A stretch of 63,738 nt of DNA, filler included, from Reticulomyxa filosa (Eukaryota > Protista > Foraminifera), in assembly GCA_000512085.1 (NCBI GenBank). It is 19 parts of 19 records of this genome, joined end to end, with 100 filler letters (N's around TTAATTAATTAA, not from the genome) between each part and the next. Parts side by side here need not be neighbours in the genome. Positions count along the whole stretch, not along the records: positions 31,829 to 38,071 come from ASPP01046468.1; 18 more parts are not named here. One strand, given 5' to 3'. Under the pieces are notes generated by a model. The model was not told where the DNA came from. It worked only from the letters and a program-made list of their open reading frames with translations, and did no database searches. How positions within the stretch are numbered: position 1 is the first letter of the stretch; every line of letters begins with the position of its first letter. Below, in pieces: positions 1-63,738 of the stretch. Both the position numbers and the translations under genes were made by a program.

Positions 1-539
1 TGACGGGGATGGGGTCTGTTGAGATAACCGATGTGACCTTTGAAAAGATAGAGTGTCCGAATTTCAATATGATAGCATGTGCAAACATGTCGACATTTAC
101 GCTTTCCAATGTCGACTTGATTGGGTCAAGCAATCCTTTGTTAAGGATTGAAACAGGGTCTTTTATCAGCCGCTCCCTTTTGTTGACCGATAATTCGTTT
201 GACAAAACTTCAAAGGATAAGCATCTGTTTTATGTGGCACCCCTTGCAGATGCCTTAAAGAATACTTCCGACATTGGAGTCGACATCCGAAACGTCATCG
301 CAAATGGTAATGGCAATGATGTCCCAATGACAATGTTCCATTTCGATTTTCATAGCAATGCACCGGTGCTCATATCCGACGTGGCCGTTGATGGATGGAA
401 TGGCGAGCTATTTCATATGAATGTACTGTACGATGCACCTTCACAAATCCTTGTCAACAATGTCTCTGTTCGATACTATCACAATTCTGATCTCAATCAC
501 AGTTGTGCACTGTGTGTAACAGAAGATAGTAACAAACAA

Positions 540-573
<34 letters not shown>

Positions 574-969
574 CCAATGATTTGTCAACCAATGTGTCAT
601 TGACTAATTGCCATTTTATCAATGTGTCAAACAGCATTTTATTTGATATCCATGCTCTGTCCATTAATCTCTTCGTATGGCTTCAAAACACCTCCGTAGA
701 ATATTCCGTAGATACATATGTATTCATAACTGCACCACACATAGCCATGGAGTCGGTCGTGCTTGCGAACAATCGCCAGCAAATATATAACGATTGGATG
801 GGATGGCCGTTGTTAAATCTCATCGTTGTTTTGAGCGTGTATGCTACAAATTATCATCACACACAAGGTTATCTAACATAAACATTACACACACACACAT
901 AAATGTATATATATGTATATATATACATATATGTACATATATGTATATATAATATGAAGTTATACAAAT

Positions 970-1000
<31 letters not shown>

Positions 1001-4000
1001 GAGGGCGTGACAATGCGTAATGTAACAATGACAAGGAATTTGTATCCATTGGGCGTGTTGCAATCGAGCGGACAAGGGAACAAAGGCACATGGGATTTGG
1101 CCTCGTGTTACTTTGAGCAAAATGGTGGAGGCATTTACATTCACGATGGACTGGAAGTGTCGATAGAGAATTCCACTGTTTCCAATTTTTACCCACTGTT
1201 TTGTTGGTTCAAATAACAAGCAAACAAACAAATAAACATGTCACTTTGCGTTTGCTTGGTTTTCATTTTGTCTTGTTTGTGAAACAGAGTGAGTTCGTCG
1301 GCATTTAACATTTGGATCCAAGACGTAAAGAAGGTAGTCGTGGACGGGAGTCGATTTGAAAATAATCACACTCCCTATTGGAGTGGAGGCACTTTGCGTG
1401 TGGAAAATATCGCCAAGTCCTTTCTGGTTCGAAAAAGTCACTTTATCAATAGCAGCGCATATATCGGTGGAGCTATTCTTTGCAGCTATGTACCTGTGAT
1501 GGAACTCACAGATTGTGTCATCGATGACAATGTGGCCATGGCCCACGGCGGTGCTATTTATTTCGATTACGCGCCCGTGTCATCGGCAGACACGACCTTG
1601 GTTCGTACCACTTTTTCCAATTGTTCGTTTCATCGCAACCAAGCGGCGTCGAAAGGAGGAGCCATTTACACCAACTTTGGAGTCATCCAACTCTATCAAA
1701 GTCAATTTCTCAATAACTATGCCGAATTCGGTTTGTTCTTGCCTTTTATTTATTTGTTTGTTTTTTGGTGTTGCAAAAAAAAAAAAAAAAAAAAAAAAAG
1801 AGTAACTCGATTTTGTATATTGCTATATTATCATTTTGTCAAATAGGTGGAGTGTTGAGCTTGAATGACCAAAGTACGTTAGAAATGACCGACTGCACGT
1901 TGATAGAAAATCGCGGTTTGTATGGCGGTGTCATCTACGAGTTTGGCGACGGCAATACACTCAAATCGATCAATCACTCGTTGTTCTTTCAAAACGTGGC
2001 GACTATTCAAGGCGGCGCACTTTATTTGAATTCAGACAATTGGCTCATACACAACACCACGTTTTACAATCACACGGCCTACGATTCTGGAGGTCAATTT
2101 GATGCACACAATATGTCATATATGCATGCATATAAAATATATATTGTATATATATATTTATATATTTATATATTTATATGTACCAATATAGGCGTGTTAT
2201 ATACTGAGACATCTTCGTTGGTAACTATTACTTCGTCTCGTTTTCAACGAAACTATGCAATGGTCGATGGGGGATGCTTTGCACTTCAAAGGTAAGAATT
2301 CATCTTTTGTTTTGTTTTGTTTTGTTTTGTTTGGTTTGTTTGTTTTTGAACACACACGACAAAATGACAATCTTTCAAATAACTACATATGTGTATATGT
2401 ATACATATATACATATATGCATGTGTAAATGAAAAGCGCGTTGGAATATGCTAATGTGACAGTGACTATCCATCGTTACGTTGCGCTTTTGCGTGCACAA
2501 ATAACACCACTCAAATATAAGCAGAGCAAAAGATTTAAAAAAGCAAAATGTAATATTTGGTGTGTGTGTGTATGTGTGCATGTGGACAGAGTGCAATTTT
2601 TCGGAGAACAGTGCATTAAACTATGGAGGAATAGCATTCATGGTATGTGTATTGAATAATATTTATTGGTTTGAGAAGAGCAAACATGCACCATGTAATG
2701 TTTATTTGTTTTGTTTTTTTTAATGTGATCCCGAATAGGCGGGTTACGCCATAGTAATAAAAGATTCGATATTGGACGGGAATTGTTGGGACGGAGAGAG
2801 ACCATGCGCGGCACAAGGGGGACTGCTGTCGATGGACACGAGTGAGAAAAACAGAGTGAGTGCATTGTCACTGGAGCGAGTGACGATGCGACGAGGGACG
2901 AGTGGAGTTGGAGGGGCAATGTTGTTGCGACACAATGTTGAAAACAGCACATTACATGTGTCACTGACAAACGTGACATTTGAGCAGAATAATGCCACCC
3001 AATTGCCGCAAAGTTCGGACATTGCATTATTCCAAGACTCGGAAAGTCAGTTCCATTTGCAATTCCATCCGCCGCTGACAAGTGGGTCGATCAAAGCCGT
3101 ATCTTGGCCTGTCCAAGCTCAATTCCAAGTGTTCCCTGCTGACGACACTTGTCCTGATTGTCCCATGTACGCATCTCTTCAAACGTTGGATTTTTTCAAT
3201 CAATCGTACGTACCTTTCGAGTACTGTGACGTCGATGGAGTCTGCTCCTTCATTCAATTGCAGCTCCGCTGCGTTACCAATTTCTCCTCTCTCGCTTGTC
3301 CCACTTCTCAACAAACGAATTATGGCCAATTTGCCAATGGGCTTGGCAATATCACTTTTGTGACGACTCCAGTTTAATATATTAATATATGTACATATAT
3401 ATATATATGTACATATATATATATATGTATATGTGTGTGTATTAACATACACTTTCTAAACTACATTTATTATGACGAAGACGAAATACACAGGGAAAAT
3501 TGGGTGAAAGTGTTGCTATTTCACTGGCTTGTGATGACACGTTGATTGGCGCCATTTGTCCTTTGTCATCTTCATTACGTGCACCGGAGAATACGTTCTT
3601 GGTCGAGTTTTCTAGTTGTTCGAGAGGGATGGAGGACGAGGTTTTCGTCAGTGGCGAGTGGTTCACTTGCGCGAACGTAAAGCATACCAATTTCGATTTT
3701 ATCAAGCAATTGGGAGACAACCCTTTCACTCTTTCTGCCATCATCATTTTTTTTTCCTTTATCTTTACCATTTTCGTGTTGGCTGTTTTGCACAACTCTG
3801 GACAACTCCTTTGTTCCGATTATTGTCGTCGACGTAGAGTCGAGCTTGCCAATGTTTGTTTCTTTATGTATACATATATATATGCACATATATGTATTAA
3901 TATATATGTGGTATGTATATGAATATAATTACACAAATAAACACAACAGCCTGCGGCATTGCTAAATTACACGTTGAAAACGTTGGATTTTTTTAACTGG

Positions 4001-5408
4001 TATATTTATTTATTTATTTATTTTTTTTTTTTTACACTAGCTTCATCCATCCATTACGCACGTGTGAGCACACTTTTTTTTTAAAAAAAAAGGGATAAAT
4101 AAGCAATACCTTTCCTTGGTGTATATTTTGTATATGTATATGTGCACATATTTGCATATATAAAGATATAAACTTGTGTCAAGAATTTTGGGCGTTAAGT
4201 TTTTATTCGAATAAGGATAATTCTGAAAGCAGCGAAATCAAAAGACCAAAGCGAATATGGCTAATGTTGGCACTGATATCCACGATATTTTTATCGATTT
4301 CATGGACAGCGAACTTGATGCAAACATATTCGATGAGCAAAACATTACCATTTTATCTTGGGAATAACAATCACAGCAGGAAAATGTATGTATCAAAATT
4401 GTGGCTGATAATGCTTTTGGTTGGGTGTTGCGGGGACTTATTTGTGACATTGGGACTAATGAACTCTCGTATCTTTGGCTTTGAGATATTTTCGTTGGGC
4501 ATGACCTGGCCAGAGATTCGGGAACTCACGCAATTCAAAGCTGTTAGCATTATCTTATTGGAAAATACTCCACAGATTGTATTACAATTGATTGGATTAA
4601 ATTACTCGAAAGCCAATACCAGAACGGATATCGCTCGCAGTGTGTATCTTTCCTTTACTCTTAGTATCTTATCTATTGCTGGAACAGTGATATCTCTTTG
4701 GATTCGAAAGCAAGATTTGTTTATCAAATACTCATTTCAATTAAACATCCAGTTAAATCTCAATGGCATTTCCAATTCTAAAAAACGAGAGCAGTTGCAA
4801 CAACATATTCAGGATCATTTACAACGCTTCGAAACAATTGCCGAAACAATTGTGCACTCTTTGGAACATTTGCATAAAAAACAGATTTTAATTGGAAGTG
4901 TCACCTTTGATCCGTCCGAAAATTCCATTGCAATTTATGGAAACATTTTGGTTCCTTATGGCAGAATTTCTCAATGGCTTGATTCTTGTGCCACCACTCC
5001 TAAGTCCCGTTCGGCAAAGGATACCACTACTCTAACTACTGCTCATACTTACAAGTTTACATCCTTTATTTAAAACAAATAAACAAATACATAAACATAT
5101 ATTATATATGCACATACATATATAGTGGCGGATACCGATCGATTAATGTAACTGCTCTATCCAAACATGTGTTATTGCATGGTTTTGATCTAAGTGAGGA
5201 GTGTCGCAAGTTTCTCGATTCCAAAAAATTATTGTTTAGTGCAGAATTCAAAATCTTTGAGGTCAATTACTCGGTTCGCTCGAAGCCCATCCCTTCCAAT
5301 CCTTTGCCTCCAATTACAAACTCCGAGCAGTCACTTTCTGAATTCTTCGATCGACCTGAACGAGAATCCAGCCAAATTTCAATTTTGAACTGTTTTATGA
5401 TGAATTGA
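1..5408 (+). CDS. Large multi-exon membrane protein (5' partial): parallel beta-helix / Pmp-like GGA(I/L)...FxxN repeats, followed by a multi-pass TM region with an ExxPQxxLQ (XK/TMEM26-like) motif
   Basis: ORFs 9-881, 1007-1216, 1289-1846, 1765-2295, 2772-3377, 3500-3922, 4174-5073 and 5169-5408 sit between (TA)n/poly-A introns. Intron 868-1001 joins exons 1 and 2 in frame (CAA G|AG GGC GTG). Repeats include GGAILC, HGGAIYF, FHRNQAASKGGAIY, FFQNVATIQGGALY, FQRNYAMVDGG. Hydrophobic helices at ~3720-3790 and 4255-4700; LLENTPQIVLQL near 4555-4590. Confidence 0.75.
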
Positions 5409-6498
5409 AAGGTCTTTATGGAAGATGATATGAAAAAAATAATTAATTAATTGAAATAATTTCCTAAACAACGCCGAACAAATAAAATTTTTTCTTTTTT
5501 TTATATTTTAATTTTCGTTTTTTGTTATTTGAACAAAATTATCTAGTCCCAAAATTAGGAGAGATATTTATGTGTGACTTTTTTTTCCGTCTCTAAAGTA
5601 CTTTTGTGATGTTGATTTTGTTTTTATTTTTCTTTTACTTGATGCGATCATTAAAACAACTAAATAAACATAAATAAGATCAATAAATAAAATTTACTTC
5701 ATGTTTGCATTGTAACATTGAATTTCATTTTTTAATTGAAGGTTATAACATCATGATTATTATGTAATGCAAGCCATACTATTTATTATACAGCAAAACT
5801 ATCTCAACAAATAACAATTCTTCTTAGATTAGCCAAATTAAAACAATTGTGTAGTTTTAAAAACTAAAATAACTTATCAATGAATTTTAGAACTTCTGAA
5901 TATGAACAAAGAAAAGCATTGTGCTTGCTATAATCAAAAAGTAATTTTAAACATTTTCATGTGATGAATATTTTCAATTGAAATAGAATTAAAGAAAAGG
6001 ATCAAATCTTATCCCATTGAAATTTTTTTTTCAAATAACATTGAAGTTAATGGAATAATTCGAACTAAAAAAATTAATTCACTTGATCATTTCTTACATT
6101 TATGCAACTTGAATATAATTATAAATGATTTATGAAAAATCCTAATTTTATCCACAATATAATTCATTTCACTTTTTTCTATTCTTTCATGTAAGTAAAG
6201 TATTTAATAATTCATTTGCGAATGACAATACTTGTGATAAATATATTTTATCATTTAATATTAATTTTTATTTATTTCAGTTATAATCAATCATTTGCTT
6301 AAATTACTGTGAATTAGGCATACATTGGATTGTTTGTATCGTTTTAAGCATATGTCAAAGTGAATGGTCAGAAAGTATTGAAAAATCCTAGTTATGGATA
6401 TGCACAAAATATATAAACAAAAAAATCACTACAGTTTTTTATAAATTAATTAAATTTTCTTTTCAAGAAATTGATTTGTTAACATTGCGAACAAAAAA

Positions 6499-8418
6499 AT
6501 GACTCAAATTTCTCGTATTTTCCAAAGAAAGAAAGAGAAGCCTCAAGAAAGGATGATGGGTGATTATATAATGGGAGCAACACTGGGAATAGGTGGTTAT
6601 GCAAAAGTGAAGCTCGGAGTTCACAAAACGACAGGAGAAAAAGTGGCACTAAAGATAATGTTTGCAGACGAGAACGGCAAAATGAACGACTCAAAAAAAA
6701 AGCAATTGGACCGAGCAGTAGAATTATTATCGAAAGTGGACCATGACAATGTGTTGAAGTTACTGTCCTATGACAAAGATGGACAATATCCAGAAGTCGA
6801 TGGTACGACAACACCGTGCATGTATATGTCGTTAGAATACGCCGGTAACGGAGAATTGTTTGACTACTTAATGTTTACCGGATATTTTGATGAAGATATT
6901 GCGCGTTCATATTTCCACCAATTGATTGATGGTTTGAATGCTATTCACAGTATGGGATTTGCGCACAGAGATTTGAAACCAGAGAACCTGTTACTAGATG
7001 ACAATTTTACTCTAAAAATTGCGGATTTTGGATTTGCTACGACATTTCGCAAGGATGACATAGAAATCAAAATGAAGACTGCCTGTGGAACAAAGGGTTA
7101 TTTGGCACCAGAGGTGCTGAAAGGAAAAAAGTATGAGGAATCGGTTGATATATTTGCTGCCGGCATTATCTTGTTTATTACCTTTGCTGGATGTTAGTAC
7201 AAAAAAGCTTTATGTTTTGTTAACAAAAATGTTTAGATTTATCATTTGAATAATTTTTTTTTTAAAAAAAAAAAAGCAACTCAATAATAAGTATTAAATA
7301 TATTTATTATATATTTATGATGAGTTTGATTAAGGTGACTTTTTTTTTTTTATAATGTTTTTTGCCCCTTTTTTTTTTTTTTTTTTTTGTATTGTATATA
7401 AAAACGTACCCCTTAAATTTTTTTTTTTTTTTAGTAAAAAAAATGTTTATGTATTTGATAATGGATAGTTCCTCCATTCAATGATGCGATACCAACGGAT
7501 TGGTGGTGGAATCGTTTGGAAAATGGATGGAAGGAACGAGCGAGCGGGAAGCTGTTGGACCGCAAGCAAGAGTGGTCAAAGCACGGACTGTTTTGGGCGG
7601 CGCACGAGAGATCGCGCAAGTTCCCGCAAAACTTGAAAGACTTTTTGCTGAAGATGCTGCATCCAAACCCAGAAGAGCGTCCTACCATTGAGCAAATCCG
7701 TAAAGAAAACTGGGACTTTTATCGCGTGCCCAACGCATTATACGGATCGAAAGAAACAAAGCCAAAGAAAGAGGCCACGGATACATCATCATCGTGGTAT
7801 CAGTTGGGAGTAAAGCCAAGCGCAGAATTGGGCAAATACTTGGAACAACGAAAAACCAAAGTGCGTCAAGAGCGGGCGAAAAAAATCCAAGATCAGCAGC
7901 GGAATGCAGCATTGCCAGAAGAGAAAAGAGCCAGAGACCCGGCCAGCCAAGGAGGAGATTTTAAAGCCGAGGGACATGAAACTTATGACCAGTATTTAAT
8001 TCGGAAACAGTATAATGACCGTGTCAAAGCAATTGACCCCAATACTGAGTTTGACTTGTATATTGAAGACTTTAGCGACGGAACCTTTGCTAGCACCCCT
8101 TTTTACTTCTTCACTCAATTCCCGCCGGCTGTTGTTGCCGCTGCTTTTGAAAAACACGTTGAAACCATAAAGGATTCAGCCTCCATCAAAATTGTCCCCA
8201 AAGACACGAGATGCATTGTTAAATGCTTGACCGGTGAAGACGGAGCGCCCTTTGACGCGGAGTTCGAAGTCAGACAATATCGCTTCCAATCCAAGTACTT
8301 GGTTTCATGCAAACGACTCAGGGGAGATCCTCTTGCTTACAAGCAAGTCATTGAAAGCTTCTGGATGGCATCTTCCATTGTCCAAATCATGGATCTTTCT
8401 GAAGATTTGATGAAATAA
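6499..8418 (+). CDS. CAMK-group (SNF1/MARK-like) Ser/Thr protein kinase with C-terminal KA1 domain; 2 exons (6499-7192, 7469-8418)
   Basis: GIGGYAKV, VALK, HRDLKPEN, DFG, CGTKGYLAPE. Intron 7193-7468 (GT...AG) restores FAG-F-PPF. C-terminal FEVRQYRFQSKYLVSCKRLRGDPLAYKQV fits KA1. Confidence 0.93.
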
Positions 8419-9000
8419 ACTTCGACTTAACATATAATTTTTTTAAAAAAATTGTTCTTCTTTTGCATCCCCAAAGTAACCAAATTTTCCTTTTTTTAAT
8501 TCTTTTTTTTGTTTGTTTTAGATGTCAACAACATCTTGTAATTTGTTTGTTTTGTTGGCGTTTTTATTTCGTCTGTCTGCATTCTTTTGTCAATAAGGAG
8601 TTTGTGATTTACATAGAATTGGAAAAAAACATGTGCTACTAAAAAAATATTTTGAGAACTGACATTAGCATTCTTGAAAAAAAAGACAACTTTTTTTTCT
8701 TGTGATATAATGTTTTTACCACTACATTTTCTCCAATAGAATTTTTTGAATTTATGCAATACAATCATTTAATTTTATTCACTAGAATTTTCACTATTTT
8801 GCAATATTTATCACGCCTATAAGAAAATTGGCAAAAATAAAAAAAGAAGTGTGTTTCATGAAAAGTAAAATCAGATAAGTGCAAGTTAAAGTTTAACTAA
8901 TCCAACATACTACCTCAAGGGTAGTGCATAAACATCTAGCAAAAAGTTGGTTTATGAAATGTTTACAGTGAAATATTAATGAACGTATCGTCTCTCAGGA

Positions 9001-9065
9001 TGTATTTAGGTGTATTTGAGAGGTTTATTTGAGAGTGTGTATTTGAGATAGTGTATTTATGAGAT
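9001..9065. repeat. Degenerate short tandem repeat (~5 copies of a GTGTATTTGAGA-like unit)
   Basis: tgtatttagg tgtatttgagag gtttatttgagag tgtgtatttgagata gtgtatttatgaga. Confidence 0.6.
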
Positions 9066-9150
9066 GATGCATAAATTGATAAATTAGCTGTCTTCTGATC
9101 ATAAGGCGCTTTTGGCTGGCCGTTTATAAAATATTTATTTATTTAAAATG

Positions 9151-9235
9151 TTTTTTAAAAAAATCTTCGTTTGAATAAAGGACTGATCAAATTTTTTTAA
9201 AAAAATTTTCGTTTGAAGAAAGTACTTATCAAAAT
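9151..9235. repeat. Two imperfect 42-bp tandem copies
   Basis: ttttttaaaaaaatcttcgtttgaataaaggactgatcaaat / ttttttaaaaaaattttcgtttgaagaaagtacttatcaaaat. Confidence 0.75.
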
Positions 9236-9739
9236 TGTATTTTAGTTTAAAATGCTACCCAATTGGGCAGGATATCAAAACAATAAACTATGAAAAAAAA
9301 CCCCATTTGAACTTAACATTCACAAAAATAACAAACAAATTATACATATGATGCAAGTGATTTTTTGTCACATTTTTTCCAGTCTGCTTTTTCGATTTTA
9401 ACAATTAATTCTTGGAGTTCTGATAAATTCGTCAGACCATAATTGAATAAATTAATTTTGTCATTATCGTTGCTCAAGGGACATTTGGTTATTGAGTCAT
9501 TTTCCTCAATACAATTCATTTGATTGGGCAAATCGTCAATCAAATGCCAATGCTNNNNNNNNNNNNNNNNNNNNNNNNNNNNNNNNNNNNNNNNNNNNTT
9601 AATTAATTAANNNNNNNNNNNNNNNNNNNNNNNNNNNNNNNNNNNNNNNNNNNNAAAAAAAAAAATGATAACTTTATTTATCAATTTAAAAAAAAAAAAA
9701 AAAGAAAAGGAAAAAAGCGAAAATGAAGTGACGCTGAAA

Positions 9740-10858
9740 ATGGCGACGAAAAAACAGTCAGTGATGATCAAAGAGTTGAAAAACCAACTCAAAGTGGAGG
9801 CGAACAAGAATGCGCAATTGCGGGCGGAGATTTACCACATGAAGGACGAGCTGGACGAACTCCGGTCATGGCGCGAGCAGTATTTACTGCAAGAAACCAA
9901 AGGCCAGTTGCAGTACTTCCACGACGGAGGCAGCGGCAGTGGTGAAAGCGACCACGGCACCCCTTTGCCCGTAGATGTCAGTGCCAACACCAGCAGCACC
10001 CAGGAAGACAACATGTCCACTGACAGCGGGAAACACAGCAGCACTACTGGTCATGACAGTCTTTCGGCGACGAAGCAAAAGAAGAATAAACTCGTCACTA
10101 CAGAATCCATTCGCCATTCTTATCATCATCATCCACAGCAACAGCAACAACAACATGTAGAACATGTAGGAGATAGTGAGTACACTCAGAGTGAAAGCAA
10201 GACGCACGAGTTTGAAAAAGGAGAACTCGCCGACAAAAATAAAGAACATGAAGAAGTCATATTCAGCTTGTCCGAACGTCTGGCTGTGGTCAAAGAGGAA
10301 AATATGATATTGAAACATCGCCTCACTAATAAAAATAACGTTATCGAAGAACTGCAAAGGGATTTGGATAAAAAACAGGAGTGGATTTTGGATTTGATCG
10401 AAAAACTCAATGACAAACCTACGCTTACTCCTGTTGCGTCCAATCCTGTTATCTCTACTTCTGCCTCTGCTCTTCTACAATCTTCTTCTTCTGTTCCTAG
10501 CTCCACCTCTGGTCATGATCATCCTACCAAAGCCGTGTTGACCTCCTCCACTCCTAATGCCGCGGCTTTGAGCAAAGACCTTCTCTCTGCATCTTCGCCA
10601 AACTTGATCCACAACAAATCTCCTGTTCCTAAACACAAACCTGTGCCCAAAACACGTCCACCCAAAACTCCAATGCTTTCAACTCATTCCTCGATGCACA
10701 ACGTTGGGCACCGTGACCATTCGCATCCACGTAACACCTCGAAAAGTGCCACCGGGCCGGACACTGACTCCGACCCGGAAGAATTAGGGGATGGTAATGT
10801 TGTCATACTTGTCTTCTTGATATCTTCTTTTTTTCTCCCTGCTTTTTCTTTTTTTTAA
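9740..10858 (+). CDS. Coiled-coil / low-complexity protein of unknown function
   Basis: ATG at 9740 (MATKKQSV); two heptad segments and a Ser/Pro-rich tail. Probable intron donor at ~10794, so the 3' end is uncertain. Confidence 0.6.
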   Translation: MATKKQSVMIKELKNQLKVEANKNAQLRAEIYHMKDELDELRSWREQYLLQETKGQLQYFHDGGSGSGESDHGTPLPVDVSANTSSTQEDNMSTDSGKHSSTTGHDSLSATKQKKNKLVTTESIRHSYHHHPQQQQQQHVEHVGDSEYTQSESKTHEFEKGELADKNKEHEEVIFSLSERLAVVKEENMILKHRLTNKNNVIEELQRDLDKKQEWILDLIEKLNDKPTLTPVASNPVISTSASALLQSSSSVPSSTSGHDHPTKAVLTSSTPNAAALSKDLLSASSPNLIHNKSPVPKHKPVPKTRPPKTPMLSTHSSMHNVGHRDHSHPRNTSKSATGPDTDSDPEELGDGNVVILVFLISSFFLPAFSFF

Positions 10859-11468
10859 AAAAAGGGCTATTCTCAAGACATTTAAATATATGACTTTTTG
10901 TTTTTTGGGGGACTACTCCAGGCGTTTTTCGATGAACTTTGCATACAGTAAGAGTAAAGTAATTGGTCAAAAGTGGAAAAAAAAGAAGAAAAGGAACATT
11001 TTGATTTTCAACTGGTCAAATTTTTAATTTGTTTTTTTGGGTGTGTTTAATTTTTTTTCACATTGTCACTATTGAATATCATTCATGATCGCAAGCATCT
11101 CTAGTCCTTTCATGATAATATCTTTTTTAAACGAGTTTTTAGATTTGCTATGAAATCTAAACTGTAACCAAAAATTTTTATTGATCAATCTAAAAAAAAT
11201 CCACAGTTATCCAAGACATCTGACAGAACCATCTAAAAATAAATTGGAGACTATTTCATAAAATTGTAATAAGTGAAAAATTTAATGAAAGTAAAATTTT
11301 TTTAAAAGTATGTCGTACGTTTTTATTTGGGGTAAGCTTGTAGCATGAAAAATGTTGTGTTTTAAGTTGAAAAATACAAAAACGAAACAAGAAAAAAAAG
11401 AATAGAAAGTTGCTGTTTTACTTCTTTTTTATTTACATAGTAAGGCTATAAAAAAAGCAGTGGGATTA

Positions 11469-12401
11469 TCACGTAACCCTGTCATCAACATGCGACCCAT
11501 TCCGTATAGTTTGCATTTCAATTTCATTGCCAACAGATTTATCTGAAATAGAAAAACTGGGAACTTGCCATTTCAAGTACTGTGTAATGTCTTTACGACA
11601 CATGGGACATTTGTCCATTTGAGCGAAGCACTTATGACATACCGCACAGTGACGACAAGGCAATGCAATAATTGCAGCCGGAGCTTCAAAACATATCTGA
11701 CAGTCTCTCGATCCCTCCTTATCCTCACCAGTGTGTGCTTTCCAAGAATTTAATCCAAAAATATCCTACATAGATGTATATGTACATACATATGTATGAG
11801 ATAAATAAAACAAAATGTATGGACCAATGCACACCTGGTATTGAACAATTTTGTGAAGTTGTAAATCGACTAAAATTTGAATGGTGAATTGTGGATTTAA
11901 ATCGGATAACGGAGCCAATACAGATTTTGAGCTTGTGATGGAATGTTGATCTTCTCTTTCGTCTTTCAATTCTGTGGCACTGACACGACCATGCTGTTGT
12001 TGTTGTTGAGATGAAGCATCAATATTGGGACCTTCCGACCTGATATGTGTTTCTTGTTTGCTTTCTGCTTCCATTGCATCGATATCAACATCCACGTCCA
12101 TGTCAATGTGGCTTTGGGTCATTGGATTGGACTGGACGGTGTGGTCTTTTGCACCACCATGAGCATATGAAAGCGAGCTTACTCCATTGGGGATTTCAAA
12201 TATCGATATTTCAACAAAATCGATTGTATTGTCGACTGTGTCTATTGCGCGCTGTTCCCCTTTGTCACTTGTGGTTATAGCCATTGCTGTTGCTGTTGCT
12301 ATTGTCGTCGCTGAAGTAAGTACGATTGCGTTCATGAGGTCTTCATCACCTTTTGTCAGCATGTTTGTATTTGGTATCATGTTGTTATTATTATTGTTAT
12401 T
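11469..12401 (-). CDS. C-terminal RING-HC (C3HC4, IAP/MGRN1-type) E3 ligase-like protein, probably 5' partial
   Basis: Spliced across intron 11766-11834. Last exon reads CQICFEAPAAIIALPCRHCAVCHKCFAQMDKCPMCRKDI. Confidence 0.85.
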
Positions 12402-12596
12402 NNNNNNNNNNNNNNNNNNNNNNNNNNNNNNNNNNNNNNNNNNNNTTAATTAATTAANNNNNNNNNNNNNNNNNNNNNNNNNNNNNNNNNNNNNNNNNNN
12501 NTATCATAAATATATAAATTATAAAAAAAACTCAATAGTTGAAAATTCTTTGTAACACATAATTAAATTTTTATGATTTCATTATCTCTTTGTTGT

Positions 12597-13390
12597 TCAT
12601 GTATACAAAGACGATTTGTTGAATAGTGATGTGACAACACCACTTAGATTTTGAACTGACGGCCGGATGTCAGAGGCAGGTATATTTACATCAACTTTGA
12701 GCTTGTTTTCGTGGCTGTTCAGTACTCGAATAACCTCTTGATCTGGTTTCTCTTTGCGGACCAGTCTCTGGCCCATGACATCAGAGTCAAAGCCCAAGAG
12801 CATCAAGAAGTCGATGACGACTTCATATCAGAGAAATCGCTCTTCCACTTTAAGATTGGTGATACATCTTGTCATCCTTCAACAGCTTCTTCGCGACACT
12901 TCGTAGCGTATTGAACATATGTCTGGGATTTCCATTGTAACAGCTGATGTCAATCACTGCCCGTTCGAATGCATCTTTATCCGCCTTTTTTTTTTTTAAT
13001 TCACTCGCTTCCAACCCCACCTTGTTCTGTGACAGCTGTGTCATCATGTTGTAGTTTGTCATGTGCTTGCTCGCCACTCGCACCTCTCCGTTGTTGTGGT
13101 TGTCGTCTTCGAATAATGATATCAACGACACTTTTTGTCCATTTGACAATGGTGACATCATCAATTTACTTTAGTTTGAATACGCACTGGTATTTCTCGG
13201 TTGCGATTATTAATATCTTTCTTGTGCAACACTTTCGTCATCTTCATTGCTTTTGGACTACTTATCGCGCTTCAGACGCTTCTTCTCATCACTCTCTCTC
13301 CAAGGCTTCCTTGTCGTGCTTCAGTTGCTCCTCACGCTCCATCAAACTCTTTGCTTACTCTGTTCGCATTCTCGTCTGCAGTCATTCTTG
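12597..13390 (-). pseudogene. Decayed PUB-domain / coiled-coil gene copy
   Basis: FNTLRSVAKKLLKDD, then after a frameshift TNLKVEERFL*YEVVIDFLMLLGFDSD (PUB-like LxxxGF). Several in-frame TAA/TGA in the upstream coiled-coil frame (EALERE**EEASEAR*VVQKQ*R*R). Confidence 0.6.
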
Positions 13391-13771
13391 ACTTTTTCAG
13401 AACTGGGTCATTTTTTGTAGTTTATGGGTCATTTTTGAACCAATTTTTGTAAAAAAAGTACTTTTTTCCAAAAAAAAAAATTTCCAAAAGTGTATAATGG
13501 GGGGGATGTAGTTCAAATTTTTTTATGTTNNNNNNNNNNNNNNNNNNNNNNNNNNNNNNNNNNNNNNNNNNNNTTAATTAATTAANNNNNNNNNNNNNNN
13601 NNNNNNNNNNNNNNNNNNNNNNNNNNNNNATTATTATTATTATTATTATTATTATTGTTATTATTATTATTTGCTTTATGCTAAAAAAAAAAAAAAAAAG
13701 ACTTGATAATAATATAATTAAACTTGTTTATATAAATGCTTTTTATCATTCTTATTGTTTTGAACAAATAG

Positions 13772-15068
13772 TTGGAACATTGGGAAGCGCAGAAAAAAGC
13801 CAAATCGAAAACTCACCATCACTTTGGCAAGCAACAGACCAATGAAACCAATTATTATCACGAACACAATCCCAATGAGCAAAAGACCTTTGATCATTTC
13901 ATTTTAGACCAACGAACCAAAGAGGGTCGCATTACCACGCGTTGGCTGAAGTGGATCGTCGAAAAGCAAGACGAAGTTAGTCTGGAGTCACTCTGCGATT
14001 TTATGGTCAAGCTTTCTCACACTTTCATCGATTCTTATCAGCTTTCCAAGTTTTATTTTGTTTATTTCTTGTATATATAAAAAAGAAAATCTCCATATGT
14101 ATACGTATTTTTTTTTTTTTTTTTTTTTTTAGGAGTCAATATTATGAATGTGTTCGGATATTCGTGTATCGGTGTGTGTTGGGCCAAGGCTCGACCCAAA
14201 CTATGGTGTCAAATATCCTCGCCTCGCAGTTTCAAGATTTGAGTGGATTGGATGAAACATATCGCCGAAAAACCTTTTGGATGAGAACACTAAAACATGA
14301 CAAACTTCAAATCAACAAAGAGTACTGGTTGGAGCCTGCTGTGGACATTGGTCATCACAACTTGCTCACTGTTTCCAGTGACTCTACTCCAAAGCGCCAT
14401 GTTTGCTATATTTAATGTATTTACATTATTGTGATATATATGTATATGTATATAAATGTTAAATACTTTTTTTTTTTGTGTGTGTGTTGGAATTTGAAAC
14501 ATTAGAGCCAATTGCCATTTCAAGCAGGTGAAAGTGTCCCTTTTGCAGAAGCAATAAATATCATTGGCGAATTGGAAAAACAAGATGATATTCATGCATC
14601 ACCTGACATTGGTATCAATTTGATATTAGAAGCTGTCAAATTGGTCAATGATGTTGCAATGCGATATTTTGAAAGTTAAGTTGTTTTGTAAATTGGAGTG
14701 AGCGTTTTTTGTCAGTGTAATCAATGAGTATACGTAGGCGGTAGACAACTTTCAACAACACACACACATACACATGACAATTAATAACAGATAACAAACG
14801 ATCTCAAGGCATCGAAAAGCCAAAACTCGTGCCATTAGGAAATGACGATCTATTTCCACTCGTGGTGTATTGTGTTATTCAGTCACGTCTGGAAAATCCT
14901 CATGTATGCATCCGTTTTATTGAGTTGATATTACCAGAAGAAAATACAACCATGGGACAGGCCGCTTTTTCTTTATCGCTACTCAAAGCTGCTGTGCAAT
15001 ACATTATTAATGCAGCACCCGAAGAGTTTGGCCTGGACGCGGATGTTGATGCTGATCATATGGCGTAA
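13772..15068 (+). CDS. VPS9-domain Rab5-family GEF (5' partial, multi-exon)
   Basis: PLGNDDLFPLVVYCVIQSRLEN and MGQAAFSLSLLKAAVQYI match the VPS9 GADDLLP and GExGYxLT motifs. Upstream exons at 13772-14050, 14134-14400 and ~14508-14675. Confidence 0.85.
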
Positions 15069-15394
15069 ATTTATCTCAACTACTTTTTTCAGAGTCCATG
15101 CTGCTTTCATCATTCTTTTTTGTTGCCTATTTGTAAATGTCTTTTTTGATCGTGCCAGATTTTTTTTGTAACAAAAGAAAGTAGTTTGAACGCACCATAG
15201 TCTTGTTCTTTTACTAAAAAAAAATTGGGAAATTCTCGTTAATGCAAAAATTTCCATCTGCGCAAATACATTAAATAAGTTGTAAAATATTTAGGATCGT
15301 AGAAACATTGCAACAGACACTGGAGGGAAACTCCGCATAGCAAATGATGAAATATGATTGCACATAACTAATCACAAAAAAAGCTGGACCTGAA

Positions 15395-15620
15395 ATGCTA
15401 TTATATAGATTATTGATTTTCATGAAAAACAATATTCAATCAATTTTTGTTTTAAAATATCTACGAATCGTACAGTAGGTTGCAAAGAAAACTGAACGCA
15501 TAAACATATCTTATGATGATAATTGATTTTCTCAATGAAAAATCAACATTTAGACCTAATTTTTTTTTAAAAAATATCTACAAATCTTGTAGTTTTTAAA
15601 TATGATATTGATTTTTTAAT
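15395..15620 (+). repeat. Two adjacent copies of a dispersed AT-rich repeat (..TGATTTT....AAAATATCTACrAATC..)
   Basis: Similar to 47755-47866 (+), 54600-54690 (+) and 54940-55035 (-). Confidence 0.6.
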
Positions 15621-15865
15621 AACTTTTTTTTTTGTTGGATGAAATCAACATTCTTTCAAATGATTTTTGAAAATTCTGCGAGAATGAGTANNNNNNNNNN
15701 NNNNNNNNNNNNNNNNNNNNNNNNNNNNNNNNNNTTAATTAATTAANNNNNNNNNNNNNNNNNNNNNNNNNNNNNNNNNNNNNNNNNNNNGAGAGAGAGA
15801 GGGGAAGGGAAAGAAAAAACTATTAATAATGCAATATATTAATCATGTATCATTATGACTAGGGC

Positions 15866-16414
15866 TTGGATGCAATGAAAGAGCAACAATGGAAAATACG
15901 CTGGGATGGGCTGTTGACAACGCAATATGGGAATCCGGAATTACAATATGAACATCGATTTCACGATTTCCAAACTCTGCTGCAGCCTCCGTTTTTAACG
16001 TGGAGTAATTATGTCTCTGCGCGAGACAAATATTTGATGGAAGGTGTTCATAATGGCTCTTGTGATCCCTTGTTCACTTCCATCAATGAACGGCTCATTG
16101 AATGCAAAAAATTGTTTGAACACGTAATCAAGTCTCATGAGCACGTAGCCCAATGCCATGGACATGGACACTCACACGATCATATAAAATGGAATATTCG
16201 GCCTTGGATGCTCGATTATCTCAAGCAGTGCATTCGAGTCAGCGTCACCAACTCCATTTTTTGTTTAAAACTTCTACAGTGGACCAAAAAAGAAGGAGAA
16301 AAGAAACGCACTAACAATACTGAAAATACTCAAACACCAATCTGTGTCACTCACGATTTTCGAGAAAACTCACACTTTGTGTGTTTCAGGATAGAATCTG
16401 CACCTAAACAATAA
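15866..16414 (+). CDS. NAA35: NatC auxiliary subunit NAA35/Mak10, last exon
   Basis: QYEHRFHDFQTLLQPPFLTW, RVSVTNSIFCLKLL and the terminal HDFRENSHFVCFRI resemble the Mak10 C-terminus. Confidence 0.72.
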   Translation: MDAMKEQQWKIRWDGLLTTQYGNPELQYEHRFHDFQTLLQPPFLTWSNYVSARDKYLMEGVHNGSCDPLFTSINERLIECKKLFEHVIKSHEHVAQCHGHGHSHDHIKWNIRPWMLDYLKQCIRVSVTNSIFCLKLLQWTKKEGEKKRTNNTENTQTPICVTHDFRENSHFVCFRIESAPKQ

Positions 16415-17512
16415 TCTTATATGTGCTAACTCCCCTTTTTTTCTACTTTTTTTTACAAGGCACGTTCTGGCATGCCGATTATTATTATGATGAAACAAAT
16501 GAACAGCTACAATTTTTATTTCGAACTTGGAGATACAAAAAAATTTTCTTTGTTGCTTAATCACAAAAGTTGTTACGTGACACCGATCATTATGCAATTT
16601 AACTGGCCACCAAGAAAGTTACGTGTTGATGGCATTCATTTATACGCTTTGCTTTCTTAATCAACAGCTTTCATAATAAAAAGTTATTTGTGAATTCAAA
16701 TATTTTCTGTCACATTCTATTGTTATCTGTCAGTATAATCAAATGAATAAAAAATTTTAAAGAAGATGAGGATTGCAAGCCAATAAAGGTGCTTTTTTAA
16801 AGTGTAATACGAATGACTGCTCTTTTGATCAAATTTCAGCAAAGACAAAATAAATTAAACAAAAAAAGAAAAATAGAGACGAAATAAGAGATGAGTCGGA
16901 GAAAACAAGTGGTAAGGGTTTTGGAAGAAGAGTTTCTAAGTTCAAAAGAGCCCTTTGTGTTTCCTAGGCCCTCCTTTTGCTTTTTCAACGTACATGTTTG
17001 CACAAAAAAAGAGTACTGCTGTAGTTGTTTTATAAATAACAACGTCACAATAATTTCCTTCTTATAAGAACTTCAAAATTATTTAAGAATTTTAAATTAA
17101 CGGTGACACATATTTATTTTTCAATTTTGCTTTCTCTGTTTATGTGTCTCCTGTCGCTGGTAGTAATTTCAATTTCGTGCGATATGTTCTACATCAAATT
17201 GTTTAAGCTTGCTTAAATAATGATATTTTTGATACGTTGGAAATGTAAAAATAAAAAATCAGCACTTGAGTAGCGTCATTGCATTGTACAGTGCGAACAG
17301 TTTTTGAGTACTGTCGAAATCAATTCTTCCAAATAGTTGTAGCCAAGGAATGTATTACCAACAAAAATTGCAGAAATTGCATCAGACGTGGTTTAAAAAT
17401 TTTTTATTTTGAGTTTTGTCTGTCGCGAGTAGGTGTTTCTTTTTAAAGTTCGACAAAGAAAGAAAAATACCAGAAGAAAAACTTTTGACCTAATTAAGCC
17501 TCTTTTGCTGTT

Positions 17513-20500
17513 ATGGACAATAAAAATTCCTCCAATCGGCGCCATAGATGGCGATATTTGTTGCCAAATTGCCAGCAAAGTGCTCCGGTGACGTTTGAGC
17601 AGTTTCAGCAGCTTTTCGACGCAGGAACGTTAACGAAGAGCAGTTGGGTATGGCATTACAATTACACGAACAACACGTGGAAGCAAATGTCAGAACTGAC
17701 ACAAGTTTGGGACGATTTAGAGCACAAACGATATCAGAGCAGCCCCTATCAAAGAGGAATGGAAGGCGAGCAAAACAAAAAAGAGGACAGCAACGAAGAT
17801 ATTGAGCATCGGACACAGTCTATGGAAAGTGATGTGAGAAGTGAGGGCAAAATGTCAAACAAGAGTAAAAGTGACAACGACAAGAAACAAGTCAACAAAG
17901 GTCATTCCAATAAGTAAGTTGTTCAAAACTTTTTTTTTATAGAAGCAACAAAAAAAAAAATTGGTGACAAGTAACCTAAGTTTTTTTCAAACCAATCAAA
18001 CTACTGAAAACATACCAAAAGCGAGGGTCCTTTGCAAACTGAAGAAGGGATCTCACCGGACTGTGATCAAGAGCATGTTTCCACAAACAATCAAGAAGTC
18101 GTTGGTGAAAACGTTAACGTTAAGCGATGAATACATTACCATAATTTTTTTGAGGAGGAGCATGCCTAGGGAGTTTCTAGTGATGTTTAAATAGCGTGTT
18201 TTTTTGAATGCATTTTGTAGTATACTTCCACCAGCGAACTTCAGCAGAGTTGGTCGAACAATGGCAAAGTAAAGAATGCCCACGCATCATCATTGGACAA
18301 TTTGAAGAAAGGTCAGATTGTTTTAGTGCGCGACACGAAACAAGATAGAGTCGTGGAGGGCATCTTTTACTGTTACGACCACTTGAAGCACAAGAAACAG
18401 ATCCGATTAATCTTTCAATCAGGACACGCCGAGTGGATGGGCATCAATGATCCTAGAATTGTCAAGTTTTTAATATTTTTTTTTTTGGGTTACTGAACGA
18501 GCTATCAGGACCTCCTCAAAAAAAAGTATTTTATTTCATCTTTAAATAGACAACATCGAATTTTTCCACTCAGTTTGGAAAACAACATCGATGCTACCCC
18601 CTTGATAGATAAAGTTTGTTTCTTTTCTTTTTTTTGTCATTTCAATGTCTGATGAAGTTAATTAATTATTGAATTTGTGCAATTTTGTTGTTAATTTGGG
18701 GGTGTTGATTAAAAAAAAAAAGCCAATGTCGACAGCTGCCCCTTCAACAGTACCATCAAAATCGTTTGATCGTAGTAATAGCGTTTTGCCGGCGACAATA
18801 CGATCATCACCACCTTCCTTCCATTTGACCGAAGCAACAGATACCATGACGAATGCGACCATGATCGTGGACACGGATACTGATACAGATCGATGTTTGT
18901 CTTCGCAATCCCAACTTGAGTCTTGCTCGATGTTGTCGCTGTCTCTGGCCGTTTCGCCCAGAGTACATGCCACTGATCCAAGTGCGACTCACAGCCATGC
19001 CAAGCTGAAATGGGCCGAAACAAACACGAGCATAGACCGCACGCGATCTCTGAAGCATAGCCATTCGCAAACATACTCCCATTTACCGTCTCCTCCAACG
19101 AAGAGACAAACCTTGCTAAAAATGCCTCTGCTGTTGGAAAAATCGACATTGACAGGTATTGTTTTCTTTTTGAAATAGATGTAATAATAAAAAAATGTAC
19201 ATCTTTTCAATGGACAATTTTTTTTAATATACTGTTTTCGTTTCACTTTGGGCTACCAAATCACTAGAAGTGCAGCAAAGACATGGGCAAAGCCAAGTAA
19301 AGAAAAGCACGAAAGAGATACCAGTGGATAGCTCCGGCGATCGAGAACTCGCGGAGAAGGACCATTCGGAACAGGAGAACAAAGCGAACGCTTGGTAATA
19401 GCGGATGCAAACCCGTCACAAAGCAATGGCATCAAGACACAATTGACACTGATAACGTTTCACGACAAAGAAAAAATGATAAGCGATATTTTGGGGAAAC
19501 AAAGTTTGCAATTTTGGGACGAAGTTCGCTTACATTATGAAACACAACGGTTGACAACGTTGGAAAAAGAAATGCGAGCTGCGTACGAATTCAAAAAGCA
19601 CAAATATTCACTGGTGCGTATACAAATACATATATATGTATTTTTTTTATGATGTGTTTTCTTATTTCTTTGTACATGTATATATTTCTTCACCCGCACT
19701 TTTTGAGAGGAGGGGAAAAAAAATCGAAAACGAAAATACAAAACAAAGACATCAATGAATACAAAAGAGTGCAAAAGAATACGAAAAGATGACAAGATTA
19801 TTGGAAGATGCGTACAAAGAGTTACGAGAAAAGAATATGGAAAAAAATTGGGATGCGCAGAACGAACTGTATTGGAGCACGAAAAGTAAGGAAGCGAAGG
19901 AACAATTGCTCGCTGCGAATAAGAAGCTCGACCTGGCAACGCAGTTGGAGCGCAATGGCGCTAGCCTGTTCTCACAATGCCAGCAGTTGTTGGTCGAAAT
20001 GAACACACTCAATGGATATCTCACTAAGCAATGCAATGCCATTAAACATGCTAAAGACCAAATGGCGTCCCAACAGCAGATCTTACTTCAACATTTGCAG
20101 AAAGAAAAATTTCAATTGGGTTATTTGCCATGTGAGCTCACGTTTTTCGCGTGCACACATACGCACACAAAAATAAGGAGGGTGGGATGCTTAATGTTCT
20201 CATTTTAATTTGCGTGTGCGTTTGGCACATTGACAAAACATAGGGCTAATGACTGGAGTTAACAAACAACCGCCTGCGGATGCGAATGTCGAAATGATTC
20301 GACAAGACTTGAAAAAAAGATGGGAAGAGTTGCGAGCTTGTGAGCTGAAACTTCAAAAGAAGGAACACCAGCTTAATCAAGAGTGGTTGCAATTGACTGC
20401 CATGCAGAAATCGGCAAATGCATTAATGGACGCAAAAAAAAGACTTTTGAAAATTCAAAGTGACGAATACAACTTTTTTCAAAATATTTGTCGAAAAGTC

Positions 20501-22815
20501 GAAGAGATGAATTTTAATCAGAAAAAAACCGAATTGCAAGTTTTGAATATGTTGCTTTTATTTTTAAAAAAATTTTATTTTGTTATTTTTTAAAGCTTGA
20601 AAACTGATGTGTGGCTGTGGTGGGATCGTGCAGACGATGCAGTTCAAAGTACGATTTGAAAAACACACGACGATTTGGGAGAAACATTTTCTCGAAATTG
20701 AACGGCAACAATTCGAAAATGAAAAACAACAGCTCAAAATTGAACTTGCAAATCTTGAAACACAGAAAAGCATTACAGACATGCAAAGCACTCAAAAACC
20801 TATTGCCATCGACTTAGTTTTGTATTTTTGAATTTTGAGTCTTTTTTGCCATTATCATTGTCACTGTTATTGTTATGAGTATTAATGATTGGTCCATGAC
20901 AATAGAATGACCTGTTACAAAACAGCATAAACTTGAACAAAGATAATATCACAAATGAACAGCAAAAATGGAAAGAGCAATTAACACAACTAGAACTGAC
21001 TGTTGAGAGGCTGCGCGCGGACAAAGCGGAGCTGCAACACCAGATATCGAAGAAAGAATTGGAAAAAGAGGGCGGCTCCAGCGCAAACACGAATTTCCAA
21101 CGTGTGAACGATATGAATGTGTACATCCACAAATTGAGTGATCAATTGGACACGGAGAGAACCAAAAAAGATGAAATTTATAAAGTTTTGTAATTGTCCA
21201 TAGGCCAAGTTCAATTCAATTCAATTGCATCCTTATTCCATTTTAATTTTGTTTACAAATCAAAACAGTATACAGAGCCTAACAAAGATGTGTTTTGTCT
21301 CGTTTTATCTTTAGCAATTGTTAGAACAACTGCTGTCCAAAGAAGCACTTACACCAAAGTGGCGCGATTGGAAAGTGACAGCCGTTTGTTGGAAGAGCAG
21401 AATACTACATTACAGAATCAAGTAAAACAGTTGAAGACCGAAAATCGACAACTGAACGAAAAAAATACATTATTGGAAACGGAAAAGGACAATTTGACCA
21501 CAATGGTAAACGACTTGGTGCGGTTGAGCCATGAACAGGCCGAGCACGATAGACAATATCGCCACGGGTTAGAACCAGCGTCAGTCCTCTCAAAAGCTAC
21601 CGAATTACTACGTGCCAAACAAAGGAGAGCGTCAATGATACAATTGAACCACAAAAACGAGAGGAGTAGATTACAATCTTCCATCCCCTCCAACAGTTTG
21701 TCGCTGCCGGTCACTCCCTCCCCAAATCCAAATGACAAAGTCAACGAGACTAGACAAGATTTACAACCTATCGAACGAGCTTCCAAACAGACTCAAGGAG
21801 AATCCAAGGAAATAACGCATGATAAAGAAAGAGAGAGCTGGACGTCCCTATCAACCCATCGACGAGATACCGAAGGCTCCAATCGAACTGTAGTTGTCAA
21901 CAGCGAAGAAGAAACTACACCTGTCACTAGTGATCATTCCTTGAGCCGAAGAAAGGTATGTACATATACGATTGCACAAAACTGAAAACGAATACATAAA
22001 ATATATTTCTTCCTTCATCAAACAAAAATATAGAAAGAAAGTTGAGCAACTTGGACGATATATTGGTGTCGTTGGGCTCGTTCGAAGCCAAATTGAATGC
22101 AATGACTCCTCCATCCTCACAACCTACTGCTGCTTCAGACAATGATGAGACCGAAATTGAATATAAACAGTATCGCTTTAGTGCATTCCAGACCAAAAAA
22201 CTTGATGAAAGCAAGACCCCTCCTCAAGAAACAAACCAAACTCTCCCTCCATCTCAGACACTTGTAAATCAAAGAAATAGTAACACCAGTTTGGATACAT
22301 CCCAATTACAATCAGACAAAAGCTCGAAAAATATTAGCCCGGACACCCAAAGCAACGCAGAAGTGACTAAAAATGTGTCGGACAAACCTCCCAAAAAAAA
22401 AGAAGAGCAAAAACGAGCGTCGAAATCAAAAATTCAAAAACTTGGCCATGATGACTTTGATCCTGTTGAACCACCTTCCAAAGCTGTTCCTCCTCCTAGG
22501 ACTTTCCGCTCTTTATCAGTAGCAGCCAATAAGCTGCCAAAGAGAGAGAAAAAAAAAAAGATGAGAAACGCAAACAAGGATGAGATTTCAACTAAAAGCG
22601 AAAGTCTTGTTCCGAATCACGCAAATACTGGCAATCCACAAGCACGTAGTGAATTTGAAAAAGAATCAGAGAAAGTAGACTCATTGTGTCTGATAACTCG
22701 AGATAAGTGCAATTTCCAAACATCTGATAAATGGGCTTCAAAATCATATTCTGCTCCTTTCATTGAAAATGATAATCAGAGTTTACCAGATCTTAGCTGG
22801 GATGATGATATTTAA
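17513..22815 (+). CDS. Multi-exon protein: N-terminal GYF_2 domain, possible Tudor/chromo-barrel-like module, long coiled coil and disordered tail
   Basis: WRYLLPNCQQSAPVTFEQFQQLFDAGTLTKSSWVWHYNYTNNTWKQMSEL (GYF_2 pattern); KKGQIVLVRD...IRLIFQSGHAEWMGINDPRI at 18300-18460; coiled-coil exons 19400-21550. Could be more than one gene. Confidence 0.65.
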
Positions 22816-22940
22816 TTAAAAGGGAAAATATAGTAGGGCATTGTTACAATACAGAAAAAGGAATTTTTTTTTACGCAAATGGCGCAAACTTTTGTTTTTT
22901 ATTGTAATTTTTCTTTTTTTTTTCTTCTTTTTGTTTGGTT

Positions 22941-25503
22941 TTAATTTTGATTGGACAAAATAACTTTCTTCCTTCTTTCTTTTTTGTTTCTTTCTTGTTT
23001 CCTTCTGTTTGCTCTTACTCCGCTCAAGAATGTTCTTTGGACTTTTTTTTTTGGGAATTGACAGAAAGATCGAATGCTTTTTGTTGATGTAACTGAGGAT
23101 ACATTTGTAGCTAAAAAATTGTTTCCAGTAATTCTTTGACATCCACTTTTTTCATTCACTTTTTCTCCTAAACAACGAGGGGATTTGCACCAAGAAAGAA
23201 ATGTGATTTTGCTCGTTATTTTTTGAAGAAAAATTAAAACAGCCCAAGAGTAACAAAAAAAAAATAAAGAATTACACTTTTGGTTTTTGTTGTTTTGTTT
23301 TGATTTTCCTGTTTTATATGCCTCTTCTATTTTTTGTTCTAACACATTCCGCTCTTTTGCTTTAATAGCTTCTGCTGCTCTTCCAACACGGCTAAAGGAA
23401 GTATGGACCTTGAGTGGATACTCCTGCCAACATAATAAACATACAATTGAACGTAATAAGTTAAAAAGAAACAAAAAATAATGTAACTGGATGATCTTCT
23501 ACCCATTGTAATAAATCTTGTTCAGCCAAATAAAATGCTTGTATAAAATTTGTGACATAGTCAAAGGTTGGCATAGGCCTTTCGTTATATAAGTATGAAA
23601 GAACAGAGAATATAGGACAAGAGAAGTAGAAAAAAATAAAGAAACGAAAGCAATAGAAATAAACTCTGCATTCTTTAGTTGTTGCAGTCCTTTTTTGAGT
23701 TCACTTTGGTCTAATGACATCAAAGCCCTTCCTTCCGTTGTACATTTTGTAGCTTCAGCAAATGCAACAACTAATTGTTCCTGCACGTAAATGACCGCCT
23801 CAGCGTTTAATTTGTGATGAATAAATTTCGGCAACGTCGGATGAGACGATAATACTTTCTCAATTTGAGCAAACATCGATATCAACTTTTTCACGTAGGC
23901 ATTGGGTTCCGAGCTCAAATCTCTTCGATTCCATTTCACTTGTTTTATGTGATAAGAAATGGACTCTTTGTCAGAAGCAGATCCGAGACTTATCATTTTT
24001 TACATCATGCACACATTACAACATGTCTCTCACTTGAATTGTTTTGTCATATCTTCTGGCCACTGAAAGATGCAAAAAAAAAAACTCAACTGAACCAGCA
24101 AAGTCGGAACATTTCGATACATGTACGTTTTAAATTCTTGGACAACCATCCGAGAAGTTTCTACCAGTTCATCCACTTGATAATGCTGACTTTTTGGCAA
24201 TTGGTGGTAGAGTCGAGATCGAATAGTTTCAATAATTTCGACCAAAAAAGGGCGTTTCAGTTGCAACGAATCGATACGCCACACCTTGCATAGTTGCATC
24301 AGTTTCCAAGTCCAACGCTTCGCTTGCTTCCATCAACAATTTGATATACGAAGGCAGTTTCTTTGGTCGACGAATGGAGCCATTTAATTTTTTTTTGATC
24401 AAATCGTCCAACTCCGGGGCCAAAGTCCGGCTTAACAATTGATCGTTGACCATGTTCATCAACTTGGTCAATGTTGGATATTTCTTTTGAGGTGTCGTCG
24501 TTGATGGCTGACCAGCAACCGAGACTACCCCAGATCCACCACCTGCCGCGGTTGCAGAAGTAGCGCTACCGTTTGTATTGCTTGTCATCCCATTGTGGGC
24601 ACTCGCCGTATCCAAAGAGGAAACAATGCTTGTGCTGGTGGAGTCAGTCAATAAATCTAGAGTCGAGCTATACTTGTTTGTCGACTCAAAAAAATAGTGC
24701 ACATTCACTCCGAACCATACAAATACGTGATACAAATAAAAGTTAAAGGCTTCGCGCAATGCTTGAAAGGCTTCAAATGACACGGGATCCAAGCATTCCA
24801 TTACTTGAACACATCTTTCCAAATGCATAGTTAATATTCATTGATACGTATAATATATATGTATATGTATATGTGTATGTGTATGTACAGATGTATTGTA
24901 TAGGATCAAGTAGTAACATGTGTAATGTTCCTTTTACTCGAATAGAACCTAACCTGCCCAAATGTTTGGCGACATTTAGAGAAGCACTTGTCAACACAGG
25001 CTCACTTCCGTCATCGTTCGGCTTTCCAACAACAGGTCGTCTATCAAGCACTCTTTCTTCATCCTCTCCTCCAATGCCGGCTCCAGCATTCGCATCGAAC
25101 ATGGTTTTGTTCGAAGACGTTTGTTCCGCTTCTTGCTTGCGCTTGAGCAATTGATCGAAGATGTTTTCGCCACTTAGAAATTGTTGATACACGTGCGGCT
25201 GTGATTTGGACTGTAAGGCTTGCACATTCGAAGCTGTTGAGTTTGGAGCCTCTTTAGCTTCCACTTCCATTTTTTTTTGTTTCGATGATTCGTTTTCGAT
25301 ATTCCCTTGTGGTTGTGACTGTCCTTCTTCCTTGTGTTCTTCGTGTTTTGTTTCATTTGACATGGATGTATCACTTTGTACAGTATCACTTTTGTTTTCG
25401 GTCATCGCTTGCGAAGGAGGAGCTCCATTTTCCATCTGTTCTTTGTTCTTTCCCTTTTTCGTGTCAGACTCCGTCGATACTGTTGTTGTTGCTGTTGCTG
25501 TTG
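22941..25503 (-). CDS. VPS50: VPS50/syndetin (EARP complex subunit), 5' partial, multi-exon
   Basis: LTSASLNVAKHLG, VAYRFVATE, KWNRRDLSSEPNAYVKKLI, AFAEATKCTTEGRALMSLD and YVTNFIQAFYL fit the VPS50 C-terminal domain. Apparent 1-nt frameshift at the A6 run at 24244-24249. Confidence 0.85.
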
Positions 25504-25603
25504 NNNNNNNNNNNNNNNNNNNNNNNNNNNNNNNNNNNNNNNNNNNNTTAATTAATTAANNNNNNNNNNNNNNNNNNNNNNNNNNNNNNNNNNNNNNNNN
25601 NNN

Positions 25604-25935
25604 CCCATGCCCATATTCATATTCATGCCCATATTCATATTCATATTCATTCCCATCCCCATGCCCATGTTGTGGCGGTCCATGCCGCTCCCGTCCATTT
25701 TCTGCAGAGATTGACCCACGCCAGACCCTTCCGGACCTAGCGATAACATCGATTGGTAGTGGCGAGCTTGCGCCAGGTTGTACAGGTAGTTGTTGCCTGC
25801 TGCGAGCAATGGGTTCATCGGGGGCACCATCCCATTCACACCTACCGTTCCTCCATTCCCTGACGGCGTTGCTCCTGGAGGGTAGGGTGCCAATCCAGGG
25901 GCAGCAAAGGCTGGAAGTGTCGAATACGGATACAT
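25604..25935 (-). CDS. N-terminal Pro/Gly/Met-rich low-complexity fragment of an unknown gene (3' truncated by linker)
   Basis: GC-richer coding-like ORF MYPYSTLPAFAAPG...GMGMNMNM running into the gap. Confidence 0.5.
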
Positions 25936-26485
25936 TATAGGTGTTTTATGTTGTTTGTGCAATATTCGAACAATTCTGAACAAAAAAAAAATTTGATTCT
26001 TTTTTTTTTTTTTGTCCTCACCTTTTTGTTTTTTCCCCGTTCTTTAGAAACGATTTATCCTTTTGTTAAATATTGTCACATAAAAACAAGCTCTCTTTTA
26101 ATACGATATTTACCACAAAACGCATATGATAAAACATATTAGTATCATAATTATTGCGCAAAAACAATTACTGAATACTTACCTATCTTTTCAAATACTT
26201 TTTTTTTTTTTGGAAAGTTTTTTTAATCAATTGAAAAAGATGTGCTGAATACTTTTTTTTTAGTTTAAGCAGTGATCATACATCTCTGTTTGGTGAAGCA
26301 TTGATAATGATTTTTTTTGTCAACAACCTGTCTCCATTCAACAGCTAACAGCAAAAACTGACAAACCATCTTTGAAAAAGTTTGTTAGCTGTTTTATAAT
26401 TGGAGGAACGAGAAAAAAACCAACCAACAAAGGAAACCAGTTCGGCCAAAATGAACAGACGAAACCAGAAAATTGAAAACATAAT

Positions 26486-27026
26486 TTTTATTGTTGTTTC
26501 TGTAAATCTTCAGAAATTTCTTTGTCCACTGCGCCTTTGAATGGGAAAGCTCTCACATGAGGTCTTGTCTGTGTTCAGTTTGACGTGTGTTTTCCACGAA
26601 CACACAATCACTACTTTGTGTCTCTCATTTCCGATGTGCAAATGTTGGCAGTATGTCCACAGCAGTAAAGGCCACATAGAAGAAAAAAAGAGAGCAGAAA
26701 GAAAAAATTAACCCAATTTTCAAGTGCAGGAGCAAGCATCCAACCCCCAAATACAAGGGCTGGTACACCCCATGACACATATCTATTATTTTAAGACCAG
26801 ACACATTCAGGTGATCAATTATGATATGTGTACATAAATATATACACATATAATGTTTTTACGTTGGTGCAATTGCTGGCTTTGCTTCCTTACCTGAATG
26901 TTTTCACGTGCCATCTCCATTTGGCCCATTTATCCACAAAGTGCCACGCTGTTAAGCCCATGAAACCTTTGGCCCACAATAGTGAAAATTCGTCTGAAGC
27001 GAATGGTAATGGTTGCAATTCTGCCA
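26486..27026 (-). CDS. Small multi-exon protein of unknown function
   Basis: First exon MAELQPLPFASDEFSLLWAKGFMGLTAWHFVDKWAKWRWHVKTF ends at a canonical CAG|GTAAG donor. Last exon ...HVRAFPFKGAVDKEISEDLQKQQ*. Confidence 0.45.
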
Positions 27027-27607
27027 TTGTTTGTCTTGTTTTGTTGGACTGATAAAATCACAAATTACTGGTTCAAAACAGTTATCTGTTCCTTATTTTT
27101 TTAAGTTGAAATATCGGGGTCTTTTTTGGTCTTTTAAAAAATATGCAAGTACTTTTTTTTTGTAGAAAGTGAAAAAACTACGCTTACTGTAACACCCTAG
27201 GAATGGAGTGTCAAGAAAACAGCTAATGGATGTTTAACCTGACGACATGAAAGAGCCAAATAAAGGGCTGTACGACAACCACAAAGCGAATTATCCAGTA
27301 TTTGAATGAGTATTTTTCCCTTTTTTTTTTTTCCTCTTAATAAAAAAAATTCTCGCATGTCTTCTTATATTCATTCTTAAAAAATATTTTCAATAATTCA
27401 TTCTGAGTAATATTTTTCCTGATAAAAAGGCGTACTAAAGATATAATAACGATACTACCAAGTCAGTAGTGTTTAGGACTTTGGTGCGTTACGCAAGGAA
27501 AAGAGCATGATGATAAGATATAATACAGGTTAATCTTTTTTTTTTTTGGTTAAAAATTTTAGTTTTGTGAGGAGCGAAAATGGTGTAGCAAAAACGAAGT
27601 TGAAAAC

Positions 27608-27638
<31 letters not shown>

Positions 27639-27888
27639 AAGTGTTATTGTGTTTATTGTTATGGATAAAACGATTGCAATCGAGTGAGACGTGTGAAACG
27701 AATGAATGGGGAAGAGGAATGATGTCGACAAAGACAGTAGCGGAAGCGAACATAGAAGGAACAAGTTTGTTGGGATATGACGGAGTACNNNNNNNNNNNN
27801 NNNNNNNNNNNNNNNNNNNNNNNNNNNNNNNNTTAATTAATTAANNNNNNNNNNNNNNNNNNNNNNNNNNNNNNNNNNNNNNNNNNNN

Positions 27889-29112
27889 TCTTCTTCTTCT
27901 TCTTCTTCTTCTTCTTCATCATCATCATCATTATCTTCATGTTCTTCATCTTCATCTTGTTCTTCTTGTTTTTGTTTTTGATCCTGCTCAAGTGTGCTCA
28001 GGTATTCCTTTTCGCGATATTCGACCGTGTAACGATAGTACTCAACGGCTTGATCATACGTCTCCAATTGCTCCAGCCCATAGGCGTAATTGAAGTTTAT
28101 TTCATCTCGGTTTGTTAATGGAATACCTTGTTTCATTTTGGTTTATGTATGTATTTATTTCTTTGCTCATTTGTTTGTTTGTTTTTATTTATTAAGAACG
28201 AAGCAACTGTACCATTAAATCGATCAATGGTCCCGTCGTTATAAATATGGATAATCTGCTGATATTGCATGACAGCTTGATGATACTTTTTCCACTCAAT
28301 GTAAACATCTCCCAACTGCTTTCTGGACGCAATGTTTTGCGGCTCCAACCCTAGCGCCTTCAACAGATACTTTTCCGCCTCTTCGTGCTTTTTGAAACCG
28401 TGGGACAGCAGAATGGCGTAGCCGGCATACAAATGCGGCATTTGTTCCGCGTAAGGGAGCAGCGCTTGCCACTGTTCCAGAGACTTGTCAAAGTCTCCAC
28501 TCAAAAACGCGTGCTTTGCGATTTGCATTGCGCTTATGACATGAGGCTCTATGTCTTCCATCGCCTTTTCTGGATCTGCTGACTCTACCTCCTTTGCTTC
28601 TTCTGCTTCTTCTGCTTCTTCTGGCTCTACTTCGTCGTTTTTCTTGTCTTCTGGCTCTGGCTCTGGCTCTAGCTCTGTCTCTGTTTCTGGCTCTAGCTCT
28701 GTCTCTGGTTCTTCGGTCCGTTTCTCGTCGTCCAACTCGCTGAGCAGGATGCTCGACGATGACGGAGACAGCGTGCTGTGAGTTGTAAAGTTCGACGACA
28801 GACGGCCATGCTTGTCGATGCCGTCGATGCTTCCAAGATGCGACGTCGGAGCCAGTCGATCGTCGTATTTACGCACGCCATTGGGACGAGGCCTTGTGTC
28901 ATTGGACTTGGAGGCGCGCATCTTGGGGTTATCGTTTTGATCGCGTTTGCTTCCGAGGAGCGATATCGACAGTCGCGGAATCATCTCGGTTGTGCTTCGT
29001 CGAGTCGTTTGGCTATGGAGATCCATTATCGTTTGCTCTTCCTCAAATCCAATGCTCTCACTGGTTTGGTTGCTGAATTTCACAATGGCGTCTAAACGAT
29101 CACTTGCTACTT

Positions 29113-29155
<43 letters not shown>

Positions 29156-30543
29156 ACATGTATATGTATACATATTTATTTATTTGCTATTTCAAAACTG
29201 GCAGTCGAAAGTGCAGGTACACTGATATGTGCCAATCGTCTTGAACTATTGTTTCGAGACGACAATGTCTGAGGACGAGTCGCAGCAGCAGTAGAAACGA
29301 TCGTATGAACGTCTTTCTCTTCGTAGTTTGTTGCATTTGTCACGTTAGACACGTTTGAAATGCGCATGGATTGAGTGAAGTTAACTTCTTCCGGAAGGGC
29401 CGTGGACAAAGAGGCGTGAGAAGAACTCGGGAACATGATCAAATCGCTGTTTCGAATGGTGCTCAACAGCAGCGCGTTTTCCGACTGCGCGTCGTGGAAC
29501 ATAGGAGAGTTGAGGGAGGTGCTTTGCAAAAGATCCGAGGATCCTTTGGATGCGTTGGGATAACGCAGGTGGTGCGAAGGCGGTCGCAAGGTATGTTGAC
29601 TGGAGGAGTTGGATATCTGTTGTTCGGTCCATTGCAATGAGTTTGGTGTTGTTGTGGTATCCACCGGCCCCGGTGATTGAGAAGGCGAGGAAAGCGAGGA
29701 AAGCTGTGAGTTTAATCGTGGCGTGGTTTTCAAAGGACCCGATGGGACAGGAAGGAAAGAAGGGGAGATTTGAGTAGTCGGGGTCGTTTCCGTCGGCGCT
29801 TGAAAGCGCATACGATAGGAAATGGCTTTGCGGTATGGTTGGTCACTGATGCTTTGGCTAGTATTAATATTATTATTATTATTATTGTTATTATTATTAT
29901 TATTATTATTACTATTACTATTGTTGTTGTTATTATTGATGTTATCCGTACTGTTGTTACTAATGTTACTGGTATTACTGTTGTTACCAATGTTAGCATT
30001 AAGGTTGAAATGCAGCGACGACAAGTCTGCCAAGGACACATCGGCGACATTGATAGAGTGAACTGGATCACGTTCGTCCAAAGTCTTTCTCATCCCCTCG
30101 TTCTTACTGCTGTCATAGTTGCCACCACTGTCACTGTATGGGTTGCTATTTTGTGGAGACACTTGAAACGGTCCAGGATAATACTTCCAGCTCTCTCCTC
30201 CACTTTCGATCATTTGTTGAGAGGACTTGTTCTCATCCTTATTATTATTATTATTATTGGGATTATCATTATCATTGTCATTATTGTTATTATTCTCTTC
30301 ATCTCCGTTGGAGTCATTCGCTTGTTCATGTTGGACAATGAGAGGATTCTTTGTTTGATCTTGCATGGCCATTGAATTGATATCGATGAAAGCGATTCGG
30401 TATGGTAGTGCTTTGGGATTAGTCAGGTCTTCGTCAGAGAGCCAATTGGAAAATCCTCCGTCCGCTGGTGAGGTCACCGTATTCTCAAGCACAATACTGG
30501 ATTTGTTTTTTTTGTGATGGGATACTCGGCCACCGATCGACAA
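27889..30543 (-). CDS. TPR-repeat protein with long Asn/Ser/Glu-rich disordered region (both ends partial)
   Basis: AGYAILLSHGFKKHEEAEKYLLKALGLEPQNIASRKQLGDVYIEWKKYHQA and NYAYGLEQLETYDQAVEYYR are TPR-like. Poly-N at 29866-29935; (TA)n intron at ~29112-29190. Confidence 0.75.
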
Positions 30544-30553
30544 CGAAACCTTT

Positions 30554-30591
<38 letters not shown>

Positions 30592-30691
30592 NNNNNNNNN
30601 NNNNNNNNNNNNNNNNNNNNNNNNNNNNNNNNNNNTTAATTAATTAANNNNNNNNNNNNNNNNNNNNNNNNNNNNNNNNNNNNNNNNNNNN

Positions 30692-31663
30692 AAGGATAAG
30701 GATAAGAGCAAGAGCAAGGGCAAGAGCAAGAGCAAGAGCAAGAGCAAAGACAAGAACAAGGATAAAGAAAATGAAGATGATGATGATGATGGTGGTAATG
30801 ATGATGATGATGATGATGGTGATGATGGTGATGATGGTGAAAATGAAAATAAAAGATAAAGAAGAAGCACAGTCTAACAATAAAAAAACCAAACAACAAC
30901 AACAAAGAAGAAGAAGAAGAAGAAGAAGAAGAAAAAGAAAAAGAAAATAAAGAAATGTCATTGGAAGAAAAAAAAGCCAAAGTAGCAATTGAAAAAGCTC
31001 GGATGAAACGAGCCGCTCATACACCGATGACGGTGGAACACTTCAAAGCGATGATGGCACTGATTCGCGACGAGTTTGCGAGGAACAAGAAACTAAAGCT
31101 GGCCAAAGCCAAGGCCAAGGAGATCCTGAAACTCGAAGGCAACAAATACTTGCAAAACATTGTGCTTTGCCAAAAGATATTCGACGCCATCATCAGCGGC
31201 GAGAAGTTGGACGTGCAGAGCACGTATCTGACCGACAAGCTGACGGAAGAGGAGTTGAACGACTCCAAGTTTATTCTTAAAGAGTTGTCCTCACGTAAAG
31301 CCGATTGGAGAAGACGTCTCGATATCCTCACATACGTGGAAGAGCACTTGGACGAATACGAGTACTGCGACGAACTTATCTCCGATGATAACGTGCGCGC
31401 TTTTGTATACGGATGGACCGCTCAAATCCTGGATGATCGCTCCCATCTGTCCCAGACCGCCTGTCGTCTGTTCCCCTCGGTCGTGTCGTCCATTATCGCT
31501 CGCAAGGAGAGTGTCAATTGCTTCTTCGAAGAGGAGGGTCTTCTCGACTCCATGTTTCTGGCCTTGTTCACCGTCGTACGTGGAAAAAGAGCTCCCGAAT
31601 TGTGCAAGATCGGTGAAATCGCTGCTGTTCAAATTTTGGATATTTTGGCTAATGTTGCTGAAG
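30692..31663 (+). CDS. TOG/HEAT-repeat (CLASP_N-like) microtubule-binding protein fragment after an acidic low-complexity region
   Basis: DWRRRLDILTYVEE and QILDDRSHLSQTACRLF match the CLASP TOG motifs WxxRxxxL and DxRSxVxxxAC. Ends at intron donor GAAG|GTTTTT. Confidence 0.62.
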
Positions 31664-31688
31664 GTTTTTTTTTTTTTTTTAAAACAAA

Positions 31689-31728
<40 letters not shown>

Positions 31729-32715
31729 NNNNNNNNNNNNNNNNNNNNNNNNNNNNNNNNNNNNNNNNNNNNTTAATTAATTAANNNNNNNNNNNNNNNN
31801 NNNNNNNNNNNNNNNNNNNNNNNNNNNNGTTTTGTCAATGTTGTAGCATTGAAAACCATTTTTTTAAGTTGCAAAGAAAAAAAAATTATGTTATTACCCA
31901 AACTTCAGAATTGGATTGATATACTTAATCATTATATAAATCTTTTTTTTTATGAAAAGACTTTTTACAATAACATAATTAATATTCTCGAATTTGCATA
32001 AAATAAAATGCTAAGTTTTTTATTATTCTTCAAAAAAAGGATTGTAATGCGTGAAAACTGAAATCGGTAACGTACGAACTAGAGCAACAGTACACTTAGG
32101 TACTACCTCGTTAAACAATATTTGACAGGTGTTGTGGGGTACCACCTCCTATGAGATGCGCATGTAGTGGCATTTGTTGTTGATATGGGACCTGTTGTAA
32201 GCCCGGGTCCTGGGGGTGTGTTGCTCGTAGGCTTTTTTTTTTAATTAAAAAAAATATTAGTTGGAGAATGTTTTTTCTTTAAAACTCAAAGAAATACTAA
32301 GATCGAATTTGTGATATGTCTATAGATGAAGACAAAGCACGAATTTTTTTTTATCAATTCGTGGATGTGCTTCAATGTGGTAGTTTTGCATCAAACACTT
32401 GCATTTTTAACTACGTTTCAAATTTTGGAGGGAAACGAGAAAAAGAAACTTGTTATTTTTTGTGATAATCTAATGTTGAATAAATAAGAGCGAGTGTTCA
32501 AAATGGGGATGTTATATCGCAAAAGTTTTCTAACGATTTTTTTTTGGGTCATTTTTTACTTTTACAATTTGTTTTCCAGCCTCGAACTAATTCTAAATTT
32601 GAAAAGAGCCTATAATTCGCTTTTCAACACTTTGTTTTAATTTTAAATTGAAAAAAATTTTAGAGATGCTGTTTTTCAATTTTGGTAAAGATAGCATTCC
32701 ATTATTTTCACGTCG

Positions 32716-35700
32716 TTAAAATAAGCTGCAAGGCCGCAAAGACCCCCATGATCTGCCAATTTGAAGATGGGCTTTCAATGGCACACGCAATGGTAAGCAA
32801 TTTTCCATATTGTGCTTTATTAATTTCTATTCATGGATAACAAATTTTAGTTTTAAAAAATTTGAAAAATAAACTACTCTTAAGAAAAAAAAGATGAAGA
32901 TCAAACAAATACATTTTCCAGGCGACATAACTGTGACTTTTAAAAAGTTTTCGGATTTGACTTCGAACAGTAATTCATTGTCAATTTGCAAAACTAATTT
33001 TGCAACGCTGTTTGAATATTGCTGGAATGACGGCGCAGCAAACAAGGAATTGTTTGTGTAACCAAGCATATATGTGGAACAGGACGACTCCAGAACAAGC
33101 AGCTCACAATAGATTTTCACCATTGCACATTTAATAATATCTGTTTCAGATCCCTTAAACAGAGTGCTAATAATTTTTCGGTGAGTATTCTCACAATAAG
33201 TACTTTTTTGTGGAACCGTATTCTTCAAGTATTGCCGTCGGCCCAATAAACTAGCAACAAATCCTCTTCTGCAACATGTTAAAATAATGTCTTCCAAGTA
33301 CTGCATTGATTTAGGAAACTTGAGCTTGAATTTTATGACAATGTCGACAATATCGTCAAAATTTTTTTTCAATTTATTTGCAATGGTATGATAGGTTTGT
33401 CCACGAATAAGCCCGTCCAAAATAAATTCGACATTCTTTTTTTCTTCAGTTGTTACCTTCACAATTTATAATTTGACAATTGCTTTTAAAAATTGCTTCG
33501 TATTTTAATAATTTTAAACACAACAAAATAATTCGTCAAAGTAACTTGTGCACAAGGTTTGTTAAGAATTTGTGAGGAAATATTGGTTATCACGTCCAAA
33601 TCGGATTTCATCACGTGGAGTAAATTTTCATCGTCTGCAAAATAAGCCAACTGTTTTTATTTTGTCGATGCTGCACATATTTCTTTTTTCTCAACACCAA
33701 CATAAACATATTTCTTTGTTTTCCATACCAATCTCAATCCAAGTTGAGAAAAAGTTGCAGATAAAAATACATATCCCAATGGGGCAAGAAAAGTATCTCT
33801 GTACAGGAATAATGCACAAAAAAAATGCTAATTGTATCAAACAGTGAAAACAGAGCATGTAAACAAAAGAGACATACCTTGGAGCAAACGTGACGGCATG
33901 AAAAGGGAACACTCTCTGAGAAGTGTCGACAGGTGGATTTGGAATTAATTGTTGTTCAAATTTTTTAATTTGTTCGAAAGCACGCAATCTCCACACTTTA
34001 TCTGCAGGAAAGATGTAAGACTTACTATCAACTTTGCCAACTACCTCTTGACTTAATGCAGAGTGACTATCTTTTTTGTTGCCGCCTGCCTCGGTTTTCT
34101 CTTCTTCTTTTTTGTTTACACAAGGCCGATCGAAGATTCCAATGCGAACTTCGCATTGGACAATATTTTCGTCGTTGAATTCGAATCCTTTTTCTTTCCA
34201 ATACTTTGCCAGATTAGTTCCTTCAATAAATGGATCATTCACCGTACGATCCTTATCATAGACATGATTCAATTTAATATTAAATTAGAAATAAATGAGC
34301 GATATAACATTGAAGAAACAAAATCAATTAAAGTAATGATAGTTAACCGAGTGAATGGCAACAAGGGTCCCATAGCTATGTGCCCTTCGAACAAAAGCAC
34401 TTGCGACTTTGTCACACATTATGCCATCGTCATTCGTTTCGATTTCGCTTTGTCGCACACAGTGTGCAACAATTATATCCAATTGCAACTCATTTTCGTT
34501 TGTGTGCAGACGACTAGCGAAATCGGCCATATCTCGTCCCATTTTTTTCTCTTCCCAGACGGAATAGCGTTTTACCTTTTTTAAATGTCGTATTCAGGAA
34601 GTAAAAATTGATAACAAAAAAAAAAAAGTCTTGAAGTATTTAGCTACTCAACAGGTTGAAAAGTAAGCTGGCTTTCAACACATTGTAGATTCGGCCAAAC
34701 CAAGCGTAAGCTTCCTGTCTTAGTTCTTGCATGTTCTATTGACGGATGTTGTCGTTCAATATGACAGCTGTCCTCACGATAACAAAAAACACAAACTGTA
34801 ACAAATTATTGAAATTTAAACATTACCAAATAAAAGTTTAACCTTTTATCGAACTTTGCATGGCTGACCAAAGGTTTGACAAAATTAGAAACAAATTGAG
34901 ACAAGCGTTTGTGTTCCTAAATCCCAAATATATATTATATATCAAACAAAACTTTGAATAACAGAAGCAACGTGGACTCGAGAAGATAACAAAAAAAAAA
35001 AAGAAAAAATATAATTACGCCAACATACCACAAGCAAAGGAACGATAGGATGCAATTGAGTAAATAGTTCCAATTCTACTTGTTGGAATTGGCACGCCTT
35101 CATATCACTACAATTCAAATTATCAATGTTATTAGGAAGAGGAAGTTTCAGCACTTGGAAGAGAATACGGTGGCAATCTTGAGGAGAAGATAAATCAAAG
35201 TCTTCTCCTGCCAAAAGACGTGCCTTTTTGATCAAATCCTCAAGTTTTATTTCCATTTCCAGTTGATGTTGTTGAGCAACTTTAGAAGAAAATCCAACTC
35301 CGTGACATTCCATTTCCATTAACACGTGCGACAGGGGCGATTCCATGCACAAAAATGCACTGTTTTATTGGTCATACGTATTTTTATGTAGAGATAAAAA
35401 AACAAGTTTCCCTTCTCAAAGAGCAAACAACAAAAAAAGAGCAATTGTATTTTGTCATAATGTTCGACGTGTACCGTAATGATTGGCGCTTACGAAGAGC
35501 AGATAAGATACGGCCCATGGATAAAAACATTTGCCACGTTTCTAAGCTTTTTTTTCGACAAATTTTACTGACAGAGATTTTACCAGTAGGCAAAATCCGC
35601 AGCTGATCTTCGATGGAAACATCATGGTTTATTTTATCACTTGACATTTGGTTCAGTGAAACATCACGACACCACAGTTTAAAAATGCTGTCGACACTAG

Positions 35701-38035
35701 GCAGCTGAGTTGTATTATACTGTGATGTTAACGTCCAATGCGCAATACGCACATCCCACACTTGTCCTTTGACGCGGATACCAACTTTGTTAAGTAGTGC
35801 CAATTGAAGTTTACAATTGTATCCAATTTTCACTAAAGCGGGATCTTCGAAAGCTGTAGGGAAAGAGGAGTTTTTTTCATCATAAATAAACGAACATTAC
35901 GTCTTCATACTTATGTACAAATGAAAAAAAAGACCTGCAGCAATATCTGCCCAAACCATAGCTTTGTGAATGAAAGAAGGAGTCTCACACGAAGGATGAT
36001 TAATGGGGATGATAAAAATTTTTTGTTCGCACCACGAAACAGCTAACGCACTAACGCTGCTCCGACTTACACGAGGGGGCAACTTTGATTATTCACACAC
36101 AAAACAATAACCAAAAAAAAAAAAATGAACAAGTAACAAAAAGAAAAGAAATTTTTTTTTTAAAAAAGCCAGTCAACTCCTAATTGAAAATCGAATACAT
36201 TTTCCATTTTCATTTCTGTAATATTGGGTTCTGAGGATTGACAGGTAGTCCATATCGAAAATGAGAAAATATTTTGTTCATGCCAAAGCCGAACAAAAGT
36301 TTCATATGTTTCTTGATTTGCAAAAACATTAATGGCAATCGGCAATGTGGGAATATTTTCTCTAGTGTTATGCATTGCAGTTGGTACTTTATGTCTCCAT
36401 AACAGATCTTCCATGTTTTCGTTAAGCCAATTCATAGCACGTATATCCTCAATGCCTGTTGTTCCAACAAATGTGTTATCTTGAGTCTTTTCGCATTTAC
36501 CCATGTCACTCGAATAAGGGCTCATGCTTTTGTCATTTGTCATTGCTATTGTCCGCGATATTGGCGATGGAGATGGGCATGACAGATGTAATTGATGAAC
36601 TAATACATTCAATGTACTATTTGCACAATTTACCTCGACATGGGGTGATAATTGCATTGTTTTTTGGCTTGAATTGACATTTAAATTACTTGTGACAATA
36701 TCAATTTGTTCTATTCTTTTAAATTCGCAGTTCTTTGCATTAATGGAACAGTAGTTTAGTCCACGATGAGAGATGGATTCAACAAACGGATTCGAACGAC
36801 GTCGTTTCTTCTCTGAGTGTAATTGAGAGGCCCCAGTCACAGATGATCCATTTAGTGTTTTTGTATTTTTGTTATTGTCGCTTGCTATTGGCTGTGTTGA
36901 AGGAAAACATATGTCCAACGTCACTTCATCGCTCAGTTTTTGTGAATTTGTATAGTAGTCATTTGTATTGTCCAAACTAATGAGTTCCTCATCTGTTATT
37001 TGTGTAGAAGACATCACCTTCCTTTTTTTAAGTGGTGGCACCAACATATGTTCATCATTTGCAAACATTGCTTTGTCTTTGTTCGTCTCATTATTTTGCA
37101 TGTCTTTGTCCGGCCAATGTCGCTTTCGATTACCACCTTCATTGAACAGATTAGAGCTCTATTGCCATACACACACAAATTTATTTGTGATTCACACATC
37201 ATTCTAGACAAACAAAAGAAATATCTTTTAAGGTATATCTCTATTTCTCACCAGTGTATCAAACGATTGACTTGATACAGGATTTGAATGGTTCATTGTT
37301 TTCATAACATCTGTTGCAACAAAAGATCAACACAAGATAAATGTTATCCGCCACAAAGCACAGAGTTGAAACTTTTATTCGTTGATGAAGGTTGTAGCAG
37401 ATCGTCTGGTGGTTGATGTGTGATAGATACACCATGAGAATGCCATGGCTTTGGTGACAGCAGCTGATTCACATTGGATTGAATCGACTTTGTCAAACGG
37501 TTTAACTCATTCTGTGCTTCCTTGTCTTTGCGAAGAATGGTATCTATTGTTTCCATGTCACTTTGCACAGGCTTGTCATCATAGCTTTCCAAACTCTCAG
37601 TTTTGCAATCGTTGTTCGATGGTTTGAAAGGCAATACGTCTGTTTTCGATAATACGTGGCCACTTGGTGATTGACTTGCGTTTGTACTCGCCGACCCACG
37701 GGACCCCTTGATTGGGGTTCTTCTTGTCACATTAGCACATATTCGATTACCAGTCGATCCATTGGTAAGTGTTGATGGCTTTCTCCAGGTTGTTGAAGGG
37801 ACATCAATATCCAAAGAGTTCATAGATTTTGGGTCCATCATTGACGCAAGATCAAAATCAACCTCACTATAAACCGATGCTATTTGTTGACTTTGAGCTA
37901 ACGCTTTTCTGGAGTTTGCTATCTTTTGTTCTTTCTTTATTTGCTTTTCAAATATTTTTTGCGCTTTCTCTTGGGCCAGTGTCACCAACATTGTTCCCAG
38001 TCTTGGATTCACCTTATGTCGGTCACGTTTTCGTT

Positions 38036-38036
<1 letters not shown>
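32716..38036 (-). CDS. POLQ: DNA polymerase theta-like (family A) protein, C-terminal part (linker, inactive exonuclease-like domain, polymerase fold with substituted catalytic motifs); 5' partial, many exons
   Basis: KIGYNCK...VWDVRIAHWTL; MESPLSHVLMEMECHGVGF; FDLSSPQDCHRILFQVLKLP; HPIV; TKTGSLRLVWPNLQ; RDTFLAPLGYVFLSATFSQLGLRLLAYFADD; GFVASLLGRRQYL; FKGSETDIIKCAMVKI; LVLQIDNELLFEV; last exon MENCLPLRVPLKAHLQIGRSWGSL, stop at 32716-32718. Confidence 0.82.
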
Positions 38037-38071
<35 letters not shown>

Positions 38072-38379
38072 NNNNNNNNNNNNNNNNNNNNNNNNNNNNN
38101 NNNNNNNNNNNNNNNTTAATTAATTAANNNNNNNNNNNNNNNNNNNNNNNNNNNNNNNNNNNNNNNNNNNNCTTTTATTATTTTTTCTTTTTATTATCCT
38201 TTTTTTCTTATTATCATTTTCCCCCCCTCCTTATTATCAATTTTTTCCCATCCCCATTATAGAACAAATTACATACTTTCTTTGCCTTTGCTGCACCTGA
38301 GTATCCAATTCAATCTTTTTCCTGAGAACACACTGACAATGCTTTTTTTTTTTGAATAAAGTATAAAAAATATATGTAT

Positions 38380-38810
38380 ATATGTATAATGTTTTTTTCT
38401 TTGCTAGGGGGAATTCCTGTTTCACCAAGCACACACACAACCACATCGTATATCGAAAAAATTATACAAAAAAAAACAACATACAAACCTTTGTTTTTTC
38501 TTTTGCACACTGGATAGATTTCAACCCCAGTTTTTTTGATATCTTTTTGTGTGTAAGTGGGGAAATACACGGAACTATATTTGGTGGGCGGGGGAATTCC
38601 TATTACAAACACACAACAGATTATTACGTTTTAAAAAAAGAAAAAAACAATCGAACCTTGTTTGTCCTTTCGGAGACGGGGGTGGCATTCTACCCGATAA
38701 CACATAAAGTATTTTGCATTGGTGGCTTGGCACTACGAGAGATTGGGGAGTCTCAACACTATGGATGTTGTGGAGACATATAATGTAGCACCATATTCCA
38801 ATTGCCAGAT
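38380..38810 (+). CDS. Kelch-repeat-like fragments, possibly a pseudogene
   Basis: GTIFGGRG and VFCIGGL...VVETYNV are kelch-like GG and Y(D/N) motifs, in different frames. Confidence 0.3.
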
Positions 38811-38929
38811 GAAATGGCTTTGCATTGTTTTTTTTGGGAGATCTCGTGCATTTATCAAATATTTATTTGGAAAATTGCACTCCCAATATTTTCATTGCGT
38901 CTGGGTTGCGAGTCACCCACATCACAAGA

Positions 38930-39546
38930 ATTTGTTCTGACTCATTTCTTTGCCACTATTGTCAGTCTCGTCATCCACCAATTGCTCAACGCTTTGTGCA
39001 ATATATTCAACAAGCGGAGCATATCCATTTGTTCAAATCGGCCTGAGTCTATTGTATATTTTAGATACCAAGATTGTCATTTTTTTAATAATAAGTCTAA
39101 AAGAAATTTCTTTTTTGCTACTAACTGGACATTTGATTCGCTGACACATTGCATATTGCGAAAGACGATGTTATTTTCGATGATATGCCAACAACAAGCA
39201 CACCAAATTCTTTTTTGATGTCGACTCTTGAGTACAATGTCTATCCATTTTTGTCAACGCATCGACCTCGCTCAATGTCCCGCCGTTGTACTGTTTTGTC
39301 TATTTTAAGATAATTTTTTTGTGTTAGTTATTTTTTCTATGAAAAGATTAATTATAGTGATAAAATGAAAAAATAGATTGTCATTGAGAAAATGAAAAAA
39401 TAAATATTTCTTTAATTACCCGCGCCAATCCAATGATAAATGAATCGAAGTTAGTCATGCTGTCTTTTTTGGTGCCAATTATATCCAACAATCGCCCTCC
39501 ATTAATTTCACGCAAATTGAAATAGTCTAAAACTACTTCATTTGTC
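38930..39546 (-). CDS. 3' exons of an unknown gene
   Basis: Coding-like segments LDYFNLREINGGRLLDIIG..., KQYNGGTLSEVDALTK... and PLVEYIAQSVEQLVDD..., separated by AT-rich introns. Confidence 0.3.
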
Positions 39547-39646
39547 NNNNNNNNNNNNNNNNNNNNNNNNNNNNNNNNNNNNNNNNNNNNTTAATTAATT
39601 AANNNNNNNNNNNNNNNNNNNNNNNNNNNNNNNNNNNNNNNNNNNN

Positions 39647-52200: not shown

Positions 52201-53409
52201 ATCAGCAATGTTTGCGAATCGAAAGTTACCGGTCATCCATAAAGACATTACTAACATCCTATGGATTCCGCCGCTCGAATTTGATAAAGCGGTGGCACAC
52301 TACAATAGCAATTCGTATAGTGCCAGCAACAGCGTCAACATCATTGATATTCATACAACCCCCTCACAAGCCAAGTTGTCACAAAACATAAATCAATACA
52401 TTAGAGGCACTTTTAAAGAAAAGGCAGAAAACAGGATGAAGAAGTTATTGGCGGCAACATCATCGAGACATTCATCCGATTACCTCAAGACACTACCAAA
52501 CATATTTACAAAGTCGCATTTTGGGAATAATGAATTCCGCTCTATACTAAAATATCGAATTGGGCAAGATGAAACAACAGACTCAAAGTGTCATGGTGGT
52601 AATGCATGTCAAGACACAATGGACCAACACGGTGACCATGCTTTGGATGCATAAGGGGAAGAGGCAGAATTTATCGTCACAACTTAGTGACTGCATGCAT
52701 TTCAAAACTTCTTAAGCGTGCAGGACTAAGTCATGAGCGAGATGTTCGTGCCGACGCGGCTTCCACTTATAGACCTGGAGATATCGCATTAAAGTGGTTC
52801 AACTCAAAGCACGAAAAGACATTTTTTGATATTGGAATCACTCATAGGAATATGACAAGTGAACGAGAAGACAGCAACGCATCGATGGAAAAATATTATC
52901 AATTCAAGATTGGCAAGTATGGCAATTATGCGAAAGAAAGAACATATCATATATTCCATTAATTGCAGAAACCACGGGCGATGGCATTCGGAGGCGGTCA
53001 AAGTATTTAACAAGATTGCGGACATTTTGGCGGACAAAGAGAACAGAGAAATCGCAAAAGAGAGAGAGATAGTATACAATGCTTTGAGTACAGCCTTACA
53101 GAAGGGCAATGCGCTAACCTTTAGAACACACTGTCATTAAAAAGAGGCCTTTTGCCTACATTTATTATTGGGGGATAAAAGGGTAACGATTTGTTTCGTT
53201 TTGGTTTGAGCCAAGTTTAGGGCGGTTTGTTTTGTTTATTATCGTTGTTCGTGTTACTTCAGGCCCTGAGGGAGGGAATGGGAAGGAGAGTGAATGAGTG
53301 CATTAGTTGCGTTGGGTGTTACACCTTCATTCGCTTAAATTAAGGCGAGGGCCCATTATTTATTCCTTATATATCCTACGATCAAGAGTTTTTTTTATTC
53401 CCCCTTTTT
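49264..53409 (+). mobile_element. Non-LTR retrotransposon, CRE clade (single ORF: Zn fingers, RT, CCHC, restriction-like endonuclease), disrupted copy
   Basis: CPVVLC...HIDKH; RPIAIGSIIRR; IDFGNAFNS; GVHQGDPLG; YHDD at 51653-51664; QLPINKGGLGI; C..ACQDTMDQHGDHAL; RHNLV; RPGDI...FDIGITH...KIGKY...ETTG. Frameshifts at ~50270, ~50770, ~52645 and ~52950-52980; TGA at 51524-51526; ~270-nt 3' UTR. Confidence 0.9.
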
Positions 53410-54599
53410 NNNNNNNNNNNNNNNNNNNNNNNNNNNNNNNNNNNNNNNNNNNNTTAATTAATTAANNNNNNNNNNNNNNNNNNNNNNNNNNNNNNNNNNN
53501 NNNNNNNNNTAGAAAGAGTGCAAAAAGAAGTATGAGTTTGAGGATGAGTATTTTGACACTTGATACGCCACCACTACAACCTTTCTATAAAAAAAAGAGC
53601 AGCATTTGATCATTGTTATTCTTTCTATTGGTCCTCTTCTTTGGTTTTCGAGATCCATTCTCGTTTTCATTTCCATCTAATTTTTGTCTTTTGGTCACGT
53701 CAGTATAAGAATATTTCTTTGCTGCTGCACATTTAATTTAATTGTAATGTGCTAATATGTTTTCTTATGAATGAGTCATGCATACAAAATTCTATTTTTA
53801 ATGCCATCATACATTATGACATTTATTTTACTAGTGGTATATATGTTCGGAAGTGCAGTTAACATGTCTGACTGTTTACCATTCTTGATCAAATTTCATG
53901 GCTTGCAGTATATCCTATTATGGTAAAAGTACCTTGTCTCGGCCGTCCGGATCGCCTCACAAGCATTTTATCAGCTAGTTTATTTTTGGTTTTACTCAAT
54001 GTTCAGTAGAAGTTACCCGATACTCATAGTTCTGCCAAACAGAAAAAACTAGTCATTTGCCTCGATATTGCAAATTTCTCAAAGGCGTCGAGCAATCTTA
54101 AGGCAAGCAATGTTCGACCTTCTCACTCAAGCCGCCCGTTTCCAATAAAAGTATTAATATCACAGTTACCAGTACTTTTAGTCTAAGTATAAGATACTAG
54201 TAACGTTTTAAAAAGCACTTCCACTTCACCACATTAAGATGCTGAACCTACAACTACAACCTCCCGAAAATTAATTGCAGCCAAAAACTGTAATAAAAGG
54301 GAGGATCAGTATAAAAAAAATTTTACTAGTTAAAAAAAATATTCTTTCTTGCCCCGAAAAGTTTTGCGTAACTTTTTTGGACGAAACTATGTTGAAATAC
54401 TTGACAATACTTTTAAAATTTCCTTCAAAACTTAGAGATGTCGAAGTTCGAGTACAATCTCTTTCAAAATATGAATTTTTTTAATATATTGCCGAAGTGC
54501 CAGAAGTAAAAAAAAACATTGATATGTTCTTACAAATGAATATGATCAAGTTTATTTGTGTAACACATATATACAATAGTTACATGTAGTGACAATTGC

Positions 54600-55035
54600 A
54601 CCAATGAAGATGATCGATTTTCTAAGGCAAAAGTCAAAATTTTCTTTAAAACAATTTATTTTTTTTTACAATTTTTTGCTCAAATAATAATAATTAAAAA
54701 GATATTTGAAAACGACAAAGATGTCATTATTTGTTTTTTGTGCAACCGACTATGTTTGACTGGTAGGTTTTAAATAAGAAAGAATTTATGTTGAATTTCA
54801 TAATTGAAAATTGTAGTTATAAAAATCAAAAATAAAATAAAATTAGCTAAAAACCAAAAAAATACAAAAATTAATATGAGTGTTGTAGAAAATGATAAAC
54901 ATGTTTGTAATTGACAAAAATTGTGAAAAAATGAAGTGCATTTTGAAACACTTGAAGATTCGTAGATATTTTAAAAATTTGAAAAATGTTGATTTTGACT
55001 TATAAAATCGATCATCTTCATAAGATGCCATTTTA
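54600..55035. mobile_element. MITE-like element: imperfect inverted repeats flanking a non-coding AT-rich core
   Basis: atgaagatgatcgattttctaaggcaaaagtcaaaatt (54604-54641) versus the reverse complement of 54985-55021, atgaagatgatcgattttataagtcaaaatcaacatt. Confidence 0.55.
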
Positions 55036-56024
55036 GTGTGCCCCTACCTGTGTATGCAATCATTGCAATATAGATTTGCGTTCTGTAATGAAGCAGCAGA
55101 ATCACACAAGAAAAGGTTAGAATGAATTCAAATAATTACAATATGCAAGATCCTTATATTGATAAATTCCACCGCACATGACTTTGTCAATGTCGTTTCA
55201 CAATTTTCTCTCTTGGAATTACGAAAGCAACAGAAATAAAGTTATTCAGGATGGAAATAAAATCATGGATTCAGAAGGTGAAAGACGTTAGCTTTGAAAA
55301 TTGCCGACGTTACCAATAAATGGAAATTACTGACATCAGTTGTAATATTTGCATATTGAAGTTTTGAACCAGATCAAGTACTTGGATCCAAGATCCATGT
55401 CAGTCACAATTGATTGAAATTTCAAATCATAGAAATCACTACAATGATTCGAAGTGAAATTGAACTTTTCTGATGCTTGCCGAATTGTTTTAAAGAAAAT
55501 ACAAATATGAAATAACTGTAATTCTTTTTGATTGTAAGTTTGCTTTGAATGCAAATGCAATTCAGAAACTTAATTCTTTTTTTTTATTTTCTGCTACTTT
55601 CTGTTCTTGATTTGGCTCTCTTTGTAATATTTGTATATTTGCTTTTTATTTGTTTTTTCGTGTTCATCTTCATAACCACTGTACTGTTGTCTTGAACTCT
55701 TGACTTCATTGCGATCTTATGTCTTGATTTCCACTTATAGTCTTATTTGCACTACATTGTGGATAATTATTTCATATTTCATACTAATTGAAGAAACAAT
55801 AGATAAAATTAGCAAACCAATTTTTTAATTCATCACAATGAACGATCTGCGCATTATTGATTCATCTCCATCCGAAAGTAGTCAAAAATATGTTTAGTTT
55901 TGTGAAACTCATTTATTGATTTGCGAAACGAAAACCAGTGAAAAATAAATACTTTTAAGAGATGTAGAAAACAAAAATAATTTAGCTTTTATGATTATAT
56001 CATAAACAATGAGTGGCAGGAAAT

Positions 56025-57983
56025 TCAGTCTAAAGACTTCCAAAAAGAGCTATTGGATTGTGCAGTATTTTTACACGGTTTGCATTGTTGTTTGATGTGT
56101 TTAATAAATAGTATTTTTGCGTTGAGTAAGATTTCGAGTAGATTGTTTTTATTGGAACTGAGATTTTTTTCGGTGTCGGCAGAAGCAGGTAAAAGTTGCT
56201 CAAAGTCTTTCATGGAAATCAATCCAAAGACTCGGTTGAAAGCTTTCTGTGATAAGTCATCAGCGTCAGTATTCGCGTTGCTGTCTTGTTCTTGCGCAAC
56301 GAATGGGCCAAAGACACTTTTATCAGTTTGATAAGCATCCAATAAATAATCTCTATCGTGTAAAATGGCATATAGTGCAGCCTTGTTTGGACACGACTTA
56401 CAATGATAGCGAACATTAGCAAAAAACGCAAGTAATTCTCCAAGTGCAAGAATGCGACGATAAGACTCAGTATAATAGGCTTTATGGATGGCGCTATTTT
56501 GAACATATTTGTCCTGAATAACTGCCAAGTCAATGCACGACAATGGGATGACTGGAATGGAATACATTTGCTGTAAGTAGCAAAACGAGTTGAATGAGAC
56601 GGGATGGAAGGAGACGTCTAAAGAAGAAATGGCCTTGTGTGGGATTGAAAATTGTTTGGAACCATCCAAGCACGTCTGACAGTATACATGTCCGGTGTAA
56701 CTGCAAATGCGCGCCACCTCCAAAGACTCGACAATATCACCGCAGCTGAAACATTGGCGATTTTGCTCTTTCCACATCTTTTTGTTTATATCTTGTGCCA
56801 AAAAGGGCGATCGCAATATCACTCCAGTTCCAGGGAAAATGGACGACAAAGACTGCATTGGAGATATGCGTGTCTCCCCACGCATCACACTTTGTTCAAC
56901 TTGCATCCTTTTTTTGCAATTCATGTCTTGCTCGCGCTTGCGCAATTGCCGAAGCTTTTCGTTTTGATCGTTAAAGTATTCGTCACTGCAATACATATCC
57001 AATGAATTGTGTAACGAAAACATTCCAAGATTCATTTGACCAAATCGACCTTTACCACCAAGATTGGTAATACTTGTATTTAACCCCATGGAGTTGAACA
57101 TCGCATTGGTCATAAGACCTCCTGTGCTATTGCCAACGAGATTGGAGGGAGAACTTAATCCATTGGAAATGGGGTCGTGCATTGGCATGCGGTGGTGAAT
57201 CACGGTTTGAAACTCTGACTCTATTCCGTGTGTCTCATCGACAGCTGCGACAGATCCCGAACTTTTATCTGTTGTCACGGCCACATTCTGATTCTGAGTC
57301 GAAGAAGAAGAAGGAGGCGGAGTGTCCTCCATCGAAATCGGTCGTAATTCTTCGTCACTTTCATCGTCAATAGCTTCATCTTTGGAGTTATTGCTGTTAT
57401 TGTTATCCCTTGATTTGTTCATTTCGTCTTTGATTTGTGTTCGTGGCAATTGCGATTGCGATCTGCTTGCATTGCTTTGCGACGTCTTAGACAATGGCTG
57501 CGTCTTTGCAGTCCAATTGCTCGTGGCGTAGTGACATTGCTCATCCGTCTTCCACGCCTCGATGGGCGATGCGTTGACACGTGCAATGCCTATCTTATTC
57601 GAATTCAACGGCAGCGAAGAGGACAGTGCTGGCATTTGCTTTTCCTTGGCCTTATCACTGCTCATCTTAATGGCTCGTGGATTTGTCCCCACGTTCTGTT
57701 TTTCCTGATCTTCTGATCCTCGATCGCTTGCAAACACCTCGTCTTGGCCGTTATTCGCTTTGGCTTTGTTCATGCCATTTGTGATAAACGCCGTCGTTGG
57801 CGTCGTTGAGAGAGTCGCCAAAGTGGAATCGGACAGCACACTGTTCGATTTGTTACGTCCTATTTTGGCTATTTCGTCGGCTATGTCGCTGTCATTGCCG
57901 TTAATTATCAATGATTGCGTTTTTTTCAGTTTTATTCGCTTTTGTGTTTGCTGTTTTACATTCAAGTCACAACACAAATGCAA
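56025..57983 (-). CDS. Rubicon-homology (zf-RING_9/DUF4206; PLEKHM1/DEF8-like) protein, 5' partial
   Basis: QNRQCFSCG...ARICSYTGHVYCQTCL...IPHKAISSLD...PVS, CKSC and HIKQQCKPC. Confidence 0.8.
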   Translation of the reverse strand: MHLCCDLNVKQQTQKRIKLKKTQSLIINGNDSDIADEIAKIGRNKSNSVLSDSTLATLSTTPTTAFITNGMNKAKANNGQDEVFASDRGSEDQEKQNVGTNPRAIKMSSDKAKEKQMPALSSSLPLNSNKIGIARVNASPIEAWKTDEQCHYATSNWTAKTQPLSKTSQSNASRSQSQLPRTQIKDEMNKSRDNNNSNNSKDEAIDDESDEELRPISMEDTPPPSSSSTQNQNVAVTTDKSSGSVAAVDETHGIESEFQTVIHHRMPMHDPISNGLSSPSNLVGNSTGGLMTNAMFNSMGLNTSITNLGGKGRFGQMNLGMFSLHNSLDMYCSDEYFNDQNEKLRQLRKREQDMNCKKRMQVEQSVMRGETRISPMQSLSSIFPGTGVILRSPFLAQDINKKMWKEQNRQCFSCGDIVESLEVARICSYTGHVYCQTCLDGSKQFSIPHKAISSLDVSFHPVSFNSFCYLQQMYSIPVIPLSCIDLAVIQDKYVQNSAIHKAYYTESYRRILALGELLAFFANVRYHCKSCPNKAALYAILHDRDYLLDAYQTDKSVFGPFVAQEQDSNANTDADDLSQKAFNRVFGLISMKDFEQLLPASADTEKNLSSNKNNLLEILLNAKILFIKHIKQQCKPCKNTAQSNSSFWKSLD

Positions 57984-58183
57984 TGTCTTTTATGACGAAA
58001 AGTACGCATTTTGCATGTATGTTGTTTTCCTGTAAAGAAAGAGGATGAGAGAGAGAGAGGAAAGGGAAGAAAAAAAAANNNNNNNNNNNNNNNNNNNNNN
58101 NNNNNNNNNNNNNNNNNNNNNNTTAATTAATTAANNNNNNNNNNNNNNNNNNNNNNNNNNNNNNNNNNNNNNNNNNNNTTTTC

Positions 58184-58220
<37 letters not shown>

Positions 58221-58269
58221 AAGAGCAAAGACAGAGGTATTACTGCCACCACTACCCCCCAAGACGAAT

Positions 58270-59062
58270 TTGTTACAGGAAAACGCGCCAGCGAAAAAAA
58301 AAAAGAAAAAAAAGAACGCAGCTAAACAGTCAGAGTGCTCGGCTCATGTGCGTGAAGACGATTTTGTATACGTGGGTCGACTTCATGTTTTGCAATCCAA
58401 TCCCAAAGTTGCATTTCTTCACACCAAATATCAAAATGATATTTTAATATTTGGAGAAGTGGATCGAAGTTTTGTTTGTTTGTTTGTTTGTTTACCTTTG
58501 TTTCGAGTGTGTTCGTGTTTGGAGACAGACTGACTCAGTCTCAACGGAATTTTGCAATATACAGATCGAGCCTTTCCTGGAGATATCGTGGCAGTCTCAC
58601 TGTATTCCTATTCGAAATGGGAAAAAGTGGAGTTGATCCAACAGGCATTGAAAATCGAACAAGACAGTGTCGATAGGGGACTATCAAACTCTGCTGATCT
58701 TTTGGAATATCAACACGAACCAGAATACACGCAAGAGCAAAAGGAAAGCGACAATCTTGTGAAAAAAAAATTGGAGTCAATCCAAGAGATTGATGTAGGG
58801 CAACATCTGTCCGGATTTGTCGATCTCAATAAAAATAACAAAAGCGTCCTTTCAAAGATCAATTTTCTGTATCCCAATCCAAATGACTACCAGCACATGT
58901 ATCCTCGAGGCAAAGTGCTGGCCATTGTTGATCCGTTGCTTGACTCACGTCACGTCTACGGCACTTTGCTGTCGCGAACACAGAACACCTCCAATGTTTT
59001 ACACACCTTTGTTCCTTTTGATAAGCGCATTCCAACCACGCAGTGTTCCTTCCAACGAGCAG
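58270..59062 (+). CDS. RNase II/R family exoribonuclease (DIS3/DIS3L2-like), cold-shock/OB-domain exons
   Basis: GRLHVLQSNPKVAFL...DILIFGEVDR|RAFPGDIVAVSL...PRGKVLAIV...FVPFDKRIP. Confidence 0.8.
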
Positions 59063-59139
59063 GTAAACGTATATACGTATGCATGTAGTGTATGCATGTG
59101 AGTTAATTTGGATGCGAACATGCAATTGTAACATTACCC

Positions 59140-59178
<39 letters not shown>

Positions 59179-59278
59179 NNNNNNNNNNNNNNNNNNNNNN
59201 NNNNNNNNNNNNNNNNNNNNNNTTAATTAATTAANNNNNNNNNNNNNNNNNNNNNNNNNNNNNNNNNNNNNNNNNNNN

Positions 59279-60560
59279 AAGATTATTTCCAAAAAATTTT
59301 GGAATAAGGTGGATAAAGCATTTATATTGATGCAGCAAAATACTCAATAATTTTCTTTTGTCATAACCATTTGGAATCCAAAAAGGATATTTGTTTGGAC
59401 TAATCCTTTATTTGTCATAAGCTTTGTACTGGTTTTTTGCAACCACAATTTACATAAAATTTAGTTCTTCAAGCAAAAGAACTAAATTGTTAACACAAAA
59501 AGTTTAAAAAAAAAAAATCAATAAAATTAATCTTTTGCTTCATCATTTGAAGCAGTCAAAAAAGCAATTGTTTCTGCGCCAGCCTTCTTCTTTTTGTTGA
59601 TAATGGGTTTCAGTATTCACATATGTTATGTTTCGATTTTGTCTTTGCAGACTTTCCTTTATTTATTTTCTTTTTTATCTGTTACTTCTTCTTTATTCTA
59701 GTCTACATCTTTTTCTATATTTATTTACTCTTTCTTTTCGTGATCAGTATCTTGTTCTTTCACCTTTTAATTACTGACATATTCATTTTCACTGACTTTG
59801 TATTTGCATATTTTTCCTTTACTACATCTTTTTAAAATGATTTCTTCCATAATTTGTTCTTCATTTTGCTTCTAAAAATTTTCTAAAAAAAAAAGATAAA
59901 TTTGTAACGTTTTTTTATGCTAACTACATTAATATATACGATATTGAAATGTATATTTATAAAAATGTATTTTTCTATTAGAAATTTAACTTGTAAGTAA
60001 TTTGTTTTATATTACCAAATTTGCTCATTTAATTCAGACTTTGTTTTTGTACTTCTATCTGCAAAATTTATTATTATATTTTTAAATGACTCCAAAATTT
60101 GCCTGAACTTGGCTTTATCTATTTTCATATTATAATTATGAAATTTGGACGACTATCAAATGCATTTATGAAAAATCTTATAATGGATTTATAACATTAT
60201 ATTTACTATGTTATATTGCTATTTATAATTCCAAGAATTTTACACATTACCGATTTTTGGATTTTGTTAAGATGTTGTTTATGTAATTCAGTTGCATCAT
60301 TCCAGAATGTATATGCATATTCCAATGATTGCCTAACTATTGTTTTGTGCAACTACTTCTTTCAAACTTCTTTCCACTATCTTTTCCCACATATTTCTAG
60401 CATCTTTTTCTTTTATGTTCTTCAAAAAAAACGCAACAAACTCCGACAATACTACGTATACACATACAGTCCAACAAAAAAATTATAATTTTTTCGGAAT
60501 ACAATGGTCATCTGCAACTTTTGGCTATGTTCCAGAGGGATATTGAGAGGACGTACTCAT
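59279..60560 (-). pseudogene. Probable decayed coding sequence
   Basis: Lys/Glu-rich coding-like bias on the - strand, interrupted by many stops. No family recognised. Confidence 0.25.
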
Positions 60561-61025
60561 ATTTACTAAAGTTAAATATCACACTTAAAGATGGACCAAA
60601 GTGAAAAGTGGATTATTACATAAGTTTTTGAGGAGTAGTTTATTTCGATATATTTTTTTTGTGAAGATGTCGCTTAACAAAAAATTTACAATGTAAAATA
60701 ATTGTTGCATTTGATAAGTCGTCAATTTCATGAAATATGATCATACATTTTTTGTTAATGATTGTGAAAAACATTGAGTATTTTTCTACAAACATAAAAT
60801 ATCACAATAAAAGTTTACATTTTTTTCATCAATAAAATTTTAAGTTGCTTTATTAACGTAGTTATGCAATTAACGGAATTTAGTAGTTTACAACCGTTCC
60901 AATGAGTTCGATTAAAAAATTGAAANNNNNNNNNNNNNNNNNNNNNNNNNNNNNNNNNNNNNNNNNNNNTTAATTAATTAANNNNNNNNNNNNNNNNNNN
61001 NNNNNNNNNNNNNNNNNNNNNNNNN

Positions 61026-62288
61026 ATTTGGATTTGGATTTGGATTTGAATTTTGAACTTCAACAGTATTGGGATTGATAACAGTATTCGTATTCAAATT
61101 TGCATTTGCATTTGCATTTGGATCGTTGACAGTATTTTTTTGTGAAGCAACAAAGTTCGGTTGAGAATCGATAGGAGCGGGGATTTTTTCGATCAAGTCC
61201 CTTTCGATGTCGGTCCTAAGTTCATCGTCGTCACTGTATTGCGAAGAGCGATCGCTAATGCTATCGCGATGATTGGAGTGGAGAGCAAAGGACGAGCAGG
61301 ACGTGCCAAGCTCTTTGAGTTCGGCCAAGAGATTGTCATGGTCATAGTTGGAGTTGTCGCGGAAGATGAAGCCGACACTGGATGATCGTTGAGCGCGATG
61401 ATGAATTTGATCAGCAGCAGCAGCAGAAGAAGAAGAAGAAGAAGAAGAAGAAGATGATGATGATGATGATGATGACGATGACGATGATGCTCCAGCATTC
61501 GCAAGAGCAAGAGCGGTCTGATGCTCTTGTTCATGTTGCTCGGATAACTGCGCATGTTGGGTCAACTGCTTTTCTAATGACATTTTTTCCAAAATCAAAC
61601 ACTGAATATACTCACTTAAAATCTTTTCTTTTTCTTTCAACTCATTGTTTTCTTGCTCCAATTTTTTCATATCCGCTTGCATTGCTGACAGTGTCTCATA
61701 ATACGTATCCACTAATGCTTTGTAACTATTTGCCTTTCGACCTTTGCTCATGCTGCCATTATGATTGCCATACATATTGTTAGTACTGTCATTTTTACCA
61801 TTGCCATTGTGATTGCCATTACCATTACTATAATCCTTTGTCCTTGGCGATTGCATCAACGAACCTCTTTCCATCTCCACGTTCTTTGGTGTCGTGTCGT
61901 CTCTTTCCATGTCCCTAGACATTGACTCCATTAACATTGCATAACTTTGAATACGCTCCATTGCTATGCTCAACTTCTCTTCTGCCATTGTCAACTCGTT
62001 CACTAATTGCGCGTTTGTACTCTTCAGGCACTTAATCTCGTCCAACAAATGGTTCTCTTGCAACTTGTGCGTCTCCAAGTCCATTTGACATTCCATCAAC
62101 TGGTTCTTATATTGCTCTGCTTGTGCTTTATACTTGCTGTTCTCTTCCACCAGCTCCATCCCCGACTTCAACAAATCATTCAACTGTGCCTCTTTATTCT
62201 GCAACGCTTCTCGCAGCGATTCCACTGACGAAAGTGGATCCAACGCCCTTTCTTCCTCTGTTTTTGATGATGAATTTAACTCGGCCAT
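61026..62288 (-). CDS. Coiled-coil protein with an N-terminal CC1-box-like segment (possible dynein adaptor); 3' partial
   Basis: LQNKEAQLNDLLKSGMELVEENSKYK; long heptads; poly-Ser; ATG preceded by ~20 A. Confidence 0.6.
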
Positions 62289-62976
62289 TTTTTTTTTTTT
62301 TTTTTTTGATATACAAGTTTTTTTTTTTAGTTACCTACGTTCGGGTGATTTTTTTTTTCAAAGCTAGAACACAAAAATATTTCGTTCTAAAAAATTAAAA
62401 ATTGAACACCACTAACAAATTTTACAATGTCAATAGTTAAACAAAATTTACACGATTCTTTGTCTTGCTTATCTGAGCACAAATACAAAAGAGCCCTTTT
62501 CTTCACAACCAACCCCAAAAAAAAAGCCATCCATAATTTATCTGTTGACATTTTTTTGTTTTGTGATGACTTTTCCATGGGCGTTGCCACTTGCAATTGA
62601 CAGTTATGTAACTTCATTTTAACGATTTGTGAGGAGCATGCCTCTCAAAATCCGGAAAGAACCGACAAAAACAAACAAAACAACACAACACAGGACGACC
62701 GAAAAAATTGATTTTGGCGTGAACGACTTACAATTTCTAGGTAAGAATTCTCTTTGTAAAACTAAAAAACAAAAGCAATTGCGCCTGTTTTTCGCAAAAG
62801 GGGAAATAAAAAAAAAGGACAAAACAAAAGGGAAGGGGACAATGAAAGATTCAGACATATGTTGATATAAAATATAATTTGAGTCTATATGTATATTTGT
62901 GGATTGAGAGAAGCAGAAGATATTTAGTGAATTTGATTAAGAAAGACCAAGAAACGAAGTAGAAGCAATTGTTAAA

Positions 62977-63420
62977 TGGTGAGCACAGAACAAGAAAAAA
63001 AAGTATCAATCCAAATGAACTTTAAAAAATTGAAGTGTTGCTTATCGAAGTCAAGTCCAAATTCATGTCCAGACTCGAGTGTGTCAATCGAGCCTCAACC
63101 ACCCAAAACTTATGGCATTGTATTGCACGGAACTTTAAACACTCGATTTGTGAATACTCGTCATTACCAAAGATCCCTTTTTGATTTGCGTTCCAGATGG
63201 AAACTTAGGTTCGTTTTGATTTTGTTTAATGTGTGTGTGTGCATATGTCTTTTTTTTTTTTTTTTTAGAGTACATTACTAATAAACAATACAATTTTTTT
63301 TTGTTGTTTATTATCTTCCACAATAATAATAGATACTGGAGACTTGTGCTTACAGACGATGGACTGATACTTCAAAGTTTTTTTTTTTTTTTTTGCAAGT
63401 GGTGTGTTATTGTTTCATAA
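62977..63420 (+). CDS. Possible PH-domain-containing protein, N-terminal exons
   Basis: VLHGTLNTR...RSRWKLR|YWRLVLTDDGLILQSF resembles PH-domain beta1-beta3. Confidence 0.35.
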
Positions 63421-63738
63421 TGGAAATGGCTTTGAATAAACAGAAAGCCGTGGTGCAAACATGAAACCTTATAAAAGCATTTTGTTGCCATTTGGAAAAA
63501 CCTCCGTTTGGGAAAACTGGGGGATTCGTGGAAATTCCAAATATCCCTTTGGGTGCGTGTGGTTTCTTTTATAGAACTGATTTTTTCTTTTTTTCATTTA
63601 TTTGTACTTGAACAACAAAAAAAGAGGAATGGGATCGTTTGCAAAAAAAAAAAAAAAAAAAAACGATTCACGCTACGTGTGACCTGTGCAACATTCAAAT
63701 GGAAGCTGCTGTCGATTCTGAAAAAACTCGTCGCCGAT

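What the first reader, a model, noticed from the sequence alone, without database searches (positions are those of the whole stretch)
32716..33798. POLQ-like family-A polymerase with all three catalytic motifs substituted: a spliced pseudo-polymerase
Seen in sequence: after splicing (motif-A exon 33729-33798), motif A reads SATFSQLGLR instead of SADYSQIELR, so the catalytic Asp is Thr (codon ACT at 33753-33755) and the Glu is Gly. Motif B reads EKKNVEFILDGLIRG instead of RxxAKxxNFGxxYG (Lys to Glu, Tyr to Arg). IQGSAAD has become FKGSETD. Motif C reads LQIDNELLFEV instead of LQVHDELLFEV (catalytic Asp to Asn, 32977-32979). TGRLSS has become TGSLRL. The frames I traced stay open, splice sites are canonical, and structural residues are conserved to the native C-terminus (VPL...GRSWGSL*). 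Established: the motif A and C aspartates bind the catalytic metals in family-A polymerases. Inference: the fold is maintained without chemistry, perhaps as a DNA-end-binding or synapsis scaffold fused to a helicase. That would imply an unusual end-joining system.
Basis: partly seen in the sequence, partly recalled or inferred. Interest (0 to 1): 0.85.

Follow-up and report, generated by a model that had tools for sequence, protein, structure and literature searches.

The report
Catalytically dead Pol theta paralogue
This is a second, highly diverged copy of the DNA-repair polymerase theta gene in the foraminiferan Reticulomyxa filosa. It has lost essentially every residue needed to make DNA, yet it still looks like a protein-coding gene kept by selection, which would make it a rare non-catalytic family-A polymerase.

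Summary
The piece is Reticulomyxa filosa contig ASPP01046468.1. Its minus strand carries a 14-exon POLQ-type gene with 13 GT-AG introns, 1375 open codons, and a 5' end cut off by the contig edge.

The motif readings are correct:
- Motif A is SATFSQLGLR (Asp to Thr, Glu to Gly).
- Motif 2 is TGSLRL.
- Motif B is KKNVEFILDGLIRG (Lys to Glu, Tyr to Arg).
- Motif 6 is KGSETD.
- Motif C is LQIDNELLFEV (HDE to DNE).

All 96 aligned relatives keep these residues. One of them is an intact full-length POLQ (helicase plus polymerase) in the same genome. That gene is the sister of this copy and shares its intron positions.

The copy is not a decayed pseudogene:
- Synonymous sites between the paralogues are saturated (pS 0.77), but amino-acid identity is 48% (pN 0.31).
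- Identity by codon position is 62/73/43%.
- All indels are in frame.
- In simulation, 2-5% neutral divergence would already have introduced stop codons.

Loss is concentrated on catalytic and substrate-contact residues. Moderately conserved structural positions are kept about as well as in the intact copy.

Three things remain untested. No RNA runs were listed, so expression is unknown. A helicase half, if present, would lie beyond the contig edge. The protein's function is unknown; a non-catalytic partner or regulator of Pol theta end joining is inference only.

The parts
37373..38069 (-). Exon 1 of the piece, in the POLQ central region. It is an internal exon, and the gene's true 5' end lies beyond the contig edge.
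   Evidence: The frame is open for 232 codons. ERKRDRHKVNPRLG... is 50% identical to the intact paralogue's internal exon at L001 5592-5735, starting at the contig edge. The donor is GT.
37252..37310 (-). Tentative 59-nt exon 2.
   Evidence: It has GT-AG borders and restores the frame between exons 1 and 3. No homology supports it, so it is the least certain exon.
36199..37158 (-). Exon 3, covering the central region and the start of the exonuclease-like region (320 codons).
   Evidence: The frame is open. Patches are 34-35% identical to the intact paralogue (L001 6724-7331). There is no Pfam hit. The downstream donor is somewhat uncertain, because the alternatives scored similarly.
35935..36082 (-). 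Exon 4, exonuclease-like domain.
   Evidence: 46% identical to the intact paralogue. Intron position is shared.
35475..35853 (-). Exon 5, exonuclease-like (RNase H-like) domain.
   Evidence: Weak Pfam hits to DNA_polI_exo1 (E 0.0018) and DNA_pol_A_exo1 (E 0.012), both below the curated cut-offs. 50-53% identical to the intact paralogue.
35029..35359 (-). Exon 6, the start of the polymerase domain (N-terminal palm and thumb).
   Evidence: Pfam DNA_pol_A positions 3-78. PDB match to Klenow at E 4e-8 and to Pol theta at E 2e-6. 51-57% identical to the intact paralogue.
34843..34916 (-). Exon 7, thumb.
   Evidence: Colinear with the intact paralogue, 46% identical.
34653..34767 (-). Exon 8, carrying motif 2, which reads TGSLRLVWPNLQCV. 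The Arg of TGRL is replaced by Ser.
   Evidence: Pfam DNA_pol_A positions 105-133, E 0.11. The intact paralogue reads TGRLFMVWPNLQCV.
34348..34575 (-). Exon 9, a lineage-specific insert between motif 2 and motif A.
   Evidence: No Pfam hit. 51-52% identical to the intact paralogue.
33878..34203 (-). Exon 10, the rest of the insert and the approach to motif A.
   Evidence: 36-40% identical to the intact paralogue. The NCBI model uses an acceptor about 48 nt further upstream, so this boundary is uncertain.
33729..33798 (-). Exon 11, carrying motif A, which reads SATFSQLGLR. Relative to Klenow, D705 is Thr (ACT, 33755-33753) and E710 is Gly.
   Evidence: Alignment to Klenow. The intact paralogue reads SADYAQIELR.
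33546..33650 (-). Exon 12, fingers.
   Evidence: Pfam DNA_pol_A positions 167-203. 50% identical to the intact paralogue.
32932..33456 (-). Exon 13, carrying motif B (O-helix), motif 6 and motif C.
- Motif B reads KKNVEFILDGLIRG.
- Motif 6 reads KGSETD.
- Motif C reads LQIDNELLFEV, with Asn at 32979-32977.
   Evidence: Pfam DNA_pol_A, 58.6 bits. Aligned to human Pol theta. Motif table of 97 sequences. Conserved-column analysis.
32716..32826 (-). Exon 14, the C-terminal palm strand and the stop codon (...VPLKAHLQIGRSWGSLRPCSLF*).
   Evidence: Pfam DNA_pol_A positions 351-380. 71% identical to the intact paralogue in the tblastn match, or 61% over the whole exon. Stop codon at 32718-32716.

Best explanation
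The locus is a paralogue of the R. filosa DNA polymerase theta (POLQ) gene. It arose by duplication in the Reticulomyxa lineage and then evolved several times faster than its sister copy.

Its polymerase domain keeps the family-A fold: thumb, fingers, palm, the exonuclease-like domain and the lineage-specific insert. It has replaced the following functional residues (Klenow numbering, except POLQ K2383):
- both metal-binding carboxylates, D705 (Thr) and D882 (Asn);
- the motif A Glu (Gly);
- the triphosphate-binding O-helix Arg (Lys), Lys (Glu) and Tyr (Arg);
- the primer-terminus and minor-groove contacts, namely the motif 2 Arg (Ser), the motif 6 Asn (Ser) and Gln (Lys), and the motif C His (Asp).

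It therefore almost certainly cannot bind dNTP or catalyse nucleotidyl transfer. It also cannot have the dRP-lyase activity that depends on the motif B Lys.

Even so, the reading frame, the splice sites and about half of all residues have been held by purifying selection. That makes it a pseudo-polymerase, not a pseudogene.

Shown here: homology, the substitutions, the paralogy, the rate asymmetry and the signs of coding constraint.

Inferred: its function. My preferred reading is that the protein works beside the intact Pol theta as a non-catalytic partner, scaffold or competitor. This could be by co-oligomerising with it or by occupying the same DNA or protein partners, in the way dead polymerase homologues of other families act as assembly hubs (about 40% given that the gene is functional). 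The main alternative is that its work is done by an N-terminal helicase half that the contig does not show, with the polymerase domain kept as a structural module (about 35%).
For: Identity and source: exact match to R. filosa contig ASPP01046468.1 and NCBI protein RFI_38967.

Family: Pfam DNA_pol_A across the exons and PDB alignments to Pol theta and Klenow.

Uniqueness of the substitutions: all 96 aligned relatives keep the motif B Arg/Lys/Tyr, the SAAD of motif 6 and the motif C Asp. One relative, P0064, reads PDE instead of HDE, so it lacks the His but keeps the Asp.

Paralogy:
- An intact full-length POLQ lies on contig ASPP01009359.1, with DEAD, POLQ_helical and DNA_pol_A domains.
- It is colinear with this gene from the central region to the stop codon.
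- The 10 downstream introns are in shared positions; the exon 3/4 intron is less certain.
- In the tree this copy is sister to that gene (SH-aLRT 93) with Globobulimina outside. Branch lengths are 1.42 versus 0.19.
- Tajima counts are 38 versus 13 unique changes.

Coding constraint:
- Over 784 aligned codons, identity is 48%, pN is 0.31 and pS is 0.77, which is saturated.
- Identity by codon position is 62/73/43% and the codon-position base composition matches the intact gene.
- All 6 internal indels are in frame.
- There are 1375 codons and 13 GT-AG introns with no stop.
- Exon GC is 0.39 versus intron GC 0.27.
- In neutral simulation over 794 codons, P(no stop) is 0.04 at 2% divergence and 0.001 at 5%.

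Targeted loss:
- In the large exon, 12 of 26 near-invariant columns are changed, against 2 of 26 in the intact copy. Columns conserved at 60-90% are kept 16/28 versus 19/28.
- 11 of 13 known functional residues are changed against 6 of 25 other near-invariant ones (Fisher p 5e-4). The functional classes come from my knowledge of Klenow, Taq and Pol theta structures.
- Motif C keeps 11 of 13 residues identical to the paralogue and changes only the His-Asp pair.

Fold: in the AF2 model of the NCBI protein, most of residues 230-400 score pLDDT about 80-97. Foldseek aligns about 290 residues to Pol I and Pol theta at E about 1e-14.
Against: - There is no evidence of expression. No sequencing run was listed, so transcription, the splice model and the substitutions are unconfirmed at the RNA level.
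- Only one sequence of this copy exists, and no orthologue or second copy was found. Selection on the dead lineage after inactivation therefore cannot be measured directly.
- dS is saturated, so no numerical omega can be given. Very recent pseudogenisation (below about 2% neutral divergence) cannot be excluded.
- The tree rests on 191 columns. The branch is long, and the sister grouping has SH-aLRT 93, which is below the 95 mark.
- The DNA-contact residues at the primer terminus are also lost, which weakens a simple DNA-end-holder model.
- The AF2 fold is driven by an alignment of active polymerases, so it is weak independent evidence.
Confidence: 0.7

Rival explanations
1. It is an ordinary unprocessed pseudogene. 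The duplicated POLQ copy is no longer expressed or functional and is decaying, and the open frames are a leftover.
For: All catalytic motifs are destroyed. The branch is about 3-7 times longer than that of the sister copy. No expression data exist. The R. filosa assembly is repeat-rich and fragmented, with 30.5% repeats and an N50 of 3.6 kb (PMC13746701). An intact POLQ in the same genome makes this copy dispensable for catalysis.
Against: - 1375 codons in 35% GC DNA contain no stop, all indels are in frame, and 13 of 13 splice-site pairs are intact.
- Simulation gives P(no stop) of 0.04 at only 2% neutral divergence. The copy differs from its sister at 52% of residues while synonymous sites are saturated.
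- The codon-position pattern is 62/73/43%.
- Losses are concentrated on functional residues and are not spread evenly.
- Neutral decay could account for only the last 2% or less of the divergence.
Confidence: 0.15
2. It is primarily a helicase. The gene keeps an active N-terminal Hel308/POLQ-type helicase beyond the contig edge and works like HELQ, while the dead polymerase domain survives only as a structural or oligomerisation appendage.
For: Homology to the intact POLQ starts at the very edge of the contig, at a point that in the intact gene lies just downstream of the helicase exons. The gene is therefore 5'-truncated by the assembly and may well continue into a helicase. The polymerase domain is still constrained.
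Against: No helicase sequence is available for this copy and nothing links another contig to it. Uniform identity of about 50% across the polymerase-domain exons suggests the domain itself matters.
Confidence: 0.12
3. It is still an enzyme. The rearranged active site (Asp moved to the His position of motif C, Glu retained) would support polymerisation or some other chemistry on DNA ends.
For: Motif C reads D-N-E, so two carboxylates remain next to the old site. The motif 6 Asp and Arg and several palm residues are kept.
Against: The motif A Asp that bridges both metals in every family-A polymerase is Thr, and the motif A Glu is Gly. The triphosphate-binding Lys is Glu, a charge reversal, and the O-helix Tyr is Arg. 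None of the 96 aligned relatives tolerates these changes.
Confidence: 0.03

Closest known systems
DNA polymerase theta (POLQ / Mus308 / TEBICHI), specifically the intact R. filosa POLQ on contig ASPP01009359.1 (last gene model ETO24237.1)
   Same: - It has the same domain order from the central region through the exonuclease-like domain to the family-A polymerase domain.
- The downstream intron positions are the same.
- It shares the same lineage-specific insert between motif 2 and motif A.
- Identity is 48% over 784 codons.
- It is the sister in the tree.
   Different: - The motif A Asp and Glu are replaced.
- The motif 2 Arg is replaced.
- The motif B Arg, Lys and Tyr are replaced.
- The motif 6 Asn, Gln and Ala-Ala are replaced.
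- The motif C His-Asp pair is replaced.
- The branch is 3-7 times longer.
- The helicase half is not visible because the contig is cut.
ImuB (catalytically dead Y-family polymerase homologue of the bacterial ImuA-ImuB-DnaE2 mutasome)
   Same: It is a polymerase-fold protein without catalytic carboxylates that is maintained beside active polymerases and serves as a non-catalytic hub (described in PMC12926913). It is a functional analogy only.
   Different: It belongs to a different polymerase family (Y, not A) and is bacterial. ImuB's role is experimentally established, whereas nothing is established here.
Inactivated B-family polymerase modules (the C-terminal half of Pol epsilon, archaeal inactivated PolB)
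   Same: They are ancient dead polymerase domains kept as structural scaffolds. This rests on my own knowledge and was not tested here.
   Different: They are family B, ancient and widely conserved. The present case is a lineage-specific family-A copy known from a single genome.
DNA polymerase nu (POLN)
   Same: It is a POLQ-derived paralogue of the polymerase half in some animal lineages. PDB chains of Pol nu match the exons.
   Different: POLN is catalytically active and arose independently in animals. This copy groups with the foraminiferan POLQ.

Membership tests
POLQ-type family-A DNA polymerase (by descent) | Family-A polymerase domain (Pfam PF00476) with thumb, fingers and palm in order | tested here: met
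   Exon-by-exon Pfam hits cover profile positions 3-380 in order, and the large exon scores 58.6 bits against a cut-off of 34.3. PDB matches to Pol theta reach E 3e-12 and to Klenow E 4e-8. Foldseek gives E about 1e-14.
POLQ-type family-A DNA polymerase (by descent) | Groups with POLQ sequences in a phylogeny | tested here: met
   It is sister to the intact R. filosa POLQ (SH-aLRT 93), and together they sit inside a foraminiferan group with Globobulimina (86). The tree uses 191 columns and the branch is long.
POLQ-type family-A DNA polymerase (by descent) | Inactive exonuclease-like domain N-terminal to the polymerase domain | tested here: inconclusive
   The Pfam exonuclease-domain hits fall below the curated cut-offs (E 0.0018 and 0.012). 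The region is nonetheless 46-53% identical to the same region of the intact POLQ.
POLQ-type family-A DNA polymerase (by descent) | N-terminal Hel308-like helicase domain in the same polypeptide | not testable with these tools
   The contig ends in a 34-nt homopolymer inside the central region. The intact paralogue has DEAD and POLQ_helical domains upstream of the equivalent point.
Active family-A DNA polymerase (enzyme) | Metal-binding Asp of motif A and Asp of motif C | tested here: not met
   The motif A Asp is Thr and the motif C Asp is Asn. The motif C Asp is 100% conserved, and the motif A Asp 98%, among the relatives.
Active family-A DNA polymerase (enzyme) | O-helix Arg, Lys and Tyr that bind the incoming dNTP | tested here: not met
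   Arg is Lys, Lys is Glu and Tyr is Arg. Each position is 100% conserved in the 96 aligned relatives.
Pseudoenzyme (non-catalytic homologue retained by selection) | Clear homology to an active enzyme together with loss of catalytic residues | tested here: met
Pseudoenzyme (non-catalytic homologue retained by selection) | Maintained by purifying selection | tested here: met
   - pN is 0.31 against a saturated pS of 0.77.
- The codon-position identity pattern is 62/73/43%.
- Indels are in frame, no exon has a stop, and all splice sites are intact.
- The neutral simulation supports constraint.
- This test is indirect, because no second sequence of the dead lineage exists.
Pseudoenzyme (non-catalytic homologue retained by selection) | Expressed as RNA and protein | not testable with these tools
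   No sequencing run was listed for this stretch, so read laying could not be used.

The most novel reading that the evidence does not exclude
This may be the first family-A pseudo-polymerase: a dead Pol theta paralogue, kept by selection, that co-assembles with or competes against the active Pol theta to bridge DNA ends or to restrain mutagenic theta-mediated end joining in a giant multinucleate foraminiferan. It would be a eukaryotic family-A counterpart of ImuB or of the dead half of Pol epsilon.
Probability: 0.25. Interest if true: 0.7.

Novelty: new variant of a known kind. Interest (0 to 1): 0.5.

Why it matters
Dead polymerase homologues that act as scaffolds are known in the B and Y families. 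The papers I could search describe no catalytically dead family-A or Pol theta homologue.

A naturally evolved Pol theta that keeps its fold but has lost dNTP binding, metal binding and primer-terminus contacts would be a natural separation-of-function allele. It would show which non-catalytic roles of the polymerase domain (oligomerisation, end synapsis, partner binding) are worth keeping on their own. The active sister gene in the same genome offers a clean paralogue pair for such tests.

The significance is limited. The copy is known from one draft genome of one protist, and there is no expression or functional evidence.

Tried and rejected
- **RNA evidence.** The look-up of sequencing runs listed no run, so read laying was not used and splicing and expression remain unconfirmed.
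- **Word-indexed protein searches.** Searches with the large exon and with the NCBI model found no closer copy. They also missed the 43%-identical paralogue, so their blanks mean little. The third search was not spent on a helicase hunt. Exon-sized queries restrict candidate length, a hit could not be linked to this contig, and a blank would be uninformative.
- **Numerical dN/dS.** This was rejected because pS exceeds the Jukes-Cantor limit. I used pN against pS, codon-position identity and a stop-codon simulation instead.
- **Short exons against PDB.** The motif 2 exon gave only a chance hit.
- **Other features in the piece.** Rfam and tRNA scans found nothing. The repeat scans showed only A/T-rich intron tracts and the terminal homopolymer.
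- **Misalignment.** The alignment of the NCBI model to relatives misaligns its first ~190 residues (insert region). Only columns from motif A onward were used.
- **Spliced model.** It was searched exon by exon by reference. The joined protein was never built for, or sent to, any search or fold tool. The fold used the public NCBI model P0001, which retains some intron-derived residues and lacks the true C-terminus.
- **Complex prediction.** It was not run, because I do not claim a specific binding pair.
Full report
**What the piece is**

The 6243-base piece (window 31829-38071) is identical to the reverse complement of Reticulomyxa filosa contig ASPP01046468.1 from assembly GCA_000512085.1. It is 35% GC. 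On its minus strand lies one multi-exon gene. NCBI annotated this gene as three separate models of 557, 268 and 484 residues. The last model is 'hypothetical protein RFI_38967' (P0001). Nothing else was found in the piece: no Rfam family, no tRNA, and only A/T-rich intron tracts and a terminal 34-nt T homopolymer.

**Checking the observation**

I translated the open segments and searched them exon by exon, by reference.

- Pfam DNA_pol_A matches successive exons in profile order, from positions 3-78 through 351-380 of 381. The large exon scores 58.6 bits.
- phmmer against PDB aligns the large exon to human Pol theta at E 3e-12. POLQ DDRQQAKQICYGIIYG aligns to EEKKNVEFILDGLIRG, QGSAADI to KGSETDI, and LQLHDELLYEV to LQIDNELLFEV.
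- The 70-nt exon 33798-33729 aligns to Klenow ...VIVSADYSQIELRI as ...VFLSATFSQLGLRL.

In Klenow numbering the changes are:

| Motif | Changes |
|---|---|
| Motif 2 | R668S |
| Motif A | D705T, E710G |
| Motif B | R754K, K758E, F762-equivalent Y to D, Y766R |
| Motif 6 | N845S, Q849K |
| Motif C | H881D, D882N |

E883 and R841 are kept. The mapping to Klenow numbers is from my knowledge of the family.

I extracted the same region from 96 relatives found by an exhaustive phmmer search. Every one keeps the motif B Arg, Lys and Tyr, the SAAD of motif 6 and the motif C Asp. One relative, P0064, reads PDE in place of HDE.

**Gene model**

I used the intact paralogue (below) as a guide. For each junction I enumerated frame-consistent GT/GC-AG pairs in both genes and scored the resulting peptides against each other. 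The two upstream introns were read by hand. The result is:

- 14 exons and 13 GT-AG introns of 62-144 nt;
- 1375 codons plus a stop codon;
- no internal stop and no stop in a split codon.

The intron sizes fit the 87-nt mean reported for this genome (PMC13746701). The 10 downstream introns sit at the same positions in the paralogue. The exon 3/4 junction was also guided by the paralogue but is less certain, because three options scored almost equally.

Uncertain points:
- Exon 2 (59 nt) has no homology support.
- The donor of exon 3 is uncertain.
- The acceptor of exon 10 differs from NCBI's choice, which lies about 48 nt upstream.

NCBI's RFI_38967 retains intron-derived residues after motif A and reads through the last intron, so it lacks the true C-terminus.

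**An intact paralogue in the same genome**

The best non-self hit is P0002, which is 43% identical. It is R. filosa 'DNA polymerase theta isoform 1' (ETO24237.1) on contig ASPP01009359.1. That contig carries a complete POLQ split into four gene models with DEAD, POLQ_helical and two DNA_pol_A domains.

Translated comparison shows that the two genes are colinear from the intact gene's central region (L001 5592) to the stop codon. Identity is 35-71% per block. The intact copy reads:
- motif A, SADYAQIELR;
- motif 2, TGRLFM;
- motif B, RQRAKSVLYGMLYG;
- motif 6, QSSAAD;
- motif C, LQIHDELLFEV.

It also means that R. filosa does not lack normal Pol theta chemistry.

Homology begins at the very edge of our contig (window 38036). 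The gene is therefore cut at its 5' end by the assembly. Whether it has a helicase cannot be seen.

**Phylogeny and rate**

I built a tree of 46 sequences over 191 columns. The dead copy is sister to the intact R. filosa POLQ (SH-aLRT 93). Globobulimina turgida comes next (86). The terminal branches are 1.42 and 0.19 substitutions per site.

A Tajima count with Globobulimina as outgroup gives 38 changes unique to the dead copy and 13 unique to the intact one (chi-square 12.3). The duplication therefore appears to be specific to the Reticulomyxa lineage and was followed by strongly asymmetric evolution. The caveats are the short alignment and the long branch.

**Pseudogene or maintained gene?**

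- Over 784 aligned codons the paralogues are 48% identical. pN is 0.31. pS is 0.77, which is at or beyond saturation, so no numerical omega can be given.
- Identity by codon position is 62%, 73% and 43%, against a random expectation of about 27%. The codon-position base composition matches that of the intact gene.
- Almost all of the amino-acid divergence lies on the dead copy's branch. If that branch had been neutral while synonymous sites saturated, protein identity would have fallen towards random. It has not.
- All six internal indels are in frame. All 13 splice-site pairs are intact. Exons are 39% GC and introns 27%.
- I simulated neutral substitution on the 794 complete polymerase-half codons using the intron base composition. 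P(no stop) is 0.21 at 1% divergence, 0.04 at 2% and 0.001 at 5%. This ignores indels and the further 580 upstream codons, so it is conservative.

Neutral decay can therefore account for at most the last 2% or so of the history. It cannot account for the loss of more than a dozen near-invariant residues.

**Pattern of loss**

In the large exon, 12 of the 26 columns that are at least 90% conserved among relatives are changed. In the intact paralogue only 2 of 26 are changed. Columns conserved at 60-90% are kept 16/28 times against 19/28 in the intact copy.

I classed near-invariant positions from motif 2 onward by their known role. Of the functional residues, 11 of 13 are changed. Of the others, 6 of 25 are changed (Fisher p 5e-4, classes from my own knowledge).

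Motif C is the clearest case. Of its 13 residues, 11 are identical to the paralogue, and only the His-Asp pair differs. This is the signature of an active site that was specifically given up while the fold was kept.

An AlphaFold2 model of the public NCBI protein gives pLDDT of about 80-97 over most of residues 230-400, in the fingers and palm. Foldseek aligns about 290 residues to Pol I and Pol theta structures at E about 1e-14. This is weak independent evidence, because the input alignment consists of active polymerases.

**Mechanism**

Shown: the protein cannot have the canonical two-metal site, because the bridging motif A Asp is Thr. The triphosphate-binding Lys is reversed in charge.

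Inferred from established family-A enzymology: there is no dNTP binding and no polymerase or terminal-transferase activity. There is also none of the lyase activity that depends on the motif B Lys.

The primer-terminus and minor-groove contacts are also replaced: the motif 2 Arg, the motif 6 Asn and Gln, and the motif C His.

My best guess, given that the gene is functional, is:
- about 40% that it is a non-catalytic partner, scaffold or competitor of the intact Pol theta, by analogy with ImuB and the dead half of Pol epsilon;
- about 35% that its activity lies in an unseen helicase half, with the polymerase domain kept as a structural module.

**Comparison with what is known**

By descent it is a POLQ family member. 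As an enzyme it fails the defining catalytic features.

A recent survey of bacterial polymerases lists catalytically inactive Y-family homologues and inactive exonuclease or PHP domains. The passages I read mention no dead family-A polymerase domain (PMC12926913). My literature searches found no description of a dead POLQ paralogue.

The protein itself is in public databases as an uncharacterised hypothetical protein.

**Limits**

- There are no RNA data.
- There is no second sequence of this lineage.
- dS is saturated.
- The contig is truncated.
- The joined spliced protein was deliberately not built for, or submitted to, any search or fold tool.

**Verdict**

The locus is most likely a selected, catalytically dead Pol theta paralogue (about 0.7). 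It is a new variant of a known kind and of moderate interest.

Noticed in passing
window 32716-38036 (L002 36-5245): NCBI splits this single gene into three models of 557, 268 and 484 residues. RFI_38967 keeps about 19 intron-derived residues after the motif A exon and a few more before motif B. It also reads through the last intron, so it ends in intron translation and not in ...GRSWGSLRPCSLF.
   Followed up: partly
L001 1359-11122 (R. filosa contig ASPP01009359.1): The intact R. filosa POLQ is likewise split into four gene models (626, 868, 637 and 292 residues). Its motif 2 reads TGRLFM, where TGRLSS is usual. A DUF3605 gene lies upstream.
   Followed up: partly
window 33878-34575 and L001 9228-9863: Both paralogues carry a long insert of about 180 residues between motif 2 and motif A, with no Pfam match. 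Its first half is 51-52% identical between the copies, so it is constrained and may be a foraminiferan-specific version of a Pol theta insertion loop.
   Followed up: no
window 34611-34627, 34779-34795, 34986-35002, 36107-36123: Four introns contain the same T-run motif on the gene strand (TTTTTTTTTTTTGTTAT or close variants). In two of them it lies 10-40 nt upstream of the acceptor. It may be a polypyrimidine or branch-site signal typical of this genome.
   Followed up: no
window 38038-38071: The contig ends in a 34-nt T homopolymer (poly-A on the gene strand) directly upstream of the first homologous exon. This is probably the reason for the assembly break.
   Followed up: no
window 32129-32230: A patch about 100 nt long lies roughly 500 nt downstream of the stop codon and looks more GC-rich than the AT-rich DNA around it. 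Its minus-strand frame is open and Pro/Gly/Thr-rich (45 aa). It has no match and no identified function.
   Followed up: no
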